Source of the DNA: Octopus vulgaris
Taxonomy: Eukaryota
Assembly: GCA_951406725.2 (NCBI GenBank)
Contig: OX597823.1
Coordinates: 47,802,001 to 47,866,000 of the forward strand
Reading direction: 5' to 3'
Length of the DNA: 64,000 nt
Shown here: positions 1 through 64,000 of the stretch, in pieces
Numbering within the stretch: the stretch's first letter is position 1
Layout: every line of letters starts with the position of its first letter
Made by a program: the position numbers and the translations under genes
The notes under the pieces: generated by a model
Database searches by the model: none
The model's input: only the letters and a program-made list of their open reading frames with translations
What the model was told of the DNA's origin: nothing

Positions 1-180
1 AATCCAGAATCCTTGTCCAGTACCAGATTGATCCCAAAATCTAATCAGTTTGTGCCGTTCATGAGGCCAAACATCCTTGAAAGTCTCATCTGAATCCATT
101 CAGCAGTTCTTGAGATATCTCTCCACGGTCTAACAAACAAACAAACAATACCTTTGCCTTCGTTAAAGCAGAGGTAATAA
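1..180. mobile_element. End of a Helentron/HINE-like non-autonomous repeat (truncated by window edge)
   Basis: Contains aatccattcagcagttcttgagatatc, a short (ACAA)n tract and a terminal hairpin tacctttgc-cttcgttaaa-gcagaggta. The architecture resembles HINE/DINE-type elements; family not verified. Confidence 0.35.
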
Positions 181-844
181 GCCAAGATAAATATCCATAG
201 CAAATATAGCTTAACCTTTACATAACATTACCTTCTGTCAACAATGCTATTTCTACCTTACTTTCTGTGCACAGATATTAAGTACATTTTACCTTATTCA
301 GAACAGCAAGGTTTTCTTCAGCCAACTTATACATAACTTTTCTCTTAGAAAGATGAACAGTGAACAGTAACAGTCTGTGTATGCTGTGTAATTTACTGAA
401 CAGTACTACATTTCCAGTGCCCTTGAGTCACTTATGACACAAGCTTTCAGCCATCTTTTCTTATTCAAATTAGTGTTAAATAGAGTAATGTTCTTGCTCC
501 TAAATTGTTCAATCTACACATAACACCTATGTTGCACTCAACATCACAAATTATGGCAGGTACTCTTGGATCTTTTCTGTTTAGCTGCCACTTTTCAGCT
601 TCTTCAATTTCTGTTACAATTGATTTCATATATGGTGTTATGATATAGTTTTGCACACTAATCATTAACATGAAATTCATTTTCGCCATAAATCAATAAA
701 TAAAGAGTTAGAATTAACAGCTTTTAAAGTTTGCAAGTTTTGGGTAATTTTAGCTAATCGTAAGCCACAGACGCATTTATGCCTTTCCATAGTAACAAGC
801 CAAGCTGATACCAAGCTGTTTGTATGTGCAGTCATTTTTCACTT

Positions 845-3590
845 TTTAAGTGGTGGTTGTGGGATGTGCAAAAAATAATAACTAAATAGGCTTTAAATCC
901 CACACCAAAATTTTTTTCACGGTAGTAGTGGTGGAGAAATATGTACAGTGATGGGTATGTAATCATGAATTAAAATATGTATGGAGATCAAAGTTGGTTA
1001 TGCGTGCATATTTAGACGTGTTCTGTATTTTGCGATGAAAAAAATTTCTTTCTTTAAACGTTCTTGTAAAGAAATTGTATCTTTCCACTGGTAGAAGGAG
1101 TAAACTGTGAAATTTAGCTTGATGCTACCTGCACATTTCTCTGTGTTCACTTAAAGGAATTTGTCTGTATTGCAAGAACAAGATCTGCTTTTTATGTAGA
1201 GTTGTTCTCCGTCTCAATGTCATACTCATCTGTCCTATATAGTGATGTCCACAACCCAAGCAGGTTATTACATAAATTAAATTCTCAGAGGTACAATTGA
1301 AGTTGGTTTTAATTGTGAACCTCTCTCCTTGTTTGAAAAGGAAATCCGAGCCTTCAAGTAGGTTGGGGCATGTTCCACAGTTTGGGCGTCCACATTTTTT
1401 AACCGTTAGTTTTGTGGTTCTTGTGTAAAGATTTGCATTTGTTAGAAGTCTCTTTAGCGATTTTAGTTGTTTTTTGCATTTGATGAGTTTATGCGTTTTC
1501 AGGATGTTGTTCATTTTTGGGTCTCCAGTTAGTAAAGAAATATTTTGCACAATAGTGTTGCATGTTTCATTGTTTCTAGGTTTGTGGGTTGATATATACA
1601 ATAGTGTTTTGAGATGAGGTGTGGTGTTATGCTTTGTTGTTCTTAGTGTTTTTATGTCTAATTTCTTGGCATGCTAAATTCCATCGTCTATAATAGATGG
1701 TGGATATTGTCAGTTAGTGTTGTTTTGATGTCTTGAAGACGAAGGTCCCAAGTAGTTCTGTCAGATCCTTTTGCCAAATTAAAGGGGATATTCACTTTGA
1801 TGTATTTCAGGTGGTATGAGTTAAAAAGGAGATATTGTTTCGAGTCCGTTGATTTATGATAGATGTTAATTATAATTTGGTTGTTGACTTTTTTGTTATC
1901 ATAATTTCCAAAAATCGGGGCTGTTTTTTGTTGTATTCCATTGTGAATTGAATTGAATGTTACTATTTATATCATTTAGTGTTGATTTGAAGTCCAAAAG
2001 TTTGTCAAAAGTCTCCTTCCAAATGATAAAACAGTCATACAGATATTTTTTCCAGTTTTATCTTATGTAATTGTGAAATGGATAACCATATTTTTGAAGT
2101 GACACTTCATATATGGTGAATTCAAAATAACCCATTATCAGGTTCGTAAGAACAGGGGCTGCTTTCATTCCCATCGTAGTTCCACATTTTCGACGACAGC
2201 ATGTGTCATCAAATAGGAAATAATTGTTCTGAAGTATAAATTTTAAAGATTCAATAATAAAGATCTGATTTATGCATTCCGGGAGTACTTCGGGGTACTT
2301 TTCCAACCAGAATTTGATTGCTTTTATTCCACAGTCATGTGGGATGTTGGTGTAAAGATTGATAACATCGGAGAAAACCAATATTGTCTCTTCATTAATT
2401 GTTTTTGGTAGGTGTTCTAGCATCTCTAAATCATCTCTAATGAAACTTTTGATGTATTTCAGCAAGAGTTTCAGTAGGATGTCTAGAAAATTTCTTAGGC
2501 GGTGGGTTTCACAGGCTGGGCCAGCTATAATGGGCCTTAACTTTAAGTCTTCTGGCGCTTGGACATTTATGTATTTGCCTTGTGATTGTTTGCAGGCTTC
2601 ATTGATTATTTTTCTCTTGTGTATTTTAGGAAGGCCGTAAAAAAAGACTGGGTTTACATTTGAAGTTCGTGATGTAGTCTGTTTTTTTTTCTGTCAGGTC
2701 TTTTCCATGTAGAAGTATTAAGGATGCAAGATTTTTCATTGTTTTTTTGTTGTTTATAGTTTACAACTCTTTCGTAGAAGGCATCATTTTCTAGTATGGA
2801 TAATACTAGGTTTTTGTAGTATTCTGTGTCCATCAGGATTACAGCACTTCCTTTGTCTGCTTCTTTAATTGTCAGGTCTTTGTCCTTTTGTAGTTCAATT
2901 AGATTTTTCCATTCTAGATCGTTGAGGTTCGAATTAATTTTTCGTTTATGGAAAGTATATGGGAAATTTTGGATATGGTATCAGAAGTCATCTAGTGTTT
3001 TATTCCTACTTTTACGTGGAAGGTAATTACTTCTGTTTTTAACCAGTGACTCATCTTCATTGTTGTAATCGCTTAGTGCTTCCGCAAGTTGTAGTTTTCT
3101 GCAGAATTCTGAAATACTGTCTTTAATTTCATTATAGATAGCGTGGGATTGGAGTAAACTTTAATCTTTTAGTTAGTATATTGATTTTTGTTGTAGAGAG
3201 AGCTCTCTTTGATAAATTTATTACTCTGGGTTTCTCCTGTACGTTTTGTTCCAACGTGTGTCCCTGTTTCTCTCCACTTGGTCTAACAAATGTTTACTGT
3301 CATTTGGTTGGTAGAAGTTATTAGTGTTATTATTGTTATTAATTAAATCAGTATTGTTATTCTTATTTATAATATTGGGATTGCTGGGAGGTTGGTGTTG
3401 CTGTCTGGTTGGAAGTACGTGGTTCGGGTTTCTTCGTTGGAATAAATTGTTGGGGTGCTTAATTATGTTTTGGATGCTAGGGAGTTGGTTGTGCTGTCTG
3501 GGTAAATAGGTTGAGAATCCGTAGGTTGAGTTTCTTTGTTGAGGAGTCTCTTGGGGAGAAAAAATTACTACTAACCCTAGGTTGATTTCT
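845..3590 (-). mobile_element. Penelope-like retroelement (Neptune-type), decayed RT + GIY-YIG endonuclease
   Basis: Minus-strand motifs in order: IKEADKGSAVILMD (~2830-2875), FYGLPKIHKR (~2611-2640), LRPIIAGPACETHRL, SDVINLYTNIPH and GTTMGMKAAPVLTNLIMGYFE (ORF 2058-2465), WKKYLYDCF (degenerate YxDD, ~2030-2056), then CGRPNCGTC...FNCTSENLIYVITCLGCGHHYIGQ (ORF 1125-1601). Multiple stops and frameshifts. Confidence 0.92.
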
Positions 3591-4180
3591 TGAACAACAT
3601 CCTGAAAGTGCATAAACTCATCAAATTCAAAAAACAATACAAATCACTAAAGAAACTTCTCACAAATGTGAAGCTTTACACAACAACTGCTAAACAAATG
3701 GTTAAAAAATATGAATGCCCAAACTGTGGAACATGCCCCAGCCTACTTGAAGGCTCGGATTTCCTTTTCAAACAAGGAGAGAAGTTCACAATTAAAACCA
3801 ACTTCACTTGTGCCTCTGAGAACCTAATTTATGTAATAACCTGCTCAGGTTGTGGACATCACTATATAGGACAGACAAGTATGGCATTGAGAGAGAGATA
3901 ACCACTCTACATAAAAAGCAGATTCAGTTTCCACAATACATACAAATTCCATTAAGTGAACACATAGTGAAATGTGCAGGGAACATCAAACCAAATTTCA
4001 CAGTTTACTCCTTCTACCAGTGGAAAGATACAATTTCTTTACAAGAACGTTTAAATAAAGAAAATTTTTTCATTGAAAAATTCAGAAAACGTCTAAATAT
4101 GCACGCATAACCAACTTTGATCTCCATACATATTTTAATTCATGATTACATACCCATCACTGTACATATTTCTCCCCACT
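3591..4180 (+). mobile_element. Inverted duplicate of the Penelope 3' end (GIY-YIG region)
   Basis: ORFs 3590-3901 and 3850-4110 repeat the protein of 1125-1601. DNA from tgaacaacatcctgaaa (3591) is the diverged reverse complement of ~930-1512. Confidence 0.9.
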
Positions 4181-4199
4181 AATCTAGTTTTTCAATTTT

Positions 4200-4332
4200 T
4201 GTGTATGTATGTATATAAATGTGTGTGTATATATATATACATATATATATATATATTTATATATATATATACACACATATATATATATATACATACATAT
4301 ATATATATATATACATACATATATATATATAT

Positions 4333-4393
<61 letters not shown>
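4200..4393. repeat. (TA)n/(TACA) microsatellite
   Basis: Direct reading; source of the YIYI ORFs. Confidence 0.95.
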
Positions 4394-4396
<3 letters not shown>

Positions 4397-4560
4397 CCCC
4401 CGCCGAAAGCTAAACAATTATCTCCCCCTCCCCACAATAATAACGATAACCAATAACTTCCCTTTATATTTTTCTACTTGTTGAATCATTCATAAATTTC
4501 ACGCACAACATGGACCAAAAAGTTTCCTCTTAAGAAAATACGTATTTAAATAAGTTTTAA

Positions 4561-4593
4561 TGTCATGAATAGTGAAAGCGAAACCAGTTGACA
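4561..4593 (+). ncRNA. Degenerate minimal hammerhead ribozyme of a Penelope pLTR
   Basis: tgtc-atgaata-gtgaaagc-gaaac-cag-tt-gaca: stem I tgtc/gaca, eroded CUGANGA, short stem II with GAAA loop, GAAAC and an eroded palindromic stem III. Lies just downstream of the Penelope 3' duplicate. Confidence 0.4.
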
Positions 4594-4685
4594 AACACAA
4601 TGCAAGATATACTAAAAATTACATTAAAAGTATGTAAAGTGTAGTTTATAATCGAAATTCCTCCTTTTCTCTTACTATATATATA

Positions 4686-5095
4686 TTACTTGTTTCCATT
4701 ATTTGATTGCTACCTTGATGAAGCTCCACCCGAAAGAATTTTTAGTTGAAAAACATCGACCCCAGTGCTTATTTTTATCTTTTTTTAAAGCCTGGTACTT
4801 ATTCTATCATGATCTTTTGATGAACTGCTAAGTTATGGGGATGTAAACATACCAACACCAATTGTCAATTGGCAGATGGGGAAGGGGCCAAACACAGACA
4901 CAAAGACACATACACATAGATATATACACACACATACACATATATACATATGACGGTCTTCTTTCAGCTTCCGTCTACCAAATCCACTCACAAGGCGTTG
5001 GTCAGCCCAAGGCTATAGAAGACACTTTCCCAAGGTACCATGCAGTAGGACTGAACCTGGAACCATGTGGTTGGGAAGCAACCTTTTTACCTCAC
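4686..5095 (-). mobile_element. SINE family A (tRNA-derived head, CORE-like accttgggcaagtgtctt, internal microsatellite, gtaaaaga tail)
   Basis: Reverse complement of the family best seen at 59530-59930; about 20 copies or fragments in this window. Confidence 0.8.
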
Positions 5096-5249
5096 ATCTA
5101 CATTATGTTCAAAGAATTTTTGAATTAGTGATTGAAGATGTATATGTGGGGAAAATTACAAGAAAGAATGTCTCCAGTAAAAGCTTTGAGATGGTAATAC
5201 AAGGATCAACAAAAGACAACATATAAATGTTAATATTGATGTATTCTAA

Positions 5250-5670
5250 GGCGCCGAGCTGGCAGAACCATTATTTAGGGCGGCGAGCTGGCAGAAACGT
5301 TAGCACGTCGGGCGAAATGCTTAGCAGTATTTAGTCTGCTGCTACGTTCTGAGTTCAAATTCCGCCGAGGTCGACTTTGCCTTCATTCTTTCGGGGTCGA
5401 TTAAATAAGTACCAGTTACGCACTGGGGTCGATATAATCGACATAATCCGTTTGTCTGTCCTTGTTTGTCCCCTCTATGTTTAGCTCCTTGTGGACAATA
5501 AAGAAATAAGAACCATTATTTCATCCAACTCTATGTCTTGAGTTTAAACACCACCAGGGTTGTCTTTGCTTTTCACTCCTTTGGGTCAATAAAATGAGTA
5601 CCAGTTGAGCACTGGGGCTAATGTAATCAACTTACTCTTTCGTCCGAAATTACTGGCCTTGAAATCAATA
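5250..5670 (+). mobile_element. Two nested SINEs of family B (tRNA-derived, Meta-domain-like tttgcctttcatcctttcggggtcga...aagtaccag)
   Basis: Inner copy 5277-5508 is flanked by a 13-bp duplication agaaccattattt (5264-5276, 5509-5521) inside the head of an older copy. Confidence 0.8.
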
Positions 5671-5979
5671 CTGAAACATCCTTGCGCTTTGTTGAAGCAG
5701 CTAAATGTACACACTGAATGGGAAAATTCCATGCTGGGAGCAACTTCTTTGAAAGTATCCATAAATTGGACTTTTAGAAAGAAAGGTGATAGTAGGAACG
5801 ACCTCAGGTTGACAGCAAGGTCTCTTAGATCCAGTTGCACTCTAAGTTTATTTTAGGTTAAAATTAGGCATCATACAAACGTATGGAATCGAATTCTCAA
5901 CACCGAGAGACGTCCATGGTTATGATGGTGATGATAACTTCCTTGTATTGCTCATGATCTTTTCTCTTCCTATTGCTTG

Positions 5980-6420
5980 GAGGCAGAAGGGGAGGAAAAG
6001 GGGTGGAGAAGGAAGGTGGGGAGGAGGAAGAGGAAATTAGGGATAGGTGGAGGTGGAAGAGGTGGAGGAGGAGGAAGAAAAGGGGAAGAGGTGGAGGAGG
6101 AGGAAGAAAAGGGGAAGAGGCGGAAGTGGAGGTGGAAGAGGAAGAAGGAGAGGTGGAGAAGGGGGGAGGTCGTGGAAGAGGTGGAGTAGGAAGAAAAGGA
6201 AGAGGAGGAGAGGAAGAGGCAGAAGAGGTAGGGAGGAAGGAGAGGAGGATGGGAAGAGGCGGAGGAGGAGGCAGAAGAGGTGGAGGAGGAGGAAGAAGAG
6301 CTGAAGAGGAGGAAGAAGAAGAACAAGAGGTGGAGGAAGAGGAGAAAGAAGTGGAGGAGGCAAGAGAGGAGGGGAGGAGGTGGAGGAGGTGGAGAGGTGG
6401 AAGAAGAAGAAGAAGAAGAT
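5980..6420. repeat. Purine-rich (GGA/GAA) low-complexity tract
   Basis: Almost only G/A on the + strand for ~440 bp. Confidence 0.9.
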
Positions 6421-9065
6421 ATACTTTATATATTATTTTATATGGCTATACTTGAAACCAACTGGTTTAGAAACAAAGCATTAAAAATTTCTATATTTTA
6501 CATTTCGTGATATAAATTCTTGTTTTAATGATCTCCCTAGCTTAACTTTTGAAATTTCTGACACTCTTTCTTTACGTTCCCTTGTTATCTCTTCTTAGTT
6601 TTATCATATTATCTACACTTCTGTCTTCACCTCATAATCTGTACTTTCCTTCTCATGTGAGTCTTTTTTCTCATCTTTTAACACCTTCACCTGTTTTGTC
6701 TCTTCCCTCATTCTATGCTTTATCTTCCTTCTACTTTGTAAACATAATATGAAATTTTCTACAATCGAAGCCATAACACTATTCAGAGAGACAACTCCAT
6801 CAGAGAGTTTCTAAAATCCTTGTTGTTATTTGATATCAGATGTGAAGATATCTGATATCTGAACTTTTGACCTTTCTAAACCTGTTGTTCACATTTCAAT
6901 TCCAGTTGAATGACTTAGAGAAAACCGCTCAACAAATCTAAATTCCCTAGCAGGTAACTTGCTCTAAAATCGAACTTAGGTCTTCTACATAAGGTTCACC
7001 TTTGAATTGGCCAGGCATTTTACTTTAGATTTGTAATTGTGTTTATCTTCATTTTCAATGCCCTTCAGCTGACTACTGTTGGTACTTAATCAATAGCTCT
7101 CCTAACAGAACCAGTGACTGTTAATCACTACAGTTGACTGCACTATTTGTTAAGTGACACGATACACAGAGAAGAACTGATACCCACATGGCAAACAGAG
7201 CCATCATCATCAGCAGCAAAACAATAGATGATTTATTGCATACCTAGTTACATACATCACTGTGCAGAGCAAGTACATCTTTTACAAATACATGTCTTCT
7301 TATATGCTTCAACTGCTTTCTCAAACTATATTCAATGAATTCTTACAGATGCAGGGGAATGTCTGGGAAGATCTAGAAGACTATTATGGCTTTAGGGAAT
7401 AATTGCAAAATCGTCATTTACAATTTATTTCGATTTTTTTTTTTTGACTTTCACATTCTTAATTTCTTTTTTTTTTTTACATTGAAGAATATTTCACTAT
7501 TTAACAAAACTAATAGGATTTAGGATTTTATTTCTGTACTTAATTCTTTCTCACACTTCTGCTTCTTTTTTTTTATTCACTCAATGAATTTTTTTTTTTT
7601 AAATATGTAAGAACAACTATTTTTTAATGCTTCCTCTACCTACACACCTAAAGAAATTTAAGCAAGCAAATATAACAATTTATTTATTATTTAAGGATCC
7701 AAAGTTTGGTATTAGTCCACCATAAATACAGTGTAAGTGCAAGTGAGTTTTTATTCTAACTGCAAAAGTGAAAACCTCTAAAATAGAAAGAGAATTAAGA
7801 CAAACACACCATAATTAATATTTATTTAATGATGACAAGAATTTTTGATTATCAAAGTATGAGAATCTGTTGATGCTCATGATAATGTGAACACCAGACA
7901 TCATGTAACTATGATCTTCTATTTGAACAATAATCTTAATTAAACACACAAGAAATATATCAATTGAAATTACATTTATTTTAACATAGGTTAAAGCTTA
8001 TTTCGTTTCATTTATACATGTATTTCTTTTTTATTCTATTCATTTTATATGGCAAACTTTTCTGTCATTTTTAGTGGATAGAAATTCTGAGCTTCCTTGA
8101 CAGTTTCTCTTCCCATACTGTCTATGATATGAAAACAGACAAGTTATATTTCTTCAGATGTATTTTCATCAATTTCTTTTTTGACCATAGAGCTCTCCTA
8201 AAAGATAGTCATCTATTTTTGTTATATCTATTTATTTTGCCAAAGTTTCATGACTACCAGACATATTTTTATTCAACCAAAAATATATAAAATTGGAAAA
8301 TGGAATTTATTATTGAATTCCAATAAAAATCACTTTGGATCACTGAGAAAATACTGGATATTGTAAAATAAGACACACACACATATACATACACACACAA
8401 AAAAAAATCGTTACAAACATAAGAAGAAAGAATTGTTAAAAGTTCTCAACTTGAATCATAGCTATAATGCTTTGGTTGATAGTCATTTTATGTTGCATAA
8501 AACAGAAGGCAGAACTAACTACTAACTTTGACGGCTATAGTACTTCTCTGATTGCTATCCAAGCATGACTATTTCTGCTTGACTACTATGATCTAACAGT
8601 AATACAGTTTTAGTGATGATATTTTCAGTATTTTCTGTATCCATTCCAAGGGTGTCATTATGGTGGAACATTAATTGAAAGCAATCTTTAAATATTGGTC
8701 AGTGAAAAAAAAGTAAAAAATAAAAAACTAAAATAATATTGAACATTTATTTTCTTTATTTTTATTTCACCTAAAATTTTATTTCATTTTAGTATAGCAC
8801 AGACAAGATAGTATTCAGAGAGTAGTTTTTAAATAATTTTATATTTTTCTAACTTCTAACCATTATAAGATGAAGTTAAAACAGTATTTTGTAAGTCAGT
8901 AGACTGATGCAAGCAAATTAAAGTATCTTGCACCAAACATAAGGTATTAGGCATGAGTCTGGAATCTTTAATCATTCAACCTAGATTTTGGCTGTGGTTA
9001 TTATAGGAAATAAAGCTTAGACAGCTCTCACAAACCTTGATCTATATATATATATATATATATAT

Positions 9066-9780
9066 TCTTTTATTCTTTTACTTGTTTCAGTCATTTGACT
9101 GTGGCCATGCTGGAGCACCACCTTTTAGTTGCACAAATCAACCACAGGACTTATTCTTTGTAAGCCACTTACAATTATTCTATTGGCCACTTTTACCGAA
9201 TTGCTGAGTTACAGGAACTTAAACACAGCAACATTGGTTTTCAAGTGATGTGGGGGGGGATACAGACAACACAAAATATATACATATATATGACAGGCTT
9301 CTTTCAGTTTCCATCTACCAAGTCCACTTACAAGGCTTTGGTAGACCCAAGGCTATAGTAGAAGATACTTGCCCAAGGTGCCATGAAGGGGCTCTGAACC
9401 TGGATTGATGTGGTTGGGAAGCAAGCTACTTTTATTCATTTCATTTGCCATAGAGGCAGTACAAAGATGAGTAGCTTAGTGGGCTGGACAAGACATTGAT
9501 GAGGTGAATGATAATGATACAAGATGATAAGGATGGGAGAAGACAGAAAGCACCCGCCGACCCTCTGCTTCTCTATAACATTGTTCTTTTAATAAAACAC
9601 ATATTGAGGTAATAACTCTCTTACAATTTACAATGTTTTATAATTTCTTTGGACTAACAGGTCCATTACCATTAAAAAAACAATTAGACACATATTGAGG
9701 TGATTAACCTCTTACCTCACGTCCCCGATTAATTCTCTTGCAGCCTGCAGGCATCTTACCACACAGCCACATCTGCACCT
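9066..9780 (-). mobile_element. SINE family A interrupted in its head by an insert at 9431-9754
   Basis: Body ends ...gggaagcaagctact (9430) and resumes cttaccacacagccac (9755). Confidence 0.8.
9431..9754 (-). mobile_element. Unclassified structured insert, probable 5'-truncated non-LTR 3' UTR (copy 1)
   Basis: Homologous to 48560-48963 over ~300 bp; ends gaataaa directly before agtagcttgc of the SINE. Confidence 0.7.
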
Positions 9781-10011
9781 AAAACGCTTACGACACAGCC
9801 ACACCTGCATCTAAAACACTTACTACACAGCCACACCTGCACCTAAAACACTTACCACACAGCTACATCTGCACCTAAAACACTTACCACACAGCCACAC
9901 CTGCACCTAAAACACTTACCTTACATCCACACCTGCACCTAAAACACTTACCATACAGCCACACCTGCACCTAAAACACATACCACACAGCTACATCTGC
10001 ACCTAAAACAC
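9756..10011. repeat. 32-bp minisatellite, ~8 copies
   Basis: Unit ttaccacacagccacacctgcacctaaaacac; aaaac recurs at 9781, 9813, 9845, 9877, 9909, 9941, 9973 and 10005. Confidence 0.92.
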
Positions 10012-10387
10012 TATTTGATCTCCAATTTAATGTGGAGGTTGTGTTAGAAAACAGAATTCTGCATTATATATCGTGAGAGGATTTCCAGTAAAGACGTGGT
10101 GAATAAAAGAAGTTTTTGTCAAATGAATTGACCCCAGAACTTATTTTATAAAGCCTGATACTTATTTTGTCGGTCTCTTTTGCCAAACCACTAAGTAACA
10201 GGGGACATAAACACACCAACAAAAGTTCTCAAGTGGTGGTGCTGGGGGGGGGTGACAAACGGAGACACAAACACATACATATATGTGTGTGTGTTTTGTG
10301 TTGTGTTTGCCCCCCACCCCCAGCATGGCCACAGTCTAATGGCTGAAACAAGTAAAAGATAAAAGATAAAAGGTATTTGTATATATA

Positions 10388-10562
10388 GGTGCAGGTGTGG
10401 CTGTGTGGTAAGAAGCTTGCTTCCTAACCACATGGTTCCGGGTTCAGTCTCACTGCGTGGCACCTTGGGCAAGTGTCTTCTACTCTAGCCTAGGGAGTAG
10501 ATTTGGTAGACGGAAACTAAAAAAAGCCTGTAATATATATATGTACATATATATATATATAC

Positions 10563-10620
<58 letters not shown>

Positions 10621-10840
10621 TTATATGCATATGTTTGAGTGCCTGTGTTTGTCCCCAAACCATCGCTTGACAACCGATGTTGGCGTGTTTATGTCTCATA
10701 CGTTAGTGGTTCAGCAAAAAAGGCTGATAGAATAAGTTCTAGGTTTACAAAGAATTAGTCTTGGGGCTGATTTGTTCGACTAAAGGTGGTGCTCCAGCAT
10801 GGCCACAGTCAAATGACTGAAACAAATAAAAGAATAAAAA
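10388..10840 (+). mobile_element. SINE family A, full length
   Basis: ggtgcaggtgtggctgtgtggtaagaagcttg...ggttccgggttcagtctc (A/B-box-like), accttgggcaagtgtctt, (TA)n, tail ...gactgaaacaaataaaagaat. Confidence 0.85.
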
Positions 10841-10986
10841 AATCAAAGCATGTACCTATCTATCTTTCTATTTATATTTTTATCTATTTATACATCTATA
10901 TCTATCTATCTATATATACATATGTGTGTGCGTATGCATTTATATATGTGTGTGCGTATGCATTTATATATGTGTGTGTGTATGTA

Positions 10987-11042
<56 letters not shown>

Positions 11043-11120
11043 TATATACATATATAATAGAAATATTAAAATTACTAAGTCTCTCTAAAAGAGATTACGG
11101 CAGCGTTACTGGAAATTAAC

Positions 11121-13393
11121 TTTTCTTTCTACATGCCACCCTAAAAACATCGCCATTCCCGCCCGTTTCTCTAAAGTTCAACCTTCGCACCGTTTAAATG
11201 TTTTGAACTTATAACCACCAATCTGCTTTGCTTTCCTTTTCTTTCTACATGCCACCCTAAAAACATCGCCATTCCCGCCCGTTTCTCTAAAGTTCAACCT
11301 TCGCACCGTTTAAATGTTTTGAACTTATAACCACCAATCTGCTTTGCTTTCCTTTTCTTTCTACATGCCACCCTAAAAACATCGCCATTCCCGCCCGTTT
11401 CTCTAAAGTTCAACCTTCGCACCGTTTAAATGTTTTGAACTTATAACCACCAATCTGCTTTGCTTTCCTTTTCTTTCTACATGCCACCCTAAAAACATCG
11501 CCATTCCCGCCCGTTTCTCTAAAGTTCAACCTTCGCACCGTTTAAATGTTTTGAACTTATAACCACCAATCTGCTTTGCTTTCCTTTTCTTTCTACATGC
11601 CACCCTAAAAACATCGCCATTCCCGCCCGTTTCTCTAAAGTTCAACCTTCGCACCGTTTAAATGTTTTGAACTTATAACCACCAATCTGCTTTGCTTTCC
11701 TTTTCTTTCTACATGCCACCCTAAAAACATCGCCATTCCCGCCCGTTTCTCTAAAGTTCAACCTTCGCACCGTTTAAATGTTTTGAACTTATAACCACCA
11801 ATCTGCTTTGCTTTCCTTTTCTTTCTACATGCCACCCTAAAAACATCGCCATTCCCGCCCGTTTCTCTAAAGTTCAACCTTCGCACCGTTTAAATGTTTT
11901 GAACTTATAACCACCAATCTGCTTTGCTTTCCTTTTCTTTCTACATGCCACCCTAAAAACATCGCCATTCCCGCCCGTTTCTCTAAAGTTCAACCTTCGC
12001 ACCGTTTAAATGTTTTGAACTTATAACCACCAATCTGCTTTGCTTTCCTTTTCTTTCTACATGCCACCCTAAAAACATCGCCATTCCCGCCCGTTTCTCT
12101 AAAGTTCAACCTTCGCACCGTTTAAATGTTTTGAACTTATAACCACCAATCTGCTTTGCTTTCCTTTTCTTTCTACATGCCACCCTAAAAACATCGCCAT
12201 TCCCGCCCGTTTCTCTAAAGTTCAACCTTCGCACCGTTTAAATGTTTTGAACTTATAACCACCAATCTGCTTTGCTTTCCTTTTCTTTCTACATGCCACC
12301 CTAAAAACATCGCCATTCCCGCCCGTTTCTCTAAAGTTCAACCTTCGCACCGTTTAAATGTTTTGAACTTATAACCACCAATCTGCTTTGCTTTCCTTTT
12401 CTTTCTACATGCCACCCTAAAAACATCGCCATTCCCGCCCGTTTCTCTAAAGTTCAACCTTCGCACCGTTTAAATGTTTTGAACTTATAACCACCAATCT
12501 GCTTTGCTTTCCTTTTCTTTCTACATGCCACCCTAAAAACATCGCCATTCCCGCCCGTTTCTCTAAAGTTCAACCTTCGCACCGTTTAAATGTTTTGAAC
12601 TTATAACCACCAATCTGCTTTGCTTTCCTTTTCTTTCTACATGCCACCCTAAAAACATCGCCATTCCCGCCCGTTTCTCTAAAGTTCAACCTTCGCACCG
12701 TTTAAATGTTTTGAACTTATAACCACCAATCTGCTTTGCTTTCCTTTTCTTTCTACATGCCACCCTAAAAACATCGCCATTCCCGCCCGTTTCTCTAAAG
12801 TTCAACCTTCGCACCGTTTAAATGTTTTGAACTTATAACCACCAATCTGCTTTGCTTTCCTTTTCTTTCTACATGCCACCCTAAAAACATCGCCATTCCC
12901 GCCCGTTTCTCTAAAGTTCAACCTTCGCACCGTTTAAATGTTTTGAACTTATAACCACCAATCTGCTTTGCTTTCCTTTTCTTTCTACATGCCACCCTAA
13001 AAACATCGCCATTCCCGCCCGTTTCTCTAAAGTTCAACCTTCGCACCGTTTAAATGTTTTGAACTTATAACCACCAATCTGCTTTGCTTTCCTTTTCTTT
13101 CTACATGCCACCCTAAAAACATCGCCATTCCCGCCCGTTTCTCTAAAGTTCAACCTTCGCACCGTTTAAATGTTTTGAACTTATAACCACCAATCTGCTT
13201 TGCTTTCCTTTTCTTTCTACATGCCACCCTAAAAACATCGCCATTCCCGCCCGTTTCTCTAAAGTTCAACCTTCGCACCGTTTAAATGTTTTGAACTTAT
13301 AACCACCAATCTGCTTTGCTTTCCTTTTCTTTCTACATGCCACCCTAAAAACATCGCCATTCCCGCCCGTTTCTCTAAAGTTCAACCTTCGCA
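11121..13393. repeat. Perfect 116-bp tandem array, ~19.6 copies
   Basis: Unit ttttctttctacatgccacc...ctttgctttcc starts at 11121, 11237, ... 11701, ... 13325. No variant seen between copies. Confidence 0.97.
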
Positions 13394-13657
13394 TATTCCC
13401 GGTGCACCCGCCCTTGCCCACCCCCACCACCAATACCGGATATCTCTATATTTTTGTTCCATCTATACCGGATGTCGCTTCTCCCACCACCATTATAGGT
13501 GTCTACTCTTCGAACCCCCCTCTTCAACACGCTATTTCACCATGCATTACCCTCTCTTGATATCCTACGTTCTACTTGCCTAGAACCTGTCATCATTTCT
13601 CTGAACCACCCCTCCCCACTGGTGCTCCCCTATATATTTCTGCATCCCCCCCCACAT

Positions 13658-13901
13658 AAAAAGCACCATCCGAACGTGGCCGATGCCAGACCCCTCTGGC
13701 ACCTGTGCAGGTGGCACGTAAAAAACACCCACTACACTCGCGGAGTGGTTGGCGTTAGGAAGGGCATCCAGCTGTAGAAACACTGCCAGACTAGACTGGA
13801 GCCTGGGGCAGTCCCGAGCTCCCCAGACCCCGGTCGAAACCGTCCAACCCGTGCTAGCGCGGAAAACGGACGTTAAACGATGATGATGATGATGATGATG
13901 A
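13658..13901 (+). mobile_element. SINE family C 3' part with (GAT)n tail
   Basis: ggcacgtaaaaaacacccactacactc...ggttggcgttaggaagggcatccagc...ggacgttaaacgatgatg. Related copies at ~17910-18180(-), ~18470-18610(-), ~25040-25330(+), ~40210-40505(+). Confidence 0.8.
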
Positions 13902-14024
13902 TATATGGGTTATGAGAGGTAATGGTGTCAATAAGACCCAAAGGTGTCAGGTAATGCTGAGTAAGTGCTATGGACAGACTATAGTTAAGCTCCAGGTTTG
14001 GTGATTATGCGAATGAGGATTCCA

Positions 14025-14061
<37 letters not shown>

Positions 14062-14812
14062 AAAACATCAGATTCTCAAAAAATATAAGTAATGAGGTTG
14101 ATGCTTTTGACTAAACCATTCAAATCTGTGTTCCATCTTGGCTGCTGTCCAATGACTGAAACATGTAAGAGAGTAAAAGATTAAATAAGCAGTTTGTATC
14201 CATATTTTCAACCTCACTCCTATATTTTCAATTATTGAACTCTACAAAGGAAAACCTCAAACTGGCACTCCATTCACTAGTTACGATGATGAGGCTTCCA
14301 ATTGATTAGATCAAAGCAACAGCCTGCTCATGAAATTAAAGTGCGAGTGGCTGAGTACCCCACAGATGCATGTCTTTGACATTAGTTCTCAAGGAGATTC
14401 AGTATGATACAAGTGAATAAATAGATACAACGATTATTGAAGAGGTTGCAAGAAGCAACGGAAATTTTAGGAAAAATGAATGAGTGGAAATCAAACCGGT
14501 GAGTGTGTTAATTAATAAGGCATTAAAACAGAATGACTCTCCCCAGACTCAATAAATGTATAACATAATTTTCAAAGGAAAAAATAAGACTTACAGAGGC
14601 AATTTATCTTTTACATTACTTTAAATATAAAAACGGAAGTCCATTGGTTATGATGATGATTGTTTTGGTTGTTACGATCAACAGAACAGCCTGGTCATGA
14701 TATTAAAGTGCAAGTGGCTGAGCACTCCCTGGACAGGCATACCCTTAATGCAATACTTATTTCACAGGTTGTGAAGCAGTGACGGGGAACAAACACAAAT
14801 ACAAAGTTATAT

Positions 14813-14848
14813 ACACACACAGACACAGACACAGACAGACAGACACAC

Positions 14849-14944
<96 letters not shown>

Positions 14945-15137
14945 CGATAGGTAGATAGATAAATAGATAGGTAGATAAATAGATAGATAGACACACAGAC
15001 AGAGATAAATAGATAGATAGATAGGTATATATGTAGGTAGGTAGGTAGAAGTAGATAGATAGATAGGTAGGTAGGTAGGTATGTACATACGTAAGTACAT
15101 GGGTAGATAGATAGATATATATATATATAGATAGATT

Positions 15138-15179
<42 letters not shown>

Positions 15180-15318
15180 CAGATAGATAGATAGATAGAT
15201 AGATAGATATTTAGATAGATAGATAGATAGGAAGGTATGTAGGTAGGTAGGTAGGTGGTAGATAGATATATAGATACATAAATAGGTAGGTAAGTACGTA
15301 TGTAGGTATATAGGTAAG

Positions 15319-15359
<41 letters not shown>

Positions 15360-15390
15360 TGATAGGTAGGTAGGTAGGTAGGTAGGTAGG

Positions 15391-15422
<32 letters not shown>

Positions 15423-15610
15423 TAGATAGACAGATAGATAAATAAACATATAGATGGGTAGACAGACATAAATCGATACATAGATACATGCAACATATGC
15501 ACACACAACACACACACATACACACACATAGACACACACATACACACTCACACGAGCACACACACACATACACACTCACACGAGCACACACACACATACA
15601 CACACATACA
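14813..15610. repeat. Compound (GATA)n/(GGTA)n/(CA)n microsatellite
   Basis: Direct reading. Confidence 0.95.
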
Positions 15611-15919
15611 TATAGCTTCTTTTTGTTTCTATCTTCCAAACTGATTCACAAGGATTTAGTCAGCCTGGGGTTATAGTAGAAGACACTTGCCAAAGGTGCT
15701 ATGCAGTGAGATTGAACCTGGAACCAGGTGTTTGGGAAGTAAACCATTTTACATCACAGTTGGATAAATTTTTAAATATTTGGCAATTATAGTTGAACAT
15801 AACACAGAGACAACTTAACTAAACCTTTGCCAGTTTAATTTAATGACATATCACACTTTGAACCTCAAGGGACAAAATCAATTTAGCCCGATGTCTATTC
15901 ATTTATTTAAGTCATAGCA

Positions 15920-15930
15920 GCCGCCATTTT
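15920..15930. promoter_or_regulatory. YY1-type motif GCCGCCATTTT in a small CpG-retaining unique patch
   Basis: Matches the CCGCCATNTT consensus. Several CpGs at ~15885-16195 against a CpG-poor background. Confidence 0.3.
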
Positions 15931-16914
15931 CCCAGACTAGTAAATTAGAATAGTCACAATTAAATATCTTCGCTAAAGAATTATTTTGTTGTGAGATTTG
16001 AACCCGTAAACTCTTGATAGTTTCAGAATACAAATTGAGTTTCAGATAAAATCAAAATTTTTACTGTGGGTTTGAAAACTAAAAGAAGTAATTACAAGTT
16101 CTGTTAAAACTATTATTTATAACAATGTCGTTTCTTAATGTGTGTCCGCTTATACTTTAAACTTATAGTGTTTGGTGTTTGTGTTGGAACCGAAATGTTC
16201 AGAACAAACATTAAGGAAAAGATGTTAGCTAAAAATATTGTTATTTTGTGATATTATACAAGATTTATTGCATGCTGCATCATCTTGTCTTTCAGTAAGT
16301 TTGCATGCAATTTAGTCAAACTAGCTTGCTTCTTCACACTTGAAAAAATCTGACTTTACCAAGACAAGGCTGTTGACAAACTGCCAAAAGCAAATATATC
16401 TAAACTGTTTAGTTCACTCTTTCCTTTGAATAACTAAACCATCTTTTATAATCTAAAAGAATTGTTCAAACAACATGATAGAAAGAAGAGTTATTGGTCA
16501 GCTGCTCATAAGCGATAAAGATTGACTGAAAATTTCCCTGTCATTTCTTATCTCATCTCATTTTCTGACTATTGCCAATATTAAGTTGATAGTCTTGTGA
16601 ACTGATCCCTTCAGTTGGCATCAAATATTATTGGTCAGCTCTCGATGTTTCTCTCTACCAATGAATGGATTAACTCATATGCATCAAGGCTTTTTAACAA
16701 TGTATTTCTTACTATTGTGACCAATATAGTCTGCAAACCTGAATGACTATAATTCTCTATCAATCAATAATTCTAGTTTGGCAAATACAACTATATATTA
16801 GACTTCTATTTTGATGTACATCTGCAATATAATCTGCAGGGTTTGTTCATGAGAGAAGAAGAAAAATGAATAAAAGGTCTCTCATAATTACTGAGAAGAA
16901 ATACACTAATACTT

Positions 16915-16970
<56 letters not shown>

Positions 16971-19084
16971 TATCGTCGTCGTTGTCGTTGTCATTGTCAT
17001 CATCATCATCATCATCATAACTAAACTGAATTTATCATTAAAAGTTCAACCAACTCTATGCTAACATGGGTTGGATAGGTTTATGATTGGATAGGTTTAT
17101 GTATTTTTTTTTTTGTTCTTTCTGAAAAAATACAAACTTCTAAATTCTTCTCTACTTACCCCAGGGTTAATTTTACTCATTCTAGTCCATAGACTGTTTA
17201 GTTGTTTAGAATTGGTGTTCAGCTTCACATGACATATTTCTCATCACAAACCAGTAATGGAGACCCTACATACAGCTGTTTGACCTGTCAGAAGCAGTAA
17301 CCAAATGCTACTCATATTGCTTTCAAATTTTGGCACAAGGTCAGCATGTTTCGGGGAGGGGATATGTCGATTATATAAACTCCAGTGCTTGACTAGTACT
17401 TATTTCATCGACCCCTGAAAGGATGAAAGGCAAAGTCAACCTCAGTTGGATTTGAACTCAGAACATAAAGAAGGATTTTGCTCAGCATGCTAACAATTTT
17501 GCCAGATGACTACCTTTTAAATGCTAGTCATATTACATGCTATCATCTGGGACAGTAAAAACTGTAGTCCAGGATATAAAAGAGGATGGGAGGGCTATTG
17601 TTGGTATGCTTTTGATCTGATCATAGATCTGTTTGATCAAATATGACCTGGGGTTAAAGAGTAATCATGATGATTATTGCAATAAAGTGGCTACTGCAGG
17701 AATCAAGATGATTCATGTGATGTCCACTTTATACAATATGATTTGTCTGTCAACTTCAAATTTAGATCTGTGGTTCCAAAGCTGAAAAATACCAAATTTT
17801 CTCTCCAGAAAATATAAGTGAAATTTTTTAACCACCTTCCTCCCTTACCACTGCCAACCACCTTTGTGGAAGACAAAAGGATTTTGCCTCATCATCATCA
17901 TTACATCATAATCATCATTGTTTAGCGTTTTCCATGCTGGCATGGGTTGGCTGGCTTGATAGGAGCTGGCCAGTCAGGGAAATGTCCAGACACCAAATTG
18001 CCTGTTGTGGCATGGTTTCTACAGCTGGATGCCTTTCTTAATGCCAATCACTTTACAGAGTGTGCAGGTGCTTTTGTAAGTGCCAGCATGAGTGCATTTT
18101 ACATGGCACCAGCACTTGTAAAGGACAAGCCTGTACGTATGGGTGACGACAATTTTATTTGGCATATGATTTTCCTTTCTTTCACTTTTAAAAAGTTTGA
18201 AACCATCTGGATATTATCAAACATGGCAATTGTGTGCTTTCTTTTCAATTGTCAGCTTCCACTGTTATGGAGGCCACCTACCATTTTCCTTCTCATGAGA
18301 GATGGTGGTCGAGTCAACATTTGGTCATAGAAAAATCGGACAACTTTAAAAACTGATTTTTCAAAAGTCTTATGACACTGTGAAAGACACAAAGAATTTG
18401 AGAATTTAAAATTCACTTTACATTTCAATATTGAAAAATGATAATTCAAATAAGTTGTTCTAATACATCATCATCATTGTTCCATACTGGCATGGGTTTG
18501 ACAGGATCTAATGTGTCCAAGAACTGCATCCAGCACCAGTGTCTGCTTTGACATGGTTGCTATGGCCAGATGCCCTTTATAATGCCAACCACTTTACAGT
18601 GTGGACTGAGTACTTTATTTTTTTTCTCCTGTTCCCTCCACTGTTGAGGTCACCATGAAGTTTGCAGGACTATGAGCCCTGGGGAGAAATGGTGGGGTGA
18701 GGTCAACTTCATATTAAGGTACAAGGTGGGGATTATTATGGGAGTGGGGAGCAGGGCTGGTTCCCGCAGAGAGATCTGCATGGCTACTCACAAAATGTAG
18801 GGGAAAATGGGAACGATAAAAAGTGGAAGAGAAAATGATCAGATGGAGCTGTAAAACATAGATAATGGTGATAAAGAAATATATTCTACAGATATATAAC
18901 TGTCTAACTAATTATGAAAATATCACAAGGTATTGTTGTTTAACTCCAGGTCAACACTAATTGTGCAAATTTATGATCAAAGTTTTTCTAGCTGTGACCT
19001 TCCAATTTTTTTCTTGGGGCAAATTGTAATCCAATATCTCCAAGTGGCTGAGAAATATTGATTTTTATTTTTTTTACAAATAAT

Positions 19085-20950
19085 ATTTCTGTAACTTCTA
19101 AAACGTTTTGAGCTGGCAGAATTCAATAACACATCAGGCAAAACGCTTAGTGACATTTTGTCTGTCTTTACATTCTGAGTTCAAATTCTGCAGAGGTCAA
19201 CTTTACCTTCCTTTCTTCCTTTGGGGTAGGGGTCAATAAAATAAGTACTAGTCGAGCACTAATCAGCTTACCCACTCCTTCAAAATTGCTGGCTTTGTGT
19301 CAAATTTTGAAACCAATATTTTTGTAAGGTCTGGTATTTATTTCTCACATTTATAGCCCATAGGGTTAAGTATTCTACTTATAAGTTCTAAAGCAGCGAG
19401 CTGGCCGAATCGATAGCACATCAGGCAAAATGCTTAGCAGCGTTTTTGTCTGTCTTTACATTCTGTGTTCAAATTCTGTCAAGGTTAACTTTACCTTTCA
19501 TCCTTTTGCGGTTGATAAAATAAATATCAGTTGAGCACTAGGGTTGATGTAATCGACTTAACTCTCCACCCCAAATTGCTGGCCTTGTGTCAGATTTTGA
19601 AACCAATATTTCTGTAAGGTTTGGTATTATTCAGCACATCTGTTGCTCATAGAGTTAAGTGCTCTGCCTATAAACACAATAAAATATTTGAATGCTAGAT
19701 TTATTCTTACACAGTTATCATTAAAACAGTAGAATGTAGGGTAACACTTCTAAGCATTGATGTGCATAAATACAAGCTTGTCACCATTTCAAATCTGCTT
19801 GAGGTATATTTGAACCCATAAGAAAGTCATTCAGTGTATTTTGTCACTGAGAAAATTTTACACTGTAGATAAATATGTGTAAATACACAGAGTCAGCTCA
19901 CAGTGGAACCTAGCCAGACTGTGGGAGGCATGCATTTCAGAGTAGTTATCTCTCCTTCAACCACAGAAACCAGAAAGGCAGATACTGCAAATTAACTTAA
20001 AACACAGGTCCCTCATATGATATTCCTGTCATTGTTCTATGACTGGTTGAGCTATTCAGCAGCTAGCCATAAATAAAATATGAGGTGACAGCACTATGCA
20101 GTTATGTATGTAAATACAAACTAGTTACCAGTTCAAATATGTTTTAGGCATAATAGAACCTCTAAGAAAGCCATTTGCTGTGTTTTGTCGTTGAGAAAAT
20201 TTCTCACTGTAGACTAATAGGTATAAATTCCCTGAGTCATCTCACAGTGCCACTAAACCAGATTGGTGAATGCACACATTTCAGTGTGGTTAGCTCCCTT
20301 TTAGCCACAGAGCCTGGAAAGGCAGACTCTATGAATTGACATGAGAGACAGGCCCCTCTTATGATATTCCTATAAGTGTTCAATGACTGGTTGTGCTATT
20401 CAGCAGCTAGCTGTAAATAAAGTAGAGGGTGACAATGCTAAGCAGCAATGTGTACGAATACAAACTTGTTACCAGTTTAAATATGCTTGAGCCATATTCA
20501 AACTGGTAAGAAAGCCATTTGCTGTCTTTTGTCATGGAGAAAATTTCTCACTTTAGACAAATAGGTGTAAATACACACTGTGAGTCAGCTCACAGTGCCA
20601 CTTAACCAGATTTTGAAACCAATATTTTTGTAAGGTCTGCTATTTATTTCTCACATCTGTAGCCCATAGAGTTAAGTGTTCCACTAATAAGTTCTAAAGC
20701 GGTGAGCTGGCAGAATCGATAGCACATCAGGCAAAATGCTTAGCAGCGTTTTGTCTGTCTTTACATTCTGTGTTCAAATTCTGTCAAATTCTGTCAAGGT
20801 TGACTTTACCTTTCATCCTTTTGCGGTTGATAAAATAAATATCAGTTGAGCAACCATTTCAGAGTGGTTATCTGCTTTTTAACCACAAAACTTGTGGGAA
20901 GGCAGATTCCCCTCATCTTTCAATGACTGGTTGTACTATTCAACACAATA
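19085..20950 (+). repeat. Interleaved degenerate local duplications: SINE-B plus flank unit (~285 bp, three times) and a ~345-bp unit (~2.5 copies plus a fragment)
   Basis: ttttgaaaccaatattt..gtaagg at ~19305, ~19596 and ~20611; aatacaa.ct.gt.acca at ~19769, ~20114 and ~20457. Confidence 0.8.
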
Positions 20951-21172
20951 GCAGAATGGACTACATGCTTCATAATTTGTAATGTACCAATTTGCTAACT
21001 TGTATATTTTCAAGTGTAAAAACCACACTTTGATAACTGTAATAAATGTTTGCCCATAAATTCCTCTGAGAAGAGAAAAAGTACAAAATGACTTGACATT
21101 CTTTCAGTTCTAGTTTATACAACCTCGCTCAGAAGTTATGAACCTTGCATTTACTCCAAGCAGAAAGATATA

Positions 21173-21373
21173 CAGAGTCCACCAAAAAAATGTATACACA
21201 CTTTAGGAAAGGAAAAATCTGTATAAATATTTTAATTCAGTTGTTATCGTAATTTATTTAGTGTTATTGCAATTCAATAAAACATTGAAAGAGATATTTA
21301 TACAAGTTAAATATTTATATAGATTTTTTTTTTCTTTCCTGAAGTGTGTATACAGTTTTTTGGGTGGACTCTG
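21173..21373. mobile_element. Tc1/mariner-type MITE (201 bp)
   Basis: ~60-bp imperfect TIRs cagagtccacc...gtatacacactt / aagtgtgtatac...ggtggactctg, with TA on both sides. Confidence 0.88.
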
Positions 21374-23597
21374 TATAGCTAGCTATTTACAGCCTCTAAA
21401 TCAGATGGTTGAGCTAAACTGGTAAATCCAATTTGCTAACCCATGCTAGCATGGAAAGCGGACGTTAAACGATGATGATGATGAATACAAAACTAGAATT
21501 TAATGAAGTAATTACTGGTTCTAAATTTTGGCACAAGGCCAGTGAGTTTGGGAGAGGGGGTAAGCTGATTACCTCGACCCCAGTGCTCAACTGATACTTA
21601 TTTTATCAACCCCAAAAGGATGAAATGCAGCCTCAGCAGAATTTGAACTCGGAACATAAAGAGGGACAAAATGCCATTGAACATTTTGCCTGGCATGCTA
21701 ACAATTCTGCCAGCTCATCACCTTTTTACTGAGTTAATTATTAATACACTAAACAAGGTGAAAGCGTGGCTGTGTGGTGGAAGTTTGCTTCTAAACCACA
21801 TGATTCAGAGTTCAATCCCACTGCATGGCAACTTGGGCAAATGTCTTCTACTATAACCTTTGGGCTACTAAAGCTTTGTGAGTGGATATGGTAAAGAGAA
21901 ACTGAAAAAAGTCTATTATATATATATATATATATATCAACAATTGCAGCATGGAAGGTGTTTATAAGCCATTTTGTGCCATCTTTGTGTTTGTGCTCAT
22001 CTCTCACCACCACATGACAACCAGTGTTGTTTTGTTCACATCCGTATAAAAAAAATTTTTTTTAATTGATGGAATAAATACTGAATTTAAAAGAGAAAGA
22101 TAAGTAGTAGGGTCAGTTTGTTTGACTAAACCCTTTAAGGCAGGGCCCAAGCATGGCTGCAGTGTAATGACTGAAACAAGTAAAAGGTAAAAAAAAAAAA
22201 AGAGCCCCAGATTTGAATAACCTGAATTGTATGACAAGGTATATCTTGTTTTCTGGGCATCATTGTAGAGTTCTTTATATTTGTATTGAATACTCTATGG
22301 CACAGGTTAATAATCATTTCATCCTTTTGAGGGCAGAAGATTAAGCTTTATGGTATTTAGCTTTGCTGGTCTGAACATCTCTATGATGATTATGTAGGCA
22401 GGGAGTCTATGTAATAAAAGAAAAAAAAAGCACCTTTTCACTCAATAATATACCTTTCTAAGCAAAAATTAATCTTATTCTTGTTCAAAGGAGCTGAAGT
22501 GAGTCTCATTCCCCTGCATGATTTCCCAGGAAAATATGGACAAAAGTGTATGTTTTAGGTTGTAATTTTTCTTCTTGGTGACAATATGAAACTTTTTATC
22601 ATTTTTAAAGTAAGAAAAGTAAAAACCCAAAGCCTTAAAATAAGGAACAAAATATAAATTGCTGGTGTATGACCTTCCAATACCATCTAAAATGGCAATA
22701 GCTTTGTTCTGAGTTTAGGGAAGTATATACATAAATACCCGTTTCTCAGCACTAACAGCATCAGAAATGCACTTGAATACACAACAAGCTGTCAGACAAT
22801 GCAAATATCAAATGAAAGAGATTCACAAGTAAGTTTATTTCCCTAAATAGATTAGCAAGAGAAATAGTGACTCTTGATGAAGAGACTACTGTCAGTGGTG
22901 GAAATATTCTTTAGTCAAGTAAACAACAGATAGATGAAGCAGCAAAAGTACAATAGATAAGGAATGTAATGAGTGGAAGAAATTCAAAGAACCTTCTTCC
23001 AATCCTTATTACTTTATGTTTTTCTTATGCATAGAAAATAGGTTGAATAAGAATATACTGAAATAGGATTGTAAATAATGGAATAAAAGATAGAGAAAAG
23101 AGTAAGGATATATGGAAACACCTTAAATATATTCTTCTGAATTTTTTTTTTATTAGCATTTAAAACTCTCAGACATTGCATTGGTTCATCTTTATTCTTT
23201 CTTTCACTGCTATCATTGATTACTTTAGATGTTACTGCCGCTAGCTTAGCAATCTTTGTTGTATTTACCTTAGAGGTTCTCACATATAAAAGATAAATTT
23301 ACTGAGTTGTCAAATCACATTTGGTTTACTGTTTCTTTCTTTTGTCTTTCATATCAAACTTGATGTTTTAATGTTAACATAGGCTGGATGGATCTGAAAA
23401 TTTTTAGTTCAAGTGTTTTACTGTGGGATGCCTATTTGTGAGAATCAAAAAAAGAAAAAAGAAAAGGAAAAAAACTTAAGCAAATTGTAAACGATGATTT
23501 TGTAATAATTCTCTAAAGCCATAGTAATCTTATAGATTTTGCCAGACATTTAAAGATTATAAGGTTTAACATTGAATATTTATTTACACATAAACAC

Positions 23598-23867
23598 AGG
23601 TGTGGCTGTGAGGTTAAGGAGCTTGCTTACCAACTATGTGGTCTTGGTATATGTCTCTTCTATAGCCCTGGGCTGGCCAAAGCCTTGAGAGTAGACTTGG
23701 TAGACGGAAAGTGAAAGAAGTCCACTTGCTTATGAACCGCATGGTTCCGGGTTCAGTCCTACTGTGTGACACCTTGGGCAAGAGTCTTCTACTATAACCT
23801 CGGGCTGACCAAAGCCTAGTGAGTGGATTTGGTAGATGGAAACTGAAAGAAGCCCATTATATATATG

Positions 23868-23917
<50 letters not shown>

Positions 23918-24190
23918 CGTTTGCGTGTCTGTGACTGTCTCCACAACATTGCTTGACAACCAATGCTGGTGTGTTTACATCCCCGTAACTTAGTGGTTCG
24001 GCAAAAAACACCAATAGAATAAGTACTAGGTTTACAAAGAATAAGTCCTTTGGCCGATTTGCTCGACTAAAAGGTGGTGCTCCAGCATGGCCACAGTCAA
24101 ATGACTGAAACAAGTAAAAGAGCAAAAGAGTAAAAGAGTATACACATATATACGTGTGTATGTGGTGTGCATGTGTGAGTGTATGGGTGA

Positions 24191-24223
<33 letters not shown>

Positions 24224-24821
24224 TGCATGCATGTGTGTGTGTGTGTGCATGTGTGTGCCTCTTTGTGCTTATGTTATACCTGTAACTCACTATTGCTTGG
24301 AAACTTAGCAGTTCAGCTAAAAACAAAGACAGAATAAGTACTATGTTTAAAAAAATAAGTAGTGGGCCCTATTTGATTGATAAAACCCTTGAAGGTGCTG
24401 CTCCAGCATGGCTGCAGTCCAATGACTGAAACAAGTAAAAGGTAAAAGATAAATGATATATCTGCGTAGGTAAAATTAGAGTAAAGAATTTGACTTCCTA
24501 TAGAAGATATTTCAATAAATTGTACAGGGACAGAATCACCATTGCTATTCAGACCTTCAATTTACTGTTTGGTATCACTAAGGAGATTAAGAATATGTTC
24601 TCTTTTACTCTTTTACTTGTTTCAGTCATCTGACTGCGGCCATGCTGGAGCACCGCCTTTAATCGAGCAACTCGACCCCGGGACTTATTCTCTTGTAAGC
24701 CCAGTACTTATTCTATCAGTCTCTTTTGCCTAACCGCTAAGTAACGGAGACATAAACACACCAGCATCGGTTGTCAAGCAATGCTAGGGGGACAAACACA
24801 GACACACAAACACACACACGC

Positions 24822-24852
<31 letters not shown>

Positions 24853-25016
24853 TACGACGGGCTTCTTTCAGTTTCCATCTACCAAATCCACTCACAAGGC
24901 TTTGGTTGGCCCGAGGCTATAGTAGAAGACACTTGCCCAAGGTGCCACGCAGTGGGACTGAACCCGGGAACATGTGGTTGGTAAATAAGCTACTTACCAC
25001 ACAGCCACTCCTTCGC
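23598..25016. mobile_element. Cluster of SINE family A copies (+: ~23598-23722, ~23725-24138, tail ~24255-24450; -: ~24600-25016)
   Basis: Family A head, core and tail motifs; the minus copy retains most CpGs (young). Confidence 0.8.
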
Positions 25017-25366
25017 AACATAATAACAGAATGAAGAAATATGTGAGTCTATTGTTGTGCTTGAAAAGACATGTCAAGCTAAGTGAAATCATTGTCGTGG
25101 CCAGTGCTGGTGACACATAAAAGGCACCTGCACCAGTGATATGCAAAATGGACCCACTATACTCTGTGGAGTGGTTGGCATTAGAAAAGGGCATCCAGCC
25201 ATAGAAACATAAAAGTCAAACTAGACTGGAGCCTGGTGCAGCTCTCCGGCTTATCAGTCAAACTGTCTTACCCATGCCAGTATGGAATATGGATGGATAA
25301 TGATGAAGATGATGATGATGATGATGATGATATGTGTGTATTCATATGTGTATGTGTGTGTGTATG

Positions 25367-25404
<38 letters not shown>

Positions 25405-27729
25405 TATATGTAAGTATGTGTACATCTATGTGCATGTGTCTTTATGTCTGTGTTTCCCTGCTTGACAACAGGTGTTGGTGTGTTTACATTCCTGTAACAT
25501 AGTGATTCGGCAAAAGAGTATTAAGCTTAAAAACAATAAAGTCCTGGGGTCAATTTGTTCGACTAAAAGCCTTTCAAGATGGTGCCCCAGCATGGCCACA
25601 GTCAAATGACTGAAACAAATGATAAGAAAGCATTATATTTCATAGAGTAATTTGAAAGTTAAGGAGTTGATAATAACAATTTAAATGATTTTATTTAATC
25701 TCCTCTAAATTTTTCAGTATTTTAAATAATGATTGAAATATACAGGTAGCAGATTTAGACATCAATCCATATGTTTCTGTCTGTTGTGTGTCTCATAACT
25801 ATGAATTAATATGCTAACCTAAGAAACACATACCTAAGAAACACATACCTTTATCTCTCTCTTGTTTTTATGGTGGTTTCACAATGGAGTGACTGACCCA
25901 AATGGTAAGGACAAGGACTAATAACACTGTGTAACGTGATTTTTGTCCTTGGGTAGCAACTGTTATTTCTTATATGATTACACCTAATATTTCCTTCAAA
26001 TTTTGTGTTATGTTACATTTATTCAAACCCCAAAGAATCCCTCTCAATACATGGCTATGATGCTCCCCCCACTACTCATGCTCACAATCAGAGATGCACG
26101 TATTGTCAGCCACTAAGGGATGTGATCAAGTGGTTATGGTCAAGCAACTGACAAGCAAATCTGTGGTACTGAGCAGAATATTTTCTATAACAATATCTCT
26201 GCTTCAACTCAGCAGTAAATCTGTTTGAAATGTAATGGAAAATAGGTCAGTTTCAAAACATTGATGTCCCAGATATAAAAGCAGAGTTTGAAGGGAATAA
26301 TAGTCATTTTCTTTGACTTGTAGATAGAAGCAAATAGGAAATAACACTTACTGACCAAAGACAAAAAAAAAAATTATGATTTTGTTACACAGTGGAATTT
26401 GATTCTTTCAATATAGCATTTCAATGCCTTTGTTATTTTCATTTATGCTATCTAATGCTAGATCAAAACAGAATCATTACTGCATCAGACAAAATGCTTA
26501 GCGGCATTTCCTCTGGCTTTACATTCTGAGTTCAAATGCTGCCAAGTCAACCTTGCCATTCATCCTTTCAGGTTCAATAAACACTAGGGCTGATAGAATT
26601 GACTTCATAACCCCTCAAAATTCCAGGCCTTGTCCTATAGTAGAAAGGATAGTTAATGTTAGGTTTGTATTGCTATTACCTTTAACAACGCTGATTTACT
26701 CTCTCCTTTTGTATATCTATCTATCTGTCTGTCTATATGTCTATCTGTCTAGATTAAGGTAAAAATGAAAAAGCAAATCTATATCTATGTGCTCAAGGAG
26801 AAACTACTTCTAGCCACCTCTCATAGACAGTCTCAGCATCACACTTTCAGTTGCAATTTAGAGTGGAGTTTTAGCAGCAAACCAAACTGAACACACATAC
26901 TACATACCTATTACTTTATGTCAGTTGACAAAAACTCCTTATATATCCCATGTATATATGTGTATGTGTGTGTATATGTATATATATAAAATCTTTAAAC
27001 ATATATGTGAGTGTGTGCATGCATAGGCGTGTTTTGTAAGTGTGTGTGTGTGTGTGTGTGTGATGCTGTTATTAACTAGCAAGATATATTGTAATTAGCA
27101 GAGGGTAGTGGAGTGATTTGAAATTGAATAATTATATGGTTGTTTTGATTTGTATATTAAAAGGGACCTTTGAATATGAATGATTACAGATTATAATTGG
27201 GGTTGTAGGAGGGGATAAAAAGCACATTATCAAAATAAAGTGATGTATGAAACCTTAAATATATTGTTTAAGGAATTTAGAGAAGAATGATAAATGTTGA
27301 TTCAGCAAAGTTTATAAGAACAATTACTATTCTCGGAGTTGTCACTATTTTTGAGATCTGTCAAGATTTTTCTTACTTTCTCTAAGCTGAAAAGTTGACA
27401 TCTATAATCATTATAATAACTTGTGATGTGTACTAAAGTTACATACATACACAGGTGCAGGCATAGATGTATGGTAAGAAGTTTGGTTCTCAACCACATA
27501 GTTCCAGGTTCAATCCCACTGCATGGCACCCAAAGCAAGTGTCATTTACTGTAGCTTCAAGCCAGCCAGAGTCTTGTGAGTGGATTTGGTTGAAAGAAAC
27601 AGAAAGAAACCCATTGTACATATATATATATATTGTTAGTGTATCATATATCTGTTAGTCTCTCTCTTTCTTTCTTTCTCCCCCCTCTCTCTCTATATAT
27701 ATAAGTATATATATATACTGGGTGATATA

Positions 27730-29016
27730 CAGGGTGTGATGGGTAAATTGTTGCCATTTAATATTTTTTTTATTTCGTGCATGCACATTGTTTGTTTTTG
27801 ATTTTGATGACTACACTGTATAATAGGGTCAGTTGGGCACCGTCTGTGAGAAAAACAGCACCATGGTGCAATTCACTCTGCCAGAAATTTGGAAATGACT
27901 CGGTGTATTGCTTGGCATTCATGCTGGAAGCTCTAATATTAACATTTCAGAGTGTTTGGGTGTCAATCTCAGGACGGAGTAAAGGATTCAGAAACAATTG
28001 GATGAGTCTAATGGTGATTATGAAGATACAGCAGCTCAGAAAACTCACTCTGATCATTCTGATGCAAAAAGAACTGAATTTGTTGGTGAGATCTAGGCCA
28101 TGATTGACAACAATCCCTCCAATCAATCGGGTTATTGGACATAGGAGTGTCTGAGTTTCTTATCAGACAGGTAGTGCATGAAGACATTTAATATTCCTCA
28201 TACAAGATGTGAAAGGGCCAATTTTTATATCAAGCCATCAAGGACAAGAAGAAAGACTGCACTATAAAGCTTTTGAACAAACTCAAGCATCCCCTCCAAC
28301 TGAACTTGCTTTGGTTTCTCTCAAATGAGAAACATTTCTGCCAGGATCAGATGGTGAACTCACAGAACAACTATTGACTTACCACGTCCCTAAAACATGT
28401 ACTGAGAGTGATGTGATAAAAATCAAACATCCAATCCACATCATAGTGTTTGGAGTGATCACTAGTGATGGCAACATTATACCTCCATTCATCTTTCCCA
28501 CACAGCCTCACACTCAACATGGAGGCCTACATCAATTGCCTGGGGGAGGTAGTGCTGCCATGGGTCAAGAGGGTGGCTGCTGGAAGACCCAATGTCTAGC
28601 GACAGGACTCTGCACCATGCCACACAAGCAGGAGAACCCATTCATGGCTGTCATACAATTTTTGCAACCCATAATATCTGGTTACATAACTCCCCAGACT
28701 GCAACCCCCTTAATTATTATGTATGGGGTGCAGTTGAATGAGAGACCAACAAAACTCCTTGTAACACCAAAGATGAACTGAAGGCAAGTATTATGACAGT
28801 ATTATCCAACTTAAACAAAGAGGCTGTCTAGAAGAGTTGCAGGAGATTGTGAAGTCATCTGGAGGCCATGGTTGAAGCCAATAGCGATTTTATTGAATAA
28901 ATTAACTCTTTAGTATTTCAAGATATTTTTATGTAACTTTGGTAAATATATCTGTTAAAATGAGTGTTATTTTCATTTTTGCATAATTTAGACAACAATT
29001 AATGCACTGCACCCTT
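27730..29016 (+). mobile_element. Decayed maT (DD37D-like) Tc1/mariner-superfamily transposon
   Basis: TA-flanked TIR cagggtg.../...caccctt. Broken transposase 27863-28900: MVQFTLPEIW.., LWFLSNEKHFCQDQMVNSQN, KHPIHIIVFGVITSDGNIIPPFIF, QDSAPCHTSR, DCNPLNYYVWG, LEAMVEANSDFIE*. Confidence 0.85.
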
Positions 29017-29023
29017 TATATAC

Positions 29024-29068
<45 letters not shown>

Positions 29069-29080
29069 TATATATATATT

Positions 29081-29116
<36 letters not shown>

Positions 29117-29150
29117 TCCAACCCATGCGAGCATGGAGAACAGACGTTAA

Positions 29151-29194
<44 letters not shown>

Positions 29195-29510
29195 AGGTGT
29201 AGGTGTAGCTGTGTGGTAAGAAGCTTGCTTCCCAATCACATAACTCCAGGTTCACGAGTTCAATCCCACTGAATAGCATGTTGAGCAAGACTCTTCCACT
29301 ATAGCCACATGCTGACCAAAGCCTTCTGAGTAGATTTGTTAGATGGAAACTGAAAGAAGCCTATCGTGTGTGTGTATATATATACATATATTATTGTGTA
29401 TAACTCTTATAGACACATATAATATAATAATACTTGCAGTCTATGGACATTTTTACTCATGCAGGCCACTGGTAAAAAATTAATATTTAATCTTTATCCT
29501 ATATTGAAAA

Positions 29511-29571
<61 letters not shown>

Positions 29572-29645
29572 AATATTAGGGAATAAATCCAAACTTACAG
29601 GGAAAAATCAGATTTAGGATTGAATCCAATTTTATAGTAAAATAT

Positions 29646-29917
29646 TATATTATATTAAATTAGAGACAAAACCACTATTAAGCAAATCATACAATGAAAA
29701 ACTTAAGCCAATACATAAGATTATTTAATTTATATTATTTAAATATATAACAAAATTATTAAAAAAATGAATGACTGTAACGATCGTAGTGATATATTAA
29801 TTATATTTTTTTAATAATTTTGTTATATATTTAAATAATATAAATTAAATAATCTTATGTATTGGCTTAAGTTTTTCATTGTATGATTTGCTTAATAGTG
29901 GTTTTGTCTCTAATTTA

Positions 29918-29927
<10 letters not shown>
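29646..29927. repeat. Perfect inverted repeat, 123-bp arms, 36-bp spacer, embedded in (TA)n
   Basis: 29646-29768 is the exact reverse complement of 29805-29927. Confidence 0.92.
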
Positions 29928-29965
<38 letters not shown>

Positions 29966-30412
29966 AGCACACACACACACATATATGTGTGCATGTCTTT
30001 GTGTCTGTGTCTGTCCCCCACCACTGTTTGATAACTGGTGTTGGTGTGTTTATGTGCTTTTTACATGACACAAGCCCTGATGTTTTTTTATGTGTCACTG
30101 ACACTTTGTCTATGCAAAGTCCAGAAGGAAAAAAATAAGGTTTGTCTCTAGACAATTTAAGATTTTTTCTTTAATTTGTTTACCTTTACAAAGTGGCTAC
30201 AAGAAATAGCAGCATCCCACCAAAGTAAAAGATGGAAACAAAGTGTACCACACACAAAATAAACAAAACCAAGACAAACAATGCTATTACACAGTACGAC
30301 ACATGTTTGTAAAGGAAAATGTCTTGCTATCAACAATGGCTCTATTTTGAATAATTATAGTGACTTTTGGCAATAAAACAACAGCAACAGCAGTACTTAC
30401 ATAAATACTCAC

Positions 30413-30534
30413 CAACACCAGCTTTGTCAATTGAAAATATTGATAGAAATTTGAGTGGAGAACATGTTTTGTCTTTTGCTCACATAACTTCAAACAGACA
30501 ATCTCTAGTTAGGCAACATTCAGACAAAAAATAC
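30413..30534 (-). other. Candidate non-coding (5'UTR or lncRNA) exon
   Basis: Minus strand: ctaac-atgtttctgtcag acceptor and gtgagt donor (second donor gtaagt 12 nt further on). All three frames contain stops. Confidence 0.3.
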
Positions 30535-30750
30535 CTGACAGAAACATGTTAGAAAAAAACTGGTTCTTTTCTATCCAAAGTTGTCAGTCAAGTGTGAGAA
30601 AGAAATGAAGGTGACTTAGCTGTGCATTGTCAAAGCGATTGAGGCCTTCCTTGTGTCGGTCAAAGAACAATTAGAAGCAGCCGTTACTATTTTGAGTGAG
30701 ACCATCATCAGACATTGTTTATGACACTAAGTGTTGCTTTCATGTTTTAA

Positions 30751-30900
30751 CCCTTTATCATTTAAACTGGTCATATCTGGTTCAAATAGCCAATTTGTTT
30801 TATGTTCAGACTGGTCTCAGGTCTAGCATCTCACACTTACCTTATAATGTCGTTTTAAAAATAAATAATGGCATCATCGAAATCTTGAAGCAACGAGATA
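30751..30900. mobile_element. Truncated piggyBac-type MITE end
   Basis: ttaa-ccctttatcatttaaactgg; partner TIR not found. Confidence 0.4.
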
Positions 30901-31097
30901 TTCTTTTTGTTTATATTAGTTTCGGTCATTTGACTGCAGCCATGCTGGAGCACCATCTTTAGTCAAATGAATTGACCCCAGGACTTATTCTTTGTCAGCC
31001 TAGTACTTATTCTATCGGTCTATTTTACCAAACCACTAAGCTACAATGGACGTAAACACAACAACATTAGTTGTCAATAGAAGGTGAGGGGACAAAC

Positions 31098-31146
<49 letters not shown>

Positions 31147-31386
31147 GTACAAAGTGAGATAGGGGTTATGAGTGTATTATTGTATTATATGGGCGAAGGT
31201 AAAGTGTTTTACCTCAAATTCATAATACAAAATAAGAAAATGGAGGAATAGATTTCTTTCAATCATCAACTTCCAGATAATACCAATTCGTATAATTTAT
31301 TAACTAATTATTTAGATTAAATAGGAACAATAGAAAACTCCAGCTAAGTCACAAGTATTTACTCACAATCAACTTTTATTTCCTGT

Positions 31387-31500
31387 CTTACAAGTCTTCA
31401 ACATGGCCACCACCTGCAACATCAGCAATGTCAATGTCATAAGAGAATTCCTCCCAGACGTGAGTATCAGCATATCACAATCTACTGAGTTGATCTCTGT
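31387..31500 (-). pseudogene. C-terminal remnant of a Tc1/mariner-superfamily (rosa/DD41D-like) transposase
   Basis: Minus translation HVWEEFSYDIDIADVAGGGHVEDL* resembles the typical RVWxExxYRxDxCxxxxGxHxEHL terminus. Confidence 0.45.
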
Positions 31501-32103
31501 TTTTTTCTGTTGAGATTGAAATTGATGGGTGCATGTAGAAAACAAAGGATAAAGTGCCTAAAATTATTTTATTAGTATATAAAACTATATATGTATATAT
31601 ATTATGAAAGCTTATAAACAGAGCAATACATTTATCACAATAAGAAAACCTAAAACAACTCAATACATGTAAATAAATAAAATAAGCAAAAATGTTTCTG
31701 TGAAAAAGCAACAAAAAAAAATGTACTGAAAGATGATCTCTGATTGGCTATTACACTTCAAAACCAACCATCCACAATGTTTATTTCATTGGGCCGATGG
31801 ATCAGTTTCAAAGTCCTTTCAGCTTGTATCATTTGGGCTGTTCAATCAGCCTGAGTGTCCCAAGAGGTCTAAGAAAATATCGTTCATACACATGACAAGA
31901 ATAAATTATATGTATTTCCTAATTGGTGAGAAAAATACATCTTTTTCAATCTTATTGGTTGGATAAAGCAATAATAACTTCATGGTCCATTGATTTAAGA
32001 ATACAGGTTAAAACAGAATAGAATATTAACATGGTCAATGTAACATACTACCTTAATTTATGACATCAATTAAGGTAAAGTTTACATAAATGCTTATGTG
32101 CAT

Positions 32104-32140
<37 letters not shown>

Positions 32141-32500
32141 TGTGTGTATTAATAAGTATATTTATATTATAGATTGCATTATGAAATTGTACTCACACAC
32201 ACACACACACACACCCATTAGTGTTTTAGAAAGTTAATTGAATAATGTGTGTTGCAAATATTTGTACCTTTGGAAATACTTTGCATTCTTCAGTCAAATG
32301 TATGCAGTCAAGTCAGATATTTCACAGAAGTAAAGAATAAACATAAATGGCTTGTTTTTAAACTGGCAGAAGTTATTCTGTTGGGAAAATGGTTTCTCAT
32401 TCAGTTTTAAGTACATTATGATTTCAGCTAGTCAATTCTATTCTTTTGAGGTTGGAATGGAAAAAAAAAAATGATTACTAGCAGAATGAAAGAGAAGGCA

Positions 32501-32542
<42 letters not shown>

Positions 32543-33317
32543 AGGGAGCTTAGTTATAAGTGCCTGTCCAAGAAGAATAGACATGTTTGGTCTAATGTCT
32601 AGTGAATGATCCAAGAGAATAGAAAAAATGTTTGAACTGCTTAAGAAAGCCCTAAAAGGACTGAAAAGACAATAAGTTTTGAGTTCAAATTCTGCCGAGG
32701 TCGACTTTGCCTTTCATCCTTTTGGGGTTGATTAAATATGTACCAGTTATGCACTGGGGTCAATGTAATTGACTTAATCCCTTTGTCTGTTCTTGTTTGT
32801 CCCCTCTATGTTTAGCCCCATGTGGGCAATAAAGAAATAAGATTGGCCAAAAGAGTACATACGACAACATGTTCTGTTTAACAAATGAAAAAGAAAAGAA
32901 ACATTTCTGTCTGATTTTACTGGATGTCCATACAGGCCTTTATCCAACAATATATTGTTTCTTGTCACTGTGTATTTACCATAGCCTCATAATATTGGAC
33001 AAAGTTGAAAACAGCCCAAACGTCTGCACTAATACCAATATCTCAAGCCATAACTTTTATTTTCCTAAGAATCATATACATTAACACTAACATGTAAGCA
33101 AATGTGTAGCATAGAGTTCAGTTTGTTTCCTCACCTTGCTCTTAGCCTTAAGTACATGCTATACATTTTCATATGCTCTGCCCAGTGGATGGAATAGATG
33201 TCCCATCACACATTAGTCAGAGTCTTCTCTAACTGTTTCACTGAGGGCATATTGACACTTTATCTACTTTTGAATAACAGAGGAATGCCACTTCTCACAT
33301 CTGGCTTTCATGGTTAA

Positions 33318-33537
33318 CCCTTTCGTTACCGACCCGGCTGAAACTGGCTCTGGCTCGTTAGTATAAATGTCTTGCTTTCATAAGTTTTGAATTCAAATCT
33401 TCCTTCAAATCTTAGTTAAAATTTATGTTTCTAATCACTAGCTTAATGATAACGAAGTTAATTTACTAAATTCTTTGTTATAGTTAAAATAATTGAAAGA
33501 AACAGAGCATCTCAAAATAAATACAGTAATGAAAGGG
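33318..33537. mobile_element. piggyBac-type MITE (220 bp)
   Basis: TTAA on both sides; TIR ccctttcgttac / gtaatgaaaggg. Confidence 0.88.
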
Positions 33538-34060
33538 TTAAATTCATCAGAAAGCAGGCACCTTCCTTTGGAATATGCCTCACTCACTCTTTCACTGTTT
33601 ACTTGAATGAATTCAAGTCAAGGAATATTTTTTGGTACATAATGATGGTATATTACTATTGTTGTTGGTGATGTTATTATTTTTCTTGTTTTTTTTATTA
33701 AAATTATCGTTTCCTTAACTTCTGTGATTTTGTATCTTCAATTAAGCATTTTTGTTCAAATTCAAAGATATGTCTGTACATGTGATTAATAATTTGGTAG
33801 CATGTTTATTTACATCACTGCTCCTCTCACTGTGAGGAGTACGTCTTTTTACCACTTTGGAGGCAGCCTTATTTTATTTATTTAATTTCTTAATTGCTGA
33901 GTCTGTTGGAGAGGCTGAGATCATGGCCCTTGCAGGCCCTTCTCAACATATAAACTACTACAGATCCACATCTGCAGGAAAAACATGAACTCAGAATGCA
34001 AAGCGGGACAGAATGCCACTAAGTGTTTGATTTGGCATGCTAATAATTCTTCAAACTCTC

Positions 34061-34114
<54 letters not shown>

Positions 34115-34664
34115 TTGGAAGCTATGCCAACATTATGGAATAACAACAGAAAAAAGATGGTATAGGCACACACCAGAAAAGGTCACAGAAAACGAGAAAG
34201 CAACCATACTCTGGGATATGCCGATACACACAGATAGAGAAATTAAGGCCAACAGACCAGATATAGTTGTCAGAGATCATGAAGAAAAAAATGCTTTCTA
34301 ATTGATGTATCAATACCGGCAGATGACAACGTGTCTCTAAAAGAAATGGAGAAACTCTCAAAATACAAAGACCTGGAAATAGAGGTAACTAGAATGTGGA
34401 ATCTGAAAACAGAAACAATTCCTATCATAGTAGGTGCATTAGGCATGATAAAAAAATATTCAGACAAATACATAACAAAAACACCAGGACTTACAAACAC
34501 ATATAACATACAGAAAATTGCACTACTAGGCACTGCACACATCCTACGCAGAACACTTTCCATACAATAACCATCAGAGCATCACAACAAATCACAGCAC
34601 ATACCCAAGGCACACAGAGCTGCGCTCGGTAGTGAAGTGAAAGCACGCTATAAAAATAAAACTA

Positions 34665-34667
<3 letters not shown>
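34115..34667 (+). mobile_element. R4/Dong-clade non-LTR retrotransposon 3' fragment (restriction-like endonuclease) in (TAA)n
   Basis: WKLCQHYGI..KRWYRHTPEKVTENEKATILWDMPIHTDREIKANRPDIVV, a 1-nt shift in an A-run, then FLIDVSIPADDNVSLKEMEKLSKYKDLEIEV..PIIVGALG..QKIALLGTAHILRR*. Flanked by (TAA)n, the known Dong target. Confidence 0.9.
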
Positions 34668-34724
<57 letters not shown>

Positions 34725-35035
34725 CCTTAAAAGTAAAAGCACAAGTCTTGAAACTTTGGGACAGGGGACTAGTCAATTACATTGACTCCAGTGATTAACT
34801 GATATTTATTTTATTGATCTCGAAGGGACAAAAGATTGAGTTAACCTTGATGAAATTTGAACTCAGAAGTAAAGATAAATGAAATACTGCTAAACATTTT
34901 ACCCAGCATGGTAATGATTTTGCCGGCTCATTGCTTTATATGATAATAATAATAATAATAATAATGATGATGATGATGATGATAATAATAATAACAATAA
35001 TGATGATGATGATAATAATCATAATAATAATAATA

Positions 35036-35081
<46 letters not shown>

Positions 35082-35802
35082 TGATGATGATAATTAAAGA
35101 TGAAGATGAAAATTTACTGCAAAGTTGCTTATGGCGACTTAACTTCTTAACTTAAAGTTAGGAAGATGCAATATATAAAAAAAAGCAACAGAATGGCTTG
35201 AGAAGGAATAACATGTAGCAAAACCTTTTGCAAAAGAGTCACCAAGTTTCTAGCTTTTTGTGTAGCATTTGTTTACTACAAAACCTTTATGGAATATAAG
35301 TTAAACTGAAACTCAAAAATACAAAAAAATTATTGATAAAAAGGTAGTAAAAGTATATAAAAAAAAACAAGAAAAATGCAACCTATTGAAAACTAACAAG
35401 TCATTGTTGAATTCTTTATATTAATCTTCATATCTGACAAAGAAATATTCACTCATCACTTCAAATATTCTCATCCTGATCAGTTTTTAGTCTCACATTT
35501 TTCTGTTTAATAAAAACATTTTTATAAATACAATTTGTATATAGACTTCCAAAGATTGGCATTTTTTTCCTAGTCAATAAAGCAACCTAATGAAGACACA
35601 TTGGAGGAATTTATTTATGTTATTATAGTTATTTTGAAAAACAACAAACAAGAAAAAACAGGAAAGAAAATAAGAAAGTTATTTCTATTAAGTTAAATTT
35701 GTTTTCCTTTTATAATTTTTTTCAACAAATCTAAAAATCATTTCTTCCTCTTGAATATTACTTTTAGACAATTTATTATAAATTGAAAAAGAAGCAGAGG
35801 AA

Positions 35803-35849
<47 letters not shown>

Positions 35850-36759
35850 GAGGGAGAGGAAGATAGTCTGCAGTCAGAAGACCTGACGGTTGTAGTCTAA
35901 AATTATTGAAAGGAATAATTAGTCAACGATTTGATTGGTGTGACAACATTTCTTTAGCAGTTTACAACAACAGCTTGCTAAATAAAAGGAAGAGCCATAC
36001 AATAGTCTCAGTTGGAAATACAGAGATAACAAAAGCTAACATCTATGACAAAATTCCTCAAAATTTTGATATTGCTAAAAGATTTGAATCATTAGATTTG
36101 ATATTTAGAGATTTCAGTAATTCTGTAGACAACTATGAATTTTTAACATTTTAACAAATTTTTCTTATAAGAAAATAAAAAAAAAAATTCATTTGAATTT
36201 CAAATAAAAATGTGATAAAATTATATCTATTACATCTGATGTAAAAAAAAAAAAAAAAAAAAAATCTTGTCTTATTCCTGCTGCCAATAAACTTGTTTTT
36301 TGACAATGTTTTTTGAAACTAAATCTTATAAGAAAGTTTATTCTGAGTCAACATGAAAACAATTAAGAGAAATGAGCAAATCTGAGAAAGTTTGCATTTA
36401 AAAAATGACCAGAACAAAGAAAACACTTTCTTACTCAACTAACACAAGTAATAACTTACATTTTTTTTCACTAGATATAACAGATAAAACTTAGATTGGC
36501 AGAAATAAAATATTTAGGGGGAAGGTAAAGGAGGTTATGATTAAAGGATTGCTTGACCCCCTAGAGTCGATCCCTGTCAATACCCATTGTTGTTGATGTT
36601 GTTGATGACAAGGACAACTCTGATCAAACAAACCTATGACCAAATGCACACCTGATGTACTATCTTGTCTTTCTTTTTCATATATCATGGATTATTTTGC
36701 TTAATGCTTTCTTCCATTTTTAAAGACTCTATGGTGGGGACAAAGAAGGGAAGCCAAAA

Positions 36760-37390
36760 ATGCAAGCTGAAAGTGAACAATCAAATCATTAAGCAGGTAT
36801 TATCCTTCCAAGCTACCTTGGAACTTTGATTACAGAAGACAAGATATATGAAGGAGATCAAAAGACGAACCGTACTCTGAGCATCAAGACTGGGATCTGT
36901 TTATTGAACTGCTGTGTCTACCCTGTGTTAATGTATGGAAGTGAAACGTGGTCTATAACATCAGAAATGAGATGGTGCTTGGGGAGCTGTTGTTGTTAAG
37001 CAACAAGATGGGTAAGGGTGATTAGGTGATGGCCTAGGGCTTAGGGGCGGGGGACCCCAGACCTTGAAAAAAAAAATGGTCGTCTTGTTGTAGTCAAGGG
37101 CTCTTCGTTGACGTCCGGCACCACTGGGAGGTGGCCCTCAATGTCGTTTGAAATGGAGATCTCCAGGTCCAAATTCTTGAACAGCTGCTTGGAGGGCTGT
37201 GAAATGTGGTTCTTAAGAAGGATATTGATTATAACATGGAGAAAGTGTCTAATGAAGAAATGTTAGACTGAGCTGTGGTAAATAGGGGAACTGCTTTATA
37301 AGTGGAACTGTTACAGAAAACAAAGAAGAGAGAATTGTGGCTGGACATGATCGCCTATGTCCTACACTCTGGACATGGCAGCTAAAGAAG
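36760..37390 (+). mobile_element. Decayed RTE-clade LINE 3' fragment
   Basis: YLGTLITED..EIKRR, LLNCCVYPVLMYGSETWSIT, then after an insertion EMWFLRRILIITW. Confidence 0.75.
36991..37185 (-). mobile_element. Short 5'-truncated retro-insert with (CAA)n tail nested in the RTE
   Basis: Flanked by 15-bp near-duplicates tgcttggggagctgt (36976-36990) and tgcttggagggctgt (37186-37200). The RTE reading resumes after it. Confidence 0.7.
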
Positions 37391-38120
37391 AATGTATGAT
37401 TTAAGAAAGATCAGATCAACTCATGATAACCTCATGTAGTACATCTTAGAGCAGCATTGGGAATAGATCTAACTTTGATAGGGATAAATCTAAAAGGTTT
37501 GACCATCATTGCCTGGCATCTGTTCCTAGGTCAACTGATTTCAGTTCCATCTTCTTAGGATCTTGTCACCACCATGGCAAAAACCAGAGCTTATACATCT
37601 GCAGAAATAGTTGGACTACTCCAACTAAGATGATGACAACGAAAATGAACTAGTTTGTGCGTGCTTCGTTTGACACATCTTTCTGCTGCTTGTACCATTG
37701 ACCTAACTGCAATCTTAGGTTAGTTTAACTTAGACCGAAGTCAATCTTATGGTATCTAAAATATTGCCAGATGCTTACAGCCCTCTGCCACCTAGATAAC
37801 ACCATTAATGATAAAACAACTCTCATATTTTATAGAGAATTAGGGGAAGTTATGAATGATGATTGTCTAGAATGGCCCAGAGCATCAATGAGAACGGCCT
37901 AAATTGTCTCTTCTGGAGACCTTTCAAGTTGAGGACTATGGAGAACTTCCATAGACTCTTGACATAGAAGAAATACAGAGGAGTATTACCTGTTCAAGAC
38001 AAGAAATGCCCAGCGGCCAAACTTGCCTAAGAAGAGTGTTGATTGGTGGAACAGTCTTGCACATTATCATCCAGTGTCCTTGCATTTCCAATTTGTCAGT
38101 TTGTATCTATATATATATAT

Positions 38121-38170
<50 letters not shown>

Positions 38171-38375
38171 AATAATCATATTCACAATGATTTTGAAGTT
38201 TCAGCTGGCTAAGTCATTGTTGGGTAGTCCAACGATGGCTTAGCTACTCAAAATTTTGTAGTCACTGTCAACAATATTCTTATTTAATAATAATAAGTTT
38301 GTACTTTACAACAGTATAGAGTAAACCATCAGATGAATGCAAAATATATATACATATATATAGATTTATACACAT

Positions 38376-38475
<100 letters not shown>

Positions 38476-40118
38476 TGCCATGTCAGTTAATTAAATTCTA
38501 CAAAATGAGTTGCTGAGATATTTAGGCAATGATAATTTCAGTGGAATTCTTTCCCTGAAAAAGAACTATTTAATTTTCGCTTTAGTTCAGTTAAATAACA
38601 TACCATGAAATGGCCCCCTTAACCCTTACAGTCTTGAAATAAATAAATAAAGAAAGAAAGAAAGAAAGAAATGTGCTCCTTGCCTGATTGCTTGAAAGAA
38701 ACAAGTAGCAGAAATTTATTTTGTTTGCTATATTATTACAACTGTACCGAATAACTGCTTTGATGCTGTCAAAATTATATGAGAATTCTTGTAGAATCTA
38801 GCAGTTGACAATGTGATTTCTATACCTGCTTGAGTGGACTAATACCAAGAGCTGGCTTACTTTTCAAGCAGAAGTTTATAAACTTGACTCTGTATGCATT
38901 GTAAGCAATTTACTTAAGTGTCTTTGTTTCACTGTTTGTTCTTATAATGTATCAGCTCAGAATCTTATTGTGGAACATTTTGAAACCTTTTAACACCTCT
39001 TCTTTATCGTCTTTTTTTTTTATACTTGTTTTTGTCATTGGACTGCTGGGAAACCACCACCTTGAAGGAGTTTATTTTTTTAAACAAACAAATCACCACC
39101 AATATTTATTTTTAAAATCTGTTCGTTTTTATGAAACTGCCAAGTTATGAGGACATAAATTAACCAATGTCAGTTGCCAAGGGAAAGGCACAAATACAAA
39201 AGGGGACACACACATACACACACGCACACATGTGCATGCACGCACACACATACTATGGGCTTCTTTCAGTTTCTGTCTATCAAATCCACTTACAACACTT
39301 TGGATAGCCTGGGGGCTATAGTAGAAGACACTTGCCTAAGGTATCACATTGTGAAACTGAACCCAAAACCACATGGTTGGGAGGCAATCATCTTACCACA
39401 TAGTCCTCTGTTGACCATTTTGAAGCTTTAACAATTTTGTTTTACACACGAAAGTTAATTGTAAAAACTAAATATCAAATTAAATAAATTGAATAAATTT
39501 TTCATCAAAATACTAGTTAATGTGAAATGTGATAAAAAAAAGCATTTTTTTTTTAGGTATAATGATAATTCTTTGGATTAATAAATTTTATGACACATAT
39601 ATTTCACTTATGAGGAATGGATCTTGGAAGACTAATCTATTAATTCTAGCAGGTGATAATCTATTCTTGTCAAGTTTTTGTCTAAACTGATCTCCAGGCA
39701 AAATTTCTAGTTAGATTTTAATGTAATTTAACTTTGTCAAAAGAGTTTTCAATGATAAAGTCTACACTTTGCGGAAAAAGTATAAGACCAAAACAAGTTC
39801 AGAGTTACCGCTCATAGTTGTCAACAAAATTTAAATATTTCGGTGATTGGGTTAATGTTTGCTTGCTCACCATATAAATATTTCTAATTAGATTTTTGAT
39901 GCTCACTACATTAAATATGTTAACACTAACTTAGCTGTTGTGTTTTTTGTGCTGATGGTGTCCCTGACCAATAAACATGAATGATTTATTTCTTACAGCA
40001 CTTTTTAGTTAGTCTTAATTGAAACAGATGTTTTACATACAGATATACATACTTGCATACATACAAACATACATACATATATGTCTCTGTGTGTGTGTGT
40101 ATGTCAATGAATTTAATA

Positions 40119-40189
<71 letters not shown>

Positions 40190-40864
40190 GTTAAAAGATG
40201 TTATGTTCATTGGCACGTAAAAAGCAACATCCAATTTTGGCCGTTGCCAGCCTCACCTGGCCTACGTGCCGGTGGCACGTAATAAACACCATCCAACCAT
40301 GGCCGTTTGCCAGCCCCATCTGGCACGTAAAAAGCACCCGCTACACTCATGGAGTGGTTGACGTTAGGAAGGGCATCCAGCCGTAGAAACATTGCCAGAT
40401 CAGACTAGGCCTGGTGCAGCCTTCTGGCTCCCAGACCCCAGTTGAACCATCCAACCCATGCTAGTATGGAAAGCAGACGCTAAATGACGATGATGATGAT
40501 GATGATATATATAAGTTAGGACAAAAAGAACATAACAAGCAGAATTGAGCAAAAAAACAACATTCAGAAAAATAGATGATGACGTAAAATAAGCAATAAC
40601 ATTATGAACAGGAAACAGGACAGAAATAAGATACATGGACCATTCACAGTAGATTTCCTCATCAGTCGGTTTCTGGAAAGTCCTTATAGTTTTACACATC
40701 TCTAGTACTGAGACTATTTGAATCCAGCAAGGTAACAGGGACTTAAGCTAAAAGCATTAAGCCTATATATATGTAATTCCTTTAAAGCCACGATACATGT
40801 ATTAAATAATATGTATCTCTCTCACCAGGTGGAATACTTTTGAATTTTGTTCATGGATCAGTAC

Positions 40865-40929
<65 letters not shown>

Positions 40930-40959
40930 GCATATATATACATACATATATATATATAA

Positions 40960-41170
40960 ATAAATAAATAAAAACCAAAGAACAAACGCAAGAAAAAACA
41001 ACAATGTGAGGATATGGTATATGTGAAGTATTAGCAGATGCTCAGGGAAGGAAAGAAAGAAGGTATTATGTTTTGAGCAAATCCCTTTGTCAGAAACAGG
41101 AGACGGAGGAAAGTCCAAGAGTAAAGGAAGATGGAGGGAAAAAAATCACCAATGATTCACATGATTACAT
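40960..41170 (-). mobile_element. Penelope pLTR/retrozyme-like remnant between (TA)n tracts
   Basis: Minus strand ctgacaaagggatttgctcaaaac reads as a CpG-decayed CUGACGA-stem-GAAAC core. Confidence 0.4.
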
Positions 41171-41261
41171 TTATATATATGTGTGTGTGTGTATATATAT
41201 ATATGTATGTGTGTGTGTATGCATGTGTATATATATATATATATGCATGTGTATGTGTGTA

Positions 41262-41314
<53 letters not shown>

Positions 41315-42422
41315 GTATGTATGTATGTATGTATGTCTCAGCAGCTGTTTTATAAATCTATGATAGATGATTGCTGCCCTTTCAAACATCTGCCAGTCTA
41401 TCACAAAGTATGATTAATTTGTAACTATTAACCAGACAAAATAATGCCAATAGCAATAATTACTGATTTCATTCAACTGATCCAACATATTCCTATTTAT
41501 AAATAGAATCCATAAAACGCCCATGTTTTATAAATGTTCTTATTTATAAATTTATATTTATCATAGCATTGCATTATTTAGTTAAAGATTTTGAGATTTT
41601 TAAGGATGTCATTTAAGTATTGTTCTATAGTTAACATTCTTGGAAATAATATCTTCAAACTCATTTCATTACACTAAATATTTCTGTTATATGTTGAATT
41701 TTCTATAGTTATGGTTGCTGAAAGCATAGCAGTTGAGCTTGATTGATCATGTTTAATATTCCATTTATGTGTTTGTCAAGCTTTGTTCAAAGCAAAATAC
41801 TTGAACTTGTTTCGTTAAAGTATTATTTAAGCATTCAAAGCCTTTGATTTTGTTTCATATTTGGGCTTGTTTAAAACATAAACTTACAGTAATGATTTTG
41901 ATTATGTCTCCAAATTTGTTCCATAAGTAGGTACAATGGTCAAACATACGCTTACAACTAGTAGAATAATATTATGAAGTTTTGGAAACATTCTATATGA
42001 GAAGAAGGGCCATTTTTCGTTGATAAGCTAAGATTAGAAATATACAGAGCAGAGTAAAATTAGTAGTGCAATTAATTTGGAACTTGAAAAGTTATAGGAT
42101 TAATAATATAATGTAAGCACAGATGGTATAGAAAGGAATTAATTTAAAAATCTGAATGTGATGTTTAATAAAAGTTTAGAATGAAAGAAAGAAATAGAAA
42201 ATATTCTAAGCTCTGTTTTAATTTCTTATAACATTAGTATAAAATATTGTATATTTGAAGAATACAATGGAAAATATGAGATAAAGATATTGTCTTTGAA
42301 GTGTCTTACTGTCTTTAGTGTAATACAAAAGATTTCATTCTCATTTCAGTAACAAAATACTAGGTATAAGGCCATACAAAATGAAACAGTAAACAACATT
42401 GGTATGAATAACTTGAAAGTAA

Positions 42423-42880
<458 letters not shown>

Positions 42881-43889
42881 AAATATATCATGTAATTAAA
42901 AAATATTAATTAAAGAAAAATATTAATTTGAAAATCAGTACAATGTTGCCACTTAGACCATATATCATATCACTTTCTGCAAAAGAATGATTTGAAACAA
43001 TTTAGTGTGGAGTGATGTTTTTTCTATCAAAACATTTCATAAATAATTAAGCTGAAGTCAAATCGGTTGGTGCAACATAAGATAATTGACAATAATAATA
43101 ATTTATTTCAGTGAAATATTTCTATATTCTTTTATTTCAGAAATTCCAGTTACAACATACTATAATTACAGAGTTTGAAGATAAATGCAAAACAATATGA
43201 CTAAACACAAAGAGAAAATTTAGTTATATATTATTATCTGACAACAAGATATCCTTTTATTTTCATACTAATAACACTCTTCTAGAAGAGTCTATAATCT
43301 TCAGCTTTTGCTAAAGGCTTGTTTTAAATGCAAAGAATTCTTTCTTTTTTTTTTCTTTTATAAATATAAAAAGTAAATTCAAATATATGAATCACATGGT
43401 ATGTTTTTCAATTTCAGATAGCTTTTGGCATCAGATTTAGAATTAGTTAATAGCATTATCGTATTTCATGAAGCCTAAAGCCTTGTTTAAGAGCTAATTT
43501 AATTTTCTTATAGTAAATATTTAATCTTTTACAAAGATTCTAAGCTAGTCAGAAACTGATTGAATGAAGTGACAAATTGAAAAATAGTTGTTATATCTTA
43601 GCAATATTCATCCTATTAATTAAGTCTTCTTTCTTTTCTTTTCTTTTCTTTTTATTTTTCTCTCAACTCCAATGAATAGCAAGTTTTTGTTACATGTTCT
43701 CAATACAGAGTTTAGCCTTTGATATCTTCAAATAAAATCTGTAATAAAAAACTTTAACTATTAAAATAAGAAGATATTCATTGAAAACATTGTTCTGTGA
43801 CAAAATTTGTGGGACAATTTGTTTAGAGTGTTGTACTAGATCTTCCGTTTTTACTACCTTGTAAACACTAACAATAATATTATTGACCA

Positions 43890-43982
43890 ATAATGACAAT
43901 GATGATGATGATGATGATGATGATGACGACAACGTCAATGATGATGATGATGAAGATTATGATGAGCCTGACGATGACAATT

Positions 43983-44014
<32 letters not shown>

Positions 44015-44180
44015 GGTGGTGGTGTTGGTGTTGATGATGTCGACAACGACGACAATGATGATGATGATGACAATGATGATGATGACAATAATGAGGATGA
44101 GGTGGAAGAAGACGCTGACAATGGCCATGACAATGATGATGAGGATGATGATGAAGATTATGATGAGAATGACGATAACA

Positions 44181-44216
<36 letters not shown>

Positions 44217-44347
44217 GTGGTGGTGATGATGTCGACAACAACGACAGTGATGATGATAACAATGATGAGGATGAGGTGGAGGAAGACACTGACAATGGCC
44301 ATGGCAATGATGACGATGACGATGATGATGACGATGATGATGACGAT
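43890..44347. repeat. Compound (GAT/GAC/GGT)n tract with an internal ~180-bp duplication
   Basis: gaagattatgatgag and gaggatgaggtggaagaagac.ctgacaatggccatg each occur twice. Confidence 0.85.
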
Positions 44348-44614
44348 ATTTTTTTTTATTACAAGGATTGTAATGAACACAGACCATACTTTACACAGCG
44401 AATATAAAATATAATGTACATGCAATTTTTTTGTTTTTCTTTTTTTAAATCATTATTGGAAAATAATTAAATAGATAAATAAGATAGATTAGGGTCGAAC
44501 AGGGGCATCCCACCAAATTGTTGCTGCTCTTTATTCTGCACAAATTACTCTTCTCTACAACATCTAGTTGATGTAATTAACCACCTCAATTATAGGCACC
44601 AAAGAAAGAAAGGA

Positions 44615-44670
<56 letters not shown>

Positions 44671-45559
44671 CTGTCATCAGGTTTTTGTAATGGAGAGAAA
44701 TTTTCTTTTTGAACTTTGTTTCACTTTAATGTTTACAGTCTAATGATATGATCTTTAGTTCTTTAGTATATTTAATATTCATCATGGCTAAGACCATACT
44801 GGAACCCCAGATGTACTTTATATACTTAAATATATAAGTTACATTAGTAGCTAATCGTTTATATTTTTTTTATTAATTTCAGTCAATAGACTGTGGCCAT
44901 GCTGGGGCACTGTCTCAAAGAATTTTTAGTTAAATGAATTGACCCCAGGGCTTTTAACTTTAAAATCTCTGGCACTTGTTCTATCAATCTCTTTTACTGA
45001 ACTGCTAAGTTATGGGCACATAAACAGACCAACAACAATTGTCAAACAGTGGTGGGAGACACACAGACATAAGGACACACACACACATATGCATTGGGCT
45101 TCTTTCAGTTTCCATCTATCAAATCCACTCACACAGATTGGGCCAAACATGGCCTAAGACTATAGTAAAAGATACTTTCCCAAAGTGCCATGCAGTGGGA
45201 CTGAACCCAGAACCATTTGGTAGGGAAGCAAGCTTCTTACCACACAGCCATGCTTATGCTGAATTTATAATATTTTGGTTTCAGCCTTTGACCTATCCAT
45301 AGAACAAATGTTGCTCTGGTTGACTATTACTTGTACTTTAAACAGTTGTGTTTAAATAATAAATACATTTAGCTGAAAAAATCCCATTTAATGCTAATAC
45401 AGTCGAGTAAAATCGGAAAACTGTAGATATCATAGGAATGGATATCTATAATCTTTCAGACTAACGTGTACTTTTAAATCACTGTTCCTGATTGGCTGAC
45501 AATATAAGCAACATCTAATGGAATTTAAGATTGTAGTCAATCTACAGAAAAGTGAGCGC

Positions 45560-45590
<31 letters not shown>

Positions 45591-45631
45591 TGTATGTATG
45601 TATGTATGTATTATGTATGTATGTATGTATG

Positions 45632-45670
<39 letters not shown>

Positions 45671-46854
45671 ATGCATATTACATACATGAATAGTGTGTAT
45701 ATACAAATTCTTGAGACTTTATATTGTCACTGCTGCATTTGTGAATCTAATTAAGGTTGAGCAATTGCATTTAGTTTTGTGCTTGACATCATCACTGGGT
45801 ATTTTGTTTGCAATTTTGATTTTCATAATGAACCATGAAATGACATGACCAACTTGTTCAAGATACTCATTGACTGGTATGTGTGTGTGTGTGTGTGTGT
45901 GTGTTTGTCCAATGCACATGCTGTGAATTTAAAGCTCAAAATAAGGGTTGATTGATAATTTGAATGTAGTTTTTTTGTGCATTTCCCAACCTTCCTTTTC
46001 TTCTTTTGTTAAAAAAAAAATGTCACTTGTGAGTTTACATGATACTCAATGGATAACTACAGTGCTCTAATTTCTTGTAAATTCTTTGATAAGCTGACTA
46101 CTGTTTATTAATTACATTATTGTTTAGACATAGTTTTAGTTGTAATTCTCAAACTCAAAGTTTACTAGAAAGGGTTGCATATACTAGCTATAATCTCTGT
46201 TTGAATGCAAGTCTAGATACTCAACTAAGGGTTGTGATTCTTGTTCATTACTCTCACATTTGACAGCTGAAATTTAAGGGTTATACTGTGGGGGAAAATG
46301 TACCACAAACAGCATAACAAAGCTAGCCCATCATACAAGAAGTTTGGTAGATATTGCACTTTACTTTATGCTCACATAACTCCAACCAAGATAAACCAAG
46401 ATGTACCAAGAGTGAATGCTAGCACCTACTCTATGAGAGCTTTTCTAACTAAAGAAGTTTTGTGGCTTAGAAGAACAACTTGCAGGTCTACCAATCATTT
46501 CAATCTTTCAATTAAATGCATCCTTTCTCTTTGGTACCATCTTCTCACATGATTAGAGAAAAGACACATTAGCTGATATAGTTCTAGAAACACAATGCCT
46601 GATGAGATCATTACAGTTGGAACTTGTACCGCGACCAGAGGAGTTTTTGTGATCATGTCCCATTTGTGCAGCTGTCTGGTTGCTGAAGTCTCTGTTTCAT
46701 GTCACATCTAGCAAAGTTTTAGATTAGCTCAGTGGCTAATCATAATGCCAGCACCTGTTCTAGCACTGTCATTCTATATATCATTAGTGAAGAGATTAAT
46801 TACTACTGTTTCTTGTGGTTGGGCATCCATCACTGACCAGACCAAAGAAGGACA

Positions 46855-47340
46855 AAATCATGTGATCTAGTGGGAGTTATCTCTCTGCTAGCGATATAAA
46901 CAAGAGTGTATTTTGCACCAAAAGCCATTACCGGAGTTTATCTCATGCTATCTACAACAGTATAGTTTGTTCTAACAGAACATTCATGTTTAAGTGGGGA
47001 TAAATACTACCTCTTGATATTGATACTGCTTCTGTTGTGAAAACATATTTTTTAACAAGTTCACTGACTAATCACAACACCAGCACCAGTTCTGACACCG
47101 TTCTATATATTGCTGGTGGGGAGATGAATTGCTGCTATCTCTAGCGGTCAAGCATCCATCATTGATGAGACCAAGGAATGTGGAAATCATGTGATCTGGT
47201 GGTCTTGGTACTGGAGGTGGTGGAGATTTGTCTCCCTGCTTGCAATATAAATAAGAGTCCACTTGCACCAAAAGCCAATACAAGAGTTTCTCTCATGGTA
47301 GCAACCAAAGTATAACTTATTCTAATAGAACGTATTAATA
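46855..47340 (+). repeat. Diverged direct repeat (~130-150 bp, twice), LTR-like
   Basis: aatcatgtgatct...tataaa.aagagt...ttgcaccaaaagcca.tac..gagttt.tctcatg at ~46855-46985 and ~47185-47335. Confidence 0.55.
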
Positions 47341-48525
47341 GTGCCTCTTTTGTTAATAAATAGTCTTGGATCTGTTTTTACTTCTCCACCTGATTCCAGA
47401 TGATGCTGTAATATGGGGAACTGTAGAATGAGGAACGAAGTGCGATTCCTCTACCTCTCAGGATCCCATTCGGTGTCAACTGTCCAATTAGGTTAAATCC
47501 AAGAAGTGCCTCACCCATCTAACCTATCACTAGAACCTATAGCAAATTCCCTCCCTAGCTTGTACATCTACATGTGTCCATCCACTCCCACTGCCCAAGG
47601 CCAAAGAGGCCCACATAAGCACTACTTCAGCCCATGTGACCTTGCTCACGTCTTCCTCTTCAGGTAGGGCCTTTCAGCCATTGACATCACTGACCCTTTC
47701 CACCCAGTTCACCTCATCCTCCACAGATGCTGTAACTACAACATCAAGCACAATCATTTGTGACTGGTGTTTCATTGTATTTATAGTTATTGTTATCCTT
47801 TAACCCATACTCTGACCTCTGATCAAAGCTGTGTACACTGTCATTTATTCGTACAGTGTATATCTAGGACTATATTTTCCAACATGTATCTTTTACCATT
47901 TATCTTTTACTTGTTTCAGTCATTAGTTTGTGGCCATGCTAGGGCACCGTCTTGAAGAATTTTTAGACAAATAAGTCGACCCCCAATACGTTTTTTAAGC
48001 CTGATACTCATTCTGTCAGTCTCTTTAACCAAACTACTAATGTTACAGGATGTAAACAAACCACCAGTTGTCAAGAAGCAGAGGAGGGGAGAAACAGTCA
48101 CATACAGATGCATACACAAACACATATACATATATATGTATTTATGTATGTGTGTGTGTATGTATGTATGTATGTATGTATGTATGTATGTATGTATGTA
48201 TGTATGTATATTCAGTTTCATCTACCAAATCCACTAACAAAGCTTTGGTCAGTTCAAGGCCATAGCAGAAGACCCTTTCCAATGGTGCCATGCAGTGGGA
48301 CTGAACCTGCAACCATGTGATTGGGGAGCAAACTTCTTACCACACAGCCGCAGCTGTGCCTATGTATGGTATATTTTTTTAGACAATAGGTTGTAATTTG
48401 AGAGAATTTTCACTGCTGTTTCAATGTAGAGGCTACCTTGTTACTTTATAATTTAGTTTTATTAGCCTGAAGTTCATTTTAGATCTCCCAAACTTCTCTC
48501 AACAGGTCTTGTTGTTTAATCCCAT

Positions 48526-49340
48526 AGGCGTAAGAGTGGCTGTGTGGTAAGTAGCTTGCATAGGGCTTGATCTTGAATGAGGCATGGGGGTTGGTGGAGT
48601 ATACGGGCACAAGCATTGTTGGGGAGGAATAGGGACAAGAGGTTGAAAAGCCTCAGTATTATAATGTTTATTGTATAATGCTTAATGCTTAATGCATGTT
48701 ATTGTGTTTAAGAGGCTTAACGCCCCAATTCTTAAATGGACTATTAGTCCAAAAATTATAAAACTGAAGTAAGAGGTACATTACTTCGTTTTGTCTTTTT
48801 CTGTACAAAAAGAAGAGAATAATGTTTTAGAGAAGCAAAAAATCGGTGGATGTTTTTGTCTTCTCCCATTAATATCATTCTTTTCATCATTCACCTCATC
48901 AATGTCTTTGTCCAGCTCGCAAGCTACTCTGTATCATGCCTTTATGGCGAAATTTTTGAAATAAAGTATCTTGTTTACGAACCACATGGTTCCAGGTTCA
49001 GTCCCACTGCATGGCACCTTGGGCAAGTGTCTTCTACTATAGCCTCAGGCTAACCAAAGCCTTGTGAGTGGATTTGGTAGACGGAAACTGAAAGAAGCCC
49101 GTCGTATATATGTATATATGTACGTAAGTATGCATGTGTGTGTGTATATGTTTGTGTGTCTGTGTTTGTCCCCCCAACATCGCTTGACAACCGATGCTGG
49201 TGTGTTTACGTCCCCATAACTTAGCAGTTCGGTAAAAGACACTGATAGATTAAGTACTAGGCTTACAAAGAATAAGTCCTGGGGTCGATTTGTTCGACTA
49301 AAGGCGATGCTCCAGCATGGCCAAAGTCAAATGACTGGAA
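48526..49340 (+). mobile_element. SINE family A interrupted in its head by an insert at 48560-48963
   Basis: Head ggcgtaagagtggctgtgtggtaagtagcttgc; resumes aagtatcttgtttacgaaccacatggttcc at 48964. Confidence 0.85.
48560..48963 (+). mobile_element. Unclassified structured insert, probable 5'-truncated non-LTR 3' UTR (copy 2)
   Basis: 10-bp TSD-like pair aagtagcttg (48549-48558) / aagtatcttg (48964-48973); homologous to 9431-9754. Confidence 0.72.
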
Positions 49341-50853
49341 CAAGTAAAAGAGTAAAGAGTCTTATTGATCAAACCAATCTGATGTCCTAAAAGTATTTCT
49401 AACTATAAACATCTTGTCATTTCTTCAGGCGTCGTCTATCTACGCCTACCATACCCAATGTTCTTTTTCTCTTTTTATGTAAGTAGAAATAGTATTAGTT
49501 CCATAGAGCATTGATTGGTTGCTATTTCTAGCAGGCTGAGTGACCATGTAGAAGTACTCACATTGCTGCTTTTGTTGTTGTTGTTGTTGCTGTTGTCACA
49601 TACTTCTTGTATCACTGCAACTGCTGCTGTCATTGCAGAAGCTGGTTATGCTGACAGCATAGTAGTTGTTATTTCATTTTAGTGTTCATTTTTTTATTAT
49701 TGTTTTTTGTTTCTACTGTTGTTTAACCCCAGGTCAGCCCTGACTCAGCAAATCTATGTTCAAAGACATTCCAGCCCATGACCTTTAAAGGGTGTTAGTG
49801 CAGTTGCTGTGTGTTTTTACATTATATATGTATTATATATGTAATGTATATGTATTATGTCTTTTATCTTTTACTTGTTTCAGTCATTAGCCGGTGGCCA
49901 TGCTGGAGCACCATGTAATAATCAAATTACATACTATGCACTTGAATTTGTTTTTGTTATTGCATATGGTTCTCTGATCCTGAGAAAAATTGTCTTGCAT
50001 GAGACCAGTCTGTGGAGCAAAAAGGTTGTTTTAAAATGTAAGCAGAACTACATCATCTGATATGGTCTCTGTTCAAGATGGTGAGGAAATGAACCCAAAC
50101 CACAGGGTTACCAAACAAGCTTCTGAATGATGCCACTATTACAATTCATATTTTTACTTGCTCCCATATTCTCAACTCCATACAGACTCTAACATACTGT
50201 CGCAACCCTATAGGAATGTCACTTATGAAGGGAGAAACATTCTTCAAAAATTCGATAATTTACTTAAAGGAGGTCAAACCATATTTTAAAATACTATTTT
50301 ACATTTTAACTATTCCAAAAAAGAAAAGCTACAATGAAAGATTACCTCCCCACCTTGTCATTCTCATGAAAAAAGAACAAACAAACAAGAAAACCTGTTG
50401 TTCATTATAACAAACAATAACAACACCAACAACTTTTGCTTTAGTGAAAGGATAGGATTCAATTGTCCAAATTTCCAATCAACTCAGTTTGAATAAACAA
50501 ATATTTTATTACTTTAAAAAAACAAAGTTTAAAACAAAAAAATTTCAATATAATTAATCAGGATATTTGATTGGTTTGAATAAAGAAAATAAAAAATGGG
50601 GTAGTAGAAAAGTTCAGCCTTTGAACTAATTAAAATATGAAAATAATCTCCATACCAAAATGTCACTACAGCGACAACAACACAGATGTAAAAACTTATA
50701 TAAATTGTTAATTTTTCAACAATGTTATAGATACGAAAAAATGTTCATCTGGAAATAAAAATATAAGAATTGATAATGTATAAAGTTGTAATAGATATGG
50801 ATAATTTAGATGGGTTTGTTGTTATTGCTGTTGTTATTATTATTATTATTATT

Positions 50854-51173
50854 CAGTAGTTTTATTTTTTATAGCGTGCTTTCACTTCACTACCGAGCGC
50901 AGCTCTGTGTGCCTTGGGTATGTGCTGTGATTTGTTGTGATGCTCTGATGGTTATTGTATGAAAAGTGTTCTGCGTAGGATGTGTGCAGTGCCTAGTAGT
51001 GCAATTTTCTGTATGTTATATGTGTTTGTAAGTCCTGGTGTTTTTGTTATGTATTTGTCTGAATATTTTTTTATCATGCCTAATGCACCTACTATGATAG
51101 GAATTGTTTCTGTTTTCAGATTCCACATTCTAGTTACCTCTATTTCCAGGTCTTTGTATTTTGAGAGTTTCTC

Positions 51174-51178
<5 letters not shown>
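50854..51178 (-). mobile_element. Second R4/Dong 3' fragment in (TAA)n
   Basis: Near-identical reverse complement of ~34345-34667; flanked by (TTA)n. Confidence 0.9.
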
Positions 51179-51208
<30 letters not shown>

Positions 51209-51764
51209 GAGTGAGAGAGCTGTGCATGCCATCAAAGTGACACTGGGGTAAAATATACGAAGCCCAATATACACATCATGACTACCCGTCTGATAAAGGT
51301 ACACCAGGCACATGCATCACAACCATATGTGCGCAACATGGTGATCTCATATCAAGATAAACAGCACATGACCTTGCAGGTGGGGCCCAGTTAGAATTTT
51401 CTTCAGGTTGAGTAGCCCATCCCGCTCAAAAGGTCCCTGAATAAGGGTTGTTTAAGGATGTTGAAAGAACCACCCATGTTTCCAGAGGTGAACTATTCAA
51501 ACCCCAAAGAATCCCTCTCAACACATGGCTATGATGCTCCCCCACTACTTCTGCTCGTGATCAGAGATGCACATATCGTCAGCCACTAAGGGACATGCTC
51601 AACTGGTTAAGGTCAAACAACTGACAAGCAAATCTGTGGTATTGAGCAGAATATTTGCTGTAGCCCATCTTTTATACCAAGACAAAACAATGTACATGAT
51701 AACACTTTCAATCAGTTAAGATCAGAAGCCATGAGAGCCACTGCCTGGTACTGCATCAGGGCAT
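51209..51764 (-). mobile_element. ~555-bp non-coding (TAA)n-flanked interspersed element, copy 1
   Basis: Repeated at 52272-52794 with the same ends; partial copy at ~26018-26190. Strand inferred from the (TAA)n orientation shared with Dong. Confidence 0.75.
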
Positions 51765-51772
51765 CATCATCA

Positions 51773-51839
<67 letters not shown>

Positions 51840-51849
51840 TATTATCAAT

Positions 51850-52260
51850 GCAGTGAGCTGGCAGAATCATTAGCATGCTAGACAAAATGCTTAGCCGTAT
51901 TTCGTTTGCCGCTACGTTCTGAGTTCAAATTCCGTCGAGGTTGACTTTGCCTTTCATCCTTTTGAGGTCGATTAAATAAGTACCAGTTTCGCACTGGGGG
52001 GGGGGGGGGGTCGATGTAATTGACTTAATCCGTTTGTCTGTCCTTGTTTGTCCTCTCTGTGTTTAGCCCCTTGTGGGTAGTAAAGAAATAGGTATGTCAC
52101 TCATTGCCACATTTTGAGTTCAAGTTCTGCCAAGGTTGACTTTACCTTTCATCCTTTCGGGAGTCGATAAATTAAGCACCAGTCATGTACTGGGGTTGAT
52201 GTGATTGACTTACCCACTCCCCACAAATTTCAGGCCTTGTCCCTATAGTAGAAAGGATTA
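51850..52260 (+). mobile_element. Nested/tandem SINE family B copies
   Basis: One head, then a body with the ...gccccttgtgggtagtaaagaaata tail, then a second body with the ggccttgtccctatagtagaaaggat tail. Confidence 0.75.
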
Positions 52261-52271
52261 TTGTTATTATT

Positions 52272-52794
52272 GAATGAGAGAGCAGTGTATGCCATCAAAG
52301 TGAAGCCCAATATACCTGTCTGTTAAGGGTACACCAGGCACATGCATCATAACCAAATGTGTGTGACATGGTGATTTCATATCAAGATAAATAATGCATG
52401 ATATTGCAGGTGGGACCATGTTAGAATCTTCTTCAGGTTGAGTAGCCCGTTCTGCTCAAAAGGTCTCTGACTAAGGCTTGTTCAAGGTTGTTGAATGAAA
52501 CACCCATGTTTCCAGAGGTGACTTATTCAAACCTCAAAGAATCCCACTCAGCATATAGCCATGATGTTCCTCCACTACTTCTGCTTGTGATCAGAGATGC
52601 ACATATCATCAGCCACTAAGGGATATGCTCAACTGGTTACGGTCAGACAGCTGACAAACAAATCTGTAGTATTGAGCAGAATATTTGCTGTAGCCCATCT
52701 TTTTATACCAAGACAAAACATGTACATAATAACACTTCCAGTCAGTTAAGATCAGAAGTCATGAGAGCCACTGCCTGGTACTGTATCAGGGCAT
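52272..52794 (-). mobile_element. ~555-bp (TAA)n-flanked element, copy 2 (more diverged, small deletions)
   Basis: Colinear with 51209-51764. Confidence 0.75.
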
Positions 52795-52798
52795 TAAC

Positions 52799-52834
<36 letters not shown>

Positions 52835-52969
52835 CCAAGACTGGGTGGTACATTGGCTTCTCGAGCAAAACACTTCATCTCACTTTGCCCTGTGATCATT
52901 TAGATATCTGACACATGGTACAGCATACAACTGTTCAGGCAATGTCGATGTAATGGAAGAATTAGTTAT

Positions 52970-53880
52970 ATGCCAGACCCTAACCTCTCCATGAGAAAAC
53001 GCCACTGGAAAGTGCTGTGGTTCACACTGCCCTTCTCTTTAAGTGTTAAAACCCGGGTAGGTAAGATTTTACTTAGCTTTTAAGACAAACACTTTCCTCA
53101 TACAAATAGATTCAAAAAAATAATTAATAGGCCCACTCTGAGAGTTTCTTTTAGGTGTGCATCCAGTGGGAAAAAGATTTTAGTAGGTAGGCCCACACCT
53201 GAGGCAGAGGCAGAATGCTCATGTAGGGGTAACACATGTTCACTGAAAGGCCACTGTAACGTAGAAATCGTCGTATACGAGACAAAGGTAACAGCAATAG
53301 GACTAAATGGGCAACTTAACGTGCAGAAGTAGGTGGGGGAATCTGAAGGTCCCTTCAGAACCTGCTGTAACAACCACGTGCCCTCCTTCAACATCCCGGA
53401 GAGACGTAAGTTCACAACCTTAGCCAAGCATGTATGGTCGTTGAAAGAAAGTGCCACCGAGTACAGCCTAAAGTCGAGGATTCTAGAGAAATGTAAAGCG
53501 TACTTCAATAGCAGCAGAAAGTGTAGATTGCCAGGTTGAAATATGAACGGTTTTAAAGACCTCCCAGCACCTAGGCATCTATCTGAACATTTTTAATCCT
53601 TGCCCATATGAAAAGAAGTACATCCTATCATACCTGTGTGCCCCATAGTGATTATAATCACCAGTCCCCCAGCTTCAGCCCTTCCACCACCAATACGTAG
53701 GAATCCGGCAAAGAGTTTGATCAGGACATACACAAACACACTTAGAAAAACACACGCCCTAACTCGGCAGACACCCACCGTATAGACCATTCTCCACCCT
53801 CCCACACATATCCCTACACATACCATATGCATACATAAACGCCCCAAGAATTTAACCAGACCATAAAAGAAAGAAAGCAC
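52970..53880 (+). mobile_element. Penelope-like element fragment (Naiad-type linker + GIY-YIG) with C-rich 3' region
   Basis: RKRHWKVLWFTLPFSLSVKTRVGK..DKHFP..RFKKIINRPTLRVSFRC, CSCRGNTCSLKGHCNVEIVVY, VGESEGPFRTCCNNHVPSF..TTLAKHVWSLKE..CRL. Confidence 0.85.
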
Positions 53881-55166
53881 ACCACCATGATTTGACAACT
53901 GGCGTTGGTTTGTTTACGTCTTCAGAACTTAGCAGTTCGACAAAAAGACACCGATAGTATAAGTATCAGGTTTAGAAAACAAATAAGTACTGGGATCGAA
54001 TTTATCGACTAAACTCCTCAAGGTGGTACCCCAGCATGGTCACATCCCAATGAGTGAAACGAGTAAAAGACAAAAGGTAAAAATAGTTCGTAACTAAGCC
54101 ATTTCGTCAGGCTTTTATTCTAGAAATTTTGTCTCAGTAAGGGATAACAGGGTTATTATGTATCTTTTATTTCTTATCTTTAACTTGTTTCAGTCATTTG
54201 ACTGCAGCTATGCTGGGGCATCACCTTGAAGAATTTTTAATCGAATGAATCGACCCTACTACTTAATTTTTAAAAAACCTGGAACTTGTTCTGTCGGTCT
54301 CTTTTGCCGAACCGATAAGTTACGGGAATGTAAACACACCAACCCTTATCGTTAAGCAATGGTGGGGGACTAACACAGATACAAGGCCACTTACACACAC
54401 ACACACACACACACACGCACGCGCGCATACACATACATAATACACACATATATATATTCACACACATACATATACACGACGGGCTTCTTTTAATTTCCGT
54501 CTATCAATCCACTCACAAGACTTTGGTCGGCCCGAAGCTAAAGAAGACCACGATGAGCACGAATTGTGTTAAACCATTGCATTTCAAATTCAATGCTTCT
54601 AAAATAATAAAATTGCTACCTTGCAAGCTCTTATATACATCGTAATATTTGTTGTCATTATTTAGATAGATTTAAAAAAAAAATCCTCAGATATATATTT
54701 ACAGTCTTGGAATAAGTTGTATCAAGTCTCTTTCTTTATGAGTATACTGGGCTATATCTTATATCAAGCTTACTAAAAATACCTTTGCTAACACACTCAT
54801 ACTTATGGAAAACACTAAAGAAGCAACGATACAACTTTTCCTAAGTATATTTTATCCATGGAAAGTATTAACATTTATTTGCCCATTCCGGGTTTTGCAT
54901 CATCTTACAACCTTGAAAAATTTTGTTCTAAGTTGCTTTGTTCACTTTCCCTCAATGAAAAGTAGTTATTTTGTTCTGAGACTAGAATAGACTGAATAAA
55001 TGATCGGAACTTGTCTATAAGTGTTGACAACCCGTGAAAATCTTGTGCCAAAATTTTATATTACCAATCGAGAAAATTAATAGATAATGAAAACATGCTA
55101 TTTTAAGATACTTGATTTTGAAAATTTTATTTCTTACAATTTGCATAATAGTCCTCTTTGTACAAT

Positions 55167-55200
<34 letters not shown>

Positions 55201-55529
55201 TATCGGTATGTATATTTTTTTATTATTAGATTTTCACTTTATTTAATTTTGCTTCATATTTTTAGTAATCACTTTTACAAAGTTAGGTTGAGAGAAAAAA
55301 TATATTCATCTTTCAAACGCTATCTTATCCGTTATATTCTGTTAACGTTCCTCTTATATTCTATTCGCTAGCCAAAACTCACTCTCTGTTTAAAACTTGT
55401 AGTAAGATTCAAAATAATAAATTTTAAGTTCCATTTCGAACAATCGTCCGAAGATTTGTAACGGGTAACTCATAATAATTACTTGGAAAATTACAGTTTC
55501 TGGTAATTTCTTTCTCTCCATTACAAACG

Positions 55530-55594
<65 letters not shown>

Positions 55595-55625
55595 GCGATG
55601 ATGTGTGTGTATGAAAGGGTATATA

Positions 55626-56725
55626 CAAGGGTTGGACAAAATAATGGAAACCCCTTAAAATTTCAAACAAATTTATTTTAATATGGAGCAGGACCGCCTT
55701 TGGCAGTAATTACCGCTTGAATTCTACAAGATATGGACTCAGACAAAGTTTTTATTGTTTCCAAAGGAATTTTTATCAATTCTTCAGCTAAAACGGTCTC
55801 CATTTCTTGTAGTGATGATGGTGGAAGATATCGACTCCTTACTTGTTTTTCTAAAATGCACCATAAATGTTCAACAATATTGAGATCTGGGGACTGTGGT
55901 GGCCAGATAAGATGTTCAACTTCACTAGAATGTTACTCGTACCATTCAGGAACAACTTTAGCTATGTGAATTGGTGCATTATCATCCTGAAAGATTGCGT
56001 TTTCCTCAAGAAAACAGTTCCGCAACCATAGGATGAATTTGATCAGATAAAATGCTTAAATAGTCTTGACTATTAATTCTGCCATGAAGGGAAACCATTG
56101 GGCCGGCGGATTTCGAAGATATAAGGTAAAGGATGACTCGTCTAAGAAAATAAATTCTTCCATTGCTCTAGCGACCAATTCTGTAGGTTTTTTCTCCACT
56201 CTAAAAGCTTTGCAACGTTTGGTTTTGAAAGTAGTGGTTTTCTTATTGCAGCTCTCCCGTGAAAACTGGATTTGTGCAGTTCCCGGCAAACAGTTTTTGT
56301 GGCAACTGGGTTCTTGAGGTGGTCATTAAGCTCTGCAGTAATTTTGGGAGCTGTACTTTTGTGATCCTTTCTAACAATTCGTCCGGCGGTCCCTATCTGA
56401 AAGTTTTGGGTTTTTTCCGAAGTTTTGTTTCGACGAGGAGGTTTTTCCCTCTTTCTCAAAGGCTGTCTTTATTTTCGAGACAGTACTTCTTGATACACCA
56501 TACGAGCACCAACAATTTGACCTCTTTGAAAGTCTGATAGATCTGTCATTTTAATGAGTTTTAATTACATTTTTCTTATATCTGAAAAGAAACAGCAATT
56601 TTAGCAAAACATATTAAGCGACGCTAATAATAAATCAACAAAACAAAAACAAATAGGCTTTTGACGGTTTTATAGATATTTCAAAATTATGATGCTAGGT
56701 ATTTCCACTATTTTGTCCAGCCCCT

Positions 56726-56726
<1 letters not shown>
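55626..56726 (-). mobile_element. Decayed Tc1 (DD34E) transposon
   Basis: 30-bp TIRs caagggttggacaaaataatggaaacccct / aggtatttccactattttgtccagcccctg. Transposase remnant 56549-55678: MTDLSDFQRGQIVGARM, TAPKITAELN, FHGRAAIRKPLLS, FQDDNAPIH..WPPQSPDLNIVEHLW, AKGGPAPY*. Internal deletions. Confidence 0.92.
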
Positions 56727-56775
<49 letters not shown>

Positions 56776-57304
56776 AGGTATTAGAAATTCGATGTTCTGT
56801 CATTGGTACCTGGAGTACTGATCCTACCAGAATCTTTCTTCTTTACAGAAGAACCAATTTAACAGACAGCGAAATAAGGGTTTTCTTTTTGTTAGGGAGT
56901 GAATTTCATAATGTTGTATAGAGCGTGGGGTTCTCAATGATGAGATAGTGAGTTCAATTCCCGGACCACACTGTGTGTTGTGTTCTTCAGCAAGACTCTT
57001 TTAGTAGTTGAGTTTAAATAAAATGTTACCATTAATTTTTTATATGAACGATGCAATAAAGAAATGGGACATCATTTAACATTAACACATTTTTATAGTT
57101 GTGAGTGGAAGCAATGGGCTGTAGTGTCTCAGTCAAATATATACTGTACTCATATGGAGAGTTCATAGAAGTCACCAGAGTTAACACAACTTAAGTAAAA
57201 TATTTTGTAAATAACGAGTATACTTTGTTGAACATGTGGTCAGAGAAAAATAGCAGTAGTCTGAACATTTCAGTGAAGCTCTTGCATGCTGTCCTGGCGT
57301 AGAC

Positions 57305-57473
<169 letters not shown>

Positions 57474-57891
57474 TGCTTCTTGGTGTACAAGCGGCGAGAG
57501 ACAGAGAGATTCATAACTACCGGAATATATAGGTGTCAGCTGCGACGCTACCTGGTGGCGTTTACCAGCGTAGGGACGCAATTCATCTAACCTCGCTAGT
57601 CTACTACAACACTTTATTATTTCATGTTGCTCCAGTTTGTTCAGTTGTAGAAATGAGTTGCAATGTCACTGATACCAAGCTGTATCGGCCTTTGCCTTTC
57701 CCTTGGATAACATCGGTGGCGTGGAGGGGGGAGGCTGGTATACATGGTTGACTGCTGGTCTTCCTTAAACAACCTTGCCCAGACTTGTGTCTCGGTGGGG
57801 AACATTCTAAGTGCAATCCGATAGTCATTCATGACCGAAGGGGGTCTTTATGCCTGCTTCAAGAAGAATAGAAATTTGAATTTATATAACA

Positions 57892-58285
57892 TTAGCAGTA
57901 TCGCCCGGCGTTGCTCGGTTTTGTTTCGACCCTTTAGAATTGGAATTTTTGAAAAGTAAAACTTTGGCATTATGCAGCTTGTTATTCTCTTTAAGTGAAC
58001 ATTTTTCTGGTTGAAATACACAGAAAAATGGCGACACAGCAGTCAAAAAATCGTAAAAAATAGGGATTTTCATAGAAAAAAAAGCACTTTTTTTATGTAA
58101 ATAATTTTTGGTGTTAGCATGGTCCGATTTGAATTTTTTTCTTCTACGGAAGGAAGAGCAAGCCTTCTTCTATCATACTCTCAATTTTGGTCAACTTGCG
58201 CTGCAGGGTCTCGGAGGAGATAGTGTTAGTTGAAAGCTACCAAACCTGCCATACACAGACAACTTCAGCTTTATATATAGAGAGA
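57892..58285 (-). mobile_element. Non-autonomous Helitron
   Basis: Minus strand starts TC (tctctctatatataaagctgaag), ends with a GC hairpin ccgagcaacgccggg then ctaa (CTAG variant), and sits between A and T. Confidence 0.78.
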
Positions 58286-59002
58286 TTAGATAACATTCAG
58301 CTCAATATGAATTTCTTTTGCCTTTAGAGACATATTTAACAAAAATATACTCGATTTCATCTATTAATCCAGACTGAAATTGGAATCGTTTGTACACAAC
58401 TTTTCATTTAAACATTAAAAGAAATTTCTTGTACACTTCTATTTATAAGAAACGTAAATGTATACTTCTTGACATTTTAAAATACATTTATCAAACTTTT
58501 TTTTTCCATCATAAAGCACAGCGTAAAACAACTCATTTAGACATTTTCCATATTTACAATTTCAATCTCTTTCATCTTACCTGATATATTGGCCCTTAAG
58601 GATGAAAGATGAAAATCTGAAAAGTTTCAAAGTTTCATTTTTCTACATAAAATTCTGCATGCAACGTTTTTCTCCTTAAAATACTATTAAGAGAGTATGA
58701 AGGAAGTGGTCCAAACGTTTAGAACAAATAACCTTGTTTAAATTGCAATGCATATTTCAACTTAATGTGTCAAATGTACAAAAGCGTGATTGGCTCATTT
58801 TCTGTTTTCCCAGGACTGAGTGTGTGTGTAGGTATGTATGTATGTATTTATGTATTTATGTATGTATGCATGCATGCATGAATGTATGTATGTATGTGTA
58901 TGTATGTATGTATTTCTGATGTAGGTATGTATTCATAAACGTATATACATATACATGTATACACATATATACATGTATACACATATACATGCATGAATGT
59001 GC

Positions 59003-59033
<31 letters not shown>

Positions 59034-59529
59034 TGTATGTATGTATGTATGTATGTGTGTATGTATTTAAGTAAATATATATGTATGTATGTGTATTTGC
59101 CTCTGTGTGTGTGTGTATGTATGTGTGTGTGGATATACATATATAAATGTACACGCATACATATATGCACATAGATAGGCCTCTCCTATCTTATACAGTC
59201 GAGTAAAAGACCAAAATTCTTAATTGGAGTAGCATATTTGCTGGTGTGAAAGTAGCTTTTACATTGTTTGCGATTCTCGTGTGACATGAGATGGCAAATT
59301 GCTGAGCTTATCCAGTAACAAACAAGAAGAAAAACCAAACGTCATTGTTATTTCAATAGATACACTTGGTGCAATTAGTAACATAATTCCTTGCTAGTCA
59401 AAGACGATTCGCTTCCTGTAGAGTACCTCTTCTTTTAAATGTCCTAAGAACCGCTTGCGGATGTCTCATACAATATGTGTGTGCGTGGGCGTGCATGTGT
59501 GTATATGTATATTTATAAATGTAAGTATG

Positions 59530-60880
59530 GCGCTGGAGTGGCTGTGTGGTAAGTAGCTTGTTTACCAGCCACATGGTTCCGGGTTCAGTCCCACTGCGTG
59601 GCACCTTGGGCAAGTGTCTTCTACTATAGCCTCGGACCGACCAAAGCCTTGTGAGTGGATTTGGTAGATGGAAACTGAAAGAAGCCCGTCGTATATATGT
59701 ATATATATATATGTGTGTTTGTGTGAGTGTGTTTGTCCTCCTAGCATTGCATGACGACCGATGCTGGTGTGTTTATGTCCCCGTTACTTAGCGGTTCGGC
59801 AAAAGAGACCGATAGAATAAGTACTGGGCTTACAAAAGAATAAGTCCCGGGGTCGAGTTGCTCGATTAAAGGCGGTGCTCCAGCATGGCCGCAGTCAAAT
59901 GACTGAAACAAGTAAAAGAGTAAAAGAGTATGCATTTTATATGGAGTTTGCTAGATCGTTTATCTTTTACTTGTTTCAGTCATTAGGCAGCGGCCATGCT
60001 GGGGCACCGCCTTGAAGAATTATTAGCCAAATGAATCGAACCCATTTTTCTTAACTCTGGTACTTATTCTATCGAAATTTATTGCCGAACCGCTAGGTTC
60101 ATTGGACGTAAACACACCAGTACCAGTTCTCAAAAGGTAGTGCGGAAAAAAACCCAGATAAAAAGGAAACACGCGCGCGCGCAGGCACACACGCACGCAC
60201 ACACACACACAACACACACACACACACACAGCATACTTCTTTCAGTTTCTGTCAACCAAATTCACTAAAATGACTTTGGTCGGCCCGAGGCTATAGTAGA
60301 AGACACCTGCCCGAGGTACCAGGCAGTGGGACTGAACCTGGACAAAACAAACATATAGCTGAGTCAACGAATCAGCAGCCTCGTCCTGATTTATTTTATT
60401 TGAATCAGAACCAGTGGGGCATTTGTGAATAGAAATATAATGATTATTGTAAAAATTGTTGTTGATTTATCGTTTTATACGAAAAAAAATTCAGTATACC
60501 TAGAGAGTAAAACCTATTCTTTTATTTTACTATTTTTTTTTTTACTTATTTCAGTCATTTGCCGCTGGCCATGCTGGATCACCACCTTAAGCCTCTTTAG
60601 TCGAACAAAAGACCTCTTTATAAGCCTAGTACTTATTTTATCGGTCTCTTTTGCCGAACCGCTAAGTTACGGGGACGTAAACACACCAACACCTGTTGTC
60701 AAGCGATGGTGGTGGGGACAAAAACAGACACAAACACAAGCACGCACAGATACACACACACATACATACATACGACGGGCTTCTTTCAGTTTTCGCCCAC
60801 CAAATCCACTCACAAGGCTTTGGTCTACCCGAAGCTATAGCAGAGGACACCTGCCCAAGGTGCCACGCTGTGGGACTGAA
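59530..60880. mobile_element. SINE family A cluster (+ 59530-59930; - ~59960-60342; - ~60540-60880)
   Basis: CpG-intact copies with full head, core and tail motifs. Confidence 0.85.
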
Positions 60881-61585
60881 TGTTGCAATACTTTTCTACT
60901 GTCCAGAATAATAGGATGTGGTATCCCTTGGACACTTTCTGTAAAACAATAATCTAAGAACCTTCTACTTCTAAGGAGTTCTCTTCATATAACACAGAAG
61001 AGCCGACATTTCTCCTCCTCCACCTCTTCCTCCATAATGTCCACTTTTCTCAACTATTCTCCTTCGTTTGACTGAATAGACTGTCTGTCAAACTCGGGTG
61101 AAAAGCAGTATAATGTTTCAATTGTTAAATTATGATTTTTTATTCTTTAAATTAAAATTTCTTTCTTTTTTTTTATTTGCTTTTCTAACAAATTTAATTA
61201 ATGATCTTTCATTTTCCAGCTAATTTATATATTTGTTATGTAATATCACCTTTAATATTTTATTTTAACATACTTTCACTTCTATATTATTGTGTTAGCG
61301 AGATCTTTGAAATGAGTAACGGATGTTTTTTTTTTATTGATTTTTATTTTGTTTATTTAATATCTAATTTTGTTAGTTATCTTAATGTACTATCGTTACA
61401 TTATCTTCATTATATGCATTTAATTTTTGTTGATTTATTTTGTTCTAAAAGGAGCACTTTGAATGTAGACTTTCGGTCTTGATTGAGATTTGGAAACAAA
61501 CTATCCTTTAAACTTACATTTTAATTTGTCTACAAACTTTTGTGTTAACAAATGGGGTTCTGCAATGCTTTAGACTAAATCAAAG

Positions 61586-61632
<47 letters not shown>

Positions 61633-61634
<2 letters not shown>

Positions 61635-61926
61635 GACTCCGCCGGTTACGACGACGAGGGTCCCAGCTGATACGATCAACGGAACAGCTTGCTCGTGAAA
61701 TTAACGTGCAAATGGCTGAGCATTCCACAGACACGTGTACCCTTAACGTAGTTCTCGGGGATATTCAGCGTGACACAGAGAGTGACAAGGCTGTCCCTTT
61801 GAAATGCAAGTACAACTCATTTTTGCCAGCTGAGTGGACTGGAGCAACGTGAAATAAAGTGTCTTGCACAACTCACAACCTTACGATCATGAGCCGAATG
61901 CCCTAACCACTAAGCCACGCGCCCTC
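61633..61926 (-). mobile_element. SINE family D (tRNA head, V-like segment, Deu/Nin-like 3' part)
   Basis: Minus: gagggcgcgtggcttagtggttaggg..caagacactttatttcacgttgctccagtccactcagctg..gtgtctgtggaatgctcagccatttgcacgttaatttcacgagc. Older fragments at ~14265-14410 and ~14640-14760. Domain names from memory, unverified. Confidence 0.7.
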
Positions 61927-62335
61927 ATATATATATATATATAATGAAATGGAAGACAGTGTGTACTGTAAGCTTTATTTAGCACGACGATCGTTTCGGC
62001 TTACATCTCCCTAATGGATGGAGAACGATATAATGTAATCGAATGCACCCTACAGTACAGAAGAAACCATACCAAGTTGCATAATACGTTACAGTGTTAT
62101 AATAAGTACATCTCGTTTCTGTGAGTGGTAGGATGGTGTTGGTACACTGTCTTCTCTTTCATTTATTTAAAATTATACTAAACATGTACCAAGGAATTCC
62201 TTACGTAGATCTTGCGACTAAAGGGCAGTACCACGGATTACGCCTGGAAGTCATATGTAGTGAACGTGCTCTCAAGGCACACTACTAAGGACAAGGTTTG
62301 GATAGTACACTTTTAATTCTCTTATATAAACTTAA

Positions 62336-62376
<41 letters not shown>

Positions 62377-62381
<5 letters not shown>

Positions 62382-62685
62382 GTTGTGAGTGTTTATTGGG
62401 CGAAAACACCTAAAGCTCCACGAGGCTCCGGCAGGGGATGGTGGTAATCCCTGCTGTACTCTTTCACCACAACTTTCTCTCACTCTTACTTCCTGTTTCT
62501 GTTGTACTTGTATATCAAAGGGCCGGCCTTGTCACTCTCTGTGTCATGCTGAATATCTCCGAGAACTACGTTAAGGGTACACGTGTCTGTGGAGTGCTCA
62601 GCCACTTACACGTTAATTTCACGAGCAGGCTGTTCCGTTGATCGGATCAACCGGAACCCTCGTCGTCGTAACCGACGGAGTGCTT
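62377..62685 (+). mobile_element. SINE sharing the family D 3' half but with a different 5' half
   Basis: ~62520-62685 matches the reverse complement of ~61633-61800; 62377-62520 is unrelated to the head at 61800-61926. Confidence 0.7.
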
Positions 62686-63408
62686 CCCATATATGATGGA
62701 CTCTCCCTCGAAGACGACGTATGAGCGTTCAGCTTTTTGCCGAACGACCAGCATAAATGATTTGCTTATAGTGATCAAATGTTCATGTGCCGCGCATTAG
62801 CTCCCTCTCTACATCAAATCGACGTTGTCTGAAAAGGTGCACTGTGTGCCACGCGTCAGGTGTCGAAATGATTGTAGAGCAACGAGAGATGAAGTGTTTT
62901 GCTCAAGAACACACGGCACTACGTGGTCTAGGAATTGAAATCATGATCGCTATATATGTCTGTGTGCGTGTGTGTGTGTCTGTATGTAAGTATTTATGTA
63001 TGTTGTTTGTATGTATGTGTGTATGTAACAATCGTACGCACATGTATGAATGCATGCATGTATGTATGTACGTACGTACGTGTGCTGGTATACATGTATG
63101 TACGTACGTATGAATGTATGTACGTATTTATATGTATGTATGTATGTATGTATGTACGTACGTACGTATGTATATATAGCTAATGTGTAGGGGAAACTTC
63201 GTTGATTCATATATTCTATGTGTATACAAAAGATCTACCTGTGTGCATACATATATTAATGCTTGTTTTTGTAATGCTTTATCTATATAAAAACACACAT
63301 TATTTGAAGCACCCATTCGATACTTTCAAGTAGAGCATCATATTTATTTTATTCCTACGTGAAAAAGATCAGCTGTAACTTCGACCGTTCAGACTATACA
63401 TTGCAGTC

Positions 63409-63464
63409 AAAGTGCCTGACGAAAGCAACTAAGCCGAAACTTCGAAATCCCTGAGTCAAACTTT
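63409..63464 (+). ncRNA. Type I hammerhead ribozyme-like motif (partly eroded)
   Basis: aaagtgc-CTGACGA-aagcaactaagcc-GAAAC-ttcgaaatccctga-GTC-aaacttt. Core is intact; stem I has 2 proximal mismatches and stem II is weak. Confidence 0.5.
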
Positions 63465-63514
63465 TCCTTATAAAAATGTGAACTTTTCCTTATAAAAAAA
63501 ATCGGTGCATGTAA

Positions 63515-63592
<78 letters not shown>

Positions 63593-63610
63593 CCTACCTA
63601 TCTATCTATC

Positions 63611-63898
63611 ACCTTGGGCAAGTGTCTTCAACTCTAGCCTTGTGAGTAGATTTGGTTGACGGAAACTGAAAGAAGCCCGTCGTATATATATGTGTGCGTG
63701 TATGTTTGTCCTCCCATCATCGCCTGACAACCGATGTTGGTGTGTTCACGTCCCCGTAACTTAGCGGTTCGCCAAAATGGAACGATAGAATAAGTACTAG
63801 GCTTACAAAGAATAAGTGCTAGGGTCAATTTGTTCAACTAAATGCGGTGCTCCAGCATGGCCGCAGTCAAATGACTGAAACAAATAAAAGAAAGAAAG

Positions 63899-63933
<35 letters not shown>

Positions 63934-64000
63934 GGCCCAGGAGTGGCTGTGTGGTAAGTAGCTTGCTTACCAACCACTCAGTTCCGGGTTCAGTCCCACT
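63611..64000 (+). mobile_element. SINE family A copies (headless 63611-63890; new head from ~63933)
   Basis: Family A motifs. Confidence 0.8.

Follow-up and report, generated by a model that had tools for sequence, protein, structure and literature searches.

A target-complementary 3' UTR motif co-varies with the SINE target of Tx1-like retroelements in Octopus vulgaris

Elements of the Tx1 clade have two ORFs, with an APE endonuclease, a reverse transcriptase (RT) and a zinc-knuckle ORF1, and insert into other multicopy sequences with target duplications and tandem nesting (Tx1L into Tx1D, Tx1-Mar into Mariner-N4, Keno into U2); the targeting of other repeats by Tx1 elements is thus on record in the available text of PMC4494074. 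The octopus elements described here resemble them in all these respects. They differ in that the target is the head of a SINE, of which two variants are used by different lineages, and in carrying a target-complementary motif that co-varies with the variant; the available text of PMC4494074 contains no match to "complementary", "stem" or "secondary structure". HAL1 (half-L1) is a non-autonomous L1-type derivative that codes for ORF1 only (PMC5753468, available part). The smaller octopus elements do likewise but, unlike HAL1, are Tx1-like-derived and site-specific, have no poly(A) and fall into at least three families.

Where a two-ORF LINE inserts is normally ascribed to its endonuclease, and endonuclease-determined targeting is the usual view in the accessible part of PMC1919474. 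In R2 and R1Bm, the RNA carries downstream target sequence, whose annealing to the nicked strand sets the start of reverse transcription (PMC6795142, PMC7265360), and R2Bm is described as needing no pairing (PMC11194090), each according to the portions available. The tails of R2 and R1Bm and the internal motifs of SART1 have the target's sense and base-pair to the bottom strand, whereas the octopus motif is antisense to the tail and the top strand, is set 30-85 nt into the 3' UTR and has undergone compensatory change. Papers on octopus repeats list L1-Tx1 and give no target information in their accessible parts (PMC13282606, PMC8967140). The accessible text of the literature searched, which excluded subscription papers, Repbase and Dfam, yielded neither a SINE-targeting octopus Tx1 nor an internal target-complementary motif, and a Tx1-type element with this RNA feature was not found described there; the supplements of the two octopus papers may hold the families under automatic names.

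This is a SINE-parasitic LINE system with more than 1,000 exact junctions, and it has tracked a sequence change of its host SINE. Two one-base target variants, many lineages and repeated compensatory changes amount to a natural experiment, which suggests a share for RNA pairing in the specificity and a preference that can pass from the donor's flank to the new copy. How LINEs that lack poly(A) fix their 3' end and begin reverse transcription becomes directly testable here, and the system bears on the retargeting of retrotransposons for gene insertion.

The elements and their SINE target

The window, 64,000 nucleotides of O. vulgaris contig OX597823.1, holds two inserts, both 5'-truncated copies of one ORF1-only non-LTR element of about 2.3 kb (Table 1). 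At its 5' junction copy 1 overlaps the target by just 2-3 nt. The terminal hairpin, TGCC-N5-GGCA, is common to all families. Neither ARAGORN nor Rfam recognised the SINE head, and its putative origin from a tRNA is suggested by A- and B-box-like motifs.

Table 1. Coordinates of the two inserts and their host SINEs in the window
Feature	Position	Strand	Remarks
Copy 1 host SINE, downstream part	9073..9430	minus	begins with target AGTAGCTTGC (9421-9430)
Copy 1, 5'-truncated ORF1-only element	9431..9754	minus	ORF1 end, stop near 9712, then 3' UTR with AATAAA end
Copy 1 terminal hairpin TGCC-N5-GGCA	9446..9458	minus	
Copy 1 target-complementary motif AAGCTACT	9470..9477	minus	
Copy 1 host SINE head, upstream part	9755..10012	minus	8.1 tandem 32-bp units, last abutting insertion point
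Copy 2 host SINE head, upstream part	48527..48549	plus	A-box-like TGGCTGTGTGG, read from sequence
Copy 2 5' target-site duplication AGTAGCTTGC	48550..48559	plus	
Copy 2, 5'-truncated ORF1-only element	48560..48964	plus	ORF1 stop 48632, then 3' UTR with AATAA end
Copy 2 target-complementary motif GCAAGCTACT	48919..48928	plus	AAGCTACT within, 48921-48928
Copy 2 terminal hairpin TGCCTTTATGGCG	48937..48949	plus	
Copy 2 host SINE, downstream part	48965..49352	plus	decayed target AGTATCTTG; B-box-like GGTTCAGTCCC at 48995-49005

A search of the octopus's own genome with copy 2 gave 1,490 candidates, of which 40 were scored and 30 fetched; of these 30, the end is AGTA or GTAG in 27 and AGAA in none. 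ORF1-only elements measure about 1.4-2.3 kb. Four full-length copies (2087-2302 bp, with target duplications at both ends) contain a single ORF, which has a CX2CX4HX4C knuckle, then the 3' UTR, and no RT; the full-length unit thus codes for ORF1 only, as in HAL1. The sole homologue found for the ORF1 protein, at 68% identity, comes from Octopus sinensis and is uncharacterised; the Atlas neighbours of ORF1 are zf-CCHC and ZCCHC3-type RBD proteins with scores of 0.91-0.93; Pfam found no domain in it.

Autonomous partners of about 5.1 kb that use the same site were found among the exact junctions. Two of them, L274 (5117 bp) and L276 (5147 bp), are full length. L276 contains ORF1, an APE endonuclease at the N-terminus of ORF2 (Pfam Exo_endo_phos, E 8e-9) and the RT motifs QGCPL and YADD; its best solved relatives are L1 ORF2/endonuclease structures, and ORF2 is 57-74% identical to ORF2s of the same genome that bear zf-RVT. 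The elements combine an APE-bearing ORF2, an RT with a C-terminal zinc region, a CCHC ORF1 and a target preference with duplication, all features of the Tx1 clade, and this architecture together with the likeness to zf-RVT-bearing ORF2s points to an L1/Tx1-like placement. ORF1-only and autonomous elements share the terminal hairpin, the GAAATAA end, the motif and the target, and their ORF1s are only distantly alike (20-36%). There is no poly(A) in the element DNA. The best 30 zf-RVT loci were considered as the autonomous partner and rejected, being other Tx1-like families. Several young Tx1-like families (L158, L160, L161, L172, L182) have ORF2 frames that are still open, at about 1130-1140 aa; in one, just 2 of 18 flanks are alike, so that its target is not fixed, and its copies often adjoin other elements.

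Insertion in the octopus SINE takes place between GTGGTA and AG[T/A]AGCTTGC. Exact junctions number 387 for the A-type target (AGAAG) and 660 for the T-type (AGTAG), with 0 and 1 in the reversed controls. Target duplications in 68 copies are 4-16 bp long, with a mode of 14-16 bp (37 of 68). That the bases at the 3' junction are copied from the RNA and not from the target was rejected as a rule, since the third base is identical in the 5' duplication and the 3' junction in 64 of the 68 copies and a linked SINE marker agrees. New copies insert at the 5' end of existing ones, in 5' duplications that keep only about 14 target bases, and only about 14 downstream target bases are therefore needed. 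Such tandem nesting into an older copy's 5' duplication is seen at L035, L038, L039, L057, L078, L084, L086 and L117. Many truncated copies delete a few upstream bases of the SINE head and have no target duplication (L027, L055, L058, L064, L081, L095, L106). At L242/L243 a very short insertion leaves a long palindrome between two SINE halves, possibly through inversion at integration.

Off-target ends (n=18) match the cognate target at bases 1 to 4 in 15, 14, 15 and 13 cases, at base 5 in 6, and near background beyond. The third base follows the element type in 15 of the 18, two of the exceptions being out of register, and in 5 of 5 where a duplication is present; ends that lack a duplication may be later rearrangements.

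Covariation of the motif with the target

The sequence-only reading had placed a motif about 35-40 nt before the 3' end of both inserts, and the distances are indeed 39 nt in copy 1 and 36 nt in copy 2. Its description of the motif as the exact reverse complement of the directly downstream SINE holds for copy 1; in copy 2 the flank has decayed, and a perfect AGTAGCTTGC is present in the 5' duplication, not in the downstream flank. The neighbouring bases, said to differ between copies, do vary on the 3' side, but the 5' neighbour GTCCAGCCCGC is conserved like the motif. A complement of at least 8 nt arose in a fraction of 0.00095 of 20,000 shuffles of copy 2's 3'-terminal 55 nt. Family-wide, the constant core is AGCT[A/T]C, and the full 10-mer is confined to some subfamilies. 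The sequence-only reading had asked for family-wide conservation and for covariation with the AGAAGCTT versus AGTAGCTT targets; both were found, and the motif is real, family-wide and co-varying.

Among 43 ends of autonomous copies, 33 were callable (10 were not): 17 combine GCTAC with AGTAG, 16 combine GCTTC with AGAAG, and none is discordant. Their motif, AGCT[A/T]CTT, lies about 75 nt from the end, in a UTR different from that of the ORF1-only elements. ORF1-only copies that had not been selected on the motif are concordant in 141 of 151 cases; the counts, made by script, are 79, 7, 3 and 62, where one of the 3 is a misread and 6 more copies have C or G at the co-varying base. The whole set includes 12 copies without a callable motif. 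Because MAFFT misaligned the motif, pairs were counted on anchored positions: core pairing positions hold in 91-99% of 203 copies, and positions outside the core in 27-78%.

Genome-wide exact patterns gave 126 matches to GCAAGCTACT followed by AGTAG (the 100 of them listed include at least 2 double counts and 1 non-element) and 3 to GCAAGCTACT followed by AGAAG, one of them an element. For GCAAGCTTCT there were 17 matches with AGAAG, 16 of them elements, and 3 with AGTAG, one of which has an A-type 5' duplication. The GCTTC-type motif is present in all 30 loci chosen solely by likeness to an A-type 3' UTR, a set that includes the query and two repeats of other loci, and their flank is AGAA in 29, GGAA in 1 and AGTA in none. 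By eye, the first 100 of the 387 A junctions comprise 47 GCTT-type, 8 GCTA-type, 3 unclear and 42 of other families or truncations; the first 100 of the 660 T junctions comprise 65 GCTA-type, 2 GCTT-type, 2 with G, 6 deleted and 25 others.

Because copies are not independent, trees were built with the motif removed. A tree of 187 rows has 15 target changes and 13 motif changes, and nine independent pairs on its starred branches changed in the same direction in 6 cases, in the opposite direction in 0 and not at all in 3 (median p 0.031); the tree uses 170 nt, and switches may be overcounted owing to recombination. A 131-row set gave 5 same, 0 opposite and 3 unchanged (p 0.06), and the autonomous tree adds one further concordant pair. 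In the 131-row set the motif has a phi of 0.86 with the target, compared with at most 0.78 for any other UTR column. Motif and target variant thus change together across lineages.

With 18 nt of flank, a stem between motif and flank has a predicted probability above 0.5 in 139 of 185 concordant ORF1-only copies and 18 of 26 autonomous copies; with the target base swapped in silico, these fall to 69 and 8. The fold z-scores of four examples are modest (-0.5 to -2.3). Pairing of the motif with read-through target RNA, one of the roles proposed from the sequence alone, is the predicted dominant fold, and covariation and folding together make pairing between motif and target likely. A second possible stem, GCGGGC/GCCCGC, abuts the motif stem in ORF1-only elements (window 9551-9558 and 9479-9489); at L008 the distance from its arms to the end of the element is about 120 and 48 nt.

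What chooses the target

The motif is probably not the sole guide. By eye, the F2 and F3 families account for 17 and 14 of the first 100 of the 387 A junctions; F2 has no motif able to pair with the flank, the GCTTC of F3 is inside a local hairpin, and both use the SINE site. The stem is therefore dispensable in trans. One young clade has switched target with its motif unchanged: six copies with the T-type motif (GCTAC) are all in A-type sites, their sisters, 91-96% identical, are in T-type sites, and in the six the stem is extended on the far side of the mismatch. The duplication is longer than the motif and does not track its length. The suggestion of a built-in guide is in keeping with the covariation but is weakened by the site-specific families without a motif, the retargeted clade, and the off-target and duplication patterns.

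The endonucleases of the two types are nearly the same, with 79-88% DNA identity among the eight longest copies, in a comparison of decayed copies, 3 of them T-type and 9 A-type, the latter mostly partial. Three columns have no residue shared between the types, and one loop position differs (M/T/M versus I); monophyly of the T-type endonucleases was neither found nor rejected (AU p 0.245). The beta-hairpin loop of the endonuclease has been linked to target selectivity (PMC1950540, available part); since one differing column is, as we read it, at the start of this loop, a contribution of the protein is possible. A-type SINE heads (13.4% divergence, n=29) are older than T-type heads (7.3%, n=53). 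The element clades diverge by 2.3-4.6% (A-type) and 4.4-5.0% (T-type), values from best-hit sets that are biased low. Young A-type element clades stand beside T-type clades, and both SINE targets were therefore likely available. Timing alone, with A-type elements older than all T-type SINEs, is insufficient, because young A-type clades exist.

On balance, we consider it probable that the element's RNA extends at its 3' end into the target sequence, that the motif pairs with this read-through tail, and that the tail and the endonuclease choose the next site. With AATAAA completed by the first target base and no poly(A), transcripts would run about 10-30 nt into the SINE, and the tail would fold back on the motif in a stem of 6-12 bp around the terminal hairpin. 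At a site nicked between YA and AG, the first 4-5 bases of the tail would anneal to the primer strand, as in R2 and R1Bm; this would set the exact start of reverse transcription, and the A/T preference would be inherited from the donor's flank. The stem may hold or present the tail and favour on-target copies as donors, and selection on it would make the motif follow the target. Inheritance of the preference through the tail is the simplest account. In favour of inheritance from the flank, which we regard as likely, are the nearly alike endonucleases, the discordant clade, the cognate third base at off-target sites with a duplication, and the young A-type clades, which chose A-type SINEs at a time when T-type SINEs were present as well. 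A point against the read-through stem is that it would compete with annealing of the tail to the primer. RNA reads labelled as from a related species cross an autonomous-type junction (9 and 5 reads); they are unstranded, show no ends and possibly come from host pre-mRNA.

Other explanations fit part of this evidence. The caveat in the sequence-only reading, that the match is a coincidence of the motif closing a local AGC..GCT hairpin, is very improbable: copy 1 without its flank does fold a 3-bp AGC/GCT hairpin at the motif, but the co-varying base is outside it, autonomous copies carry AGCAGCT or AAAGCT and cannot form it, and the covariation across lineages contradicts it. The motif might pair in trans with SINE transcripts, bringing the particle to transcribed SINE loci of matching subtype; we see little chance of this, although the covariation fits, SINE RNA carries the target in the motif-pairing sense and RNA reads are very rich in SINE sequence, for a trans pair of 6-10 nt would lose out to the intramolecular tail, and insertion also occurs in element 5' ends with about 14 target bases and at non-SINE sites with the cognate third base. 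Alternatively, two endonuclease specificities might set the target, the motif following through quasi-palindrome correction, a neutral process in which template switching in DNA would now and then convert the inverted repeat of a donor copy. This seems improbable. Although the 3' UTRs otherwise differ, they retain the core, at a spacing of about 40 nt in some and about 75 nt in others; pairing ends sharply outside the core with no spreading; both the motif and a fixed target are missing from a sister Tx1-like family and from a SINE that has the same tail; and near-identical elements are found at different targets. On its side are the standing of endonuclease specificity as the usual determinant (PMC4494074 and PMC1919474, available text), the monophyly of T-type endonucleases that was not rejected, the difference at position 189 and one near-perfect junction palindrome, at L242/L243.

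Another possibility is that during priming the tail is base-paired to the nicked bottom strand and the motif to the displaced top strand of the target DNA, a four-strand exchange between RNA hairpin and DNA duplex in which the RNA would proofread both strands. The motif is identical in sequence to the primer strand and complements the duplicated top-strand stretch, the same covariation of motif and target fits, and in autonomous elements the motif spans the nick (AGCT[A/T]CTT against AAG[T/A]AGCT); the exchange would moreover resolve the competition between stem and primer, and is compatible with the read-through stem as a later step. Nevertheless it appears unlikely in view of the clade that changed target with its motif unchanged, the motif-less families that are still site-specific, the off-target match that ends after 4-5 bases and the duplication length (37 of 68 at 14-16 bp), which is independent of motif length. 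Equally doubtful is an APE-type LINE with an RNA-written target, whose 3' hairpin would swap partners with the nicked duplex so that the RNA reads both strands, and in which one compensatory change would retarget the element with the endonuclease essentially unchanged; if true, it would be a naturally reprogrammed, RNA-directed retrotransposon. Only under top-strand pairing would the element be like the IS110 bridge RNA, in having RNA segments able to pair with both target strands. The bridge RNA is a separate non-coding RNA of a bacterial recombinase system; there is no homology, and guiding on DNA is not established by the octopus evidence.

A second abundant SINE, with a Tx1-type 3' tail and neither motif nor fixed target, occurs in the window near 5508, 32832 and 52090, and an array of it is located in the SINE target, with a duplication, at L186. 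Fragments at window 1125-1673 and 2058-2693 (minus strand) resemble, by eye, a Penelope-type RT and a GIY-YIG-like nuclease. Window 11120-13393 is a perfect 116-bp satellite of 19.6 copies with 100% matches.

What the first reader, a model, noticed from the sequence alone, without database searches (positions are those of the whole stretch)
48549..48973. Candidate SINE-targeting, sequence-specific retroelement: two independent insertions at the same SINE nucleotide
Seen: this insert and the one at 9431-9754 (minus) are homologous, sharing aatggac..ttagtccaaa..attataaaac, aatgtt.tagagaagca, tgtcttctccca, atcattcacctcatcaatgtctt(t)gtccagc and tatggc..aataaa. They are clearly diverged, so this is not a segmental duplication. 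Each lies in a different family-A SINE, in SINE-sense orientation, with the same 3' junction (...aataa(a)|AGTAGCTTG, just after GTGTGGTA). The 5' junctions differ (10-bp versus ~3-bp duplication) and so do the lengths. Known: fixed 3' and variable truncated 5' junctions are typical of target-primed reverse transcription by site-specific non-LTR elements (R2, Utopia/NeSL, Tx1-clade Keno/Dewa), which target multicopy RNA genes. Inference: a family using the tRNA-derived head of an abundant SINE as its safe-harbour target, possibly disabling the SINE promoter on insertion.
Basis: partly seen in the sequence, partly recalled or inferred. Interest (0 to 1): 0.8.

Follow-up and report, generated by a model that had tools for sequence, protein, structure and literature searches.

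The report
Retroelement landing inside SINE heads
Two old, shortened copies of one jumping gene sit at exactly the same base of two different copies of an abundant short repeat (a tRNA-derived SINE), which suggests a retrotransposon that aims at this repeat's promoter region, a known habit with an unusual target.

Summary
Inserts at 48559-48963 (+) and 9754-9432 (-) are homologous (82% over 207 columns) and are the only two copies in the window. Both end at GGT|AAG just behind the A box of a tRNA-like SINE head, sense-oriented, with 10-bp versus about 3-bp duplications and 5' ends about 37 nt apart. The two hosts belong to different SINE subtypes, and the inserts carry far more indels than their hosts (17/270 versus 5/341, p=0.002), which argues against one chimeric unit being copied. 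Public contigs from three species labels show a multicopy family; one further head-to-truncated-copy joint uses the same 5' site, and two other copies run into the SINE. The genome-wide share of copies at this site was not measured, a raw-read run gave only 2 reads, and no RT or endonuclease was found, so the clade is open. Best reading: 3' ends of a sequence-specific non-LTR retrotransposon. Closest known: planarian LIN15_SM (same D-loop edge of tRNA-Arg genes) and Tx1/Tx1-Mar (target other transposons). This scan has noted similar LINE-in-SINE cases on other DNA several times.

The parts
48527..48548 (+). Host SINE head (tRNA-like, subtype A1), with A-box-like TGGCTGTGTGG at 48537-48547
   Evidence: A-box label from recalled Pol III consensus
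48549..48558 (+). Left target-site duplication (10 bp)
48559..48963 (+). Insert 1: 5'-truncated 3' end of a multicopy retroelement (405 bp); first ~7 nt (48559-48565) are not matched by the other copies listed and resemble 48523-48528
   Evidence: records 1, 2, 18 start aligning at 48566-48567
48564..48632 (+). Possible last codons of an ORF ending at TAG 48630-48632 (other copies show TAA, or TAT followed by TGA); unconfirmed, no homologue found
   Evidence: translation, table 3; negative
48639..48654 (+). Small hairpin GAGGUU-GAAA-AGCCUC; counterpart within 9696-9713 of insert 2
   Evidence: (z -3.9 and -1.9)
48737..48751 (+). Hairpin with UGGAC/GUCCA stem kept in both inserts, loop differs
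   Evidence: z -3.95 and -2.35
48830..48865 (+). Long hairpin GAGAAG...CUUCUC shared by both inserts (15 pairs: 1 two-sided change, 4 one-sided, none broken); lies in the part best kept across species
   Evidence: (local z -2.5 and -1.1)
48964..48973 (+). Right target-site duplication (10 bp, one mismatch) = fixed 3' junction
48974..49360 (+). Rest of host SINE 1 (B-box-like GGTTCAG from 48995, central simple repeat, shared tail)
9755..10012 (-). 32-bp x 8.1 tandem array of 6 bp flank plus SINE head, ending at the 5' junction of insert 2; last unit (9779-9755) is the host head (subtype A2) with the 3-bp left duplication AAG at 9757-9755
9432..9754 (-). Insert 2: shorter, diverged copy of the same element (323 bp); 5' end maps to about 48596 of insert 1
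9063..9431 (-). Right duplication (AAG 9431-9429) and rest of host SINE 2

Best explanation
The two inserts are dead, 5'-truncated 3' ends (mostly 3' UTR with several RNA hairpins) of a non-LTR retrotransposon family whose endonuclease recognises the sequence around GGT|AAG(T/A)AGCTTG, just behind the A box of this tRNA-derived SINE. Shown: homology, same base, same orientation, different hosts, different duplication lengths and 5' ends, a multicopy family in related species. Inferred: the enzyme nicks the bottom strand at the fixed site, reverse transcription primes there on the element's RNA 3' end (recognised through the hairpins), stops early, and a less exact top-strand cut 3-10 nt downstream gives the variable duplication. 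Inferred: the very abundant SINE works as a harmless landing pad, and the insert probably silences the host's Pol III promoter by pushing the B box 350-450 nt away. The clade (Tx1/APE or an RLE clade) is not determined.
For: Same 3' base in both, and no copy elsewhere in the window, against 9 empty sites listed. Duplications of 10 and about 3 bp, 5' ends about 37 nt apart. Hosts differ at subtype-diagnostic sites seen in intact copies: head GGCG..GAGTGG versus GGTGCAGGTG, body TTTAC versus CTTCCC, tail GAGTAA versus GAATAA; the host pair shares 6 derived sites against 16 for a true close pair. Inserts have 17 gap openings in 270 columns, hosts 5 in 341 (Fisher p 0.002); summed contig depth on the insert 907-23,769 (X1), 3,207-35,279 (X2), 0-5,302 (X16, mainly the 3' part), against 9-45, 161-235 and 21-52 on the flank bins 48422-48505; depth peaks near the 3' end; in X2 one contig joins the head at 48559 to element position 48829; X2 records 23 and 24 (27 and 9 differences, so other copies) run through the 3' junction to 48978 and 48968; no loose-end cluster at the 3' junction among the 18 rows shown. 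Precedent: LIN15_SM inserts in sense just behind the D-loop GG of tRNA-Arg genes (PMC4640811 S6 Fig).
Against: Only two full junction pairs were seen whole. The share of genomic copies at this site was not measured: 380 loose-end rows and 30,258 pieces were not shown. The raw-read run X22 laid only 2 reads, both under 90% alike, from 1,934 Mb, which at face value does not fit hundreds of copies (perhaps strict seeding; unexplained). The tool warns that contig depth is not copy number. Host-host identity (300/364, 82%) equals insert-insert identity (82%), and the tree leaves the two hosts in an unresolved polytomy. Both 5' ends lie within about 40 nt of each other, near the putative stop codon. 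No RT, APE or RLE could be tied to the element. Insert 2 as a whole folds no better than shuffles (z -0.37). X2 record 20 stops aligning at 48800 with 166 letters left over, so not every copy keeps the 3' end.
Confidence: 0.62

Rival explanations
1. Same mechanism, but the real target is a true tRNA gene family; SINE heads are hit only because they still resemble it.
For: tRNA-specific RLE elements exist, and LIN15_SM uses the same D-loop edge in several tRNA-Arg genes (PMC4640811 text and S6 Fig). YURE families hit a U2-derived satellite as a relic of U2 targeting.
Against: The duplicated target bases (AAGTAGCTTG) are SINE sequence; no tRNA gene or Rfam match lies in the window to compare. 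SINE heads are vastly more abundant (head-bin depth 1.4-10.7 million).
Confidence: 0.15
2. One ancient insertion made a chimeric SINE-plus-insert unit that was then copied as a whole (hitchhiking); differences at the 5' junction are later deletions, for example linked to the tandem array at 9755-10012.
For: Equal identity of hosts and inserts (82% each); hosts not separated in the tree; both hosts carry T at the fourth target base, seen in 3 of 9 empty sites; similar insert lengths.
Against: Hosts differ at four to five subtype-diagnostic sites at both ends; indel excess in the inserts; three long contigs of other copies do not share the 5' junction of insert 1 (records 1, 2, 18); T runs of 4-7 inside the inserts and a 350-450 nt A-to-B gap make Pol III read-through unlikely (inference).
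Confidence: 0.12
3. An ordinary LINE with only a weak motif preference (for example for T/AAG), or gene conversion between SINE copies, gave two hits at one base.
For: Windows are selected for coincidences; X2 record 20 and X1 record 3 have long unmatched ends.
Against: Chance about 1e-4 to 5e-4 for the second hit; extra joints at the same site in other runs; conversion would homogenise the hosts, which differ at both ends.
Confidence: 0.07
4. A non-autonomous Dada-type DNA transposon, which also targets tRNA A boxes.
For: Dada families insert in the A-box region of tRNA genes (PMC8869645, PMC3706591; passages).
Against: Dada makes fixed 6-7 bp duplications at tRNA nucleotides 8-13 and has defined termini; here the duplications are 10 and about 3 bp, lie behind the A box, and the 5' ends differ.
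Confidence: 0.03

Closest known systems
LIN15_SM (R5/LIN lineage, NeSL-related RLE non-LTR element of planaria), also LIN25_SM and NeSL-1_TV
   Same: Sense-oriented insertion inside a tRNA-type sequence; LIN15_SM 3' junction lies just behind TGGCCTAATGGATAA, the same D-loop edge as GGT|AAG here; short A-rich end without a poly(A) tract (PMC4640811 S6 Fig part 1 and passages).
   Different: Targets are real tRNA genes; the one LIN15_SM 5' junction shown duplicates about 40 bp; here the target is a SINE head, duplications are 3-10 bp, and no RLE ORF is known.
Tx1 clade elements that target other transposons: Tx1L in Tx1D (Xenopus), Tx1-Mar and SINEU in Mariner-N4_AMi, Tx1-9_AMi in Harbinger, Tx1-8_Crp/Tx1-4_AMi in LTR elements
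   Same: One mobile element uses a fixed site in another as landing pad; 5'-truncated copies used to show independent insertion; the hitchhiking rival was considered there too (PMC4494074 passages). L1-Tx1 is plentiful in Octopus vulgaris (80 families, 13 recently active; PMC13282606).
   Different: Hosts there are DNA transposons or LTR elements, not a SINE promoter; APE endonuclease and Tx1 RT are not shown here.
Dada DNA transposons (tA, tY, tL and others)
   Same: Target the A-box region of tRNA genes.
   Different: DDE transposons with fixed 6-7 bp duplications at nucleotides 8-13 and fixed ends.
Dewa and Keno (Tx1 clade), Utopia/YURE (NeSL-related)
   Same: Sequence-specific non-LTR elements on small-RNA genes or their derived repeats; precise 3' and variable 5' junctions.
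   Different: Targets are the tRNA-Leu spacer or U2 snRNA sequences, not a tRNA-SINE head.

Membership tests
Sequence-specific non-LTR retrotransposon (functional class) | Fixed 3' junction at one base of a multicopy target | tested here: met
   2 of 2 copies in the window; two further contigs run into the SINE
Sequence-specific non-LTR retrotransposon (functional class) | Variable 5' truncation and variable target alteration | tested here: met
   10 versus about 3 bp duplication, 5' ends about 37 nt apart, third joint 48559 to 48829
Sequence-specific non-LTR retrotransposon (functional class) | More than 20% of all copies flanked by the target (criterion of PMC4494074) | tested here: inconclusive
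   No genome held; read-laying tables dominated by SINE heads
Sequence-specific non-LTR retrotransposon (functional class) | Full-length copy encoding RT and endonuclease | tested here: inconclusive
   Only about 23 possible last codons present; no homologue; no Pfam hit in the insert ORFs scanned
Tx1 clade | APE endonuclease and RT grouping with Tx1 | not testable with these tools
   No coding region available; a W-x-x-V resemblance of the last codons to Tx1 ends is recalled, not tested
NeSL/R5-LIN (RLE) lineage | C-terminal zinc finger plus PD-(D/E)xK endonuclease, RT grouping with NeSL | not testable with these tools
   No coding region available; only the target position resembles LIN15_SM
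Dada DNA transposons | Fixed 6-7 bp duplication at tRNA nucleotides 8-13 and fixed termini | tested here: not met
   Duplications of 10 and about 3 bp behind the A box; 5' ends differ
Chimeric SINE subfamily | One shared 5' junction, one host subtype, even divergence along the unit | tested here: not met
   equal substitution-level identity of hosts and inserts remains compatible with it

The most novel reading that the evidence does not exclude
A long-lived autonomous LINE lineage, shared by several related species, has specialised on the Pol III promoter of the genome's most abundant SINE: it inserts strictly between the A and B boxes, silences each SINE copy it hits, and so acts as a parasite of a parasite with hundreds of thousands of landing sites; its endonuclease would recognise a tRNA D-loop-derived motif no longer present in any real tRNA gene.
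Probability: 0.25. Interest if true: 0.65.

Novelty: new variant of a known kind. Interest (0 to 1): 0.42.

Why it matters
Target-specific LINEs are known for rRNA, tRNA, snRNA genes, microsatellites and DNA transposons; a family fixed on a SINE head would add a target class and show how tRNA-gene targeting can shift onto tRNA-derived repeats. It would give a new sequence-specific endonuclease, a set of nested insertions for dating SINE waves, and a way in which one retroelement switches off another. If it is only relaxed tRNA targeting or hitchhiking, it is an ordinary repeat-annotation matter.

Tried and rejected
No whole genome is held, so the decisive flank count could not be made. A 21-nt shared motif hit 3 metagenome contigs; similarity stops at 24-25 nt, so these are chance. 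A gapped shared motif found 0 matches in viral and prokaryote contigs. The possible ORF end, read through its stops as X, found no candidate among 78-2000 aa or 24-77 aa proteins; phmmer over 1.84 billion representatives gave 2 hits, both internally repetitive proteins unrelated to retroelements, rejected. Pfam on 81 of the 234 stop-to-stop frames listed gave nothing on the inserts; a read-through scan of larger parts of the window and an ESM Atlas look-up were not obtained, so a decayed partner fragment elsewhere in the window is not excluded. Rfam and ARAGORN found nothing in the window. Three DNA words (two SINE, one insert) occur in 0 papers. The Dong/R4-like fragment at 34113-34670 and the Penelope at 926-4181 share no DNA with the inserts and were rejected as partners. 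My recollection that YURE targets tRNA-Arg was wrong: the paper says U2-derived satellite. The host tree did not resolve the two hosts.

Full report
Setting. The window is 35% GC, without tRNA genes or Rfam matches, and full of one tRNA-like SINE and simple repeats. That the organism is an octopus is my recollection of this SINE's sequence and comes from no call. No genome is held.

Observation. Insert 1 spans 48559-48963 (+) between AAGTAGCTTG (48549-48558) and AAGTATCTTG (48964-48973). Insert 2 spans 9754-9432 (-) between two AAG. Their 3' 220 bp align at 170 of 207 columns (score 192; best of 300 shuffles 53). The 5' parts are weakly homologous (2 of 2000 shuffles), and the motif AAGAGG-N5-9-CCTCA occurs exactly once in each insert and nowhere else in the window, which maps the 5' end of insert 2 about 37 nt inside insert 1 (an internal repeat allows a second register, about 110-120 nt inside). 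No third copy exists in the window. Intact SINEs align to both bodies from position 23, so the 3' junction is the same base, GGT|AAG, within the 1-2 nt blur of the A run. One search lists 9 empty sites plus the left junction of insert 1; one search shows three more diverged heads. A second random hit on that base and strand has a chance of 1e-4 to 5e-4, computed after the fact.

Are the two events independent? The hosts differ at sites that separate intact copies into two subtypes, in the head, the body and the tail. They share 6 derived sites, against 16 for the close pair 59551/24995. The tree of 14 bodies does not resolve them, and host-host identity is 82%, like the inserts: this part does not discriminate. 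Indels do: 17 gap openings in 270 insert columns against 5 in 341 host columns (p 0.002; simple-repeat middles of the hosts were left out, and the 5' insert alignment is ambiguous). The duplications differ (10 and about 3 bp).

Other genomes. The run search gave 20 holders in 11 studies, none with half the words. I laid 48380-48992 at 80% likeness on 4 of the 24 runs. Contig depth on the insert is 907-23,769 (X1, organism A), 3,207-35,279 (X2, organism B) and up to 5,302 on the 3' part (X16, organism E), while flank bins show 9-45, 161-235 and 21-52 and single-looking contigs 15-29. The tool warns that this is no copy number; it points to hundreds of copies in several species, against head depths of 1.4-10.7 million. 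The best-kept blocks across species are 48821-48925. One X2 contig joins the head at 48559 to element position 48829, as expected of another, shorter insertion with the same top-strand cut (an internal deletion is possible). X2 records 23 and 24, which are other copies, cross the 3' junction for 15 and 5 bases. Records 1, 2 and 18 begin to align at 48566-48567, and record 2 has 11 unmatched letters before, so the 5' junction of insert 1 is not general. No loose-end cluster at the 3' junction is among the 18 rows shown, but 380 rows were hidden. Against: the raw-read run X22 laid only 2 reads (under 90% alike) from 1,934 Mb, and X2 record 20 leaves the element at 48800. In X16 the orthologous flank stops aligning at 48516, before the head, so host 1 may be younger than that species split.

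Anatomy. The inserts look like a 3' UTR with several hairpins. Insert 1's 3' 236 nt fold better than all 200 shuffles (z -3.8); insert 2's do not (z -0.4). A 15-pair hairpin at 48830-48865 is kept in both with one two-sided and four one-sided changes (two sequences only); two small hairpins are also shared (segments chosen by eye). A frame at 48564-48629 ends at TAG, where other copies show TAA, or TAT followed by TGA, which hints at an ORF end; no homologue was found. There is no poly(A) tail. The A box stays whole; the B box moves from 32 nt to 447 and 358 nt away and T runs of 4-7 come between. A 32-bp x 8.1 array of flank plus head ends at the 5' junction of insert 2; head-to-head back-joints at 48552-48559 are common in X1 and X2 (table 5c), so head duplication may be a habit of this SINE, or a by-product of cuts at this site; I cannot tell which.

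Mechanism. Fixed 3' end, variable 5' end and variable duplication are the marks of target-primed reverse transcription (established knowledge; described for Utopia and R2 in PMC4640811). I infer a sequence-specific bottom-strand nick at the site behind the A box, priming on the hairpin-bearing 3' UTR, early stop, and a loose top-strand cut 3-10 nt downstream. The enzyme itself was not seen.

Known systems. LIN15_SM of planaria inserts in sense just behind the D-loop GG of several tRNA-Arg genes, the same position (PMC4640811: passages, S6 Fig part 1 of 3 and search hits); a SINEL_SM row stands in the LIN25_SM block of that figure, which I did not read further. Tx1L, Tx1-Mar and Tx1-9_AMi target DNA transposons (PMC4494074, passages). 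Dada DNA transposons hit tRNA A boxes with fixed 6-7 bp duplications (PMC3706591, PMC8869645, passages); this was tested and not met. O. vulgaris holds 80 L1-Tx1 families plus Dong-R4, Hero and R2; parts 1-2 of 3 of PMC13282606 report no target specificity, and its supplement has no hit for 'target' or 'nested'; its sequence library is on Zenodo and could not be seen. PMC3747384 and PMC4758252 (passages) added only that octopus tRNA-derived SINEs were described by Ohshima and Okada 1994 (not read). Nine paper searches listed no report of a LINE aimed at a SINE head or of this family; Repbase, Dfam and subscription journals were not searchable, so this is weak.

Earlier notes of this scan describe LINE copies at one SINE base in other genomes; no look-alike sequence was on file. 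They gave the Tx1-Mar lead, which I checked in the paper; they are not evidence for this locus.

Verdict. Real feature; most likely a sequence-specific non-LTR retrotransposon using a SINE head as target (0.62; 0.77 with the relaxed-tRNA variant of the same mechanism). Known kind, unusual target, clade and genome-wide strictness open. Interest 0.42.

Noticed in passing
window 11120-13393: 116-bp tandem array, 19.6 copies with 100% matches: a very young satellite or an assembly artefact.
   Followed up: no
window 9755-10012, and joints at 48552-48559: Tandem duplication of SINE head plus a few flank bases; head-to-head back-joints ending at the same stretch as the insertion site recur in runs X1 and X2 with depth 300-1200.
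   Followed up: partly
window 34113-34670 (+): 3' end of an RLE-type LINE (Dong/R4-like by recalled C-terminal motif) set in (TAA)n on both sides; a second, minus-strand fragment near 51.3-51.6 kb.
   Followed up: no
window 926-4181: Penelope-like element: RT fragment (Pfam RVT_1, E 2e-4, below cut-off), GIY-YIG-like frame (recalled motif) and a 590-bp inverted duplication at 90% identity.
   Followed up: no
window 55681-56468 (-): Tc1-type transposase fragments (DDE_3, HTH_Tnp_Tc3_2).
   Followed up: no
window about 36900-37300 (+): Decayed RTE-like LINE end (motifs recalled, seen in a printed translation).
   Followed up: no
window 23597-24132 (+): Two SINE copies joined: an internally deleted copy followed by a body that starts at the CTTG of the target site.
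   Followed up: no
window 48559-48564: The first bases of insert 1 repeat the six bases just before and at the start of the host head (48523-48528); could be a short template jump at the 5' junction or chance.
   Followed up: partly
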